A DNA stretch of 63,995 nucleotides, filler included, from Octopus bimaculoides (taxonomy: Eukaryota), in assembly GCF_001194135.2 (NCBI RefSeq). It is 6 parts of 6 records of this genome, joined end to end, with 100 filler letters (N's around TTAATTAATTAA, not from the genome) between each part and the next. Parts side by side here need not be neighbours in the genome. Positions count along the whole stretch, not along the records: positions 62,387 to 63,995 come from NW_026305545.1; 5 more parts are not named here. One strand, 5' to 3'. The translations under genes and the position numbers were made by a program. Below, in pieces: positions 1-63,995 of this stretch (position 1 is the first letter of the stretch; each line of letters opens with the position of its first letter). The notes under the pieces were generated by a model, which saw nothing but the letters and a program-made list of their open reading frames with translations, was not told the origin of the DNA and made no database searches.

Positions 1-292
1 TTGCAGTCTTTATTGCACCTGAACATCTGCCACAAACAAAAACTAACTTGCTAGTTAACCTGCCTTTGATGTTGCTGCACCTCTTATGTGTCCATAGCTT
101 GCACCGGGTACATCTTATAGAGTTACTACCTACTCCTTTTCTACATACTGAGCAGGGCCATCTACCTGAAGGGGTTTGTGTTTTATCTACCTTCCTACTT
201 ATTAGGATTTTGGTTTTAGCTAGGTTGACTCTAAGGCCCTTCAATTCTAGACCTTGCTTCCACACCTGAAACTTCTCCTCTAGTTCTGATAG
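1..292 (-). mobile_element. RTE-clade LINE ORF2 fragment (RT subdomain 6 plus PHD-type zinc finger), runs off window start
   Basis: Minus frame is open: SELEEKFQVWKQGLELKGLRVNLAKTKILISRKVDKTQTPSGRWPCSVCRKGVGSNSIRCTRCKLWTHKRCSNIKGRLTSKLVFVCGRCSGAIKTA. GLRVNLAKTK is the non-LTR RT domain-6 motif. Homologous to 24781-25420. Confidence 0.85.
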
Positions 293-1497
293 TTATATAT
301 ATATATATATACACACACACACCCATACACACATATGCATACATATGTCTGTTTGCATAAATACATACACATGTGTATATGTGTGTGTTATTGTGCCTAT
401 ATGAATACACACACATATATGTATGTACCATGCAGACACACATAAAGGTACAGAAACTCATACATTTATTCATTCATATAAATCACTACATTTTTATACA
501 ATCTTTAAAAATATATATTAAAGAGGGACTAGAAGCAAGGGGTTGGAAAGTATGCATGTGTGTATATATATATGCATCTATATGGAACTTTGTGTGTGAG
601 TAGGGGAGAGAGTGTGTGATGGGAGATTTATGTGGCAGTGTGTGTGTGTGTGTGTGTAGCAGTGTGTCATTCAAGGCATTATAAAATTGTATTTTGTCAA
701 TATTGACCTCCAAAATATATTTCACTTGATTATATTCTAGTCAATAAACCAAGAAGTGCCAGAATTTAAAGTTACAATCACCCACCTCTATTTCTCTTTA
801 CTTTCCTCCCTTATGCTTTCTATTTCTCTTTTGCTTTCTCTCTCTCTCTCTCCTTCTCTGATTTTTCCTTTCTTTCTTGCGACTAAAGTTTCATCGACCC
901 AATAAGAAACAAGTTTCCTTCATGCTGTATTCTGGTTTCATATTTCTGACTTTTGACTATGATTAATTACTTAAACTTTGCCATTGTTTTTGCCTTACTT
1001 GGAATCAGTATTAGAAGAGATCTTTACTAACAATATTCAGTTTTAATTTATGATTCAGCTTTACTAAGAATTACAGCTGGATGGCCTGTTATATACTGTG
1101 TTGGAGTCTCAGCTCATGAGTTTTTATTTCAAGCTTACTGAAAACTATTTTTGTTGTTGTTTTGTTGCTCAGTTCAGCTTTGATGGAATAAACTTAAGTT
1201 ATATCACTAAATGTGGGATAGATGTCAACAGGAAAGAGGGAAGGAATTGGTAACTGGCAGTACAGAAAGGATGGGGATGAGGGATAGGAAAATGAAGGAG
1301 TGGGCTGAGGTAGATGAAAATTTGACAAGGACATATTTTTTGAAGAGCTCAGTTATATACTTATATATTATGATTCCAAAAATTCAATCCTGCTGTGCTA
1401 GCAGGGATGGGTGAATTTTTTCAAGCTCTGTTATCAACTGGTCATTTTGTTACTTCCTCCATGTGGCCTAACAGCTTGACATCAACCTTCAATATTT

Positions 1498-1745
1498 CTG
1501 AGGGCTTAGCTGAAATGTTAATAGGCTAACCAAAATACTCTCATGGAGTGTGATGAAATGAGGTTTATTTTTCAACATAGTCCAGTTTGTGGTGTACACA
1601 CTTTTTCCATCGATGTTGCAGTACTTGTATCCCATTGGTGTAAAAGATTCCATCCTGTTGTTCAAAAATAGACTCCATCCTGTTGTTCAAAAAAAGTCAT
1701 TAACAGCAGGTAAGTTGTCATGATCACAGTGATACTGGCACCTAG
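1498..1745 (-). mobile_element. Decayed mariner 3' end
   Basis: Minus strand reads QQDGIFYTNGIQVLQHRWKKCVHHKLDYVEK*, the typical mariner C-terminus, followed by a TIR-like end near 1498. Contains a 25-bp internal duplication at 1648-1692. Confidence 0.7.
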
Positions 1746-1789
1746 TATGTTGGGGAACAGATAATAGGTATGAAATGAGGGAAAAAGGG

Positions 1790-1895
1790 AGGGTGATCAA
1801 CCTGCCTATGATTCAACTGCACATCCTGTGCATCTGTAGTTTGCACTGGTTTCACTGTATGGAATTTCTCTCCATACATAACTGGAAGAATACAA
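1790..1895 (-). mobile_element. Degenerate RTE fragment (PHD region)
   Basis: Minus strand reads RNSIQ*NQCKLQMHRMCS*IIGRL, homologous to the finger region at 1-292. Confidence 0.6.
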
Positions 1896-2313
1896 GCACA
1901 AGCATACATACACACACACACACGCGTGCATATGATTGTTTATTTGTTGTTGTGTGTATGTAAGTATTCATTACTGTAAATGATCCAGTTCTGATGGTCT
2001 GTGATATAGTGGTTTGATGGGAGTAATTCTGTCTTCACTATGCTACATTCCACTATTCTTTTTTTTTTTGTCTTCTTATCACTTGCCATTCTTTTTTCCC
2101 TTCCTCTTAAGCTTTATTTTTCACCATCTATTTAATACAAATAATTTAGTGTGGCTTTGTCTGTTGATGGACTTATGATTCTCACCCATATAGCTGACTA
2201 TGATTTGGTACAGCTTCGCTCTCATACTTGCAGCTAAAATGAGAGGGTTAACACACTTTCCATATCTTGGTATCTTTTAATTCACTTGAAAAAACATTTT
2301 CTTTTTCATGATA

Positions 2314-3198
2314 CAAGGGGCTACCCAAAAGTAACCGGAAACATTCTCTGTGGAACAAGCCCACTGTAGTTCAGGCTTCTGCCACTAGAAGCCATTTGAT
2401 TCAAGCCAACTGGCAGCATCAAGTGAGATTGTACTGCCATGTGGTGCATCTTTGTTTTGCAGTGTGTCTCCCTGTTCGTTGATTTTTGCGATGGCTGAAA
2501 TAAAGAAACAGCGTGCTTCCATGAAATTCTGTTTTCTGCTGGGGAAAACAGCAACCGAAACAGCCGTCATGCTTCAAACAGCTTACAAGGATGCTACCAT
2601 AAGAAAAACAAAAGTTTATGAGTGGTTTCCATGCTTTAGGAGTGCTCACTTATCACTTGAGGACCAACCTTGTCAAGGCATCTGTCAACATCCTGAATGA
2701 ATGAAAACATCATGAAAATTCATGAACTGATCGTGGAGGGCTGTCACTGAACAATTGACAAACTTGTTGATATAATTGGTGTGTCTTGAGGCTTCCGTCA
2801 ACAAATTTTGTGCAAGAAATTACAAATGAAAAGAGGTGCTGCAAAATGTGTGCCTCGCTTGCTCACAAAAGATCACAAGCAATCACAACTGAAAGTGTGT
2901 TAGGAACTGAAAGAACAGCTGGAAGCTTATCTGGACCTTCTTTTGAAGGTCATCACTAATGATGAAAGCTGGCACTACAGAATTTGGAGATGTGGAAGAG
3001 GTGAAGAAAAAATAATGGAGGCGTTAAAAGCATCATTTCGCAAGAGTTCCAGCACAGCTTCGATTAGTGGAAAACGCATCTGGACTGATGCATTGCTGCA
3101 TATGGAGAATATTTTGAAGGTGGTAAAAGTGTAAACATCTAAAACTAAGTGAACAAAATAACATTGCAAAATTCCAGTTTCTTTTGGGTACCCCCTCG
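2314..3198 (+). mobile_element. Internally deleted mariner DNA transposon with TIRs and TA target duplication
   Basis: TIRs caaggggctacccaaaagtaaccggaa / ttccagtttcttttgggtaccccctcg, flanked by TA at 2312-13 and 3199-3200. N-terminal HTH remnant EIKKQRASMKFCFLLGKTATETAVMLQTAY. First catalytic motif VITNDESW is joined directly to a C-terminal remnant, so the DD34D core is deleted. Confidence 0.9.
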
Positions 3199-3269
3199 TA
3201 TAATCAGTTTATTCACCAGTAAAAAATGTGTCAGAAACAGCTGAAGTGAACCTCAACCCATTTGTGTTC

Positions 3270-3304
<35 letters not shown>

Positions 3305-3306
<2 letters not shown>

Positions 3307-3515
3307 TTTTATTTTCTTACTTCTTTCTGTCATTTTAACTGTGGCTATGCTGGAACATGCCTTTTAGTCAAAGAAATCGACCCCTGTACTTATTCTTTGT
3401 AAGCCAGGTATTTATTCTATCAGTGACTTTTGCTGAACTGCTAAGTTATGGTAACGTAAACACACCAACATCAGTTGTCAAGCGATGGTGGGAGGGCAAA
3501 CACAGACACTAACAC
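3305..3515 (-). mobile_element. tRNA-derived SINE family A, 3' half (CpG-decayed)
   Basis: Matches the reverse complement of the 3' half of the copies at 13434 and 48563. Confidence 0.85.
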
Positions 3516-3536
3516 ACAAATATATACATATATATA

Positions 3537-4004
3537 CATCTAATATAGGATAAAATTTTCAAAAAATGTTATCAGTGGCCAGCATATTAAAAAATTCCTG
3601 TGCCAAATATGCTGAGAAATAGACTTTAAATCATCAATAACCACATATAATTCTTCCCTAAAATCACACGTCTCGAAGCAAGCTGACAGAAATTTCTGAA
3701 AATTCCATTATCACTGAATCGGTCTGATTTCTGAGTTAATTCATAAAGCGGTAAATATGTTAAGAAATAAATACTTACTTGCACACATGGAACAAGCATA
3801 CGCAATGCCATGAGTACACTTAAGTACCCCAAATATATCCAAGTAGATAGAAATTTTGCAGCACACCTTGAGACACGTGCGATCAGACTGAAAATTCTCA
3901 TAGAGTAAGAGACAGTCTGGAAGCGAATGGTGTTAAATTTACATCTAATATAGGATAAAATTTTCAAAAAATTTTGTCAGTGGTCAGCATATTAAAAAAT
4001 ACCT
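3537..4004. repeat. 405-bp unit bracketed by ~62-bp direct repeats
   Basis: catctaatataggataaaattttcaaaaaa...cagtgg(c/t)cagcatattaaaaaat occurs at 3537-3598 and 3942-4004. Confidence 0.7.
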
Positions 4005-4327
4005 CTCTCGCTTTCCCTCACACTCTCTCTTTCTCTCCCATTTCCCACACTCTCTCTTTCTCTCACTCTCTCATTTCCTCAGCCTCTCTCCTCTCACCCC
4101 TTATTCTCCAGTTGTTTTTCGAGCTCTAATGTCTGTATCAATTATACTTCTAATGCCTATATAAAAAGCACAGATGTTACATATTTACAGTCAACTTGTT
4201 TCCATATTTGCAGTTAGGACCTTACTCTCTTCCCTAAGTTGTAGTCAACCTTTCTTGTGAAATGCTGAGTGAATCCCTACTGACTTCACACAATCCTTAT
4301 ATTCATCTTAACTGGCATGCATATATG

Positions 4328-4366
<39 letters not shown>

Positions 4367-4530
4367 GACGGGCTTCTTTCAGTTTCTGTCTACCAAATCC
4401 ACTCACAAGGCTTTGGTCAGCCTGAGGCTATAGCAGAAGACACTTGCCCTAAGTGTCACACAGGGGAACTGAACCCAGAACCATGTGGTTGGGATGCAAG
4501 CTTCTTACCGCGCACAGCCACTACTGTGCC
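4367..4530 (-). mobile_element. SINE family A, 5' half
   Basis: Reverse complement of the head ...gtggctgtgcgcggtaagaagcttgcatcccaaccacatggttctgggttcagt...gacagaaactgaaagaagcccgtc. Confidence 0.85.
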
Positions 4531-4600
4531 TATATATATATATATATAGACATGCCACACACGCACATCTCTCTGCAAAACTTTTTTTTCCAATACTTAC

Positions 4601-4648
4601 CATTCTACAAATGACTGAGTCACCACGCCTTCTGCTAGTTATAGCAAA
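4601..4648 (-). CDS. Candidate 48-nt exon, unidentified gene (FAITSRRRGDSVICRM)
   Basis: Long pyrimidine tract ending ttttcaag, donor ATG|gtaagt, one open frame (phase 0-0). No family recognised. Confidence 0.3.
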
Positions 4649-6205
4649 CTTGAAAATGATATATAAAAACAGGAAGAGAAAATAAAACTCAATACTTGAG
4701 GTGCTAAGTACAACAGGAGTCATTGTCCTGTCATTCTCCCGTTGAATGACACCTATGCCAAGCTTGTTTTGTCTGACCTCTGGAAGAAACTGTTAACAAG
4801 AAATTGATGAATGTTAAATGTCATGTTTTAGTTACAGAAGTGTTTGTGATGAAGTTAGTGAGCTGTCTATCAAATCTTTGCTATCACCTGTTAAAGCAAC
4901 AATGACAGTTTAAATAAACATCTGTTCTTTGCATTATATTTCTCCAACTTTGTGTTGAGTGGGTGGGATTGACTTCTTTGTCCAGGAGGGGGTGTTATCC
5001 CCCCCCACTTTCTCCCTTTTTCTCTCTCTTTTTCTGTTTCCTTCCTTTGCTCCTTCTAATCTCCTTTTTATTCCTCTCCTCTTTTTCCCATTTTCTCTCT
5101 TTTGAATCCTTGTTTTCTCCCTCATTTGATTTCTTTCTCTTTTCTCCTCATTCTCTGTATTTTTACTTCTTCACCATTTCTATCTGGTGTCATCCAATTT
5201 TTCTCATCCTCACATTGCCACTCTTCATTTTCTTTTTCTTAGTTCCTCTCTCTCTCTTTTCCTCACCCTCTCTCTCTCTCTTCATCTCCCCTTTCTCTTA
5301 CTCGCTCCTTTTCTCACTCTCTCTTTTCCTCACCCGATCTCCTTCTCTCACTTCCTTTTCTCCAGTTGTTTTTCAACCTCTAATGTCTGTATCAATTATA
5401 CTTCTAATGCCTATATAAAAAACTCAGATGTTACATATTTACAGTCAACTTGTTTCCATATTTGCAGTTAGGACCTTACTCTCTTCCCTTCTAAATTATA
5501 GTCAACCTTTCTGGTGAAATGCTGAGTGAATCCCGACTGACTTCACCCAATCCTTATATTCATCTTAACTGGCATTTTACTCAACACTTATACTCAGTGT
5601 TTTTTTTTCTGTCAAACTCTGTCCTGCTTCCTTTCTCCCACATAGTGTCATCACAGTGTAAATGTTTTCTAGTTACCATCATTCATTGTACAATCCTTAA
5701 GCACTGTCCCAATTCGGTGCATTTCCACAGTATACTGTTTGAGTTTTCTTCCTTTAATGGTCCCTAATCTCAGGACTGCCTTCCCAGAATCATACACCCT
5801 TCGAGAAAACAATTACTGGAACCTGTAGTATTTATATTAATTGAGAGCAACCTATAGCATAGATAGATCAGTACTGGCCTCTTAGACCATAGGATTCACT
5901 GGTAATTAAGAATGTCTTAACTAGTATGTCACATGTATTGAGAAGAGCATCGTCACTGTGAATTTTCTTTCCTTTTTCCCCCGCTTTATTTTATTTTTTT
6001 CCTATTTCTCTCTGTCTTCCCCTTTTTCTCTATCACATGACTCTGTCAATGAACAGTCTGGCGTGTTTGTTTTAATGGCCTACCAATGTATACAGTACGT
6101 CTCTCTGCCCTAGGTGTCAAGAAGACACTCGGCAAGAAATGGAAAGAGAATTGAAAGAAAATGCTAATGAAAATAATAATAATATTAATGATAATGATGA
6201 TGATG

Positions 6206-6245
<40 letters not shown>

Positions 6246-6317
6246 TAATAATAGAGCTTGGAAGGAGTGAAAAATGTATGGTCAGTTTTTGAGCGATATG
6301 AATGCCAAGACAGATAC

Positions 6318-6540
6318 AGAAGAAGAAAGAGAAGAAGAAGAAGAAGAAGAAAGAGGAGGAGGAGGAGAAGAAGAAGAAGAAAGAGAAGAAGAAGAAGAAA
6401 GAGAAGAAGAAGAAGAAGAAGCAGAAAGAGGAGGAGGAGAAGAAGAAGAAGAAGAAAGAGGAGGAGAAGAAGAAGAAGCAGAAAGAGGAGGAGAAGAAGA
6501 AAGAGGAGAAGAAAGGGCAGGAGAAGAAGAAGAAGAAACT
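6318..6540 (+). repeat. Compound (GAA/GGA)n purine microsatellite
   Basis: Direct reading. Source of the poly-E/K/R ORFs. Confidence 0.95.
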
Positions 6541-7154
6541 AAAAAGTCAACTTTTTATTGATTTAGATAACCAAGCTAAAAGATGGTGGGTAATCTGATG
6601 CTGTGAAATGTAGTGGTAGAACTTTCAATATTCTAACCTAATGCCTTCTGGAATTCACCATGGCCACCACTAGTAACAAGAATACAGAACAACTAAAAGA
6701 CTGTAGTAAATTACCAGCTCTGACAAATTAAAGATGGAAGCTATCTGATCTATTAACCCACTTAATTGTTCATGCTACCTGCAGGAAGAAGTTTGCTTTG
6801 TTACTTTACAGTCCTGTCGGAACTTAATTACTGCTACCACGCCACCTTTAAGTCCATTTCTCTGAGTCATGCATTAACAAGATATTGTTCTCTCATTGAC
6901 AAATTCTTTCTCATCAATTGACTCCCGAGGTCATGACTTTGTTTTTAATTCATTTGTTGTCATTGTTGCTGTTGTTACTTAATTGCTTGCAATCATTAAG
7001 CTTCATCTTTATTTAATTTTTAACTAAAGGGAAATTTAATTAGTTCATTAGATTAGATTGTATTCACCTCCTACTTCTCCCCTATTCTCCTCACTTTCTT
7101 TCACGGCTTTTACGTTTTACACACATTTTACATCAGTTTCAGTTTTTTAAACAA

Positions 7155-7166
7155 TCATCATCATCG

Positions 7167-7223
<57 letters not shown>

Positions 7224-7228
7224 GCAGT
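7155..7228 (+). repeat. (CAT)n(CAG)n microsatellite
   Basis: Direct reading. Confidence 0.95.
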
Positions 7229-7540
7229 GACTGCAAGATTATACGTTTGTTTGGTTATTTATTTATGACAGAAAAGTGAAATCACATTAAGAAATCTAAT
7301 AAAAGTGACTTTTTTTAATTTCCTTGATGGATATCAGTGGCCAGTCTTAATTACTATTTGTCCAGTGTGTTTGTCTACAACAACATCAAAAACAAAGAAC
7401 AACAACAATCCTTATCATCGTTGTCACCATGGTTGTTGCCATCATTCGTTGTTGTTGTCATCGTCATCATCATCATCAGCAATGAGAAAACCAAAAGTTA
7501 GAGATATAAAAGTTAACGGTATCAAGACAAACCTACCTAC

Positions 7541-7606
7541 CGGGGCCCCACTGGGATAGCAGCTGCAGGTGACATCAAGTAGGTTTGAGCCCAAAACAGT
7601 GAAGTA
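7541..7606 (-). CDS. Candidate 66-nt exon, unidentified gene
   Basis: Acceptor ctagtttcag, donor CCG|gtaggt. Two frames are open: YFTVLGSNLLDVTCSCYPSGAP (0-0) or TSLFWAQTYLMSPAAAIPVGP (2-2). GC-richer than its flanks. Confidence 0.3.
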
Positions 7607-7974
7607 CTGAAACTAGTTGTAATAAATTAACATCTGATGTTTTGGTCACTACATAGTCACTCAACTGGCTGAAAATAGCAGCCAAATAACTCAAATCAAA
7701 GCTTACCATCATAAAAAAAGTAAGAGTAAAAGAGAAATTAAACATTGGATGATGTAGTACCTGAGATGACTGGGAAATCTTTGATGATGGATCTACTGTG
7801 AGCGATAAACAACAACAATCACCACCAAGAGTGAAAAAAATAATAATGATTTCTTGAAATAGTGTAAAGTTATAAATTTCTGGGAAGGACACAATTGATT
7901 TTATTAACATAAGCAGATTGGTATTTACTTTTTTGACACTAGCAGCATAATAAAATGCACTCATACTCTCCATG

Positions 7975-8135
7975 AATTGTTGGTGTTAGGAAAGGCGTTC
8001 AGCCATAGAAAACATGCAGGAAAGGAAATGTACCACTGAAATGTGGTCTTTGACCCATCACAAGCACTGTGACTCTGAATAAGAACTGATTTGGTTTGAG
8101 AAACTGTCCAACTCATATCAGCGTGGAAAGTGATT
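7975..8135 (+). mobile_element. Decayed RTE/SINE 3' tail
   Basis: ttggtgttaggaaaggcgttcagccatagaaa...tgtccaactcatatcagcgtggaaag resembles 25730-25860. Confidence 0.6.
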
Positions 8136-8984
8136 TATGACAGTGACAACACTGATGGTGCCATGGTTACAAATATATGGAGACAGATGTACATACAGTA
8201 AAGTGGGGTTGGAGAAAAATGGCACCCTATTTTCAAATTGGTTGAAGATTTGGTAAAACAAAATATGAAAATAAGACCAACCCATCAATACTAATACTTT
8301 TATGTGGGATGAGAGCATTCTACAACTTGCTCTACTAAGGGCTCTGAAATTGACCATGAGCATCTTCATTCTTAACCAAACTGTAAAGAGCCCCACATTC
8401 TTTATCATTATCATCATCACCATTATTGTCATCATGATTATCAGATCATCACCACATCATCAGCATTATCATCATCGATGTCATTGTATTCATCTTTATC
8501 ATCAACACCATCATTGTCACTATCATTACTATTGTTGTTATCATTGGTATGTGGTCATCATCATTATTACCATCATCCTTATCATAATTACATTCCAATG
8601 AATTGTGAAGGTTACTGCTGTAGGCAACAATAGGAAAGAATCTTACACCCTGCTCACTTTCCTAGGACTGTTATTAATGTATTCAACACATTGTTCTTTG
8701 AAAAAAGTACCCTATAGAAATCATCAGCTTTCAAGATAAATTTTGATTATTAATTTGAAGTTGGATTATTCGTCTTATTTTTTCCCTTCAGATATCAATT
8801 TCCATGTTTGATAAACTTAATAACCTTTTTTATTGTGGGGCATTATCTTCAAGGTGAAATAGCTAATGAATATTTCACATACAATGCTTAATTAACAATA
8901 CCCTGTAAGGATATAAAATTAATTAGGTTGATATTCAGTGTGCTTTCTATATTAACTCCCTCTTTCTCTCTCTCTCTCTGTATG

Positions 8985-9042
<58 letters not shown>

Positions 9043-10724
9043 CACATTGTTAATATTATCATTCGTTCATGTATTTATTTTCATTATTAAGGCTGCCAAT
9101 GTTTTTAGAATGTGTTGGGTTAATAAAATAAGGAGCAGACAAGTTCAAGTACTGGGGTTAATTTCAGACAACTGTAATATGTGTGCTTTAAGTATGCTTG
9201 AGTGTGTATGCATACATGTGTGTGGAATGTGTGTGTGTGTGTGTGTGTGTACTTTTGTGTGTGCATGTATTTTGTGTGTATGTGTGCATGTGTTTTGTGT
9301 GTGTGTGTGTGCTTGCTCATGTCTGTTCATACCACCTACCTACCAATCCATCTATCTATCTTCTTGCTTACTTACCTACCTATTTGCTTGCCCATCTCCC
9401 CGCCTATCTACCTGCCTACATAATTAACTAACCAAGTAACTAACAATAATATGCAACTAAATTAACCACCTAAAAACCTACCTACCTACCTACCTGCCTG
9501 CCTGTCTGCCTGCCTGCCTGCCTGGCTATTTACCCACTTGACTGCCTGCTTACAAACGTACCTATCTATGTAGGCATGTAGACAAATGAGGTCTCTGCAA
9601 CAGACTAAGAGGTAAGTTATTGAAAAGGTTGCAGATAGCTAAGAAAGAACTTTGACAAGCAAAAACAAAGCAAATAACTTACTGTTTAACCAAATTAAAC
9701 AAATAATCGATTAGTTAGTTGGATATTTAATCAACTGATTAATCATAAAAGAGTGAAATTGAACCAGTGTGTGTGTTAATGACATTGGCATAATGACTTT
9801 TCCTAGACACAACAGTATATATACATTTACATACACTCATGGACACACGGACACACAAGATTGAGAAGGAAAAGATGTCTATACCATTTACCATTTTAAA
9901 ACTTATTCATGATGACTACACAACATAATGATGTGAGCTGAAAGGCTTACATTGCAGGACACCATCTTAATGTTGAAATACATTGTAGTGGGCTAGTTAT
10001 TGCTTTCCTGACTGATTGCTTTCAACTTCTGAATGTAAACTCAGAAATTATTTTGCAACAATCATGTGCAAGTTATTGGATGGTCAAAAAGGTTTTGGCA
10101 ATCTTTTATTCCTCAGGAGATTCTATTAGAACTAAAATGTGATAGCTAAAAAAAAAAAAAAAAAATAGATGACGTAAAGAAACAAAACCTTGTTTATTTG
10201 TTGTTGTTGTTTGTGCTGATGACACATTGAGACCTGTCTATCCCAAGTGAGCATAGAAAAATAGATGTAAAGGATGACAATCATACCAAATAAGAGACTT
10301 ACCAAGAAATGTTAATGTAAATAGTTCAGCAGTTCAAGGGTTTTTGTTTCGTAGAAGAAATTCTGGCAATCCTCAACTTTATGTCATTTCTTTTTCATTT
10401 TCATCAACCAGTTGTTGGAATGATTTCTTTTGACTGCTGGCAATTTAAAAAAAATTTTTTTTATTTGAATGGGTATTTTGGTTTGCAATAGAAATGGAAA
10501 TGTATTGATGTAAGTTGTGATCCTCCAGTTAATGCTGCAAAACAACAGCAGCATAAAAATGAATATCAATTGTAACAAGGAGTTCTAAACAATCCGCTAC
10601 AATTACCCTTCCCTTGAGAATTCCTGCTGTGCTGTTAAATGCTTGATGAAATGAAGTATTGAACTCATTCAGCAGCACAAAAAGGATAACAGCAGTATAT
10701 GTATATGTATGCATGTATATTTGT

Positions 10725-11130
10725 AGGTAGATGTATGACTGTGTGGTTAAGAGGCATGCTTCCCAACCACATGGTTTCAGGTTCAATCCCACTGCCTGGC
10801 ACCTTGGGCAGATCTCTTTTACTATAGTACCAGGCAAATGAGTGGATTTGATAGATGGAAACTGAAAGATGCTCATTTGTATGTGTGTGCGTGTGGCTCT
10901 CCCCTGATATCAGATGATTGTCGTAAATAGTCATCTGTACAGTTTGTAATTTTTAAAAATTTTTGTGGAAACACATTTGGCCAAGGGGAAAATATTGCTT
11001 TGCTTGGAAATAGGTGAAGGTTATTGATAGGAAGGGCATCTATCTCTTGGAAATCTGCCTCAACAAATTCCATCCAACCTATGCAAGTATGAAAATGTGA
11101 ATGTGGAACTAATGATGATGATGATGATGA
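10725..11130 (+). mobile_element. Composite SINE: family-A tRNA head plus RTE-type tail ending in (GAT)n
   Basis: Head gactgtgtggttaagaggcatgcttcccaaccacatgg; tail ggaagggcatc...ccaacctatgcaagtatgaaaatg...(gat)n. Confidence 0.75.
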
Positions 11131-11257
11131 GCATATAAATACGAGGATTTCCAGAGAGGCTATTTGCTAGAGAGGCCATAGGCCAGCAAGTTTAGGGAGT
11201 GAAGAAGCCCCAGGTAACTCCATAAAACAGCCCTATCTATCCATCCATCCATCCATC

Positions 11258-11323
<66 letters not shown>

Positions 11324-11326
<3 letters not shown>

Positions 11327-12858
11327 TCATGCGCACAATTATTGGCACCCTTTGTCAAAAATGAGCTTTTATTTAATTTCTCACCAAAATTAGTGTCTAT
11401 ATGTAATAATTTTGGTCAATGTAGGTACAATTATTTAAAGAACACCAAACAAAGTCTTAATTTACAAAATATTTTGAGCAAATCAGAAAAACAAAATAAT
11501 TGAATGGTTTGAAATTATTGGTACCTCTACAACATTAGATGATTATTAACAATCAATAGTGTATCCTTTATGCTTGATAACTTCTTCACTCTGCAAGTGT
11601 AGTTTTCTGTCAGCTTCAGACGCATACCAGAAGGAATTTTAGCCCTTTCTTCAATCGCATATTCTTCCAGCTGCTTCAAATTAGATGGCCTTCATTGTTT
11701 TCACTCATTACTTTTGTTCCCACCATAAATTTGCTATTGGGTTTAAGTCAGGACTTTGAGCCAGCATAGGAGCACATCTATCTTGGTTTCTTTCAATCAA
11801 ATTTGGATTAAAAGTGATGTATGCTTGGGATCATTGTTCTGCATGAAAATCCAACAGTGTCCTAATCCCAGTTGCTTCATTGATGACTTCAGGTTTTCAT
11901 TCCAAACATCAAGATAATTCTCTTTTTTTGTTGTTCCTTCAGTTTGAATTAATTTTCCAGTGCCTTTAGCAGAAAAACAGCTCCACAGCATTATGCTGTC
12001 CCCACTATGTTTGATGGTAAGGATGATATTCTTTGGGTTGTAAGCTTCTCTTTTCCTCCAAATGGTAGTTCTTTTGTTGTGACTGAATAACTCAGGTCAG
12101 AGAGCGGAGTGCCAAAAACATTTTGGTTTCTTCAGAAAGTCCTTCGCAAACTTCAGACTACAAATGAACTGTTAAGTGCTTCTTCTTCAACAATGGCATC
12201 TTCTGGGAACTCCAATAGCTGTCAAATTGGCTTTCATCACTGAAATTATCTTTGGATCATTGTGACTATTTTAATTAACATCTGCTCATCTCATTCTGAA
12301 AGGAGCATCTTTCTACTGTGTCCACTCTTGTTCTCCTACAAACCTGTATCTTGATGATTCACAGTTATGTTGCTAGTAGTTGATCTAGCCATATTGAAAT
12401 TCTTACACAGCGTCTTATACCCATCATCAGCAGCATGAGCATCAACAATCTTCTTCCTTAGGTTAGAACTGTGCTCTTGCATCTTCGTCAAGACATCGCA
12501 GATAGAATAGTTTATTGACGAAAAGAAGGTTGCAAAAAGATTGTGCAAGCAATGTCATGTAGCCTTGCCATGCATTCTTCTAGAAGTTACTGTATTTTTT
12601 AACTTTCTCAGGATGACATAACCTCTTTTTATGATATGTAATCTTATATTGTAGCCCATATCAGTAATCATTTTGAGCCATACTTGAAACTTTTATTACC
12701 ATATTACACATTGCCAGATGTCCTCCTTCGGTAATATTTATGCTTTTGTTGTTTGCTTTCTTGTGCCGTAAGAGCATTTTTATAGACATCTTATTTAGTG
12801 AGAAACTCAGTAAAAACTCATTTTTGATAAGGGGTGCCAGTAATTGTGTATATGACTG
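11324..12858 (-). mobile_element. Full-length decayed Tc1 (DD34E) transposon
   Basis: TIRs cagtcatgcgcacaattattggcaccc / ggggtgccagtaattgtgtatatgactg with TA on both sides. Minus-strand remnants MQEHSSNLRKKIVDAH (paired-like HTH) and WSCFSAKGTG...FMQNNDPKHTS (catalytic region). Multiple stops and frameshifts. Confidence 0.9.
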
Positions 12859-13433
12859 TATATAAATTAATCAGAAACGGAAAATGGAATCCACAAGATT
12901 CCGTATTTAAAACCACTACAATTGTTTCAACTCATTCTAAAAATAATCATCATGCTTTTGTCTCTAGGTATGACGTTATTTTTCTTTACATGTTATAGCA
13001 CAAAAGTAACAACCAATTACAACAAAAAAGATGATTTTACTTTTATTAGGATATGCCCTTCCTTAACACACGTCTCATTTTAAGTTTGCAACACTGAAGA
13101 TAGCTATATATGTGACTGAAAGCTCAGATACGCTTATATAGAAAACAGTCTTCCTATTTCTATGGTAGTCATACTTGCTACTAAACATTAAATTAGTCAA
13201 CAGATGTACCATTTATTCATCCATACTTGTGTGTGTGTGTGTGGTGGGGTATTACTTCAGGCCACCACAATGATTGTTTTAACTTCAGGTTTTTATCAAG
13301 TGCCTGAGTTTGAAATGACAGTTGTGCCAGTTTTAAATATATGAAATATATAACTCTACTTGTCTGTCATGTATTGAGTACTTAATATGAAAGTAGCCCT
13401 CTTCAATATTGAACTATTTTCAACAGAAATTAT

Positions 13434-13840
13434 AGGAGTGGCTGTGTGGTAAGTAGCTTGCTTACAAACCACATGGTTCCGGGTTCAGTCCCACTGTGTG
13501 GTACCATGGGCAGGTGTCTTCTACTATAGCCTTGGGCCGACCAAAGCCTTGTGAGTGGATTTGGTAGACGGAAACTGAAAGAAGCTCACCGTATATATGT
13601 ATATATATATATGTATGTGCATGTGTGTGTTTGTGTGTCTGTGTTTGTCCCCCCCAACATCGCTTGACAACCGATGCTGATGTGTTTAGGTCCCCGTAAC
13701 TTAGCAGTTCGGCAAAAGACACCGATAGAATAAGTACTAGGCTTACAAAGAATAAGTCCTGGGGTCAATTTGCTCGACTAAAGGTGGTGCTCCAGCATGG
13801 CCACAGTCAAATGACTGAAACAAGTAAAAGAGTAAAAGAG
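13434..13840 (+). mobile_element. Full-length SINE family A
   Basis: Head ggagtggctgtgtggtaagtagcttgc (A/B-box-like), internal (TA/TG)n, tail gactgaaacaagtaaaagagtaaaagag. Confidence 0.9.
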
Positions 13841-14435
13841 TTTATATGAATATAGAAAATAGATAGATAATAGATATGTAGATAGATAGAGAGAGAGGCA
13901 AATAGGCAGACAAACAGATGGATGGACATAACTCACTCTCATACACACACAAGCATATATATATATAAGATGTTTGTCATTTATAAACTCTCAGTATAAT
14001 TACTCTGGTGGTCTTGCAAATAACTACTTACTCAACTTATAATCATTAATTAAACACTCTTCTAATTTCATTATTCTTCTCCACATTCATTAAGAACATA
14101 TGCACACATGAACCTGAACTCACACTTTTATCATTGTATTTTAGAAAGTTTCTTCGTATTGTTTGTGCATAGAAACTCTGTTATACAGAGGTTGCTAACC
14201 TCATCTATCAGATCTCCTCTCTGTTAAAGAAAGGTCATTATTCTAGTCTTGCAATTTGATGAAAATTCCCTGTGGCCAAGGAAGGTGCCCAGTTTGTGAA
14301 TAGTTTAATGCGAAATAAGCTGTTGCACTTGTGCACACATATTTCTGCACATGCACACAAACACTGTAAACACCTACGCATGCACACAAACACATTCATG
14401 CACACATGCATGCACACGCACACATACACACGCAC

Positions 14436-14487
<52 letters not shown>

Positions 14488-15131
14488 TTGCAATGGATTT
14501 GAAATTGTAACTTCTCAGCAATACCTTACCTACCAGGATGGATTTCTAAATATACCTCTGTATTATAGAAATGTCATTAGTCTAGACTCTCAGTTGTTCC
14601 ATTGCTTTAGAGAATACATATTATAAGTGAGTTTTTCAGACTTTTATTGAAAGCTAGACATACATTCCTACCTTCCTTCCACTTATGTTGGATAATGATT
14701 CACTCAAAATAGTTAACATTGACATAAGGATCAATTAATCAGTTCACATTACTGGAAAGATGCATATAACTTTTAATCTTAACATCTGCTCATGATAGCC
14801 TGATAAATCCTTGTTGACAACCTTGATGGCCTGATAAATCCTTGTTGACAACCTTTAAGGGTAGATATGGTGTATGAATGTGTCCTTAGAGATTGTTGAG
14901 TTATCTAGAATATTTAGGTTACCTAGGAAATGTCTATTGAAATACCTGCTCATGGCATATGTAATATATGGGTGGAAGAGAGACTGGTTAGTAAGTAAGT
15001 GATAGGCCTTATATGTATGTATTTCATTGACTTAGTGGAGGAATGATATTTCTCATGGCCCATTTTATAGTCTTTGTGTCTAGGGAAGGAAGTTATCTCC
15101 AAACTGGAAACCTGGCCCAAATGCTTGCAAT

Positions 15132-15167
<36 letters not shown>

Positions 15168-15195
15168 ATTGACCAGTGACCGGTCTGTCAAAATG

Positions 15196-15281
15196 CTAGA
15201 AGAAGCTCACTTAAAAAAATTCTCAAATACGGATTCAGCGGAATCCGTATTTGAGAATTTTTTTAAGTGAGCTTCTTCTAG
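15196..15281. repeat. Perfect 41-bp-arm palindrome abutting an N gap
   Basis: ctagaagaagctcacttaaaaaaattctcaaatacggattc - agcg - exact reverse complement. Confidence 0.95.
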
Positions 15282-15628
15282 NNNNNNNNNNNNNNNNNNN
15301 NNNNNNNNNNNNNNNNNNNNNNNNNNNNNNNNNNNNNNNNNNNNNNNNNNNNNNNNNNNNNNNNNNTATATATATATATATATATATATATGAATATGTA
15401 GTGATTTTTGTTGTTGGTTGGCCTTAAGTTGGGGTCGATTGCACAGACCTATGACAATAAGCAATCCAGTCATCCTCACTGTCTATATATTGAGAACAAC
15501 ATTGCTGAATGTGTCTTTCATTTTTAAGATGTTAGGATGTGGTGTGAGGCGAAATTTAACTGCTATTTCTAATGGGTTGAGGCTCCCTTGTTTGCTTAGA
15601 ATGGTTGTTCTTGGTGTTAGAGTTTGTA

Positions 15629-15856
15629 TTAACCCTTTAGCATTCACGTTATTATGTCAAAAATAATGCTTATTCATGCATATTGTTTTGAATTAACCAT
15701 GCTTTATCTTGTAGTTCTGAGATTTGGATGATGTGATTGTTTATTTTTAGAACAACATTGTTGGGTAGGTTTCAGAAGTCAGCTCTGGCTAGTTTGAACA
15801 TAAACCAGGTAGAATATTTGGGCCAGATATGGTTGGTTTAAATGCTGGAAGGTTAA
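15629..15856. mobile_element. piggyBac-type MITE with TTAA target duplication
   Basis: TTAA-ccctttagcatt ... aatgctggaagg-TTAA; imperfect TIRs, non-coding interior. Confidence 0.65.
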
Positions 15857-17285
15857 ATGTGTACTTGAGATTATTGATTAGCATACATTGATATTATGTG
15901 AATGAGGATTAATAATGGTATTGGTCAGTGATTGTGGGGGAGATAATTTAGAATCAATAGAATATTTATAATATAGAGTATTGATGATATTCATCACTCT
16001 ATGTGGGGTAGAAAATATTGGGTGCAGATAACAGAAATATTGATCAGTGCATGGGGACAGAATAAATTGCAATTTATAAATCTATGTAGACATGGACAGT
16101 TTTATGGATATACCATGAAAGAATATGACTGCTGTTGGGGTGTTGTTGGGGACCAGCATGGAGAATGGGGGTGTTATATAAGATATAATCTAGTGAGTTT
16201 GTTTTGGCTAAAACAAGAAGAGAGGTTAGACCTCAGATTGTTACATTATATGAATTAAAGTAAGTTAGGATGCTGTTGGTTATGTATTAAAACTGTTCTG
16301 AAGAATTGTCTAACAATCTTGTAGCATCTGAAAACAGAAGTACTGAATTGGACCAGCTGATTCTGTTTGAGATAACTGCCATCTTTTCACAACTTTCTTG
16401 TAATCTTTTACAAGTAAATCACACAAGAGAGTGAAGAGGCTACATAACCTGTTTAAATCTGGAGTCAAATCTCTTTTAATCATCTCCAGTTCTATTCATC
16501 CTTATAGAGAACATATAAGTGTGTGTAACAACCAAATATCCCTTACAGTCTTATTACATGCTCTACAATGATGAGGGGATGACCATGGTTGAAGACCTAG
16601 CATACAATGAAGTTCAATACAAGCAAAAAAAAAATTAGAAACATAATATGTTTACATTTTATTGGCTGCCTGTGTTTCAATAGTTCTGTTCAAACAAAGC
16701 TGACCAGGACAAAACAAGAACAGAAATAGTTATGATTAAGCCATTGATGAACATAATGATGATGGTAATGGTGATTACTCTATAAAATATTATGAGTTAT
16801 TCACACATGATTAACCTATGAACAACAGTAGTAATACTCTAAGTGAAATCTTTATTTGTAGTTTTGACTGACGTATTTCTACTTTTAATGGATGAATGAC
16901 TTAGAAAAAAGTAAGAATTAATTAGAGGTTAGAAACTTGATGTATGTTAAACATAGATTTTAGTGAGATAAGGCTAAATTTATGTATTTTTAACATAACC
17001 ACCATGATTTTGTTGCCATGTACTTTTGAAACTGAGATTTCTCTCATTCCAATCCATTTGAATTACTAAGTCCACCTTAGCCATCATTACAGTAGCCTCT
17101 GCTCCAGTTACTTTCAGTCATATATGAACAAACTGAGTTACAAAGTGTATGCATTGTACTCTAGCTGCCACATTGCAACCATCCATTTCATTAACCAGTG
17201 TGCTGAAGAGGAACCATACTGAAGAGGAATGCAAGGCTCGCACACTAATTCTAAGATTTTCTTCATTAGCTTGATATTTCAGGCA

Positions 17286-17480
17286 TTCCCTGCATTACAG
17301 AAGCATTGTGCTCCTGAAAATCTTTCTATAAATTCCATTATGAAAAACTTATTTTACCATCAACTTCCTGTTGTATGGAAGCAATTGAACATGGAATGAA
17401 TGAAAAGATACATTTTGTGTCATAGAATTCCATGTTATGGCAAGATTTTCTGGAGTGCAATGCTTCTGTAATGAGAGGAA
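17286..17480. repeat. ~195-bp foldback (MITE-like) inverted repeat
   Basis: cattacagaagcattgtgctcctgaaaatctttctataa pairs with ttatggcaagattttctggagtgcaatgcttctgtaatg. Confidence 0.75.
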
Positions 17481-18181
17481 ATGTCTGTATTTAGATAATT
17501 TTGTTTCACTATACTCAGCAACACAAAATAACGAAATAGAATAATGGCTGGGTGGTTATAAAATTTATTTTGCCATGATGTGGTTCAAGGTTTGATTTCA
17601 CTTCATGACATAGCTTCAGACGACTGAAGCAGTTTTTGCTCAGCAGAAACCATGCAAAACCTGTCATATTTATATGATGTGCGTGCATATCCTTTGCCAT
17701 TGTACATTGATGAGAGATGTACCCATCAATGAGAATACTGGGCAGTGGGGACAGAGCTTTCAAATAAAAATGGCCCCTTTATTTGTTTGGCACCAAGTTA
17801 CACAAACAATTCCTTGCTCATGGTCAGAAATGCAGTGAATCAGTGACTGCCTCATTAGAGACCTGTAAGTGACAAAGCTCTTCTTCACAGTATGATAGAA
17901 TGAAGGTCAGATGATTGGCAGTGGTGGCAGTAAGTAAGACGGATGGTTGGATGCATAGACAGATGGGTGAATTGATGGATGGCTGTGTGATTAAGAGATT
18001 TGCTCCTCAACGATGTGGTTTTGGATTCGATTCCACCACATTGTACTTTGGGCAAATGTCTTCTGCTATGGCCTCAGATGAAAACTGAGAGAAGCCAGTC
18101 ATATATATATATAATATTTCAGTATTTCAAATGATCTGCACATCTTTTCTATGTTAATTGATTTTCAATTGTTTCTTACAG

Positions 18182-18204
18182 TTCCCCCAAAAATGCTACC
18201 AAAA
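18182..18204 (+). CDS. Candidate first coding micro-exon (ATG 18193, MLPK) of unidentified plus-strand gene
   Basis: Acceptor attttcaattgtttcttacag, caaaaATG context, donor AAA|gtatga (phase 0, matching 20115). Confidence 0.3.
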
Positions 18205-19206
18205 GTATGAAACTGCATAATATATTCATGGTTAAATATTATAATATATTTGCAGAAGTTACCATTAAGGGACACTATGTGAGGAGTTGTGAAATTTTGG
18301 CTTGATCGTGTGCATGTGTGTGTGTGTGTGTGTGTGCATGTGTGTGTAAATGAAATTACTCACACACATAAGGAAAATTACATTAAGAGCATTTGTCTCT
18401 TTGTAGAATCCTTTCTACCTTCATTTAGTCTTATTTGACACAAGAGTTCATTGATTTAACATTTCAATTGATTTTATATTATGTTGACTACAGTTTTAGT
18501 CATTTTGGAGATATTTTTTTTTTATAGAAAATTTATAGAAAAGTAAGAAGCTACTTTTGGCTGTTGCCAGCCTTAAGTTCTTACATATTTTGTTTATTCT
18601 CCACAAATGTGTGTTGGTATTATATTGCATTGGCCATTACAAAGGAATGAGGATTGATACAACAACAATTAAGGAAATATTAGAGCATTGTCAAAAAGGA
18701 TTTGTCAGCCTTGAACATTTTTAAGCATGTTTTTCAAAATATACCTTTTTTTTTGTTCACATAGAAAAGATAATTTTTGATGCCTCTCAAACCATGAATA
18801 ATAATAATTTCTAACATAGACACTAGGCTACATATTTTGGAAAAGAGTATAATCGATATCATTGATCCTTGATACTTTACTGGTACCTATTTTATCTTTG
18901 AAGGATGAAAGATAACATTGACTTCAGCTATATATGAGGCCAGAAAGTAAAAGAAAAAATAATAATCATAACTGAACATCACAAAGCTTCATTTTGTCAG
19001 CACGGGGCTATTTTGGTGTAATGTCTATGTAATTTCGTTAGATAAGTCACATGAAAAACTAAACAAATTTAGTTTCATGTTGTAGTTACTTTCTAGTCTC
19101 CACTGTGTATTTTTGAGAGCTAAAAGATCAGATAAACACTTTTGTTTTATTCTGTTGGAGATATATTTGTATCATTTGTATAATGTGTGAAGTCTATATG
19201 TAAAGT

Positions 19207-19465
19207 TGTTCATCATCATCACCGTCATCATTTAGCATCTGTTTTCCATGCTGGCATGGGTTGGATGGTTTGACAGGAACTGGTCAGTTGGAGAACTACC
19301 CAGGTTTCACGTCTATGTTGGCATGGTTTTTATGGCTGGTTGCCCTTCATAACATCAACCACTTTACATGGTGTGCTGGGTGTCTTTTATGCAGCACCAG
19401 CATGGGTGCGTTTATGTGGCACTGGCACAGTTGCTTTTTACATGGCATCAGCACCCATGAGCCTG
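19207..19465 (-). mobile_element. RTE-type 3' tail / SINE, decayed
   Basis: (cat)n followed by tttagcatctgttttccatgctggcatgggttgga, the reverse complement of the RTE-type tail. Confidence 0.75.
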
Positions 19466-20114
19466 CAAGATTACGAATGATCCACTGAAGAGGGATGCAG
19501 GGGACATACCTGTATGCCAGGTCATGATCTACAAAACAGAGATTTGTATAGTGATTTTGTTTGTTATAGATTTCATCAGAAAAGTTAATGACCAAGATAA
19601 TACTCAGTATAGTTGTTGTAAACCTTGTGAAAGGTTTTCAATATTCTTCACTAAATATCATGACAATGAATGGCTCACAGTATGGTTTACGTTGTTTTGA
19701 TGTCAGTTATATTGTCTTTTGTGGGCTGTCTGAATGATATTGAAAACGTTCTATGCTTTTGTGTATGTTAATTTTTTCTTCTTTATTCTCATAAATATCA
19801 AAATTGGTAGAAATAGCAAAAGTCTAAAATTGTCATTTATAATTGCCATTTTAATAAATAAAGTTGCAAAGATATAATGCAATACAACATTCTACTTTTA
19901 GAAACTTACTTGCTTCTTGTAGAAGTAAAATAATCATGAATTAAACATACATTTTTAATCCCATAAAGACAGAAATCATGACAGTATTCTCACTTCTTTA
20001 CTTATTCTTATTCTCTTCTTCTTTCTTTTTTCTTAATAATATTGTAATGATCTGTAACTGACACAGATGTGTTTATATCCCTCATGTAGAAGAGACAAGT
20101 AAATTCAATTCTAG

Positions 20115-20246
20115 ACATTTAATCTTTTACAAAGTGTATGTCGAAAATCAAGAAATTCCAGATGTGTCATAAGACCCGTGTTTGGGATTATATGCTCAAA
20201 ATTCAGTGCAGCTAATATCACATTTCACCCTACAAAATTTGATCAG
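20115..20246 (+). CDS. Candidate exon, unidentified gene (TFNLLQSVCRKSRNSRCVIRPVFGIICSKFSAANITFHPTKFDQ)
   Basis: Acceptor ttctag, donor CAG|gtaaat, 132 nt open in one frame (0-0), retains CpGs in a depleted region. Arg/Ser-rich and almost acid-free, like a mitochondrial presequence (inference). Confidence 0.45.
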
Positions 20247-20499
20247 GTAAATTGTTCTGTGATCAAATACATCAACCATTCTTTATTTGTTTTTTTTTTT
20301 TGTTTTTTTTAAACCAGAGCAGTAACTAGATCAGGATTATCTCTCATTCATGGTTGAATGTAGTGTCAGTTTTAGGCAGAAGCTAAACAAACTATGGCTT
20401 AGAGCCTTCAAAGAAGCAAGGGGTCTTGAAATAATAAAATGGTTCACATATGTTTTCAATTTTTGTGAGATAATCTGGTATAATTTTTTTAACAAGGAC

Positions 20500-20895
20500 C
20501 CCCAGCAAGACGTGTTTTTCCCAACTACAGGGTTTCAGATTCAGTGTGCCTTGGGCAGTGTCTTCAACTGTAGCCCTGGACCAACCAAAGCTTTGTAAGT
20601 GGACTTGGTAGATGAAAACTAAAAGAAGCCCATTGTATATAAATATGTGTGTGTGTGTCTGTGTGTGTGTGTGTGCATGTGTGCGTGTGTGTGTGCATGG
20701 TGTGTGTGTGCATCTGTGTTTGTGTTTGTCCCTCTACTGTTTGACAACTAATGTTGGTCTGTTTATATCCCCATAATTTAGCAGTTTGGCAAAAGAAATA
20801 GTACCAGACTTTAAAAAATAAGTACTGGGGCAATTTATTCACCTAAAAACCCTTCAAGGTAGGGCCCCAGCATGGCCACAGTGCATTGACCAAAA
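20500..20895 (+). mobile_element. SINE family A, heavily CpG-deaminated
   Basis: Aligns to 13434-13840 with essentially all CpGs converted to TpG/CpA. Confidence 0.85.
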
Positions 20896-21088
20896 ATGTT
20901 TTATATAGCTTATGACTCCATCAAGTCTAACTCCAGCACTGGTTTGAGTGGATAGTGTTTAGTTAAATGATGATAATATTGGAGTGGACAGCAAAATAAA
21001 ACACTTTATGCTGAAGAAATTGGTGATGGTCTGCTTTATTAAAAGTCAGATAAATAAAATAGTGAAAATAGAATATTTTTCTGTTTAG

Positions 21089-21260
21089 ATAAGAAGAGCA
21101 TTTTGGGCTGGTTGTTACTCCCTCTCTGAGGAAAAATTCTCTTCTCTAGCAAAGAGTCTTCTCCAGAATGTGTGAAACTTCCTGTCTTCTGAATATGTAA
21201 ACTTATTTCCATTTCGTGGACTTAATTGTCTGGATGGTTTGCCTGAATTTCCTTGTAAAA
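21089..21260 (+). CDS. Candidate exon with an internal in-frame TGA (21173-75); may instead end at 21169 or 21171
   Basis: Acceptor atatttttctgtttag, donor AAAA|gtgaga. Reads IRRAFWAGCYSLSEEKFSSLAKSLLQNV*NFLSSEYVNLFPFRGLNCLDGLPEFPCK. Confidence 0.35.
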
Positions 21261-22003
21261 GTGAGAACTTCTATTTACTGCTATTACTGTGACAGCTGCT
21301 GCTGCTACCACCACCAGAACTACTACTACTAGTAGTAGTCATTCCCTCTATTCCTATTCAACACTATTAAATGTATTGGAATGTGGAAGAAATCATAAGA
21401 AACAACCAAGCAAAACAAGAGCATAACACTTTAAAAAGTTCATGCAGTGAAATAGAGAGATAAATGAAATAGGTTATATATATATGGAGACAATACTTAT
21501 AAATGATGTGCTAGTGCTGGTGTAAACAGTCATTTGTATTTCTCCTCAATGGCTTATGGACGCTTGGTATATTCTTGATGTAATTACTCACTGCACTGAT
21601 TCTTAAAATAATTGTCATTGCTTCCATCAACCAGATTTTTGATATTTGTTTTACCAAGTTCTTGGACTTGGCTACTTTATACAATTTCTTTGTAGAGATA
21701 GTGTTATCTGAAGAAATAGTGCACTTTTGTTTTTAGTCCTGGATCAGTCCCAACTGAGTAGACTCATGATCAAAGATATTCTAGCTATGACCGTTCTAGC
21801 TATTGTTATTCATAGTGTGTCAATGAGTGTATTATCCAATGCATTCTTCACTTTTCAAGACAGCAAGGTATGATTTGAAGGAAAGTGGGTGTTTGTTTGC
21901 AAATTCCATTAGGTGGATAGCCACAAAGAGGCTGCATTATTCTGTTAGTACTCATGTCCTATCCATATATTCATACTATTATCTCTAACAAATACTTGTC
22001 TAG

Positions 22004-22040
22004 TGTGTGTGATAGGAGAAATCCTCAAACTGTTGACTAG
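22004..22040 (+). CDS. Candidate 37-nt exon (CVIGEILKLLT), phase 1-2
   Basis: Acceptor tacttgtctag, donor TAG|gtggat. Its phase bridges 21260 and 23602. Confidence 0.25.
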
Positions 22041-22396
22041 GTGGATCATGAAATGATATGTCTCTTCTGCATTATATTTGGTATGATTTCTAAGGTTGGA
22101 CACCTTTCCCAACCCCAACCACATTACAGAGTGTATAAAGTGTATTTTCTTTTAACACCAGCACTAGTGAGATTTCCTTGTACTCTACAAAGCAAAGGAA
22201 TCTTCACTACTGTATGTTATCTCCAGTTGTTTAGTACAATGTGACTAACAAAGTGAGGAAAAGGAATTTATCTGTAGAAAATGAACCAAAGTGAGAGGCG
22301 GCAAAAAAGCAAAAATATATCTGCGTTTATATACTGACTAAACCAAAGATATTCAATAACTAAGTGTATTTGTCTTTAATGTTTTCACATACTTTT

Positions 22397-22625
22397 AAGG
22401 TGGTAAGCTGGCAGAAGTATTAGCACGCCAGGTGAAATGTTAAACAGCATTTTGTTCATCTTCACGTTCTGAGTTCAAATTCCGCTGAGGTTGACTTTGC
22501 CTTTCATCCTTTCAGAGTCAATAAATTAAGTACCATTGAAACACTGGGGTCGATGCAATCGACTAATCCCCTCCCACAAAATTTCAGGCCTTGTGCCTTT
22601 AGTAGAAATGATTCTTATTATCATC
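22397..22625 (+). mobile_element. tRNA-derived SINE family B, CpG-decayed
   Basis: aaggtggtaagctggcagaa...gttcaaattccgctgaggttgactttgcctttcatcctttc...ccttgtgcctttagtagaaa. Confidence 0.9.
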
Positions 22626-23207
22626 ATCATCATGTATGAAGTCCTCGTCTGGGAATTGGAATTGCAGAATTACTATAGTTCCAGACGGAAAAAAAAAAAA
22701 AAGTATTCAATTAAGTTATTTTATGTTCCAAGTTAAAATCCTGCAAATGTCAATTTTGATTTTCATCTTTTGAGAGTCAGTAAAGTATCAAGTACAAAAT
22801 ACTGGTGTTGATTAAATCAACTCTACTCCTCCCCTTAAATCTGAACCTTGTGCCTATGTTAGAAATTATCATCATCATCCTGGTGTGCTAACAAAGTTTG
22901 CTTTGTAACAATGTGCTTTCAGGTTTCATCTCTCTCTGTGTTGCACCTTGAGCAAATGTGTCCTATCGATAACCACAAGTTGTCCAATTTGTCACACAAG
23001 AGAAATTCATAGGTAGAAACTGTAATGAAGCACATCGCGTGTGAGTGTGTGTGAATAAATGTTGCTTCACTTTGACTCATTTAGATGACAACTGTAGCAT
23101 GGTAATTTCAAGGACCAATGAGATAAAATAATATACTTGAAAAGCAAGTAAGAATTGGAAAAAGGTAGGGTATCCGGTCATAGAATGCTACCTCAGTAAA
23201 TATTCTT

Positions 23208-23418
23208 TTCTACTCTAGGAACAAGGCCTGAAATTTTGGAGGAAGGGGCCAGTCGATTAGATCAACCACAGTATGCAACTGGTACTTAATTTATCAATTC
23301 TGAAAAGTTGAAAGGCAAAGTCGTCCTTGGTGGATTTGAACTCAAAATGTAAAGACAGATGAAATACTACTATGCATTTCGCCCGGTGTGCTAACATTTC
23401 TGCTAGCTCGCTGCCTTG
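23208..23418 (-). mobile_element. SINE family B
   Basis: Reverse complement of the full family-B consensus. Confidence 0.85.
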
Positions 23419-23601
23419 AGAATGCTACCTCAGTAAATATTGTTCAACCTTTGCCAGCATGAAAAAGGCAGATATAAAAGCAATGATTGTTGTTGTTGTT
23501 GACACTGCTGTTGTTGTTCTTCTTCTTGTTTCTAATTACTGAATCATATTTTGTTATCCATTCTACTCTTCTCAATCCAACTATTTCTGTTTTCAATCCA
23601 G

Positions 23602-23664
23602 GTATGATCCCATTGAAAAGATTTTAGCAAACCTAGATAAACAGAAAATCAGAAGTAATTTACG
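23602..23664 (+). CDS. Candidate 63-nt exon (YDPIEKILANLDKQKIRSNL), phase 2-2, unidentified gene
   Basis: Strong acceptor ctatttctgttttcaatccag and consensus donor ACG|gtaagt; amphipathic-helix-like translation. Confidence 0.55.
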
Positions 23665-24455
23665 GTAAGTTCCTATTTATTTCACATTTTTCTTATTGTT
23701 TCCTTTTCACCCACTCACACCCTCTATCTTGTCTTTCTTTCTCTCTTTCACACATACATGCACACTACTTTTCCTATCTTCCTCTTCTCTCACTGTTCTT
23801 TATTTCCTTTTTCTTGTCACACTTTTTATTTCTTTTTGACTTCTCTTGCCTCATCTTTCTCTCCATGAATCCAATTATCAGTTGCTCTGTTTCTCACTTT
23901 ATCAACCTCTTGCCCCCTTTCTCTTTTTCTCTCCCACTTTCATAACAGCAATTATTTCTTAGAACAATACAACTAGAAAACAAAATAAGAAAATGATAAT
24001 GATGAGAGCAAGATAAAAAGGCTCATTTTGTTGACCCTGAGTAACTCTTTTCACAGACTATGATGTGGAATAAGGTTGGTCCATCATTCCAGTTTCTCTG
24101 GCATACAGCAAGCAGATATATGCTGCACATCTGACTTGTCAAATCCTCTGGTAAAAGTGCCAGTATGTGAGTTGTTGGCAAAAGCCAGTCTATTACTATA
24201 ATCTTGGCACTGTACAGTTGACCTGCTCTCTGTCACTAATGCTACTGCTATTAGTGACTAGGTATACTTGTTAATATAACCTTGTGTTGAACACTTCTTA
24301 GTTGTTTTCTGGCTGCTGTCACTGTTAACAATAAGCAAATCAAGTGATAGATTGAGTCTATTGAACTCAATTAATTTTAGCCATAAATCTAATATATGAG
24401 TGCAACTTCACATCCCTGGCATACCACAAATATTGCCTTCCTTTTAACATGACAG

Positions 24456-24525
24456 ATTTGCTGCATCACCTTCAAAAGTAATATGTCCAAGACATCCCCA
24501 ATTAAGAAGTGCATCTTTACATTAA
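24456..24525 (+). CDS. Candidate terminal exon (FAASPSKVICPRHPQLRSASLH*)
   Basis: Acceptor gccttccttttaacatgacag, phase 2 matches 23664, lies near the end of the CpG-depleted domain. Confidence 0.3.
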
Positions 24526-24780
24526 AATTTACATTTACTTAAATTAGCAATTCATAGAAAAAAAATTATTTATTATTTATTTGGATGGTTTGCCTGAATT
24601 TCCTTGTAAAAGTGAGAAATTCTTTTTTTTTTATTTTGATTTTGTAGCTTATTTAAATGTAAGGCATATGTTTAATGTAAAAAAAAATTAAATACCAGAT
24701 AGTCAACCAAGTTATAAAAGAGATCATATGCAGAAACTGTCATAGCAACTTAATCGTGGCGGTCACTAAGTATAGTGACA

Positions 24781-25420
24781 GAGTTGAATGGCTTGTCAGG
24801 GTTGAACAAGTAATGAACATAATGCAGTAAGTAAAGTTGAGGTTAACAGTAATTCCAATGATGAATTTAATATAATGATAGGAATCCATCAAGAGTCAAT
24901 TCTCAATTATCTCCTATTCATCATAGTTCTGCAGGCCATCTCAGAGGTGTTTAAAACTGGCTGTTCACGGGAACTCTTATAGGCTGATGATCTAGCACTC
25001 CTAAATTAATTTATTGGGAAACTGGAAAGAAAATACCAGACATGGATGCTAAATCTAGAATGAAGAAGACTGAAGGTAAAAGTAGCAGAGACAAAAGTTT
25101 TAATAAGCAGGAAAGAAGACAGATTCCTGATATTTTTAGGGAAATGACTTTGCTCAATATGCAGAAAAGGAGTAGGTATAAACTCCATAGACCCAATGTA
25201 ATCTATGAACACACAAGAAATATAGTGGAATCACAAACAGACTAGCAGAGAATGTATGCTTTGTATGTGATAGATGCACTGGAGCAGTATATACCATTAG
25301 CACACTGGATATAGGGTCTCTTAAATACCTAAATGGCTCACTAGAAGGACTTCATAGTTTTTGTTATCTAGGAGATGTAATTAGCAAGGTAGGTGGTTGC
25401 TCTGGTTGGATTTTTGCAGA
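24781..25420 (+). mobile_element. Old RTE LINE RT fragment
   Basis: GIHQESILNYLLFIIVLQAISEVFKTGCSRELL*ADDLAL (YADD motif), then a finger-region remnant, then the FCYLGDVISKVGGCS-like domain 7. Confidence 0.85.
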
Positions 25421-25609
25421 CACTAGGCACGTTATATAAATCTACTGATTTATTGTGTCTCTATAGCAAGAAACTATTCGTACTATTAGAACTCATATTT
25501 AAACATTGTCTATACATATATATGTATGTATGTACGTATGTATGTATATATCTATGTCTATCTGTATATATGTATATGTATGTGTATATATATATGTGTA
25601 TATATATAC

Positions 25610-25680
25610 TAATATATACTTTTGTTATTTACACCACCTGTCCTCGTCTGTTGTTATTATTTGTATATTCTCCTATATAT
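25610..25680 (+). repeat. Dispersed repeat shared with 49590-49760 (possibly Penelope pLTR-derived)
   Basis: acaccacctgtcctcgtctgttgttatt...tattctcctata versus acaccaccagacttcgtctgttgttg...tattctccctata. Family assignment is inference. Confidence 0.55.
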
Positions 25681-25691
25681 ATATATATATA

Positions 25692-25883
25692 TCGGGTGAC
25701 ACGTAAAAGCACCCACTACACTCTCTGAGTGGTTGGCGTTAGGAAGGGCATCCAGCTGTAGAAACTCTGCCAAATCAGACTGGAGCCTGGTGTTGCCATC
25801 CGGTTTCACCAGTCCTCAGTCAAATCGTCCAACCCATGCTAGCATGGAAAGCGGACGTTAAACGATGATGATGATGATGATGA

Positions 25884-25890
<7 letters not shown>
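25692..25890 (+). mobile_element. Young RTE-type 3' end / SINE tail ending in (GAT)n
   Basis: ggttggcgttaggaagggcatccagc...ccaacccatgctagcatggaaagcggacgttaaac(gat)n; contains the palindrome ccatgctagcatgg. Confidence 0.85.
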
Positions 25891-25946
<56 letters not shown>

Positions 25947-26340
25947 CATATATATATACATATATATATATACATACATATATACATACATGAGAGATGG
26001 AAGGTATGAGAATTTTTATTAATCACTACAATTGTTTTGACACATTTTGCATCAATTCTTCATGGGTGGAATACTTAACAACTGCTTCAGAAGCATCCAA
26101 CAGCGCAGATGTGTCTCTTTGGGTGATAAATAGATATAATTTGTTAAAATAACAGTTCTGCAATGTATCTTCTCATTTCATATAAAGAAAAGCAATAAAT
26201 TAAAGCATACAGCGTCATTGATATAGAAGATCAATAAAAAAAAATATACCTATGTGTGTGTGTATGTGTATATGTATATACACCTTTTTTGTATTTATTT
26301 ATTTTTACTCGCATATATATATATATATATGTACGTACCT

Positions 26341-27400
26341 ACCTTACTGACAGCATCCATGTACGTGGCATGCACAGCTCTCACTAACCATTCATCTATC
26401 CCTAGTTTCCTCATTGACCACCAGATAAGGGGTTGGAGGACCCTGTCAAAGGCTTTCTCCGTGTCAACGAAAGCCAGGTACAGAGGTTTTTCTTTGGCTA
26501 GCTATTTCTCCTGCAGCTGTCTTACCAGAAATATAGCATCAGTGGTGCTTTTCCCTGGCACGAATCCAAACTGCATCGCATCTAAACGGACTCTCTCCCT
26601 AATTAGTTGAGCTATGACCCTCTCCGTGACCTTCATTACCTGATCCAACGACTTGATACATCTGTAGTTATTTGTATCTAAAGCATCACCTTTACCTTTG
26701 TAGCAGATGACTATAGTGCTGCTACACCAGTCATTGGGTATGACTCTTTCATGTATCACCTGGTTAACTATATAGGTGACTAGGCTATAGCCGACACTGC
26801 CAGATATTTTGAGCATCTCTGCAGTGATTCCTGATGGGCCGGGAGCTTTCCCTGTCTTCATACTCTTAATTGCTTTATTTACCAAGGTACTGTCAATTCG
26901 GATAGCTGGTCCCTCTGTTGGTTCGACATTCAGCAGACTCTCTTTCTCCCATTCATTCTCTTTATTGAGTAACCTTTCATAGTGGCGTCTCCAAACCTCT
27001 CCCTTTGCAGCCTCGTCTAGTGCAAGTGAACCATCATCCATGCAGACACATTTCTCTCCTACGACATCACGATTCTCTCTCACACTGTCTTGCAACACGA
27101 AATACCCCAAGTCTTTGATCCTGTGCGTGCCATGTACAGGAACGTTGTCAGTAAGGTGAAGAATGTCAGTGTGCATACTCGACAGAGTGTAAGTACCTTG
27201 AGAGAAAAGTTGAACTTCAGAACCATCAGAGGTGGTGTGCAAGGGAGACGACTGCGCTGGTATGGTCATGTGGTACGAATGGATGAGGATAGCTGTGTGA
27301 AAAAGTGTCACACCCTAGCAGTAGAGGGAACCTGTGGAAGAGGTAGACCCAGGAAGAGGTAGACCCAGGAAGACCTGGGATGAGGTGGGGAAGCACGATC
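26341..27400. mobile_element. RTE LINE with 5' inversion: minus-strand RT N-terminal part 26341-27120, plus-strand C-terminal part 27121-27400
   Basis: Minus strand: RENRDVVGEKC...GKAPGPSGITAEMLK...NYRCIKSLDQVMKVTERV...QFGFVPGKSTTDAIFLVRQLQEK*LAK..LAFVDTEKAFDRVP. Plus strand: RRLRWYGHVVRM...GRGRPRK. Confidence 0.92.
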
Positions 27401-27492
27401 TTTTACTCTTTTACTTGTTTCAGTCATTTGACTGTGGCCATGCTGGAGCACCACCTTTAATCGAGCAAATCGACCCCAGGACTTATTCTTTG
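27401..27492 (-). mobile_element. SINE family A 3' end inserted in the RTE tail, running into a gap
   Basis: tcttttacttgtttcagtcatttgactgtggccatgctggagcacc. Confidence 0.9.
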
Positions 27493-28500
27493 NNNNNNNN
27501 NNNNNNNNNNNNNNNNNNNNNNNNNNNNNNNNNNNNNNNNNNNNNNNNNNNNNNNNNNNNNNNNNNNNNNNNNNNNNNNNNNNNNNNNNNNNNNNNNNNN
27601 NNNNNNNNNNNNNNNNNNNNNNNNNNNNNNNNNNNNNNNNNNNNNNNNNNNNNNNNNNNNNNNNNNNNNNNNNNNNNNNNNNNNNNNNNNNNNNNNNNNN
27701 NNNNNNNNNNNNNNNNNNNNNNNNNNNNNNNNNNNNNNNNNNNNNNNNNNNNNNNNNNNNNNNNNNNNNNNNNNNNNNNNNNNNNNNNNNNNNNNNNNNN
27801 NNNNNNNNNNNNNNNNNNNNNNNNNNNNNNNNNNNNNNNNNNNNNNNNNNNNNNNNNNNNNNNNNNNNNNNNNNNNNNNNNNNNNNNNNNNNNNNNNNNN
27901 NNNNNNNNNNNNNNNNNNNNNNNNNNNNNNNNNNNNNNNNNNNNNNNNNNNNNNNNNNNNNNNNNNNNNNNNNNNNNNNNNNNNNNNNNNNNNNNNNNNN
28001 NNNNNNNNNNNNNNNNNNNNNNNNNNNNNNNNNNNNNNNNNNNNNNNNNNNNNNNNNNNNNNNNNNNNNNNNNNNNNNNNNNNNNNNNNNNNNNNNNNNN
28101 NNNNNNNNNNNNNNNNNNNNNNNNNNNNNNNNNNNNNNNNNNNNNNNNNNNNNNNNNNNNNNNNNNNNNNNNNNNNNNNNNNNNNNNNNNNNNNNNNNNN
28201 NNNNNNNNNNNNNNNNNNNNNNNNNNNNNNNNNNNNNNNNNNNNNNNNNNNNNNNNNNNNNNNNNNNNNNNNNNNNNNNNNNNNNNNNNNNNNNNNNNNN
28301 NNNNNNNNNNNNNNNNNNNNNNNNNNNNNNNNNNNNNNNNNNNNNNNNNNNNNNNNNNNNNNNNNNNNNNNNNNNNNNNNNNNNNNNNNNNNNNNNNNNN
28401 NNNNNNNNNNNNNNTATATATATATATATATATATACATGTGTATGTATATATATATATATATACACATGTGTGTATATATATATGTATATATATGTGTG

Positions 28501-28546
<46 letters not shown>

Positions 28547-28957
28547 TGTGTTTAAAGAATAAGGAGAAAATGAAGAGGTAATTATTAAAATTATATACTA
28601 ATCATAAAATATGACAACGTCTCTGACAGCTGTTTCACTTTAGAATTTATTTATAAAATTAATATCATGATAATATGAATCTCTTCAGAGGTAATAAGGA
28701 TATACTGATTAGAAATTCATATTGAGATAACGACTATGAAACCATTAACTGATAGCAAATAGACAAAATGAAAAGAACAGATTAATATAATATCATAGGG
28801 TATTGAGAAAGAGAAAAGAAAAAAGAAAAAGAGAAGGAAGTTTGGTAACTAACCAGTATTTTCATTGGATTTATGTTCTCTTAATGAGGTTTATTACCTT
28901 TTCTTGATATATATATATATATTACACACACATATATATCTTATGTATATATGTATG

Positions 28958-29000
<43 letters not shown>

Positions 29001-29100
29001 NNNNNNNNNNNNNNNNNNNNNNNNNNNNNNNNNNNNNNNNNNNNTTAATTAATTAANNNNNNNNNNNNNNNNNNNNNNNNNNNNNNNNNNNNNNNNNNNN
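29001..29100. other. 100-bp scaffold gap containing an artificial TTAATTAATTAA linker (same pattern at 41893, 51458, 58451 and 62287)
   Basis: 44 N + TTAATTAATTAA (stops in all six frames) + 44 N, five times. Other N runs begin at 15282, 27493, 38490, 42645, 44295, 48998, 55086 and 59130. Confidence 0.95.
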
Positions 29101-29612
29101 CAGATAAAGCTTGGCTGATATAGGCCATCTTGGTTGGCGTTTGTCAGATGACATCAGAGACCAAGGAGGAGATAAATGACATTCGCTTCGTTAATTTTAC
29201 GTCGAGATAAGAACTTTGGGACAAATTGGCCAATAGATGAAATTCAACTTGGGACTGAAACAATAGAATGATTGCATTACAAAATTAATTCTCACCCGTC
29301 CTTAACTTCTGATAAAACAGTAGAGACTCCAGCAAAAAAGATCTGAAGAAGGAATTCTAATTCCGAAATATCATCGGACTATAGTTTACCAAGTTACAAC
29401 AGGTATATAGTCCATTTTTTGTTCTATAGTGCATTGTTATATCTTCCTAAACTTTTTATTCTTTAGAAGTATTATAGTCATGCTATTTAGCTCGCTTCAA
29501 TTTTGGGTTGCAGTCCCAATTAGCCCTCCACAGGCGCTAGCTAAAAAGTCTGCGTGGAGTGCAGCTTTTAAGCTAGTGTGTAATGAAATAATAATAAGAA
29601 AATGACAGTTAC

Positions 29613-29773
29613 GTAACAAGCATCTTTAGAGAAGCCGCTGGCACAGAAAGCACCGTCATAAAATTTGTACGCATTTCGTTCCTCGTCTGGCAATGTAAAC
29701 AACCTTGATTTGCAGATTGCGTCAGAAATGGTATCTATACTCGCTTGGTAAGGCATTGCAGAACCTTTGCCGT
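29613..29773 (-). CDS. Trypsin-family (S1) serine protease exon, C168-C191 region
   Basis: tttctttacag|AC...TAC|gtaact, 161 nt, phase 1-0: GKGSAMPYQASIDTISDAICKSRLFTLPDEERNAYKFYDGAFCASGFSKDACY. Ends exactly before the expected GDSGGP. Confidence 0.88.
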
Positions 29774-30017
29774 CTGTAAAGAAAGGAAATATAATGAATG
29801 TTAGTGTGGATATCGATAACTAACAACAATAAGAAGAAAAAAATGGATCAAATCGATAGAGTCGGTTTGATTTATGGAGTCGCTAATCTTACGGGGACGT
29901 AAAGAAACCAACGCCAGTTTGTTTACGTCCTCGTTAAGTTTCATCCAGTGATGGTAGTGGCAGGACAAATAAACCCCATCACACATATACATACTTAAAT
30001 GCATACTTATAAACACA

Positions 30018-30066
<49 letters not shown>

Positions 30067-30076
30067 CATATACACA

Positions 30077-31291
30077 CACAAACATAACAGAAGTAAATAG
30101 ACACGCCATAAAACATCGTTTTATGTTTATTCTGACTTGTAAAGGTTTATATTTTTTATTGGTTGATATTTTTATGTTTCAGATTCTATATGTGACAGTT
30201 TAATCATGTCATGTACAAAAGAAGTCTTGGAACTGTCTGAATTTCAAAGAGGCTGATTTGTAGGTCGTTCTGAAAGTGGACATAGCGTAAAATCGCAGAA
30301 AACCTTAGGAACCCGCTGTCTACATTTAATAGAGTAATTGTGCAGTTCACTAGAGGGTCCACATCAACTCACCACATCACCCTCTGACAGGACCCTTCTC
30401 TTTGCTAAGAGAAGTGTGGAGGATAATCTTCGCTGCAAGGCCTTTGGCATAGCAGAACAAGTTGATATCAGTCCCTGAACTTGGTTACTATGGCAGAGCA
30501 ACAAGAAGGAAGCCACTTCTTCGACCAGCCAACATCAAGCGGAAAAAAGATTGAGCCAGTGAGATGGTGGAGAGGCCACTAGCATTTTGGGACACTGTCA
30601 TATTCTCAGATTTGCTGTATTTTCTGACAGTGGTCGAATGTGGGTCTGGAGACTCTGTGATCAAGAATTTAATGTGAAACGATTGCAGCCAACAATGAAA
30701 CACGGCAGCTATTCTGCGATGGTTTGGGGAGCAATTCGGAGGAATAATTGATCAGAGCTGGTGGAGTGTAAGGGAAACATAAACTCAGATAAATATGTGT
30801 CCATATTGCAGAAAGGACTCCTTCCTATCTTCTCCAGTAGTGAAATGATTAAAGAAGACTCTATATTTATGGAAGATGGGGCTCCTTGTCACACGATTAC
30901 AGTGACCCAAGATTTGTTGGATGAGAATGGCATTAAAAAACTTCCATGGCCAAGCTAGTCACCAGATATGAACCCTATTGAACATTTCTGAGACATAGTG
31001 GACAGGATACTTAAAAAAAAAAAAAAAAAAAAGGAACAGGAAAGCATCTTCAGAACCAGATCTTTTGAGATTACTACATGAAACTTGGCAAGAAATTCCG
31101 CAAGAGAATATTCGTCATCTAATCAGTAATATGCTTAATAGGGTCCTTGCATTGAAAAATGCAAAGGGCATGTCTACTAAATATTAAATATTCCCATTAT
31201 AACAATTAATAAATAATTTGAATGCATAATTTCAGATTTAAATAAATGTTAATGATCATAAAGGTGTCTATTTACTTCTGTCATATCTGTG
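30077..31291 (+). mobile_element. Decayed Tc1 transposon inside the protease intron
   Basis: TIRs acagaagtaaatagacac / gtgtctatttacttctgt. Remnants ELSEFQRG, VWGAI, KGNINSDKYVSILQ, FMEDGAPCHT, LPWPS*SPDMNPIEH. Confidence 0.88.
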
Positions 31292-31298
31292 TACATAT

Positions 31299-31720
<422 letters not shown>

Positions 31721-32039
31721 TATACATATGTCTGTCTATCTGTATGTATGTATGTATGTATGTATGTATGCATGTATGTATGTATGCATGTTATCAATCA
31801 GTTTCATTTCTGTATTTCTTGTCCATAGAGAAAGAGCCGGATTCTAACATAGATTCAAGGCTCCTTCATTGGAACTTTTATCAACATCATCTAGGTATTT
31901 GTGCATATGTGTGTGTGTGCAGTATTTGGTGTTAGTGTATGCGCAGATTTGTATGTTTGTTTTATGGATGCGTTTTTATGAATATATTTTCATGTCTAGA
32001 TGCATGCATATGTATTTATGTGCTAAACTTTTGGAAAGT

Positions 32040-32125
32040 TTTACATATCTTTACAGTTCCATTGATGGCTTGAACCTGTAGTCTTCTAATAAGCTTCTTT
32101 CATTCAGGTTTTGAGAACCCTAATG
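32040..32125 (-). mobile_element. RLE-type non-LTR C-terminal fragment
   Basis: LGFSKPE*KKLIRRLQVQAINGTVKI; homologous to 58195-58285. Confidence 0.6.
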
Positions 32126-32638
32126 TATGTATGCATGTATGTATGTATGTATGTATGTATGGATGGATGGATGGATGGATGTATGTAGATAGATATCAAA
32201 GTATGCAATATTATTTATCTATTTCAGCCGATCTAATGAATCGATTACCCACCGGGTATTAAATAAAACAGGTGCTCTTCGGAGATAGCACATAAGAAAA
32301 AAATATGGTGATTCCTCTCTGGATAAAATATTTTAGCCACATTTTTCCGATGAGGGTGACATGGCCTTGCCACACGGATTCGTAGGAACTTGTGTTATTC
32401 CACGCACACCTACGACATTACGGGTTTTTGTTATCTTATGAACGCAGTCACAGCATAAGCCATGCTTCACCCAAAACCGCTGTCAAAATAAGGCTATTAC
32501 ATAACTCATTATGTCTATTTTATATTTTGTACTTTGTACTTTATATTCCATGTAAATATAATTATAAAGCCTATTTCTGTTTGCCTGCCTTAATGAGTAC
32601 AGGAGAGAAAAATAAAAATAAAATGGCGATTAACTTAC

Positions 32639-32788
32639 TGGTAGAAAGGGTACCCCATCCGGTAACAGTACAAGTCTCACCCACAAGGAAAGTCTCGTTC
32701 TTGTGAAGGCAAATCGTATTGACGTGCTTGCTAATAACGACGGGTTTTCGCAGTTTCAATAATGCAATGTCATATTTGATAGGTTTTA
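32639..32788 (-). CDS. S1 serine protease exon carrying catalytic Asp102
   Basis: Long pyrimidine tract ending ccacag, donor ACC A|gtaagt, 150 nt, phase 1-1: KPIKYDIALLKLRKPVVISKHVNTICLHKNETFLVGETCTVTGWGTLST. Confidence 0.93.
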
Positions 32789-32909
32789 CTGTGGTGGCCA
32801 CGGCAGGAAAATTGAAAATGAAAAACAAAACAAAAATAAGAGAAAACGTAGATAAGTTATGAATAAAATTCGAAAGGAAAAGAAAGGAAGGAAGAAAGAA
32901 AGGAAAAGG

Positions 32910-33245
32910 GGCATGGCTGTGTGGTTAAGAAGGCTGCTTGCAACCACATAATCCCGCGTTCGATCCCACTACACGACACTGGACAAGTATCTTTTATTAT
33001 AGTCTCTGGTTGATTAATATCCTGTTAATAGAATTTAGGGCGGCGAGCTGGCAGAATCGGTAGCACGCCGGACAAAATGCTTAGCAGCATTTCGTCCGTC
33101 TTTACGTTCGGAGTTCAAATTCCATCGAGGAGGTTGACTTTGCCTTTCATCCTTTTGGGGTCAATTAAAAAAGTATCAGTTGATAGATTTAATCGACTTG
33201 ACCCCTTCTCTAGATTTGCTCCTCTTGTGCCATAATTTGAAACGA
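32910..33245 (+). mobile_element. SINE A head fused to SINE family B
   Basis: ggggcatggctgtgtggttaag... followed by agggcggcgagctggcagaatcgg... at ~33037. Confidence 0.8.
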
Positions 33246-33309
33246 ACACTTTGTTAGTGGAATTTGATAGTAAAACAATTGTAAAGTGATGTGAAGTGAT
33301 AAGCACAAA

Positions 33310-33364
<55 letters not shown>

Positions 33365-33429
33365 GCATACACACACACGCACGCACGCACACACACACAC
33401 ATCACATGTATATATGTGTATATATATTC

Positions 33430-33477
<48 letters not shown>

Positions 33478-33719
33478 GTATACTTGTGTGTATATATGTG
33501 AGTGTGTATGCGTATATATATATGTGTGTGAGTGTGTGTGTATATATATGTGTCAGTGTGTGGGGGGTGAGCATACATTTATGAGTGTCTATGTATATAT
33601 GCATGTATAGTTGTGTGTATATGTATGTGAGTGTGTGTGTGTGTGTGTATGTGTGTGTATGTATATATATATATGTGAGTGTGTATGGGGGAGGGTATCT
33701 ATATGCGTGTGTGCGCGTG

Positions 33720-33870
33720 TGTGTGTTTCCCTCAAATCGTACACATGACACTAAACTCATAAGCTATTAGTCGGCCCATGGTTATAGAAGAAGGCTCTTG
33801 CACAAGGTACTGCACAGCGGGACTGAACCCGATACCACATGGTTGTAAAGCAAACTTCATAACCACACGG
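33720..33870 (-). mobile_element. SINE family A head
   Basis: Reverse complement contains gaccgtgtggttatgaagtttgctttacaaccatgtggtatcgggttcagtcccgctg. Confidence 0.75.
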
Positions 33871-34053
33871 TCATTCCTATCAAAAGTTAGTGATAAAAAG
33901 AAATTTAAACTTAGCAATTAGTTTACAATTTGAAGATTTAATGTTTTTAACGAACCACCAGAAAATTTCGAAGGATATTAAGGAAATATCTTTCAAGGAA
34001 CGAGTTGAGTGGAAATTCTAAATTCAATGAAGATAGTGCGAAATCAAATTTGG

Positions 34054-34277
34054 CTCGAGATCAACATTGCCTCGAGATCAATTTTGTCTCTAGATCAACT
34101 TTATCTCAAAATTAACTTTGTCTCGAGTTCAACTTTGTCTCGAGATCAACTTTGTCTCAAAATTAACTTTGTCTCGAGATCATCTTTGTCTCCCAAGATC
34201 AACTTTGTCTCTCAAGATCAACTTTTTCTCGAGATCAACTTTATCTCGAGATCAACTTTATCTCGAGATCAACTTTA
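34054..34277 (+). repeat. 17-bp minisatellite (ctcgagatcaactttgt), about 13 units
   Basis: Direct reading; degenerate units with no spacers. Confidence 0.95.
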
Positions 34278-34564
34278 CCATTCACCCTTCGAGGGTGGTA
34301 GACTTAATCCACAACCACCCGGTTAGATACCCCCATCTCTTACTTTGGTAGCCCTTAGCTGACCACTATTGTAAGCATTCAAGCCACCAGTATATAGATC
34401 CTTTCCCCTTCTTTTCCTACCATTGTTGGATGCTCTGTAAAGTGTTATAGGCACTTATTTCCGCTCAACTGACTCAGAAAAACAATCAGTTTTCGCTGTG
34501 AACGGACACTGGGAAAACGTTGATACTAAGTAGAGAAAAGGGGAAAGCAGCAAGTTGTCAAAAA

Positions 34565-34745
34565 TCGTTGATACTCCGGACAAAATGCTTAGCGGCATAA
34601 ATTTTGAATTCAAGTGCCACCTAGGTTGACTTTGCTTTTCATAATTTCGGAGACGATAAAATAAAGTAACAGTGAAGTACGTGGGTGGATGTAATCGACT
34701 TGCTCCCTTCCCTAAAAATTTCTGGCCTTGTGTCAAAATTTAAAG
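34565..34745 (+). mobile_element. SINE family B
   Basis: ccggacaaaatgcttagcggc...gttgactttgcttttcat...gtaatcgact...ggccttgtgtc. Confidence 0.8.
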
Positions 34746-34776
34746 GAATTAAATAGAAAACAGAGAAAGAACTTAC

Positions 34777-34910
34777 ATGTAAAGTTGTCATATGTGATGA
34801 TTTTTTCGATGGCTCTAATCTGTTCATAGCTTTCATTTTTCCTCAAGTCGTATTCACCAACTACAGCTGACCAATAATTGATATTATGAAGATTGCTGAA
34901 CACGTACTCC
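34777..34910 (-). CDS. S1 serine protease exon between His57 and Asp102
   Basis: tttatttctggtag|G...ACA T|gtaagt, 134 nt, phase 2-1: EYVFSNLHNINYWSAVVGEYDLRKNESYEQIRAIEKIITYDNFT. Confidence 0.92.
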
Positions 34911-35719
34911 CTACCAGAAATAAAACAACAATAACGTTAATCTAAAACCGCGATGTAAACATAGAATTTTACATGCTTAAATCTTGTTCAAGTATGAAAG
35001 ATATTTTAACCAGTAAAGGGCTTTGACTACAGTTCGTCGTGAAGAAAAAGTCTTTCTTTAGACCCAAAGGCATTAAAACATCATAGTCAGTTCAGAGCAC
35101 TTTCTATTGCTTTGGTGAATGCATTTCGAACTCGTTATTTCTCTTCAGTACCAGACACCAACAAAGACAATACTGATTTGACAAGAAAACTTTGCTTTCA
35201 TTATCATAAATTAATCAATAATATTGATTGATAGAGCACATTGGTCTTAAGGTTGTATATAATTAGGCATACTTAATTTCTTTGGAACAAAACTGGAACT
35301 AAAAAAGAATTTTCAGTTCCAGTTTTCTGTCACCATTATCTCAATCTCTGGTAAACATTAAAAAAAATTGCGTAATAACCATTTTTCTCCACACTAAATA
35401 TGGAATTTACAAGGTGAGATAGAAAAAAAAAACTTCCCATTTTTTTTATATGTCAATTGATGTGGCACTTATGAAAGTAGGTACATCGTAATCGGAATGA
35501 AAAGTTTGGTGGAGTTGTTTGGATGCAGATGATTTAGCACAGCTTACTGGTCAGTCAGCCTTGTTTTGGCAACAGAACTTCTTGGCACTCGAGGCAAACA
35601 CACACCCGATCTTAACCCACATACATGCATGCGCGCGCAGGAATATACACATGCAGATAGAAAGAGTGAGAGAGAGAGGTGGAGAGAGAGCGCAAGAAGA
35701 AGAGGCATTACAATTTATA

Positions 35720-36540
35720 AACACGGTGTGGTTGTGTGGTAAAAAGCTTGCTTTTAACTACATGGTTCCGAGTTCAGTCCGACTGCGTGGCACTTTGGGC
35801 AACTGTCTTCTACTATAGCCTCGGGCCGACCAAAGCCTTGTGAGTAGATTTGGTGGACGGAAACTGAAAAGAAGCCCGTCCTGTATAAGTGTGTGTATGT
35901 TTGTCACTCCACCATTGCTTGACATCCGATGTTAGTGTATTTACGTCCCCGTAACTTAGCGATTCGGTAAAAAAGACCGATAGAATAAGTGGTAGGCTTA
36001 CAAAGAATAAGTCCTAGAGTTGATTTATTCGACTAAAGGCTGTGCTCCAGCATGGCCACAGTCAAATGACTGAAACAAGCAAAAGAATAAAAGACAAAAA
36101 CCCAGAGAAGATGACTCTGATATCTGGTGGCTGTGTGGTAAGACGCTTGCTTCCCAGTCACATGGTTCTAGGTTCAGTCTCACTGAGTAGAACCTTGGCG
36201 AAGTGTTTTTTACTATATCCTCGGGCCGACGAAATGTTTGTGAGTGAATTTTGCAGACAGAAACTGAAAGAAGCTCGTCGCACATGTATGCATGTGTGCG
36301 CGCGCACGGATGTGCTTTCGAGTCTGTGTTTGTTCCCCACCATCGCTTAACAACTGGTGTTGGTGTATTTACGTCAACCGGTGTTGGTGTATAACTTGGT
36401 GACTCGGCAAAAGACACCGATAGAATAACTACCAGGCTTTAGAAATTAAGTATTGAAGTCGATTCATTCGACTAAAAATTCTTCAAAGCGGTGCCCCAGC
36501 ATAGCCGTAGTCTAATGCCTAAAACAAGTAAAAGATAAAA
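35720..36540 (+). mobile_element. Two head-to-tail full-length SINE family A copies (35720-36090, 36125-36540)
   Basis: Both show the head gtgtggtaa..gcttgctt, internal TG tract and tail ctgaaacaag / taaaacaagtaaaaga. Confidence 0.88.
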
Positions 36541-37317
36541 TATAGATACACATAAAAAGAAATAATATTCATTCATATAAACAGAGTGAGAGCGAGGGAA
36601 AGAAAAAGAAAGAGGTAGGAAGAGAGATATTATAAGATCTAAATAAATACAATTGACACAAACCCGTTCCCCTCCTCCATACAAACACATATATACATAC
36701 ACATATACTGACATAGAAATATGAAGTTTTGATATAAGAAATTAATTTGGTAGTCATATCGTTGTCGTTAATGTACTGAAGTTTCACCCGGGAGTCTCAA
36801 ATTCAATCCAATTCCTACCATTGTCATACTTTAGGCAAATTTTATTAAATCAAATTATGTGTGTGAATGTGAGTGTATCTAGTAACGTTCCAAATTTTAA
36901 AAAACATAATAATAACGTATACATTATACATGTCTACAAAATATTAATTCATAAGAATTTGAAGATAGTATAATCAAAATATAGTTATATAAAGTGATTT
37001 ATTTGCTTAGGGTTATGCCATGCGGACGATTTCAAATAAGGATGAAATGGTGCTGCACATGGCTGCCTATGGCTAGAAATTTTAAGACCTTTATAATATG
37101 TAGGAAAAATAAATATTAAATGTGTATGGTTTGTACCTCTTCATTACTCCTTGATTTAAAATTCAAACGAGTAATATTCTCCACTAAACGTGATCGAGAA
37201 AGGATTGCTTTCCTTACGATAGCTTACCACCAAGGTGCGTCACTTGTACAAAATAAAGTTTTATTTCGGATTTCTCAGTTAAAATGTATATATATATATA
37301 AATATGTATGTTGTTGT

Positions 37318-37697
37318 TGGCACTCCGTCGCTTACGACGTCGAGGGTTACAGTTGATCTGATCAACGGAACAGCCTGCTCGTGAAATTAACGTGCAAGTG
37401 GCTGAGCACTCCACAGACACGTGTACCCTTAATGTAGTTCTCGGGGATATTCAGCGTGACACAGTGTGACAACGCTGACCCTTTGAATTACAGGCACAGC
37501 AGAAACAGGAAGTAAGAGTGAGAGAAAGTTGTGGTGAAAGAGTACAGCAGGGTTCGCCACCATCCCCTGCCGGAGCCTCGTGGAGCTTTAGGTGTTTTCG
37601 CTCAATAAACACTCACAATGCCCGGTCTGGGAATCGAAACCGCGATCCTATGACCGCGAGTCCGCTGCCCTAACCACTGGACCATTGCACCTCCACA
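37318..37697 (-). mobile_element. Young tRNA-derived SINE (family E), CpG-rich
   Basis: Minus head gtggaggtgcaatggtccagtggttagggcagcggactcgcgg...ggtttcgattcccagacc; long non-tRNA tail. Confidence 0.88.
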
Positions 37698-37722
37698 TAA
37701 ATATGAATATATTGAAACTTAC

Positions 37723-37933
37723 TCAAAACAGTGTGCAGCTGATAAGACCCACTGTGGGTGGATTAAAGTGCCACCGCAGAGATGTTTGAAACCGGATTTT
37801 ACTTGGAAAGGATGATTCCCTTTGAAATATAAGGACACCAACCAAGGATAGTCACCAGGAAATATTCTGCCGCCGCCAATAACTCTTTTCTTTCTATTAT
37901 GACGGTGGTAAAGCTTTCGCCCACAAATCTCAC
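37723..37933 (-). CDS. S1 serine protease exon: propeptide, activation site and His57
   Basis: ttttgttctcgtttcag|GT...TTT GA|gtaagt, 211 nt, phase 1-2: [69 protein letters not shown]. Confidence 0.95.
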
Positions 37934-37954
37934 CTGAAACGAGAACAAAATTTT

Positions 37955-38225
37955 TAGTGTATCGGACAAAATGCTTAGCGACATTTCTTCCGGCTTTACG
38001 ATTATGCCGAGGTCAAATTTGCCTTTCATCCTTTCGGGGTCGATAAATCAAGTACGAGTGTAACATTGGGGTCGATAAATCAAGTACCAGTGTAACATTG
38101 GGGTCGATGCAATCGAGTAGTTACCCTCCTCACAAACCTCAGGCTTTGTGCCTTTAGTAGAAAGGATTATTATTACTATTATTATTATTATTATTATTAT
38201 TGTTATTATTATTATCATTATTATT
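37955..38225 (+). mobile_element. SINE family B with internal 33-bp duplication and (ATT)n tail
   Basis: ggggtcgataaatcaagtac(g/c)agtgtaacatt is repeated twice. Confidence 0.88.
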
Positions 38226-38489
38226 ATTGAGTGAGAGAACAGGGCATGCCATCAAAGTGACACTGGGGTAAAATATACGAAGCCCATTATACCCATCATG
38301 ACTACCCGTCTGATAAGGGTACACCAGGCACATGCATCACAACCATATGTGCGCAACATGGTGATCTCATATCAAGATAAACATCGCATGACCTTGCAGG
38401 TGGGACCCAGCTAGAATTTTCTTCAGGTTGAGTAGCCCATCCCGCTCAAAAGGTCCCTGAATAAGGTTTGTTTAAGGATGTTGAGCAAA
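38226..38489 (-). repeat. Dispersed repeat 3' end ending in (AAT)n, probably a LINE/SINE tail
   Basis: GC-richer block abutting the (ATT)n tract and the gap; no ORF; family not verified. Confidence 0.45.
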
Positions 38490-39007
38490 NNNNNNNNNNN
38501 NNNNNNNNNNNNNNNNNNNNNNNNNNNNNNNNNNNNNNNNNNNNNNNNNNNNNNNNNNNNNNNNNNNNNNNNNNNNNNNNNNNNNNNNNNNNNNNNNNNN
38601 NNNNNNNNNNNNNNNNNNNNNNNNNNNNNNNNNNNNNNNNNNNNNNNNNNNNNNNNNNNNNNNNNNNNNNNNNNNNNNNNNNNNNNNNNNNNNNNNNNNN
38701 NNNNNNNNNNNNNNNNNNNNNNNNNNNNNNNNNNNNNNNNNNNNNNNNNNNNNNNNNNNNNNNNNNNNNNNNNNNNNNNNNNNNNNNNNNNNNNNNNNNN
38801 NNNNNNNNNNNNNNNNNNNNNNNNNNNNNNNNNNNNNNNNNNNNNNNNNNNNNNNNNNNNNNNNNNNNNNNNNNNNNNNNNNNNNNNNNNNNNNNNNNNN
38901 NNNNNNNNNNNNNNNNNNNNNNNNNNNNNNNNNNNNNNNNNNNNNNNNNNNNNNNNNNNNNNNNNNNNNNNNNNNNNNNNNNNNNNNNNTATTATTATTA
39001 TTATTAA

Positions 39008-39200
39008 AGGGGTGAGATATCAGAATCGTTAGCACGTCAGCCAAAACGCTGAGCGGCTTTTCGTCCGTCTTTACGTTCTGAGTTCAAATTCCGCCGAGGT
39101 CCACTTTGCCTTTGACCTTTCGGAGTCGATGAAATAAGTACCAATGAAATACTGGAGTCAATGGTAGAAAGGATTATTATTATTATTATCATTATTATTA
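39008..39200 (+). mobile_element. SINE family B
   Basis: cagaatcgttagcacg...gttcaaattccgccgaggtccactttgcc. Confidence 0.85.
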
Positions 39201-39689
39201 TGTTTGACTTTTGCTTTGTATTTGTACAAATTGACTCCAAGTCTCACCCAGAGACCTCGAGACAACAAGTTAGAAGTTCGAGTTGTGTCATGACTAGGCG
39301 GCCATATTTTGGGATTTGCACAGAATATTGTTGTAGGGAATGCCTGTTAAAACATAAGAAATTTAGGAGTTTGTTTGTTTGTTTAATCGATTGGCAGTCA
39401 TGAATATTACTCTGAGGCTTTCAACCCGTGAGTGCCGCTTAGAGGAGACGATTTCGCTTGATACAGAAGCCGGTAACTGCATGGTTTTTATTTCCAGTAG
39501 GCTAACTCTCAATACAAACTCATCAGAACGCCCACTTTTATGTCTTACTGGGATACAGTCAAAGAAAATCATGGCCGCTAAAGCGTATCCCGAATTCAAA
39601 AGCTTAAGAGAACTGGATTTCTGAAGAAAATTATTGAATGAAATGTTTTTCATTTTATAAGAATTATTCTCAAGCATGACTGCGATTAG

Positions 39690-40090
39690 GAAGGTCATGG
39701 CTGTTCGATTGGATGGTTTGCATCCTAAGCACATGGTTTTGAGTTCTGATCTGCTGCACGGCACGTTGAGCATATGTCTTATATTATAACCCAATACCCT
39801 AATATCTTGTCAGTGAATTGGTAGACGGAAACTGTGTGGAAACCCGTCATGTGCATATGTATATCTATCTATTTATTTATTTTTATCTAGAGAGAGAGAT
39901 TGATTGATTGATAGATAGATAGACAGACAGACAAAGCTGATGTATGGCACATAATTTGATCACTAGAAACAAATTATTTGTGCAGGTCGTTAGGTAAAAG
40001 CTGAACACTGAGAGGTCGTCCTCGACAGGAGAGTCTAACATCTGATCCTATGTGAACGGACATAGGATCAGAACATCCTTATCAGTCCAA
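39690..40090 (+). mobile_element. SINE with A-like head and hairpin tail (tctgatcctatgt-gaacgg-acataggatcaga)
   Basis: Tail is the inverted homologue of 41385-41530. Confidence 0.75.
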
Positions 40091-40344
40091 CCATTATATC
40101 TATCTATCTTTCTATCTATCTATCTATCTAGATAGATAGATAGATAAATAGATAGATACATAGATAGATATATAGACAGATGTGTGTATGTGTCTTTATG
40201 CTTGTTTCACCACCACCACCACCACCATTCTGTTTGACAATGGACACAACAAAAGGTATCAAAGAATGTTAGGAATGTGTAGACGTTTATCTCAACACTT
40301 CATAAATAGTAAAATCTTCTACTTTTAGTCATATCTTCGTAGTT

Positions 40345-41375
40345 TCAAGTTTTGGCACAAGACCTGAAATTTTCAGGGAGTGGCCAAGCTGATTACATCT
40401 ACCCCAGTGCTCAACTGGTCCTTATTTTATCGACCCCGAAAGTATGAAAGGCAAAGTCAACCTTGGCTGGAATTTGAACTCAGAACATAACGACGGACGA
40501 AAAGCCGCGAAGCATTTATCCAGTTTGGTAAACTTAGTCGTATCATATTGTCATTATTGTGTTTGCATTTATCCCAATACGCCTTCTCGTTCCTAAGAAC
40601 GGGAAACGACATTCCCGATGAACAAAACGACATAGACTAGAAAAAGGGACAAATATAGCAACTGGATGCTTATGAATAAATTTGTAGGGCTCAGTTTGCA
40701 GATGGAACATATCGTGGTTAGACGGCGAGCTGGCAGAATCGTTAACATGCCGGACGAAATGCTAAGCAATATTTCGTCTGTCTTTACGTTCTGAGTTCAT
40801 ATTCCGCCGAGGTCGACTCTGCCCTACATCCTTTTGAGGTCAATGAATTAAGTACTAGTTACGCACTGGGGTCGATGTAATCGACTTAATCCCGTTGTCT
40901 GTCCTTGTTTGTCTCCTCTATGTTTAGCTCCTTGTGGGCAATAAAGAAGTAAGAATCGTTAACACAGCGAGTGTAATGCTTAGCGATATTTCGTCTGTCT
41001 TTACGTTCTGAGTTCAAATGCTGCCGAGATTGACTTTGCTTTTCATCTTTTCGGGGTCGATAAATTAAGTATCAGTTGCGTACTGAGGTCGATCTAATCG
41101 ACTGGCTCCCTCCCCAAACATTTCGAGCCTTGTGCCCAAAGTAGAAAAGAATAATTTTTAAAGGCGGTGAGCAGGTTGAATCGTTAACACGCCAGGCGAA
41201 ATGCTTAGCGGTATTTCGTCTGTCTTTACGTTCTGAATTCAAATTCCGCCGAGGTCGACTTTGGCTTTCATCCTTTCAGCGTCGATAAATTAAGTACCAT
41301 TTGCGTACTGGGGTCGATCTAATCGACTGCGTCTCCCTCTCCCCAAATTTCGGGCCTTGTGCCTAGAGTAGAAAA
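40345..41375. mobile_element. Cluster of SINE family B: one minus copy (40345-40520) and three head-to-tail plus copies (40722-41375)
   Basis: Repeated ggcagaatcgtta...gttctgagttcaaa...ctttcatc...gtcgatctaatcgact. Confidence 0.9.
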
Positions 41376-41384
41376 GGAACACAT

Positions 41385-41740
41385 GATGGTTGGACTGGTA
41401 AGGATGTTCTGATCCTATCTCCGTTTACATAGGATCAGATGGTGGACTCACCTGTCGAGGACGATCTCTGAGTGTTCGGCTATTGCCAAACAACCTGCAC
41501 AAAATAATTTGTTTCTAGTGATCTAATGTATGTGCCGCACATTAGCTCACTCACTCCAACAAATGCACGTTGCCTGAACAAGTGCACGGTGTGACGCGCG
41601 TCAGGTCTCGAAATGATCGCAGAGTAACATGAGATGAAGTGTATTGCTCAAGAACGCAATGTACCACCTGCTCCAGGGACTGAAACCACGATCCCGCGAT
41701 CGATCATGAGTGTAACACCCTAACCATTAGGCCATGCATC
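41385..41740 (-). mobile_element. tRNA-derived SINE (family D head) with hairpin tail
   Basis: Minus head ggatgcatggcctaatggttagggtg...ggtttcagtccc; tail shared with 39948-40090. Confidence 0.8.
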
Positions 41741-42058
41741 CTGATAGCAGCAGCAGCAGCAGCAGCAGCAGTAGCAGTAGTAGTAGTAGTAGTAATGACA
41801 ATCCTTGCTACTATAGATACAGGGTTAGCAGTTTTGTGGGGTGGGGATTTAGTTGATACCAGCCGATACTTTTGGCGTCCCTGAAAGGATGANNNNNNNN
41901 NNNNNNNNNNNNNNNNNNNNNNNNNNNNNNNNNNNNTTAATTAATTAANNNNNNNNNNNNNNNNNNNNNNNNNNNNNNNNNNNNNNNNNNNNATCATAAC
42001 CAACGCTACCACTACTCTCATTATCATCATCACCACCACCACCACCACCACCACCACA

Positions 42059-42092
<34 letters not shown>

Positions 42093-42481
42093 TCATCGTC
42101 GTCGTCGTCATCATCATCATCATCATGATCACTATCATCATGGTCACCGTCATCACATTCCTAATTTTTATTTTTAAACAGAATGCCATTATCGCTGTAC
42201 TCAGTATTTTAACTTTTTTTTTATTCTACTTTATTTGGTGACAGCAAAAAGAATCGAAATTAAAAAGGCTTCTATCGCTAATTTTAATTATATTTCATTT
42301 GCAGTGTTGATATATGTGCACAGTGCATACACTCGCACATACACTTATACATACATACATGCATACACACATACAGAAAGACATACATACAGATATACAT
42401 ACATACATATGGTGACGGACAAAGACACACACAGCGAAACACACCCACAGACACGCGCACAAACACACAATCACATGGACA

Positions 42482-42630
42482 TATACGGGCTTCTTTCAGT
42501 TTCCAGCAAACGAATCCACTTCAAAAGTGTTGGTGAACCAGAAGCTATAGTAGAAGTCGTGTGACCAAGTGGGATTGAACCAGGAACTATGTCACTGCGG
42601 GGCTAGTTTCTTACCACACATCCACGCCTT
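42482..42630 (-). mobile_element. SINE family A head
   Basis: gggcttctttcagtttcc...gctatagtagaag...ttcttaccacacatccac. Confidence 0.75.
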
Positions 42631-43021
42631 TACTTATATATATANNNNNNNNNNNNNNNNNNNNNNNNNNNNNNNNNNNNNNNNNNNNNNNNNNNNNNNN
42701 NNNNNNNNNNNNNNNNNNNNNNNNNNNNNNNNNNNNNNNNNNNNNNNNNNNNNNNNNNNNNNNNNNNNNNNNNNNNNNNNNNNNNNNNNNNNNNNNNNNN
42801 NNNNNNNNNNNNNNNNNNNNNNNNNNNNNNNNNNNNNNNNNNNNNNNNNNNNNNNNNNNNNNNNNNNNNNNNNNNNNNNNNNNNNNNNNNNNNNNNNNNN
42901 NNNNNNNNNNNNNNNNNNNNNNNNNNNNNNNNNNNNNNNNNNNNNNNNNNNNNNNNNNNNNNNNNNNNNNNNNNNNNNNNNNNNNNNNNNNNNNNNNNNN
43001 NNNNNNNNNNNNNNNNNNNNN

Positions 43022-43250
43022 CTGCTTCCTTAATTGTCAAGTCTTTGTCGTTTTTTTAGCTGTAGAGGTACTTCCATTGTAGGTTGAAGTTGGGAACAAT
43101 GTTTGGTTTATACATAGCGTGAGGAAAATAAGGATACGGTTGCGGAAGTTGTCTAGTGTTTTATTCCGTCCTTTGGGTGGTAGATAATTACTTTTGATTT
43201 TCTCTGATTCGTCATCGCTGTTGTAGTTGGTTAGTGCTTCTGCCAATCGA
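43022..43250 (-). mobile_element. Penelope-like element N-terminal/RT-start fragment
   Basis: FRLAEALTNYNSDDESEKIKSNYLPPKGRNKTLDNF, then after a frameshift KNDKDLTIKEA (the ..IK(P/E)ADKG motif), cut by the gap. Confidence 0.75.
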
Positions 43251-43617
43251 AATTTTGTGCCAAAATTTGAAACCATCGTTATTGAGGTGGCGTGTTGACA
43301 GAATCGTTAGCATGCCAAACGAGTCAAGGACATTTACCCACCCATGGACAGTAACCTCCACCAACTACAATTACCCCTGATGAAAACATATGATGATTCA
43401 AAGTTCACCGAGGTCGACTTTGCTTTTCATTCATCTTTTCGGAAACCATAAAATAAGTACGAGTTGAACATTGGTGCCAGTGTAATCAACTTATCCACTC
43501 CCCCGATATTGCTGGCCTTGTACCAAAATTCGAAATCACCCGCAACACCATCATTATCATAATCATCCTCATCTCATCAACACCGCAATCGTCCGCCCTG
43601 GGAAAAATAAAAGTGAC

Positions 43618-43658
43618 CATTATTATTATTATTATTATTACTATTATTATTAATATAT

Positions 43659-43728
<70 letters not shown>

Positions 43729-43760
43729 CATTATTATTATTATTATTATTATTATTGCCA
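43618..43760 (+). repeat. (ATT)n microsatellite
   Basis: Direct reading. Confidence 0.95.
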
Positions 43761-44843
43761 TTATTGTTGTTATTCCGTTCATCTTCTATATCTTCGACTT
43801 CACGGTTCGTGCTCATTGATGTCTCCCAGAGGGATACGACTCAGTTTACGTTTCGATTCCCCTTATAATCTCCTCAAGACGAAAGTTGGACGATCAAAAA
43901 CTATCTTTCAGAATATGTTTAGAACATCTCACAGGAAAAAAAGCCAAAATAACACCCTAGAGAAGAAGAGTGAGAGAAATCTTTAGTTGTAGGAAAAGGA
44001 ATTTCTGCTTTTTATATAACAAAGATAACGACAGTTCGACTTCTTAAAGTAGTTTTATTGTTCTCTCTCTTACTACATATGTATGTATGTCCCTCTTCGA
44101 CATACATACACATATAGTAAAACACATACTCACACATGCATAAGTATGCACATATATATATATATGTGCGTGTGTGTGTGTGTTTGTGTATGTATGTGTG
44201 TGTATGTGTATGTACATATTAATATTATCTCTGTGTATATATGTGTGTATGTATGTTTTTAGTTATATGCATATGTATGTGTATATATATATATNNNNNN
44301 NNNNNNNNNNNNNNNNNNNNNNNNNNNNNNNNNNNNNNNNNNNNNNNNNNNNNNNNNNNNNNNNNNNNNNNNNNNNNNNNNNNNNNNNNNNNNNNNNNNN
44401 NNNNNNNNNNNNNNNNNNNNNNNNNNNNNNNNNNNNNNNNNNNNNNNNNNNNNNNNNATATTTATATGTATATGTGAGTATATATATATATATATATATA
44501 TATACATAAATGTATATATACATATATGTATATATATATATGCATACATATACATACATACCTTTATATATATAAATGTGCGTATGTATGTATGTATGTA
44601 TGTATGTATGTATATATGTATGTATATATGTATGTAGTCGTTGCTCAATGGTAATTAAACCGCTCCGTTAACACTCTTCTTTCTAACCCTTCTTCTCTTT
44701 AAATCTTCATAGTCCTACCTATTACTCTTTCCATCTTATTCTCTTTTCTTTCTTTGTTATTTGTTTTCTCTCATTCGTGATAGAGTCATGTTTTATGTGA
44801 TTATCTACAGTTTAGCTTTGATCAATTTTTACTTTAAAAAATA

Positions 44844-45100
44844 TTGGGTTGGTGCATAATTATTCCGCTTTTTTTTTTTTTCAACAAATTTTATTCAACA
44901 AAAACAATAACAATATTTAACAAAAAACATCTTTAAATAACGGTCTAACCGTCTGCCAAGCAAATGGGAAACAGTAATTGAAGTAGATAGTGAATATGTT
45001 CCGGAATAATTATTTAAAGATGTTTTCGTTACATGTTGTCATTGATTTTGTTGAATAAAATTTGTTGAATAAAAGCAGCAAAAATTATTCACCAACCCAA
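44844..45100. mobile_element. Mariner-derived foldback MITE with ~95-bp inverted arms and TA TSD
   Basis: TA-ttgggttggtgcataatt ... aattattcaccaacccaa-TA. The core encodes the mariner C-terminus NRLPSKWETVIEVDSEYVPE*. Confidence 0.88.
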
Positions 45101-45669
45101 TAAGGATGGGGAAACTTTTACTTCCTTTTTGTTTTCTCCTTTAATCCGGTTTCTCTTCCTTTTAGTTTACTTGTTTCATCATCACCATCATCATCATCAT
45201 TATCATTATTATTATTGCTATATTATTCATTCCTGCTCTAGGCATAAGGCCCGAAATTTTGGGGGAAAGTGCCAGTTGATTTTATCGACTCCAGTACGCA
45301 ACTGGTACTTAATTTATCGACCCCGAAAGGATGTAAGGCGAAGTCGACCTCGGCGGAAATTGAACTCAGAACATAAAGACAAACGAAATACCGCTAAGCA
45401 TTTCGCCTGGCGTGCTAACGATTCTGCCAGCTTGATTTATTGTTAAATTATTAATAATGCTTATTTGAAATTTTTGCCACAAGGGCCGCTGGGGGAGGTG
45501 GGGGATAAGTCGATTTCATCGAACCCCTGAAAGGATAAAAGGCAAAGTGGACCTCGGCGAAATTTGAACACAGAACGTAGCGAGGGACGAAATACCGCTA
45601 TGCATTTCGTCCAGCGTGCTAACGCTTCTGCCAGCCCGCCGCTGTTATTTTATTAGTATTATTAATAAA

Positions 45670-45963
45670 AATAATGATGATAATAATAATAATAAGAAGA
45701 AGAAGAAGAAGAAGAAGAAGACGAAGAAGAAGAAGAAGAAGAAGAAGAAGAAGAAGAAGAAGAAGAAGAAGAAGAAGAAGAAGAAGAAGAAGAAGATGAA
45801 GAAGAAGAAGAAGGAGGAGGAGAAGAAGAAGAAGAATGATAATAATTATGATAATAATGATAATAATAATAACAATAATAATAATAACCACAGCAACAAC
45901 AACAACAACAACAACAACAATAATAATAATAATAATAATAACAATAATAATAATAACCACAGC

Positions 45964-45996
<33 letters not shown>

Positions 45997-46050
45997 AATA
46001 ATAATAATAATAATAATAATCATAATAATAACAACAATAATAATTATTAT
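45670..46050 (+). repeat. Compound (AAT)(AAG)(AAC) microsatellite
   Basis: Direct reading. Confidence 0.95.
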
Positions 46051-46619
46051 ATGATTACTGAGTCGGCGTGCTGGCGAAATTGTTAGCCCACGGATAAAAT
46101 ACTTAGCAGCATTTCGTCCGTCGCGACGTTCTGAGAACAAATTCCGCCGAGGTCAACTTTGCCTTTGATATTTTCGGGATCGCTAAATTAAGTACCTGTG
46201 AAACACTGGAGTCGACGTAATCGACTAACCCCCTCTCACACATTGCTGGCTTTGTGCCAAAATCCAAAAGCATTAATGTTATTATCAACGCCTCGAGCTG
46301 GCAGAATCGTACGAACTATTATTAGTAGTATTGTTATTGTTCTTGTGGTGAGGTGGCAGAATCGTTAGCACACTGGCCAAAATGGTTAGCGATATTTTAT
46401 CTGGTTTTACGCTCTGAGTTCAAATTCCTCGGAGGTCGACTGTGCTTTTCATCCTTCCGGATTCGATAAAATAGTACCACTTGTGCACTAGGGTCAACTA
46501 AATTGAGTTATCCGAACTACTTGACCTTGTACCAAAATTCGAAATTATTATTAGTATTATTGTCGTTGTTGTTTTTATTATTTTCCGATTGATTTTTTAA
46601 AAAATTTATTTCATCTTCC

Positions 46620-46860
46620 AATAGGTCAGGTCTTAACCAGAAACTTCCTCAGAATGTGGGCGATTTTGTTGGTTTCCTTGGGATCTGGTGAAAACATTGT
46701 CAGTACTTTTCTTGATCATTCCCAGGTCACTTACAACAACAGGGATGGTTTCCATTTTAATTGCTACGTCGTAGTTATCTCAATCTGAATGTCTTTATAT
46801 TTCTACATTTTTTCAATTTCAATTTCAATTTCAATTTCCTTTGCTGAGATATATCTATCA
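46620..46860 (-). mobile_element. RLE-type (R4/Dong-like) non-LTR C-terminal fragment
   Basis: Remnants KYKDIQIEIT, ETIPVVVSDLGMIKK and AHILRKFL match the C-terminus of restriction-like-endonuclease LINEs. Confidence 0.7.
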
Positions 46861-47438
46861 GTAGATACTGTTAGATGCTTAACGGCATTTCGTCCGTCGC
46901 TACGTTCTGAGTTCAAATTTCACCGAGGTCGCCTTTGCCTTTCATCCTTTCGGGGTCGATAAATCAAATACCAGTGAAACACTGAGGTCGATGTAATCGA
47001 CTAGTCCCAACCCACAAAATTTCAAGCCTTGTGCTTTTAGCAGAAAGAATTATTATTACTATTATTACTATTATTATTTTCTTTTCCCCCCATTTCTCTT
47101 TAATCATCTTTCTTTCTCCATTTTCTTAATCTTCTTCCATTTTATACTTTATATATTTTGTTTCCTTCTCCGTCACTTATTTCATTCACCTTCTTCATTT
47201 CTTATCCATCCTATTCGTCGTCTTTTGTACATTGTTTATTTATTTATCTATTTCTTGTTCATATTTCTTTCGTCACAATCTTTTCTGGCGAAAGAAATGA
47301 GCAAAAATCTTGAAGACAAAAATACAACTTTGGAAAACGCACCCCTCATTCTACTATCATCTCCACTACCAACCCTCAAGTAAAAACATGCATGTATACG
47401 CATATATACATAATAAAATACAAATATACACACATATA

Positions 47439-47502
<64 letters not shown>

Positions 47503-48483
47503 TGTATATATACAATTATATATACATATATGCATAAATGCATAAAGGTATACATACACATAATATTAGAAGCCTTTTAATATAACCTAATCTTCTCGTT
47601 TCCACTTTCTTTGTCAGGCATAATACTTGTTCCACAATGTTCCTTCTCGTTTGGTCTCCTCCACTGAATCGTGCAATCTTTGTCTTGTTCTTCTTGTTTT
47701 CATATTTTGTCTTTTACACCGTATCATATCTCTCCCCTATTTCCTTTATTTTATTCTTCTTCTTTCTTAGGGTCCCTTGCTGTCTATTACACACTTTTCT
47801 CTCCCCTCCATACCTTCAGCTTTTATTTTGCACTTCGGCCATGTTTTTTTCTTTTTTTTTTTTTTCCTTTTTTACAGATTTTCATTTGTACTTTGCTACG
47901 GTTAATTAGCGCTAAAACAGCAAACTGTTCTAGTATCACCGTAGATAAGCATATTTTTGTTGCTCTTTTAATCATAGTAGTCGTTGTTATTTCGCATGAC
48001 TTTGTATTCTAAACTTTACGCTACTTAGCTTTCGTTTTCTGGCCGCCGACTGTACCCCTCACCGTCTAACACCCAGAATATTGATATCGACACGGTATAA
48101 AACAGTTTTTTTCACACACAAACACCCACACATCCGCCGCCTACGTGTATGCATACATACATCTTATTCTGTACTAAAGATTTCAAACGTTGTCTACCAC
48201 AATACTTGTTCTTGTATAATGTTAACTGGAGTAAAAAAAACATCATACTTCCCTGTGCTTCCATACACCCGTACATTCAAGCACACTCGCAAACGTACAC
48301 ACGCATGATTGTGCGTGTATGTATTTATGAGAGAACGTGTGTACGTGTGTATTTCGAGGTGTGTGTATGCACACGCACTCTCGTATGTACATAGACATCC
48401 ACACAGACATTCGCACACACATACATCCATAACAAACGACTATCATTTATAAATTACTTCATAAATATTTAAAATTACATACG

Positions 48484-48538
<55 letters not shown>

Positions 48539-48562
48539 GCAAAATATATACAATAGGCGTAG

Positions 48563-48980
48563 GAGTGGCTGTGTGGTAAGTAGCTTGCTTACTAACCGCA
48601 TGGTTCCGATTTCAATCCCATTGTGTGGCACCTTGGGCAAGTGTCTTCTACTCAAGCATCGAGCCGACCAAAGCCTTGTAAGTGGATTTGGTAGACGGAA
48701 ACTGAAAGAGGCATGTCGTATATATGTATATGTATGTGTATGTGTGTGTATATGTTCGTGTGTCTGTGTTTGTCCCCCCAACATCGCTTGACAACCGATG
48801 CTGGTGTGTTTACATCGCCGAAACCTAGCGGTTCGGCAAAAGAGACCCGATAGAATAAGTACTAGGCTTACAAAGGATAAGTCCTGGGGTCGATTTGCTC
48901 GACTAAAGGTGGTACTCCAGCATGGCCACAGTCAAATGACTGAAACAAGTAAAAGAGTAAAAGAGTAAAACAAGTAAAAG
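48563..48980 (+). mobile_element. Full-length SINE family A, CpGs largely intact
   Basis: Same consensus as 13434. Confidence 0.9.
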
Positions 48981-49481
48981 AACATATATATATATANNNN
49001 NNNNNNNNNNNNNNNNNNNNNNNNNNNNNNNNNNNNNNNNNNNNNNNNNNNNNNNNNNNNNNNNNNNNNNNNNNNNNNNNNNNNNNNNNNNNNNNNNNNN
49101 NNNNNNNNNNNNNNNNNNNNNNNNNNNNNNNNNNNNNNNNNNNNNNNNNNNNNNNNNNNNNNNNNNNNNNNNNNNNNNNNNNNNNNNNNNNNNNNNNNNN
49201 NNNNNNNNNNNNNNNNNNNNNNNNNNNNNNNNNNNNNNNNNNNNNNNNNNNNNNNNNNNNNNNNNNNNNNNNNNNNNNNNNNNNNNNNNNNNNNNNNNNN
49301 NNNNNNNNNNNNNNNNNNNNNNNNNNNNNNNNNNNNNNNNNNNNNNNNNNNNNNNNNNNNNNNNNNNNNNNNNNNNNNNNNNNNNNNNNNNNNNNNNNNN
49401 NNNNNNNNNNNNNNNNNNNNNNNNNNNNNNNNNNNNNNNNNNNNNNNNNNNNNNNNNNNNNNNNNNNNNNNNNNNNNNNNN

Positions 49482-49563
<82 letters not shown>

Positions 49564-50019
49564 GATAGATCGCTGAACACTACACACATTTTATTATCAC
49601 CTTGTTTCTTTCCGTGTTCCTTTATGTGGAAGAGCGTAGACTCGAAACATTAAAGACTTTCTCAATTCCCGCGCGTTATACTAATACATCTATTTGTTTT
49701 CAACACCACCAGACTTCGTCTGTTGTTGTTTTTTTTGTGTGTATTCTCCCTATATATATATATATTCATATTCGTTGCTATGATGCCAAAGTGTTGTAAG
49801 TCCAAAACTTTGCTTTTCAGAAAAACGGAATAATTGTTTCACCATAGCAAAACCGTTTTACCACACCTTGACAATTTTTGATATCGTGGCATCTGAAGCA
49901 GCTGGAAGTACGATAGCTTTACCAAAAGAACCGGGTATTGCAAGCAAAAATAAATATTGAAAACAACGGATTCGGCCAAATTTGGACATGGCTCACTTTA
50001 ACTTAATATATATATATTA

Positions 50020-50375
50020 GAACGCAGAACGTAAAGACAGGCGTGATGCAGCAAAGTATTTTGTCACAGTTCTTTTCTTGAAATTTTGGGGGAAGAGATT
50101 AGTCGATTACATCGACCCCAGGGTTTCACTGGTACTTAATTTATCGACTACGAAAGGATGAAAGGCAGACGTAGCGACAGACGAAATACTGCTAAGCATT
50201 TCGCCCGTCGTGCTAACGATTCTTTTCTACTCTAGGTACAAGTCCTGAATGTTCTAGAGAGGGGTCCAGTCGATTAGATCGACCCGGAATTTGAACTCAG
50301 AACGTACCGACAGACAAGATACCACTAAGTATTGCGCCCGGCATGCTAACGATTCTGCCAGCTCACCGCCTTAAG
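50020..50375 (-). mobile_element. Rearranged SINE family B copies
   Basis: Minus-strand family-B segments with internal deletions. Confidence 0.8.
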
Positions 50376-50794
50376 TTTAGGACATATGAAGGTGGATTAT
50401 GAGTACGTATTGAGTCATGTCCATGTGTCTGGGTGAGTATATATATGGGTGTGAGCGTGCATGTGTATGTATGGTTTTATATGTGTGAGTATGTGTGTGT
50501 GTAAGTACAAATATGGGGTATAGTTACAATTGTGAATGCATGTACTCACACACATGTACACATACATTCAGACACACATTCATACAAAAAACACAAAAAC
50601 ACACACATATATGTGACCACACATGGATGCATTTAGTGCTACATATACCTGTATATAAGTTCACACATGCACATATACACACACGTGTATATGTATATAA
50701 TATATGTATGTATGTATATGCATACATATGTATATGTATGTATATACATACATATATATATAAATATATATATATTTAGGTATATATGTATACG

Positions 50795-50829
<35 letters not shown>

Positions 50830-50942
50830 TTAGGTATATATACAATTTTATATACGTACGTGCTTGCATATATATATATATATAAGCAAGCACATACGTA
50901 TATAAAAATTACACAACAATACGTGTGATTGTTCGTGTGTGT

Positions 50943-50988
<46 letters not shown>

Positions 50989-51557
50989 TAAAAGTTCATG
51001 CTTATTTATGGCAGTTCAATGCACTTTTTTGCGGTGTATCTGTGACTTTCTCTATCATTTTTCCTCGCTTTGCAGTCACAAAAGACTTTTTTCTCTCCGT
51101 CTCTCTGTCTCTCTGTCGCTTTCTGTCCCTCTACTTATCTCGGATACACGCACATACACACACACACACACACGTAAAAACACACAAACTACGCGTGTAT
51201 AAATGCGGATGATAGACACATGTTATGCTTCTTATTTTACATAAATTTTAACTTGCATAAAACGTATCGGGATAGACACTCACATAGAGTCTAACACACA
51301 CACAACGCGCATGCACGTATCCGCTTATTTATGAAATACTACGCACAAATATAAACACATGTACATACACGCTCACATACAAACACACACACACACACTC
51401 ACACACAAACACACATACACGCACACATATATATGTATGTATATATATATATATATANNNNNNNNNNNNNNNNNNNNNNNNNNNNNNNNNNNNNNNNNNN
51501 NTTAATTAATTAANNNNNNNNNNNNNNNNNNNNNNNNNNNNNNNNNNNNNNNNNNNN

Positions 51558-51623
<66 letters not shown>

Positions 51624-52774
51624 GAGACATATATATGTACATATGCACCTATATATGTAGTTGTGTATGCATATACATATTTAAGTTCGCGTGGGAAGTT
51701 ATATGTTCACATACGTATTGCCGGCTATATTTATAGGTAGGTAGCTTCATGTAAATAGTCATATATATATATATTTATATAGACAACCCACTTAGCTACA
51801 CAACGTTTGGAATAAATATATAAATAAATCTGCACAAAGTTTTATTTTGAAGTTTGATAAGTTTGTGGAGAATGTACATGCGTGTGTGTATGTGTGTGTG
51901 TATATATACATACACACATATATATATATGCATACATATACGTATAACATTATATATAAATGTATGTATATGTATGTGTATTCACAAAAATGCACGTATA
52001 TAGTTATGTATATATATATTTATACAATATCTTGTGATATTTCAAAATATCACGGAAATACTTTTTGATATTAAACTATTTGGAGAGAAACCAAAAAAAG
52101 ACTGAAAAAGAGACCAAAAATACAGTGACAAGTACTTAGTGACGATATACAAAGCAGTGAAGCCAATTTTACAATTAGTCGCTCTCAATGACTGAAATAA
52201 AAATAGCTTTTCACCGATAAGTGAACTTTGTCGGAAATTCAATCGAAAATGTCAGTAAGCTTTGTGTTATGAACCCGTTTTAGCTAATCGTACAGTTTGT
52301 GTTACTGGAAGAGAAATGGCGGACGGGGTTATCGTTAGAGTGCGTTCAATTGCAATTGGTGCAAAATCTTGTTATTGTGTTTCTTCATGTTTGTCTACAT
52401 GCATCTACATTGTACTAGTCGATGACCTCCACATAGCCATGTCATGTAATTTGTTAAAAATCACAGCCAAATCCCACCAAATTAGCAATGTATATAATCG
52501 GAAATACGGAAGATATCTTCTCGATAAACTGATCCAGCATGCCATTAAAAAACACAATATGATCGCGAATGGAAATGTAATCATAGTTGGAATTCATAAG
52601 GAACTAAATACCAACACAAATACACATACACACGCATATCTAAACATTCGCACACACACACAAATATTGATGTGTGTGTGTGTGTGTGTGAGGGAGAGAG
52701 GGAGAGAAGGTTTGTAGATAAGTGTGTATAGTAGGAACATATACATACATTGATATATCCCCCTCTCTCCCTCT

Positions 52775-52806
<32 letters not shown>

Positions 52807-52861
52807 GTCTCTGTCTGTGTCTCTCTCTCTCTTTGCCTCTGTCTCTCTCTCTCTATATATA

Positions 52862-52925
<64 letters not shown>

Positions 52926-54063
52926 TGTATATATGTGTGTGGGTGTGTGTGTGGGTGTGTGTGTGTACGTGACTGTGTAATTGTGTGTGCGCATGTAAAT
53001 GCGCTTCATTGTATACATATATATAAGTTCGTGTATGTCTATACGTATATTTAAAAATACTAACGTACAATAATATGAATTATAACGGTAAAACATTTTA
53101 AAGCTTTATAAATGAATGGCATATTTTTTTATATAATAGTTCAATAAACTTCTTATACAAGCATTTTATTTAAATAAAGGTGAATTATCGATAGAACAGG
53201 TAAGTGATGAAAGAATTAATATCGTCGTTAAAAGAGTTGTTAGCTTTGCTCAATTTCATATAATGTGGCATATTAAACTTTGAAACCTAAACGAAGGGAA
53301 AAAATATTTTGAAGAGCTAAAACCTTATTCGTTTTAAATATAGCTTATTAAAATAATAACAAGATAACAAATGAAAGAAAAACAAAATATATGTAATATA
53401 TATCGTGAATATAAAAAAAGTACCTTAACCTAAACTGAAGGAGGTTATAGAAAATTGATGTTATAAATATCTTAATGAAGAGGTTGGAGAGATAAAGATT
53501 AGAAAAAAACGTTGTAAGATCGTTATCGTGTAAATGCTTGACATTTGCTATTAAAAATTCATTATAAATCATAGAATGGAAACAATTTCAGAGAAAAGCA
53601 AGAAGTGTAGTTAAAGGGAAGGAAGTAACATTTTTGTATAATATTGTATCAAGCTTTCGTAGATGGACGAGTAAAAATATGTAAATGTCGGCGTTGGCGT
53701 TATGGAACACATATATAAGATATTATATACGTACAATATGAAAAAAAACCCAACTAATTTCTTAAATAAACTGATGAAAAGTAAACGCGAAGAAGGTATG
53801 GCACTTTTTGAGAAGTAAGCAACATATCTATCTTAACAAATTATACCAATTATTGCATTGAAAATATGTCGACATGTTGCAGTTATTGGATACTTATTGC
53901 CGTATAACCAATAATTAGATCAAAATATGATTTAAGATAAATGTATTTCTAAGAAGTGTTCAGTTTAGAAAGAAATCAAAATCAAAATGAAAATGTTACA
54001 CAGCACTTGTTAAGAAGAATAAAAAAATGCATTAGAATAATTTCAAAAATATAAATATAAGGA

Positions 54064-54119
<56 letters not shown>

Positions 54120-54857
54120 GTATACATATATATATACATATGCATAAATACATACACCCACCCACACACACACACACATCCACACACACACGCCCACCCA
54201 CACACATACACCCACACACACATATGTATATGGTAATAAATATAGCAAACAGAATGATTTAAAATAGCAATTGTAATAAATTAAAAGGCAAAAATTGGCT
54301 AAAGTTTCTTGCAGCCCTTTGAACTACACTCCTCAGACCTGTCCCTACAGATCCGCCTTGTCGCATGAGGAAAAGCTTCTTTTTGGAGCATTGAACATTT
54401 TTCGACATTCACTGTATAATAAAAGCCTAGAAGTGGGAGAAAATAACTAAACACGGAATTATATATTGGTGCAATAAGTATTCTTGCTTGTAGGAAAAGA
54501 CTGCTTAACGTAGTTGAAATTAATGGTGTGATCCCTCAGTTAAAAATTATACAGAAAACTTATTCGAGAAAATTTTAAATTTTCCTCATTTTTAAGAAAA
54601 CGGTTTTTCGTATCAGAATGAGTTCTCTAGGATAAACATTTTTGAAGAATATAATTTGACAAGAAAGTTATAGTCAAGAAAAACATTCGATATTCCACAT
54701 TAAACAAATATATTATTTAAATATCATTGAATTATGGTACATAAGAGTCGAAAAATTTAATATTGCTCCTAAAAGGCATGATAATTGTGTCTTCTTTATA
54801 AAACGTGACGTTTAAACTTATGTAATAAATAAAGCATTAAACAAAGCAAGCGTTACA

Positions 54858-55553
54858 TTTCTTCTTCTTCTCCTTCTTCTTCTTCTTCTTCTCCTTCTTC
54901 TTCTTCTTCTCCTTCTTCTTCTTCTCCTTCTTCTTCTTCTTCTCCTTCTTCTTCTTCTTCTCCTTCTTCTTCTTCTTCTTCTCCTTCTTCTTCTTCTTCT
55001 CCTTCTTCTTCTTCTTCTTCTTCTCCTTCTTCTTCTTCTTCTCCTTCTTCTTCTTCTCCTTCTTCTTCTTCTTCTCCTTCTTCTTNNNNNNNNNNNNNNN
55101 NNNNNNNNNNNNNNNNNNNNNNNNNNNNNNNNNNNNNNNNNNNNNNNNNNNNNNNNNNNNNNNNNNNNNNNNNNNNNNNNNNNNNNNNNNNNNNNNNNNN
55201 NNNNNNNNNNNNNNNNNNNNNNNNNNNNNNNNNNNNNNNNNNNNNNNNNNNNNNNNNNNNNNNNNNNNNNNNNNNNNNNNNNNNNNNNNNNNNNNNNNNN
55301 NNNNNNNNNNNNNNNNNNNNNNNNNNNNNNNNNNNNNNNNNNNNNNNNNNNNNNNNNNNNNNNNNNNNNNNNNNNNNNNNNNNNNNNNNNNNNNNNNNNN
55401 NNNNNNNNNNNNNNNNNNNNNNNTCTTCTTCTTCTTCTTCTTCTTCTTCTTCTTCTTCTTCTTCTTCTTCTTCTTCTTCTCCTTCTTCTTCTTCTTCTTC
55501 TTCTTCTTCTCCTTCTTCTTCTTCTTCTCCTTCTTCTTCTTCTTCTTCTTCTT
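54858..55553 (+). repeat. Long (TTC/TCC)n microsatellite spanning a gap
   Basis: Direct reading. Confidence 0.95.
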
Positions 55554-56487
55554 GTTATCGTCATTATTATTATTACCATTATAAAGTCGGTGAGCTGGCA
55601 TAATTCTTAGTTAACCACTTTCTTATAAACAGTTGCACAATATTTCGTATGAACTGTTTATAAACTAAAATTTCTAAAAAAGTTTGCACTCAAAGAAAAT
55701 GGCTCCCACTTATAATTCCCTTAGTGCTAAATGCGGTGGAGAGTATCAGCAGTGGACGAGACAAAGAGACTTTACTTAATCGTTCAGAAGATTGAGGAAT
55801 CTTGAACGTCTAGCTATTATCTGGAAGGGTCAGGAAAATGACCAAGACTCGATATAAAACAGAAACGTCCACTTAAGATACAAATTATTATTGTCAATAG
55901 AAAATTATATTTCCAGAAAACTGGAAAAAGTGTTTTATGGTATCACATGTGTCAATGCTTAACTGGACTGATTGAATGGGAAATAATACTTTTAGTTTTT
56001 ACAACTAACAAACCTTATGGGCAGACATTTCTGACAATAAAACAACGTATATTTTTTTTTACTGCCGAACATTAACAATAGATTAATGTTACATTTGAAT
56101 ATTTGCCAATTGACATATATCATAGCTTCCTGGCTGCAGAGAGTCTTGGAAAGATTTTCCATTTCCAGCTAAATCGGAAGTTCATGTAGCATAGTAAAAA
56201 TTATAAAAAAAAGAAAAATTAATTCTTTCGAATGATTATTAATGTCCAAAGTGACAGCATCTATTGATCGAAATATAAACTGCATATCGCAAAGTGCATG
56301 TTGTCTCATTACTTACCTACTCTAGCTCTTCTCTGAAATTTTACCGGTTTCTCTGTCTGTCTGTCTGTCTGTCTGACTTTATCTACTCAACACCACATAT
56401 ATATCACACACTGACACACATATATGTATGTATGTACATACATACATACACATTATTTCTACAAAGACTTCTTTATATATATACATG

Positions 56488-56575
<88 letters not shown>

Positions 56576-57765
56576 TATATAACTACTCAGATACTTATAC
56601 ATGTCTGTATGTCCTGAATATAAAAGTGGACATTGGAAAAAATAGTTAGAAACGGAAGACGTTTATAACATTGACAAGACAGGCGAAGTGCCATATCGTT
56701 GCTAGGAAGATGCACGATATTGCTTATCTCTTTATTAGAAAATTGTGGTGCAAGCAATAGCTACACCTCAAATCTTAAATATAAGATTTTTACTATAGAC
56801 AAACATACATACAAACATACACACACGTACGCATGTAGCACACACACACACACACGCGGAATAGAATTCACGAGACACTTTATTATTTGTAGATTTGTAG
56901 GAGAAAGAAAAAAACTTCAGCAAACTAGGAATCCTGCAGTCTTTTGATGGTGAATTTCGTAGAAATAATCTTACGCTCTATGTATGGAGACATCATCTGA
57001 GAGGTATTCTATAAAAATTTGAAAGCAAGTATGTATATATTATGTAGCGTAGTTTTAAACTTTAATTAAATGATTTGAAATAATACATAAAACATGGAAT
57101 TTAAAATCGTTCTAACGATGTTGTTTGTGAAAAGGTTTTAAATAAAGAAAAATTCTCAATCTATTGACCGAATTATCTCTTTTTCAAAATCTAGTTTGTA
57201 TTCATTAGCAGTAAATCGTAGTGAAAGTTGTTTCTCAATTCGGTGAGAAATCCTAGTTTATCTTTGTCTGCTACAGATCTTAGTTTTGTGTTGTAGCAGA
57301 AAGATTAAGGAAAGATAAATGCCGCCAGCAAGAGATTAATTTGTGTGGTTTCCTAATTAGATGCTTCAATGTACTCCACAAACATCAGAGTTGTATTTCT
57401 TTCCGTAAAAATATTATCTCTAGAAACTCATCTTAAGTTTGCAAATAACTCCGACTTTAATTTTAGTGCTTATATTTGTAAACTGATATCAGTAATAGAA
57501 ATGACAATATCACGCCATTAACACTAGTTTTCCTATCCACTAAGAATCACCCCCAATTCGTAAAACAACAGAAGGATCAACTGGTTTGAATGCATGGTGT
57601 TACAATTGGGGTTTCCTTTAGTTATATCGCTTCAACATTTCCACAGATATAGGGTCTGGTTATACAGAAGACTAATACAATTAGAGGAAAATATAATTCG
57701 ATGGTACATTTCAATAAGACAGTAGAAACAGACGTACGCATACAGACACACATGCGCCAGTGTAA

Positions 57766-57796
<31 letters not shown>

Positions 57797-58134
57797 TCAT
57801 GTAATATCAAAGTTGACACTGCGCTCTGAGAATTAATTCTCAGTCGTTCAATTCACGAGGAGTGAAACGAAGCCATTTAAAAGTGAAATTAAAAGGAGAC
57901 TGTCAACTTTGATACACACATCGATTATCTGGGTAAACTTGGATTTTCAGAAAAAAAAAATCAACCAGTTTGTGACATGCAAATACCAAATAAAATTTGT
58001 AAGTAGAACACTAAAAATATTCGAGACTTTTCTCAAGTTTAAAATATGGCCATATTTTCGTTATCTCCATTCCAACGATGAAGCTACTGCTGCAGATGGA
58101 GAATTTAATTAATAAAAAAAGGAAAAGAACATAC

Positions 58135-58295
58135 ATATATACATACATACAAATTATTGAGGTATTGGGATATGTAACACACTGCTTAAATACCAATCTT
58201 GAGGAATTAGGCTTCTCAAAACCAGAAAGGAGGAAGCTGATTCGAAGACTACAGATTCAAGCCATCAGTGCAACCGTAAACATCTATGCATGAGA
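58135..58295 (+). mobile_element. RLE-type non-LTR C-terminal fragment
   Basis: IQIIEVLGYVTHCLNTNLEELGFSKPERRKLIRRLQIQAISATVNI resembles the IP(I/V)IIGALG tail of RLE LINEs. Second copy at 32040-32125. Confidence 0.6.
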
Positions 58296-58404
58296 ATACA
58301 CACATAAAAACAAAATATACAAATCTGCACATATATACACCTATATACATACAAAAATACCCTGTTGATGCTGTGGGAATTCCAATGAACGAGCACTGAA
58401 TAAT

Positions 58405-58450
<46 letters not shown>

Positions 58451-59443
58451 NNNNNNNNNNNNNNNNNNNNNNNNNNNNNNNNNNNNNNNNNNNNTTAATT
58501 AATTAANNNNNNNNNNNNNNNNNNNNNNNNNNNNNNNNNNNNNNNNNNNNGTAAATATGTTTGTATACATTTATGTATGAGTGTGTTTGTAAGAGACGGA
58601 GTGTGAGTGAGAGAAAGAGGTTTGTTGTCATGTATACGTACATGCATAAATATACATACATCTTTAGATGTATGCATATGACAACACGGCCCTTGACTCA
58701 CTCACACTCTGTCTCTTACAAACACGCACGCGCGCGCATACACACGTGTGTCTTTGTAAATATGTTTGTATACATTTATGTATGTGTGTGTTTGTAAGAG
58801 ACAGAGTGTCAGTGAGTTAAGGGGTGTGTGTGTGCGTGGGTATGTGTGAGACAGAGTGAGAGTGCGGTGTGTATGTAGTATTTACACTCTGTCTCTCATA
58901 CACACTCACACACAAAATAGAGAGTGAAGCTTTTTGCCGTTGTTACGTCAATACCGGAAGTTGACATTGAGGAACCTTTTTAAAGAAGTGAATCTTAAAT
59001 ATAAAGCAATATTATTTATTTTTAATTAAAAGAATCAAATGAAGAGCCTAACATTTATCGGAGGTCAAATTATTCATGCATCACAAGTATGGAAGCATTT
59101 GGTGAAATCGATTTCACGTGAAAAGCGATNNNNNNNNNNNNNNNNNNNNNNNNNNNNNNNNNNNNNNNNNNNNNNNNNNNNNNNNNNNNNNNNNNNNNNN
59201 NNNNNNNNNNNNNNNNNNNNNNNNNNNNNNNNNNNNNNNNNNNNNNNNNNNNNNNNNNNNNNNNNNNNNNNNNNNNNNNNNNNNNNNNNNNNNNNNNNNN
59301 NNNNNNNNNNNNNNNNNNNNNNNNNNNNNNNNNNNNNNNNNNNNNNNNNNNNNNNNNNNNNNNNNNNNNNNNNNNNNNNNNNNNNNNNNNNNNNNNNNNN
59401 NNNNNNNNNNNNNNNNNNNNNNNNNNNNNNNNNNNNNNNNNNN

Positions 59444-59481
<38 letters not shown>

Positions 59482-61396
59482 ATTCTCATGCCACATGTTT
59501 CTCTGAGTGAAATGTTCATTGATATGTATGATCACGTGAGGCATTTGTCATTTGTGCTACGATGAGAATCGTATGCGTTGCTGTGAACATACACCTTATA
59601 TAAACGGCCATACACTCACATATTCTATACCATTTTACTCATAATTTACTCTAAATTCTATCATTCTTGCTGTGATCTCCTGTCACTCTCTATCACTCCC
59701 TCTCACGTGTTCATGAAATTCCGTTCATTTCGTTGGTTCTTATTTGCTCCTTGTCTATCACTTTGCTCAGATTGTGTCAGCTTAAATAACACACTTATCC
59801 CTGCTATCTCGTCACATATATCGCGCTGAAGTGGCTTGTGAACAATTACTGGCTTTTCAAGTACTGATCACCTCACCTGCTACGCCCTTTTCACAATCAT
59901 CTGATGTTTACAAAAGAGGAAACAATTAGCTAATATTATTCTTTTTCTTCTTCTTCCGGCATATATTGACAATATTACATATGTCATCGGGAAAAATGAC
60001 AAGGAAATATCACAACAATGAAAATGAAACATGCGTGGCTATGATTGTGTATGGCATTCTATGTGTTTTAAATTCGTGTGTGTGTATGTGTCTGTGCTTG
60101 TGTCTGTGCGTGTGTGTGCGTGCGTATTTCTTTTTTATTTATTTAGAATTAAGAAATGGGTAGAGTATAGAAGATGCTGTAGCTAAACAAGAGAATGTAT
60201 GAGTTTGTGTGTGAATGATTCTATGAGTGGATGCTTAAGGGAAAGTGTGAATAGCTGAGTGTGCAAGCAAAGTGTCTGAGACAAACAAGACAACTTTATA
60301 ATGAGAAGATATTAAACAGATGTGGAATGTTCACTGCTAATTGCAATGCAAAATAGAAGGAATGATGTCAAATAGTGATATCAAGTGAAAAAGAAACAAG
60401 GTACATTGAAATTTAATGCAGGTATGTGGACACACATATACAGGCATACACATATACATACATAAATACATACATACATACATACATACATAATATGATA
60501 TGAAATGGTATGTATACATATTATATTAGATTTCATATATATCTATACATAAACATATAGACACATTTAAAGATAATCAGATGATGATTTACACGGTCAT
60601 TACTGAAATTTTCAAAGTCAGGAAGGCACGTGTCTAATAGATCATATGTCTATTATATAGCAAATATCTGAACGTGTAGATTCGATCAGAGGCTGACAAG
60701 AGTTTCAGAAGGAAAATCTTTGCAATTGACTGACTTATGTTACTACACAGTCAAGAAACACTGAATATAGTCTGCATTGTACATTGAATAGTTTTGTGTA
60801 TCTACCAATTTATGATTGAATGTGTGTATGTTTATATACATACATAGACACGCGCGCGCGCATATATATACATATATTTATATATATATATATATATATA
60901 TGCACACAAACACACACACAGAGTTGTAGGTAGGTAGGTAGGTAGGTAGGTAAAGTAAAGACTCATGACCATAATGTGGATTCAAATACACCACCCTTCA
61001 TTTCCCGTTTCTCAAGCCTATTCAGAAGGAAAGGAAAACCAGCCGAGTACTGGTGCACTTCAATTTCTTGTCCCAAATTAATATGTTGTTATGTATATGG
61101 ATATATTTATATGTTAACTTCTCCCATAGAGATTTTATTCTCTTCGCACACTGACATAAACGTATAATCTAAATATAAAACGAACGAAAAACATAATCTT
61201 TCAATTACTTGACAAACCTAAATCAAAATATGCGCACGGATTCACATTTTTCCTGTTCCTTCTGTCCATAAACCGCTTATGTTATCCTAACCTAAAAAAT
61301 ACAACAGTTTCTTCGTTTCAAATACAGTTGTGATCAACCACCTGTTCGATAAACTCGAGTAGACTGTCATGTGTAGATATTAGAGTCATATATTTT

Positions 61397-62045
61397 CAGG
61401 CGGCGAGCTGGTAGAATCGTTAGCACGTTGGACTAAATGCTGCAACGCATTTCCTCAACTTTCACGTTCTGAATTCAAATTTCGTAGAAGATGATTTGGC
61501 CCTTCATCTTTTCGTGGTCGTTAAAATAAGTACCAGTTGAATACTGGTGTCGATGTAATCGACATACCGCATTCTCCCCAATAGCTATACCCTTGCCAGT
61601 ATTTGAAATCATATTTAAGCCGATGAGTCAACAAAATCGGCAGTATCAGCAGTACGCTGCAAAAGATGTTTGGTCGCATTTTATGTCCGTCAATACGCTC
61701 AGTTCAAATCCTACGGAGATCGACTTTTCATTTCACCCTTTTCGGAGTCAATAGAATAAGTACCCATCAGGTACTAGTGTTGATGTAATCAATTAAAGTC
61801 ATCTGCCTGCAGCAGAAAAAGATATTAGTTTCAAATTTTGGCACCTGGTCAGCAATGTTTGGGAAAGGGATCAGTGGATTACATTACATCAACCCTAGTA
61901 CAAAAGTGATATTTATTTTATCGATGTCGAAAGGGTGAAAGGCAAAATTGACCTCCGTAATATTTGGACTCGGACTGTGAAGTCGTATGAATAGACGCTA
62001 AGCATTTTGTCCACTGAACAAACGATTCTGGAAGGTTACCGCCGT
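61397..62045. mobile_element. SINE family B: two plus copies and one minus copy
   Basis: aggcggcgagctggtagaatcgttagc at 61397; the reverse-complement copy ends ...aacgattctgg at ~62030. Confidence 0.8.
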
Positions 62046-62189
62046 ATAGTAGAAAGAATATTAGAAGCATATTTGTATATTCAATCTCACTTACTTGGTT
62101 CTGCATAGGAGAATATATACACTATATATTATATACATTTATATGCATTTTTACATCCCTTACATGATTAGCTGTTTTATGTGTGCATA

Positions 62190-62286
62190 TCATCATCATC
62201 ATCATCATCATCGTTTAACGTCCGCTTTCCATGCTAGCATGGGTTGGACGATTTGACTGAGTACTGGTGAAACCGGATGGCAACAC
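62190..62286 (-). mobile_element. Young RTE-type 3' tail, running into a gap
   Basis: (cat)n-cgtttaacgtccgctttccatgctagcatgggttggacg, near-identical to the reverse complement of 25790-25880. Confidence 0.85.
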
Positions 62287-62574
62287 NNNNNNNNNNNNNN
62301 NNNNNNNNNNNNNNNNNNNNNNNNNNNNNNTTAATTAATTAANNNNNNNNNNNNNNNNNNNNNNNNNNNNNNNNNNNNNNNNNNNNCAGTGATGATACCA
62401 CGGCCAACATGACCACCACCACAACAACTACCATCACGCCACTACTTCAACCATCGTAACTACCACCACCACCACCACCAATCTCACTATCACTATCACA
62501 ACCTTTTTGCTATTTCCAGCAAAAATTGGTACCTTGTGCCACTGTTTCCTATTTATAATTCTACCTTTATGGTG

Positions 62575-62618
<44 letters not shown>

Positions 62619-62767
62619 ATCTACCTGTCTATCTTGAAAGCCATATACATACGTGTGTGTGTGAGTGTCTGTCTGTGTGTATAAATATATGTATTTATGT
62701 ATGTGTGTATGGGGGTGTGTTGTTACGTTTCCTTCTTTCTATTCTCTTCCATTTCTCTTTATTACAG

Positions 62768-63995
62768 GTCAGCCCAACCTCAACCAGCGACGTTCTCAGT
62801 AACAAAAAACTCTACCCGAACTTCATGAGGGTAGTTCCAGCCGACAGATACCAAGTGGAAGCCATCACCGTTATTCTGGAATTCTTCAAATGGTCCTACG
62901 TGTCTATAGTATTCACAGACAGCAGCTACGGGCGCGACGGAGTAAAACGTCTCAGATCTGTGCTCGGCCAGAAGGGTATTTGCATTTCAAAGACCCTGGA
63001 AATCGGATATGAGTGCACCCCTGAAAACATGCGCAAGACTCTGGCCAAACTTCAGGGTCATAAATCTCCAAAGGTCGTTGTCCTCTACATAGAAATAGTC
63101 GACGTTGAATTGATTTTGCGAATGGTGAAAAGCATGGGGATTGAACGCGATTTCATGTGGGTTGCTAGTGATTCCTTTAGTCTTGGTCTGCCCTACGACC
63201 TGCGCCACATGGTGGTCGGTTCATTGACTGTCAGACCGTATTCAAAACTGGTTGGTGAGTTTGAAGAACGTATGAAACTTCGCTTCCCGTCATCGAAGAA
63301 AACTAACGCGTTTGGAATGCCTTCGACGACCACAACGTCAAAGAACGTATCGATGGATGACGAGTTTAATATGTACGTACCGGCCGGTTTTTATATCGAT
63401 GCTGTCAATGCCTTGGCCACCGGCGCCGACCTGTTGATTAAAGAACGATGTCCACGCTCGACAAGCAGCGAAGAACTGCGCAAATGTGTCAACCCCGTAG
63501 AGCTGTGCAAGAGAATGAGGAATCTCACTTTTAACGGGTCGTACGGCGAGATCTCGTTCGATCAGAACGGCGACGTGGTAGGTATGTATGAGATTATTCA
63601 ATACCAGTATGACGACAACGACCAGGTTAACTACGTGCCGGTCGGTTCCTGGGACATGCGCACAAATCGCCTGAGGATCGACGAAGACCAACTCCGTTGG
63701 CCGCCGACAACAGCGACGTCGGATGGAAACTTCTCTCGGACGCCCCCAGTTTTGAAATGCGGCGATCGCTGTCCAGCCGGTTCCATATATTACTTTCCAA
63801 AAGAGACCTGTTGTTGGGAATGCCGCAAATGTAAAAATAACGAAATCACAGACGAAAACTTGTCCATTTGTAAAATCTGCCCCGAGTTTTATTGGCCTGT
63901 AGACGAGCAGCAGAAGGCCTGTGAGAAAATACCGCCTCACTTCATTCAAATCAGCGACAAGACGGCCATTATCGTCTGCTCGGTGGCTTCAATCG
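62768..63995 (+). CDS. Class C GPCR (metabotropic glutamate receptor-like) large internal exon: Venus-flytrap, nine-cysteine domain and start of TM1; open to window end
   Basis: Acceptor ttctctttattacag, then 409 open codons. Motifs: VSPTSTSDVLSNKKLYPNFMRVVPAD, FKWSYVSIVFTDSSYG, WVASDSF, FYIDAVNALA, FDQNGD, CGDRCPAG...CCWECRKC...ICKICPEFYWP...ACEKIP, and KTAIIVCSVASI (TM1). Confidence 0.96.

What the first reader, a model, noticed from the sequence alone, without database searches (positions are those of the whole stretch)
62768..63995. Orphan class C GPCR with a remodelled glutamate pocket
Seen in sequence: residues equivalent to the mGluR alpha-amino-acid-binding set are kept (T in STS, D in VPAD, Y in SYG, D in ASDS). 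The segment aligning to mGluR1 SKMGFVINA reads VPAGFYIDA, so the Lys (K409 equivalent) that binds the glutamate gamma-carboxylate appears to be Pro. The conserved RNPWFxEFW..C..C loop is replaced by a short Ser/Thr-rich stretch (RFPSSKKTNAFGMPSTTTTSKNVS). Established: loss of the distal basic residues marks non-glutamate class C receptors such as insect mGluX and the CaSR/T1R/V2R-type amino-acid sensors. Inference: a lineage-specific amino-acid or chemosensory receptor rather than a true mGluR.
Basis: partly seen in the sequence, partly recalled or inferred. Interest (0 to 1): 0.72.

Follow-up and report, generated by a model that had tools for sequence, protein, structure and literature searches.

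The report
Cephalopod orphan mGluR-like receptor exon
The piece holds one large, intact exon of a cephalopod glutamate-receptor-like (class C) G-protein-coupled receptor that has lost the residues specific for glutamate; such orphan receptors are common in invertebrates and this one is already in public protein databases, so it is real but fairly ordinary.

Summary
After an intron tail rich in microsatellites, one open exon (62768-63995, 409 codons) encodes about two thirds of a Venus-flytrap domain, a nine-cysteine domain and the start of TM1 of a class C GPCR. The residues that bind the amino-acid backbone are kept (T6, D26, Y54, D135). The mGluR1 K409 position is Pro205, and the RNPWF..C..C loop is replaced by a shorter Ser/Thr-rich stretch modelled at low confidence (suggesting disorder).

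The protein lies outside mGluR classes I-IV, including class IV (the insect mGluX/DmXR class); that clade excludes it with 94-96% bootstrap. It is not grouped with CaSR. It sits in a mollusc clade with Lottia, Aplysia, Dreissena, Mactra and Gigantopelta proteins; its closest named relative is a Sepia pharaonis protein auto-annotated "GRM5". All clade members lack R78 and K409.

This pattern is the rule, not the exception: only 14 of 135 non-canonical relatives have Lys at that column. The gene is under very strong purifying selection (dN/dS 0.027) and looks single-copy. That fits a conserved physiological receptor better than a fast-evolving chemoreceptor. The ligand is unknown; a non-glutamate amino acid is the best guess. 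I rate it a new member of a known kind, of modest interest.

The parts
62387..62767 (+). 3' end of an intron. It is rich in microsatellites ((ACC)6, (TA)19, GT/TGTATGTA arrays) and ends in a polypyrimidine tract and the acceptor AG at 62766-62767.
   Evidence: All frames are closed upstream. The acceptor position is identical in L007 and in cuttlefish L001. Cuttlefish mRNA L004 matches genomic L001 only over 422-1980, i.e. this exon.
62768..63995 (+). One open coding exon (409 codons, phase 0 start) that runs off the end of the piece inside TM1. In relatives the exon continues to a donor after '...QV' in about TM4.
   Evidence: P0177/L007 and L001 show the rest of the exon and the CAG|GTAAG donor.
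62768..63610 (+). Venus-flytrap (ANF_receptor) domain: the C-terminal two thirds (lobe 2 and the second half of lobe 1).
   Evidence: Pfam PF01094 E=5.8e-43, aa 1-281. PDB best hits are mGluR5 and mGluR1 at about 1e-42 to 1e-38. AF2 model pLDDT 89.3; Foldseek top hits are mGlu5/6/8/2/3 and CaSR, TM 0.62-0.77.
62783..63172 (+). Span holding the four retained residues that bind the alpha-amino-acid backbone: T6 (62783-85), D26 (62843-45), Y54 (62927-29) and D135 (63170-72). They correspond to mGluR1 T188, D208, Y236 and D318.
63281..63352 (+). Short Ser/Thr-rich loop RFPSSKKTNAFGMPSTTTTSKNVS in place of the mGluR RNPWFxEFW..C..C loop. It is about 19 residues shorter, has no cysteine pair and is modelled at low confidence (suggesting disorder).
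   Evidence: alignment block. (pLDDT below 50 for aa 178-200). It is the least conserved part against cuttlefish: 60% identity, with indels.
63380..63382 (+). Pro205 codon (CCG) at the position of mGluR1 Lys409, which binds the glutamate gamma-carboxylate.
   Evidence: Pro is conserved in L007/P0177 and in the cuttlefish orthologues P0016 and P0019.
63758..63922 (+). Nine-cysteine domain (CRD), C331 to C385. All nine cysteines are present.
   Evidence: Pfam NCD3G 36.3 bits, aa 327-377. The nine Cys are invariant in a 51-sequence alignment. Positions are listed.
63965..63994 (+). Start of transmembrane helix 1 (AIIVCSVASI), cut by the edge of the piece.
   Evidence: The AF2 helix runs aa 398-408, beginning two residues upstream of this segment. 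P0177 and P0002 continue it into 7tm_3 (PF00003).

Best explanation
The piece carries the end of an intron and one large exon of a coleoid cephalopod gene for a class C (glutamate-family) G-protein-coupled receptor. The 1609-bp contig and its database history suggest an octopus, but I could not confirm that.

The receptor belongs to a mollusc clade of mGluR-like orphans. This clade is paralogous to the canonical metabotropic glutamate receptor classes I-IV and separate from CaSR.

Shown:
- The domain order VFT, nine-Cys CRD, TM1. In orthologues this extends to a full 7TM and a C-terminal tail.
- Intactness of the reading frame, splicing and expression of the cuttlefish orthologue, and very strong purifying selection.
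- Retention of the Ser/Thr, Asp, Tyr and Asp residues that hold the alpha-amino and alpha-carboxyl groups of an amino acid.
- Replacement of the basic residues that hold glutamate's distal carboxylate: K409 to Pro here; R78 to Leu and R323 to Gly by alignment in the orthologue and the window.

Inferred:
- It works like other class C receptors. A dimer whose flytrap closes on a small alpha-amino-acid-like ligand passes the movement through the rigid CRD to the 7TM domain and a G protein.
- The ligand is not glutamate. It is more probably a neutral or otherwise different amino acid or related metabolite.
- Strong conservation and apparent single-copy status suggest a conserved physiological (neuronal or endocrine) signal rather than a diversified environmental chemoreceptor.
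For: Domains:
- ANF_receptor 5.8e-43 plus NCD3G.
- 108 PDB chains match, and the best 60 are all mGluR1-8 or CaSR.
- AF2 model pLDDT 89.3, pTM 0.84; Foldseek top hits are class C extracellular domains.

Orthologues:
- P0002 is 74% identical, and its cluster includes Sepia (Acanthosepion) pharaonis CAE1318086.1, named 'GRM5'.
- The full-length 1030-aa orthologue P0016 comes from a spliced transcript, L004. It matches genomic L001 only across the exon.
- P0177 is 97.9% identical and continues into TM1-TM4.

Selection:
- Against L007: dS 0.32, dN 0.009, dN/dS 0.027.
- Against cuttlefish: pN 0.135 with pS 0.81, which is saturated.

Phylogeny (neighbour joining, 200 bootstraps):
- Window plus cuttlefish sequences group at 100%.
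- They sit in a 12-member clade at 74%, or an 8-member clade at 94% with the full-length region. This clade holds proteins of Lottia, Gigantopelta, Dreissena, Mactra and Aplysia.
- The mGluR I-IV references form a clade at 94-96% that excludes it. CaSR is elsewhere.
- phmmer scores agree: 260-296 bits to clade members against 100-143 to mGluR I-IV and about 121 to CaSR.

Pocket residues: one search gives the residue table. Every clade member lacks R78 and K409 but keeps S165 (as S or T), T188, Y236 and D318, and all but one (P0042, Asn) keep D208.

Published precedent: such a pattern predicts loss of glutamate binding with an amino-acid ligand still possible (Ramos-Vicente et al. 2018, PMC6307864, citing Mitri et al. 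2004 for DmXR).
Against: - No functional or expression data exist for this gene.
- The ligand inference rests on sequence alignment alone. I could not inspect model coordinates.
- R78 is not in the piece. In the cuttlefish orthologue an Arg and a Lys lie 3 and 1 residues before the aligned Leu (QRVKLAEA), so a basic side chain might still reach the pocket.
- The trees are neighbour-joining trees on 420-616 columns with an unresolved backbone.
- GPRC6A, T1R, V2R, GABA-B and DmXR itself were not included as named references.
- Single-copy status is judged from databases whose cephalopod coverage I do not know.
Confidence: 0.7

Rival explanations
1. It is a divergent but genuine group I metabotropic glutamate receptor (as the cuttlefish orthologue is auto-annotated, 'GRM5') and still responds to glutamate.
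For: The best PDB sequence and fold matches are mGluR5 and mGluR1. The Sepia pharaonis orthologue is named GRM5. E292 and the backbone-binding residues are kept.
Against: - Scores to mGluR5 (148 bits) are hardly above those to CaSR (122 bits).
- True lophotrochozoan group I orthologues (Lottia, Capitella mGluR1-5) group with human mGluR1/5 at 100% and keep R78, R323 and K409. This protein lies outside the I-IV clade.
- Clade relatives carry contradictory automatic names (mGluR2-like, 3, 7-like), which is typical of non-orthologues.
Confidence: 0.08
2. It is the cephalopod member of mGluR class IV (the DmXR/mangetout, insect 'mGluX' class), the known non-glutamate sister of classes I-III.
For: It has the same signature: R78 and K409 replaced, backbone residues kept. 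Class IV is reported in all bilaterian phyla except vertebrates (PMC6307864).
Against: - The Lottia and amphioxus class IV references pair at 98% and join classes I-III at 94-96%, excluding this protein.
- Lottia has a separate gene (P0029, LOTGIDRAFT_71543) in this protein's clade, so the two clades are paralogous.
- The class IV references have Ala78 and Gln409 and keep the R(N/D)PW...C...C loop. This protein has Leu and Pro and lacks the loop.
Confidence: 0.05
3. It is an external chemosensory (taste or olfactory-type) amino-acid receptor of suckers or the olfactory organ, analogous to vertebrate T1R/V2R/OlfC.
For: The backbone-binding set is kept while the distal pocket is changed, as in CaSR/T1R/V2R-type sensors (established knowledge). 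Ramos-Vicente et al. raise chemoreception as a possibility for divergent mGluR-like proteins.
Against: - There is no sign of family expansion. Only one 50%-identity cluster covers the cephalopod sequences, and the next relatives are at most 40% identical.
- dN/dS is 0.027 and identity is 77% across the octopus-like versus cuttlefish split. That is unusually constrained for a chemoreceptor.
- It does not group with CaSR.
- A survey of cephalopod GPCR expansions found none in class C (PMC6408891).
Confidence: 0.12
4. Its flytrap no longer binds a ligand, and the protein serves as a non-binding partner subunit in a heterodimer (as GABA-B2 does), or it is a decaying pseudogene.
For: One disulfide loop and the C289/C291 pair are lost and a low-confidence (probably disordered) loop is inserted. 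In the cuttlefish orthologue the TM7 'PKxY' motif reads 'TKLC'.
Against: - The five backbone-binding positions are conserved in the cephalopod gene and, with one Asn exception at D208 (P0042), across the clade.
- The open frame is intact and under strong purifying selection.
- The cuttlefish orthologue has a spliced transcript.
- The pseudogene reading is effectively excluded.
Confidence: 0.05

Closest known systems
Sepia (Acanthosepion) pharaonis CAE1318086.1 'GRM5' and its full-length transcript form (P0016)
   Same: It is the orthologue. Identity is 74-77% over the exon. Both have the same splice acceptor, Pro at the K409 position, the same missing RNPWF/Cys loop, and the same nine-Cys CRD and 7TM.
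   Different: It comes from a different cephalopod order. The loop differs by small indels. The 'GRM5' name is an automatic label that the phylogeny does not support.
Mollusc mGluR-like proteins: Lottia LOTGIDRAFT_71543, Gigantopelta XP_041375631 ('mGluR7-like'), Dreissena XP_052231779 ('mGluR2-like'), Aplysia XP_005103969 ('mGluR3'), Mactra KAL4235379
   Same: They are in the same clade (74% bootstrap on the window region, 94% on the full-length region). All lack R78 and K409 and both loop cysteines. All keep S165, T188, D208, Y236 and D318.
   Different: Identity is only 35-40%. Several (P0026, P0003, P0030, P0047) still have the NPW motif that the cephalopod gene has lost.
mGluR class IV (Drosophila DmXR/mangetout; Ramos-Vicente et al. 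2018, Mitri et al. 2004)
   Same: The functional logic is the same: an mGluR-type receptor whose R78 and K409 are replaced while the backbone-binding residues stay. The fly receptor does not respond to glutamate.
   Different: It is a separate clade. Class IV groups with classes I-III and excludes this gene. Class IV has Ala78 and Gln409 and keeps the RNPW..C..C loop.
Vertebrate group I mGluRs (mGluR1/5)
   Same: They are the best sequence and fold matches among solved structures (about 27-30% identity). The VFT-CRD-7TM architecture is the same.
   Different: R78, R323 and K409 are all replaced. The C289/C291 and C378/C394 cysteines are absent. It is not orthologous.
CaSR (and by extension the GPRC6A/T1R/V2R amino-acid sensors)
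   Same: The amino-acid backbone site is kept and the distal positions are not basic (CaSR has Trp at 78 and Ile at 409). Overall distance is similar.
   Different: It does not group with CaSR in either tree. GPRC6A, T1R and V2R were not tested as named references.

Membership tests
Class C (glutamate-family) GPCR | Venus-flytrap ligand-binding domain (Pfam ANF_receptor) | tested here: met
   PF01094 E=5.8e-43, aa 1-281. The AF2 model matches mGlu and CaSR extracellular domains.
Class C (glutamate-family) GPCR | Nine-cysteine domain between the VFT and the 7TM | tested here: met
   NCD3G scores 36.3 bits, just under the 38.9 cut-off. All nine Cys (331-385) are present and invariant in the 51-sequence alignment.
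Class C (glutamate-family) GPCR | 7tm_3 heptahelical domain | tested here: inconclusive
   Only the first 10-12 residues of TM1 lie in the piece. PF00003 is recorded for P0177 (97.9% identical) and for cuttlefish P0002 and P0016.
Metabotropic glutamate receptors, classes I-III | Lys at the mGluR1 K409 position (binds the glutamate gamma-carboxylate) | tested here: not met
   It is Pro205 by HMMER and by MAFFT, and sits just before helix 206-227 in the model.
Metabotropic glutamate receptors, classes I-III | Arg at the mGluR1 R78 position | not testable with these tools
   The upstream exon is absent from the piece. In the cuttlefish orthologue P0016 the aligned residue is Leu, with Arg and Lys 3 and 1 residues before it.
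Metabotropic glutamate receptors, classes I-IV | Phylogenetic placement inside the clade of reference class I-IV sequences | tested here: not met
   The reference clade has 94% bootstrap (window region) and 96% (full-length orthologue) and excludes it.
mGluR class IV (DmXR/mangetout, 'mGluX') | R78 and K409 non-conservatively replaced while backbone-binding residues are kept | tested here: met
   with the criterion taken from PMC6307864. R78 is read only in the orthologue.
mGluR class IV (DmXR/mangetout, 'mGluX') | Monophyly with class IV reference sequences | tested here: not met
   Lottia and amphioxus class IV pair at 98% and join classes I-III, not this protein. DmXR itself was not included.
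CaSR / GPRC6A / T1R / V2R amino-acid and cation sensors | Phylogenetic grouping with reference members | tested here: not met
   Human CaSR (sequence verified against 7sil_A) groups with other hits, not with the window protein. GPRC6A, T1R and V2R references were not available, so that part is untested.

The most novel reading that the evidence does not exclude
The cephalopod gene represents a mollusc-wide (perhaps lophotrochozoan-wide) fifth class of mGluR-like receptors. The open literature I could search does not name this class. It is paralogous to classes I-IV and tuned to a conserved non-glutamate amino-acid-type transmitter or metabolite. Because the gene is so tightly conserved in coleoids, deorphanising it could uncover a signalling system of the cephalopod nervous or endocrine system that has not been recognised.
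Probability: 0.3. Interest if true: 0.55.

Novelty: new member of a known kind. Interest (0 to 1): 0.3.

Why it matters
If the inference holds, cephalopods and other molluscs carry a strongly conserved receptor of the glutamate-receptor family that does not sense glutamate. Its ligand would be an unidentified signal, an amino acid or related small molecule.

That would be useful for annotation. 'GRM5', 'mGluR2-like', 'mGluR3' and 'mGluR7-like' are all misleading labels for this clade. It would also serve as a deorphanisation target.

It does not change any general picture. Orphan class C receptors with this residue pattern are already known (class IV/DmXR, CaSR-type sensors) and are numerous in invertebrate genomes.

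Tried and rejected
- The k-mer-seeded protein search returned only 5 hits. The exhaustive representative search was needed to find the clade.
- The top representative hits, P0021-P0025, are 2000-3900-aa fused predictions of tandem arrays. I left them out of the trees.
- Biopython neighbour joining with bootstraps timed out, so I replaced it with a numpy implementation.
- The first dN/dS run used an exon start one base off and gave nonsense. It was corrected.
- dS against cuttlefish is saturated, so no ratio can be given there. I used the close relative L007 instead.
- The Foldseek search against the PDB does not discriminate between mGluR subtypes and CaSR: TM 0.62-0.77 for all.
- Literature searches for a named mollusc or cephalopod class C clade found nothing specific. 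Ritschard et al. 2019 report cephalopod expansions only in classes A and B.
- A search for the SRA run accessions in papers, to identify species and tissues, found nothing.
- The pseudogene reading was rejected on the intact frame, the selection result and the spliced transcript.

Full report
**What is in the piece**

Positions 62387-62767 have stops in all frames. They are full of microsatellites ((ACC)6, (TA)19, GT/TGTATGTA arrays). They end in a long polypyrimidine tract and the dinucleotide AG at 62766-62767.

From 62768 to the edge of the piece one frame stays open for 409 codons. Three observations show that 62768 is a real exon start:
- A genomic contig of a close relative (L007, 90.8% nucleotide identity) has the same acceptor.
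- A cuttlefish genomic contig (L001) has it too.
- A 3455-nt cuttlefish transcript (L004) matches L001 only across that exon, L001 positions 422-1980.

In the relatives the exon continues about 330 bp further, to a CAG|GTAAG donor after '...QV' in roughly TM4.

**What it encodes**

Pfam finds ANF_receptor (E=5.8e-43, aa 1-281). NCD3G scores 36.3 bits, just below its cut-off. All nine cysteines of that domain are present and invariant in a 51-sequence alignment. The last ten residues start TM1.

Against solved structures the best matches are mGluR5 (4e-42) and mGluR1, followed by mGluR8, 4, 6, 7, CaSR and mGluR3/2. All lie within 105-148 bits.

An AlphaFold2 model built on 51 homologues is confident (pLDDT 89.3, pTM 0.84) except for residues 178-200. 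Foldseek returns mGlu and CaSR extracellular domains with TM 0.62-0.77 and does not discriminate among them.

HMMER and MAFFT with published mGluR sequences agree:
- T6 = T188
- D26 = D208
- Y54 = Y236
- D135 = D318
- E109 = E292
- P205 = K409

The K409 equivalence is gapless around G-F-x-I-[DN]-A. P205 directly precedes helix 206-227 of the model.

The R323 position aligns to Gly. The C289/C291 pair and the C378/C394 loop cysteines are absent.

The segment carrying RNPWFxEFW..C..C in mGluRs is 19 residues shorter. It is Ser/Thr-rich, has pLDDT below 50 (suggesting disorder) and is the least conserved region against cuttlefish.

The one gap is R78, which lies in an exon outside the piece. In the full-length cuttlefish orthologue P0016 it aligns to Leu, although Arg and Lys lie 3 and 1 residues before it.

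**Whose gene it is**

The window protein is already held by NCBI, UniRef and MetaClust; its names are masked here.

Its nearest relative is 74% identical. That cluster includes Sepia (Acanthosepion) pharaonis CAE1318086.1, auto-named 'GRM5'. A sequence 97.9% identical (P0177) comes from other sequencing runs.

The source is therefore a coleoid cephalopod other than a cuttlefish. 'Octopus' is my inference.

**Is it functional?**

- Against L007: dS 0.32, dN 0.009, dN/dS 0.027.
- Against cuttlefish: synonymous sites are saturated (pS 0.81) while pN is 0.135.
- The cuttlefish gene is transcribed and spliced.

It is a constrained, working gene.

**Where it belongs**

I took reference sequences from the source alignment of Ramos-Vicente et al. 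2018 (PMC6307864). These were human mGluR1-5, Lottia and Capitella classes I-III, and Lottia and amphioxus class IV. I combined these with the single-receptor proteins among the best 150 hits of an exhaustive search of 1.84 billion proteins.

In a neighbour-joining tree of the window region (149 sequences, 420 columns, 200 bootstraps):
- The class I-IV references form a clade (94%) that excludes the window protein.
- Window plus cuttlefish sequences group at 100%.
- They sit in a 12-member clade (74%) with proteins of Lottia, Gigantopelta, Dreissena, Mactra and Aplysia. Their automatic names contradict one another: hypothetical, mGluR7-like, 2-like, 3.

With the full VFT-to-TM3 region of the cuttlefish orthologue (123 sequences, 616 columns), the mollusc clade reaches 94% and the I-IV clade 96%. 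CaSR groups elsewhere.

phmmer scores say the same: 260-296 bits to clade members, 100-143 to mGluR I-IV and about 121 to CaSR.

Lottia has both a class IV gene and a member of this clade, so the two are paralogous.

**How unusual the pocket is**

Every member of the mollusc clade, and of its sister clade (which includes a leech protein), lacks R78 and K409. Across the 28 sequences compared they nearly always keep S165 (S or T), T188, D208, Y236 and D318; the exceptions are a few Asn at D208 and one Ser at T188.

Among all non-canonical relatives, 14 of 135 have Lys at the 409 column and 12 of 112 have Arg at the 78 column. The backbone positions are kept in about 85-96%.

What is specific to the cephalopod gene is Pro at 409 and the complete loss of the NPW motif, which some clade members still have.

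**Mechanism**

By homology this should be a dimeric class C receptor. Its flytrap would close on a small ligand held by the conserved backbone-binding residues and signal through the CRD to the 7TM domain.

The loss of all three basic residues that hold glutamate's distal carboxylate argues against glutamate. The same argument was made, and tested for the fly receptor, for class IV.

A different amino acid or related metabolite is the best guess. It is an inference.

Strong constraint and apparent single-copy status, together with the absence of class C expansions in a cephalopod GPCR survey (PMC6408891), fit a conserved physiological receptor better than an expanded chemoreceptor family.

**Verdict**

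The finding is real and the sequence was read correctly. 'Not a true mGluR' is supported. The analogy to mGluX is functional, not phylogenetic. The chemosensory idea has no support so far.

It is a new member of a known kind: invertebrate orphan mGluR-like class C receptors. It is already present in databases under misleading automatic names. Interest is modest.

Noticed in passing
window 62462-62711: The intron tail is a chain of microsatellites: (ACC)6 at 62462-62480, (TA)19 at 62578-62615, and GT and TGTATGTA arrays at 62653-62711.
   Followed up: partly
L001 422-1980; L007 184 onward; ORF ends of P0003 and P0004: Intron positions are conserved. The acceptor before VSPTSTSD is shared between the window, L007 and cuttlefish. 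The ORFs of clade members P0002, P0177 and P0003, and of sister-clade P0004, all end just after a '...QV' in about TM4, which suggests a shared phase-1 donor across the clade.
   Followed up: partly
P0016 (transcript L004 132-3224), about residues 165-275 and the TM7 region: The full-length cuttlefish orthologue has a Ser/Thr-rich insertion of about 110 aa in lobe 1 of the flytrap. The class C TM7 'PKxY' motif reads 'TKLC', and the intracellular-loop 'KTNR' reads 'KTIR' (also in P0177).
   Followed up: no
PMC6307864, Figure 6-source data 3: In the published alignment the Lottia class III orthologue (mGluR4-8_Lgi) has Leu, not Lys, in the K409 column. Either that gene model is faulty there, or even a canonical-class mollusc receptor has lost this residue.
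   Followed up: no
P0021-P0025, P0031, P0034 and others: The highest-scoring database hits are 1800-3900-aa 'proteins' with up to 20 separate flytrap matches, for example Polypterus senegalus 'CASR protein, partial'. They look like tandem arrays of class C genes fused by gene prediction.
   Followed up: partly
L003 10001-12124 (ENA ERZ25074796, 1.09-Mb contig): Clade member P0003 (34% identical) is encoded from its start codon to TM4 in one uninterrupted ORF of 707 codons. It lacks the intron that the cephalopod gene has before VSPTSTSD. The source organism is unknown.
   Followed up: no
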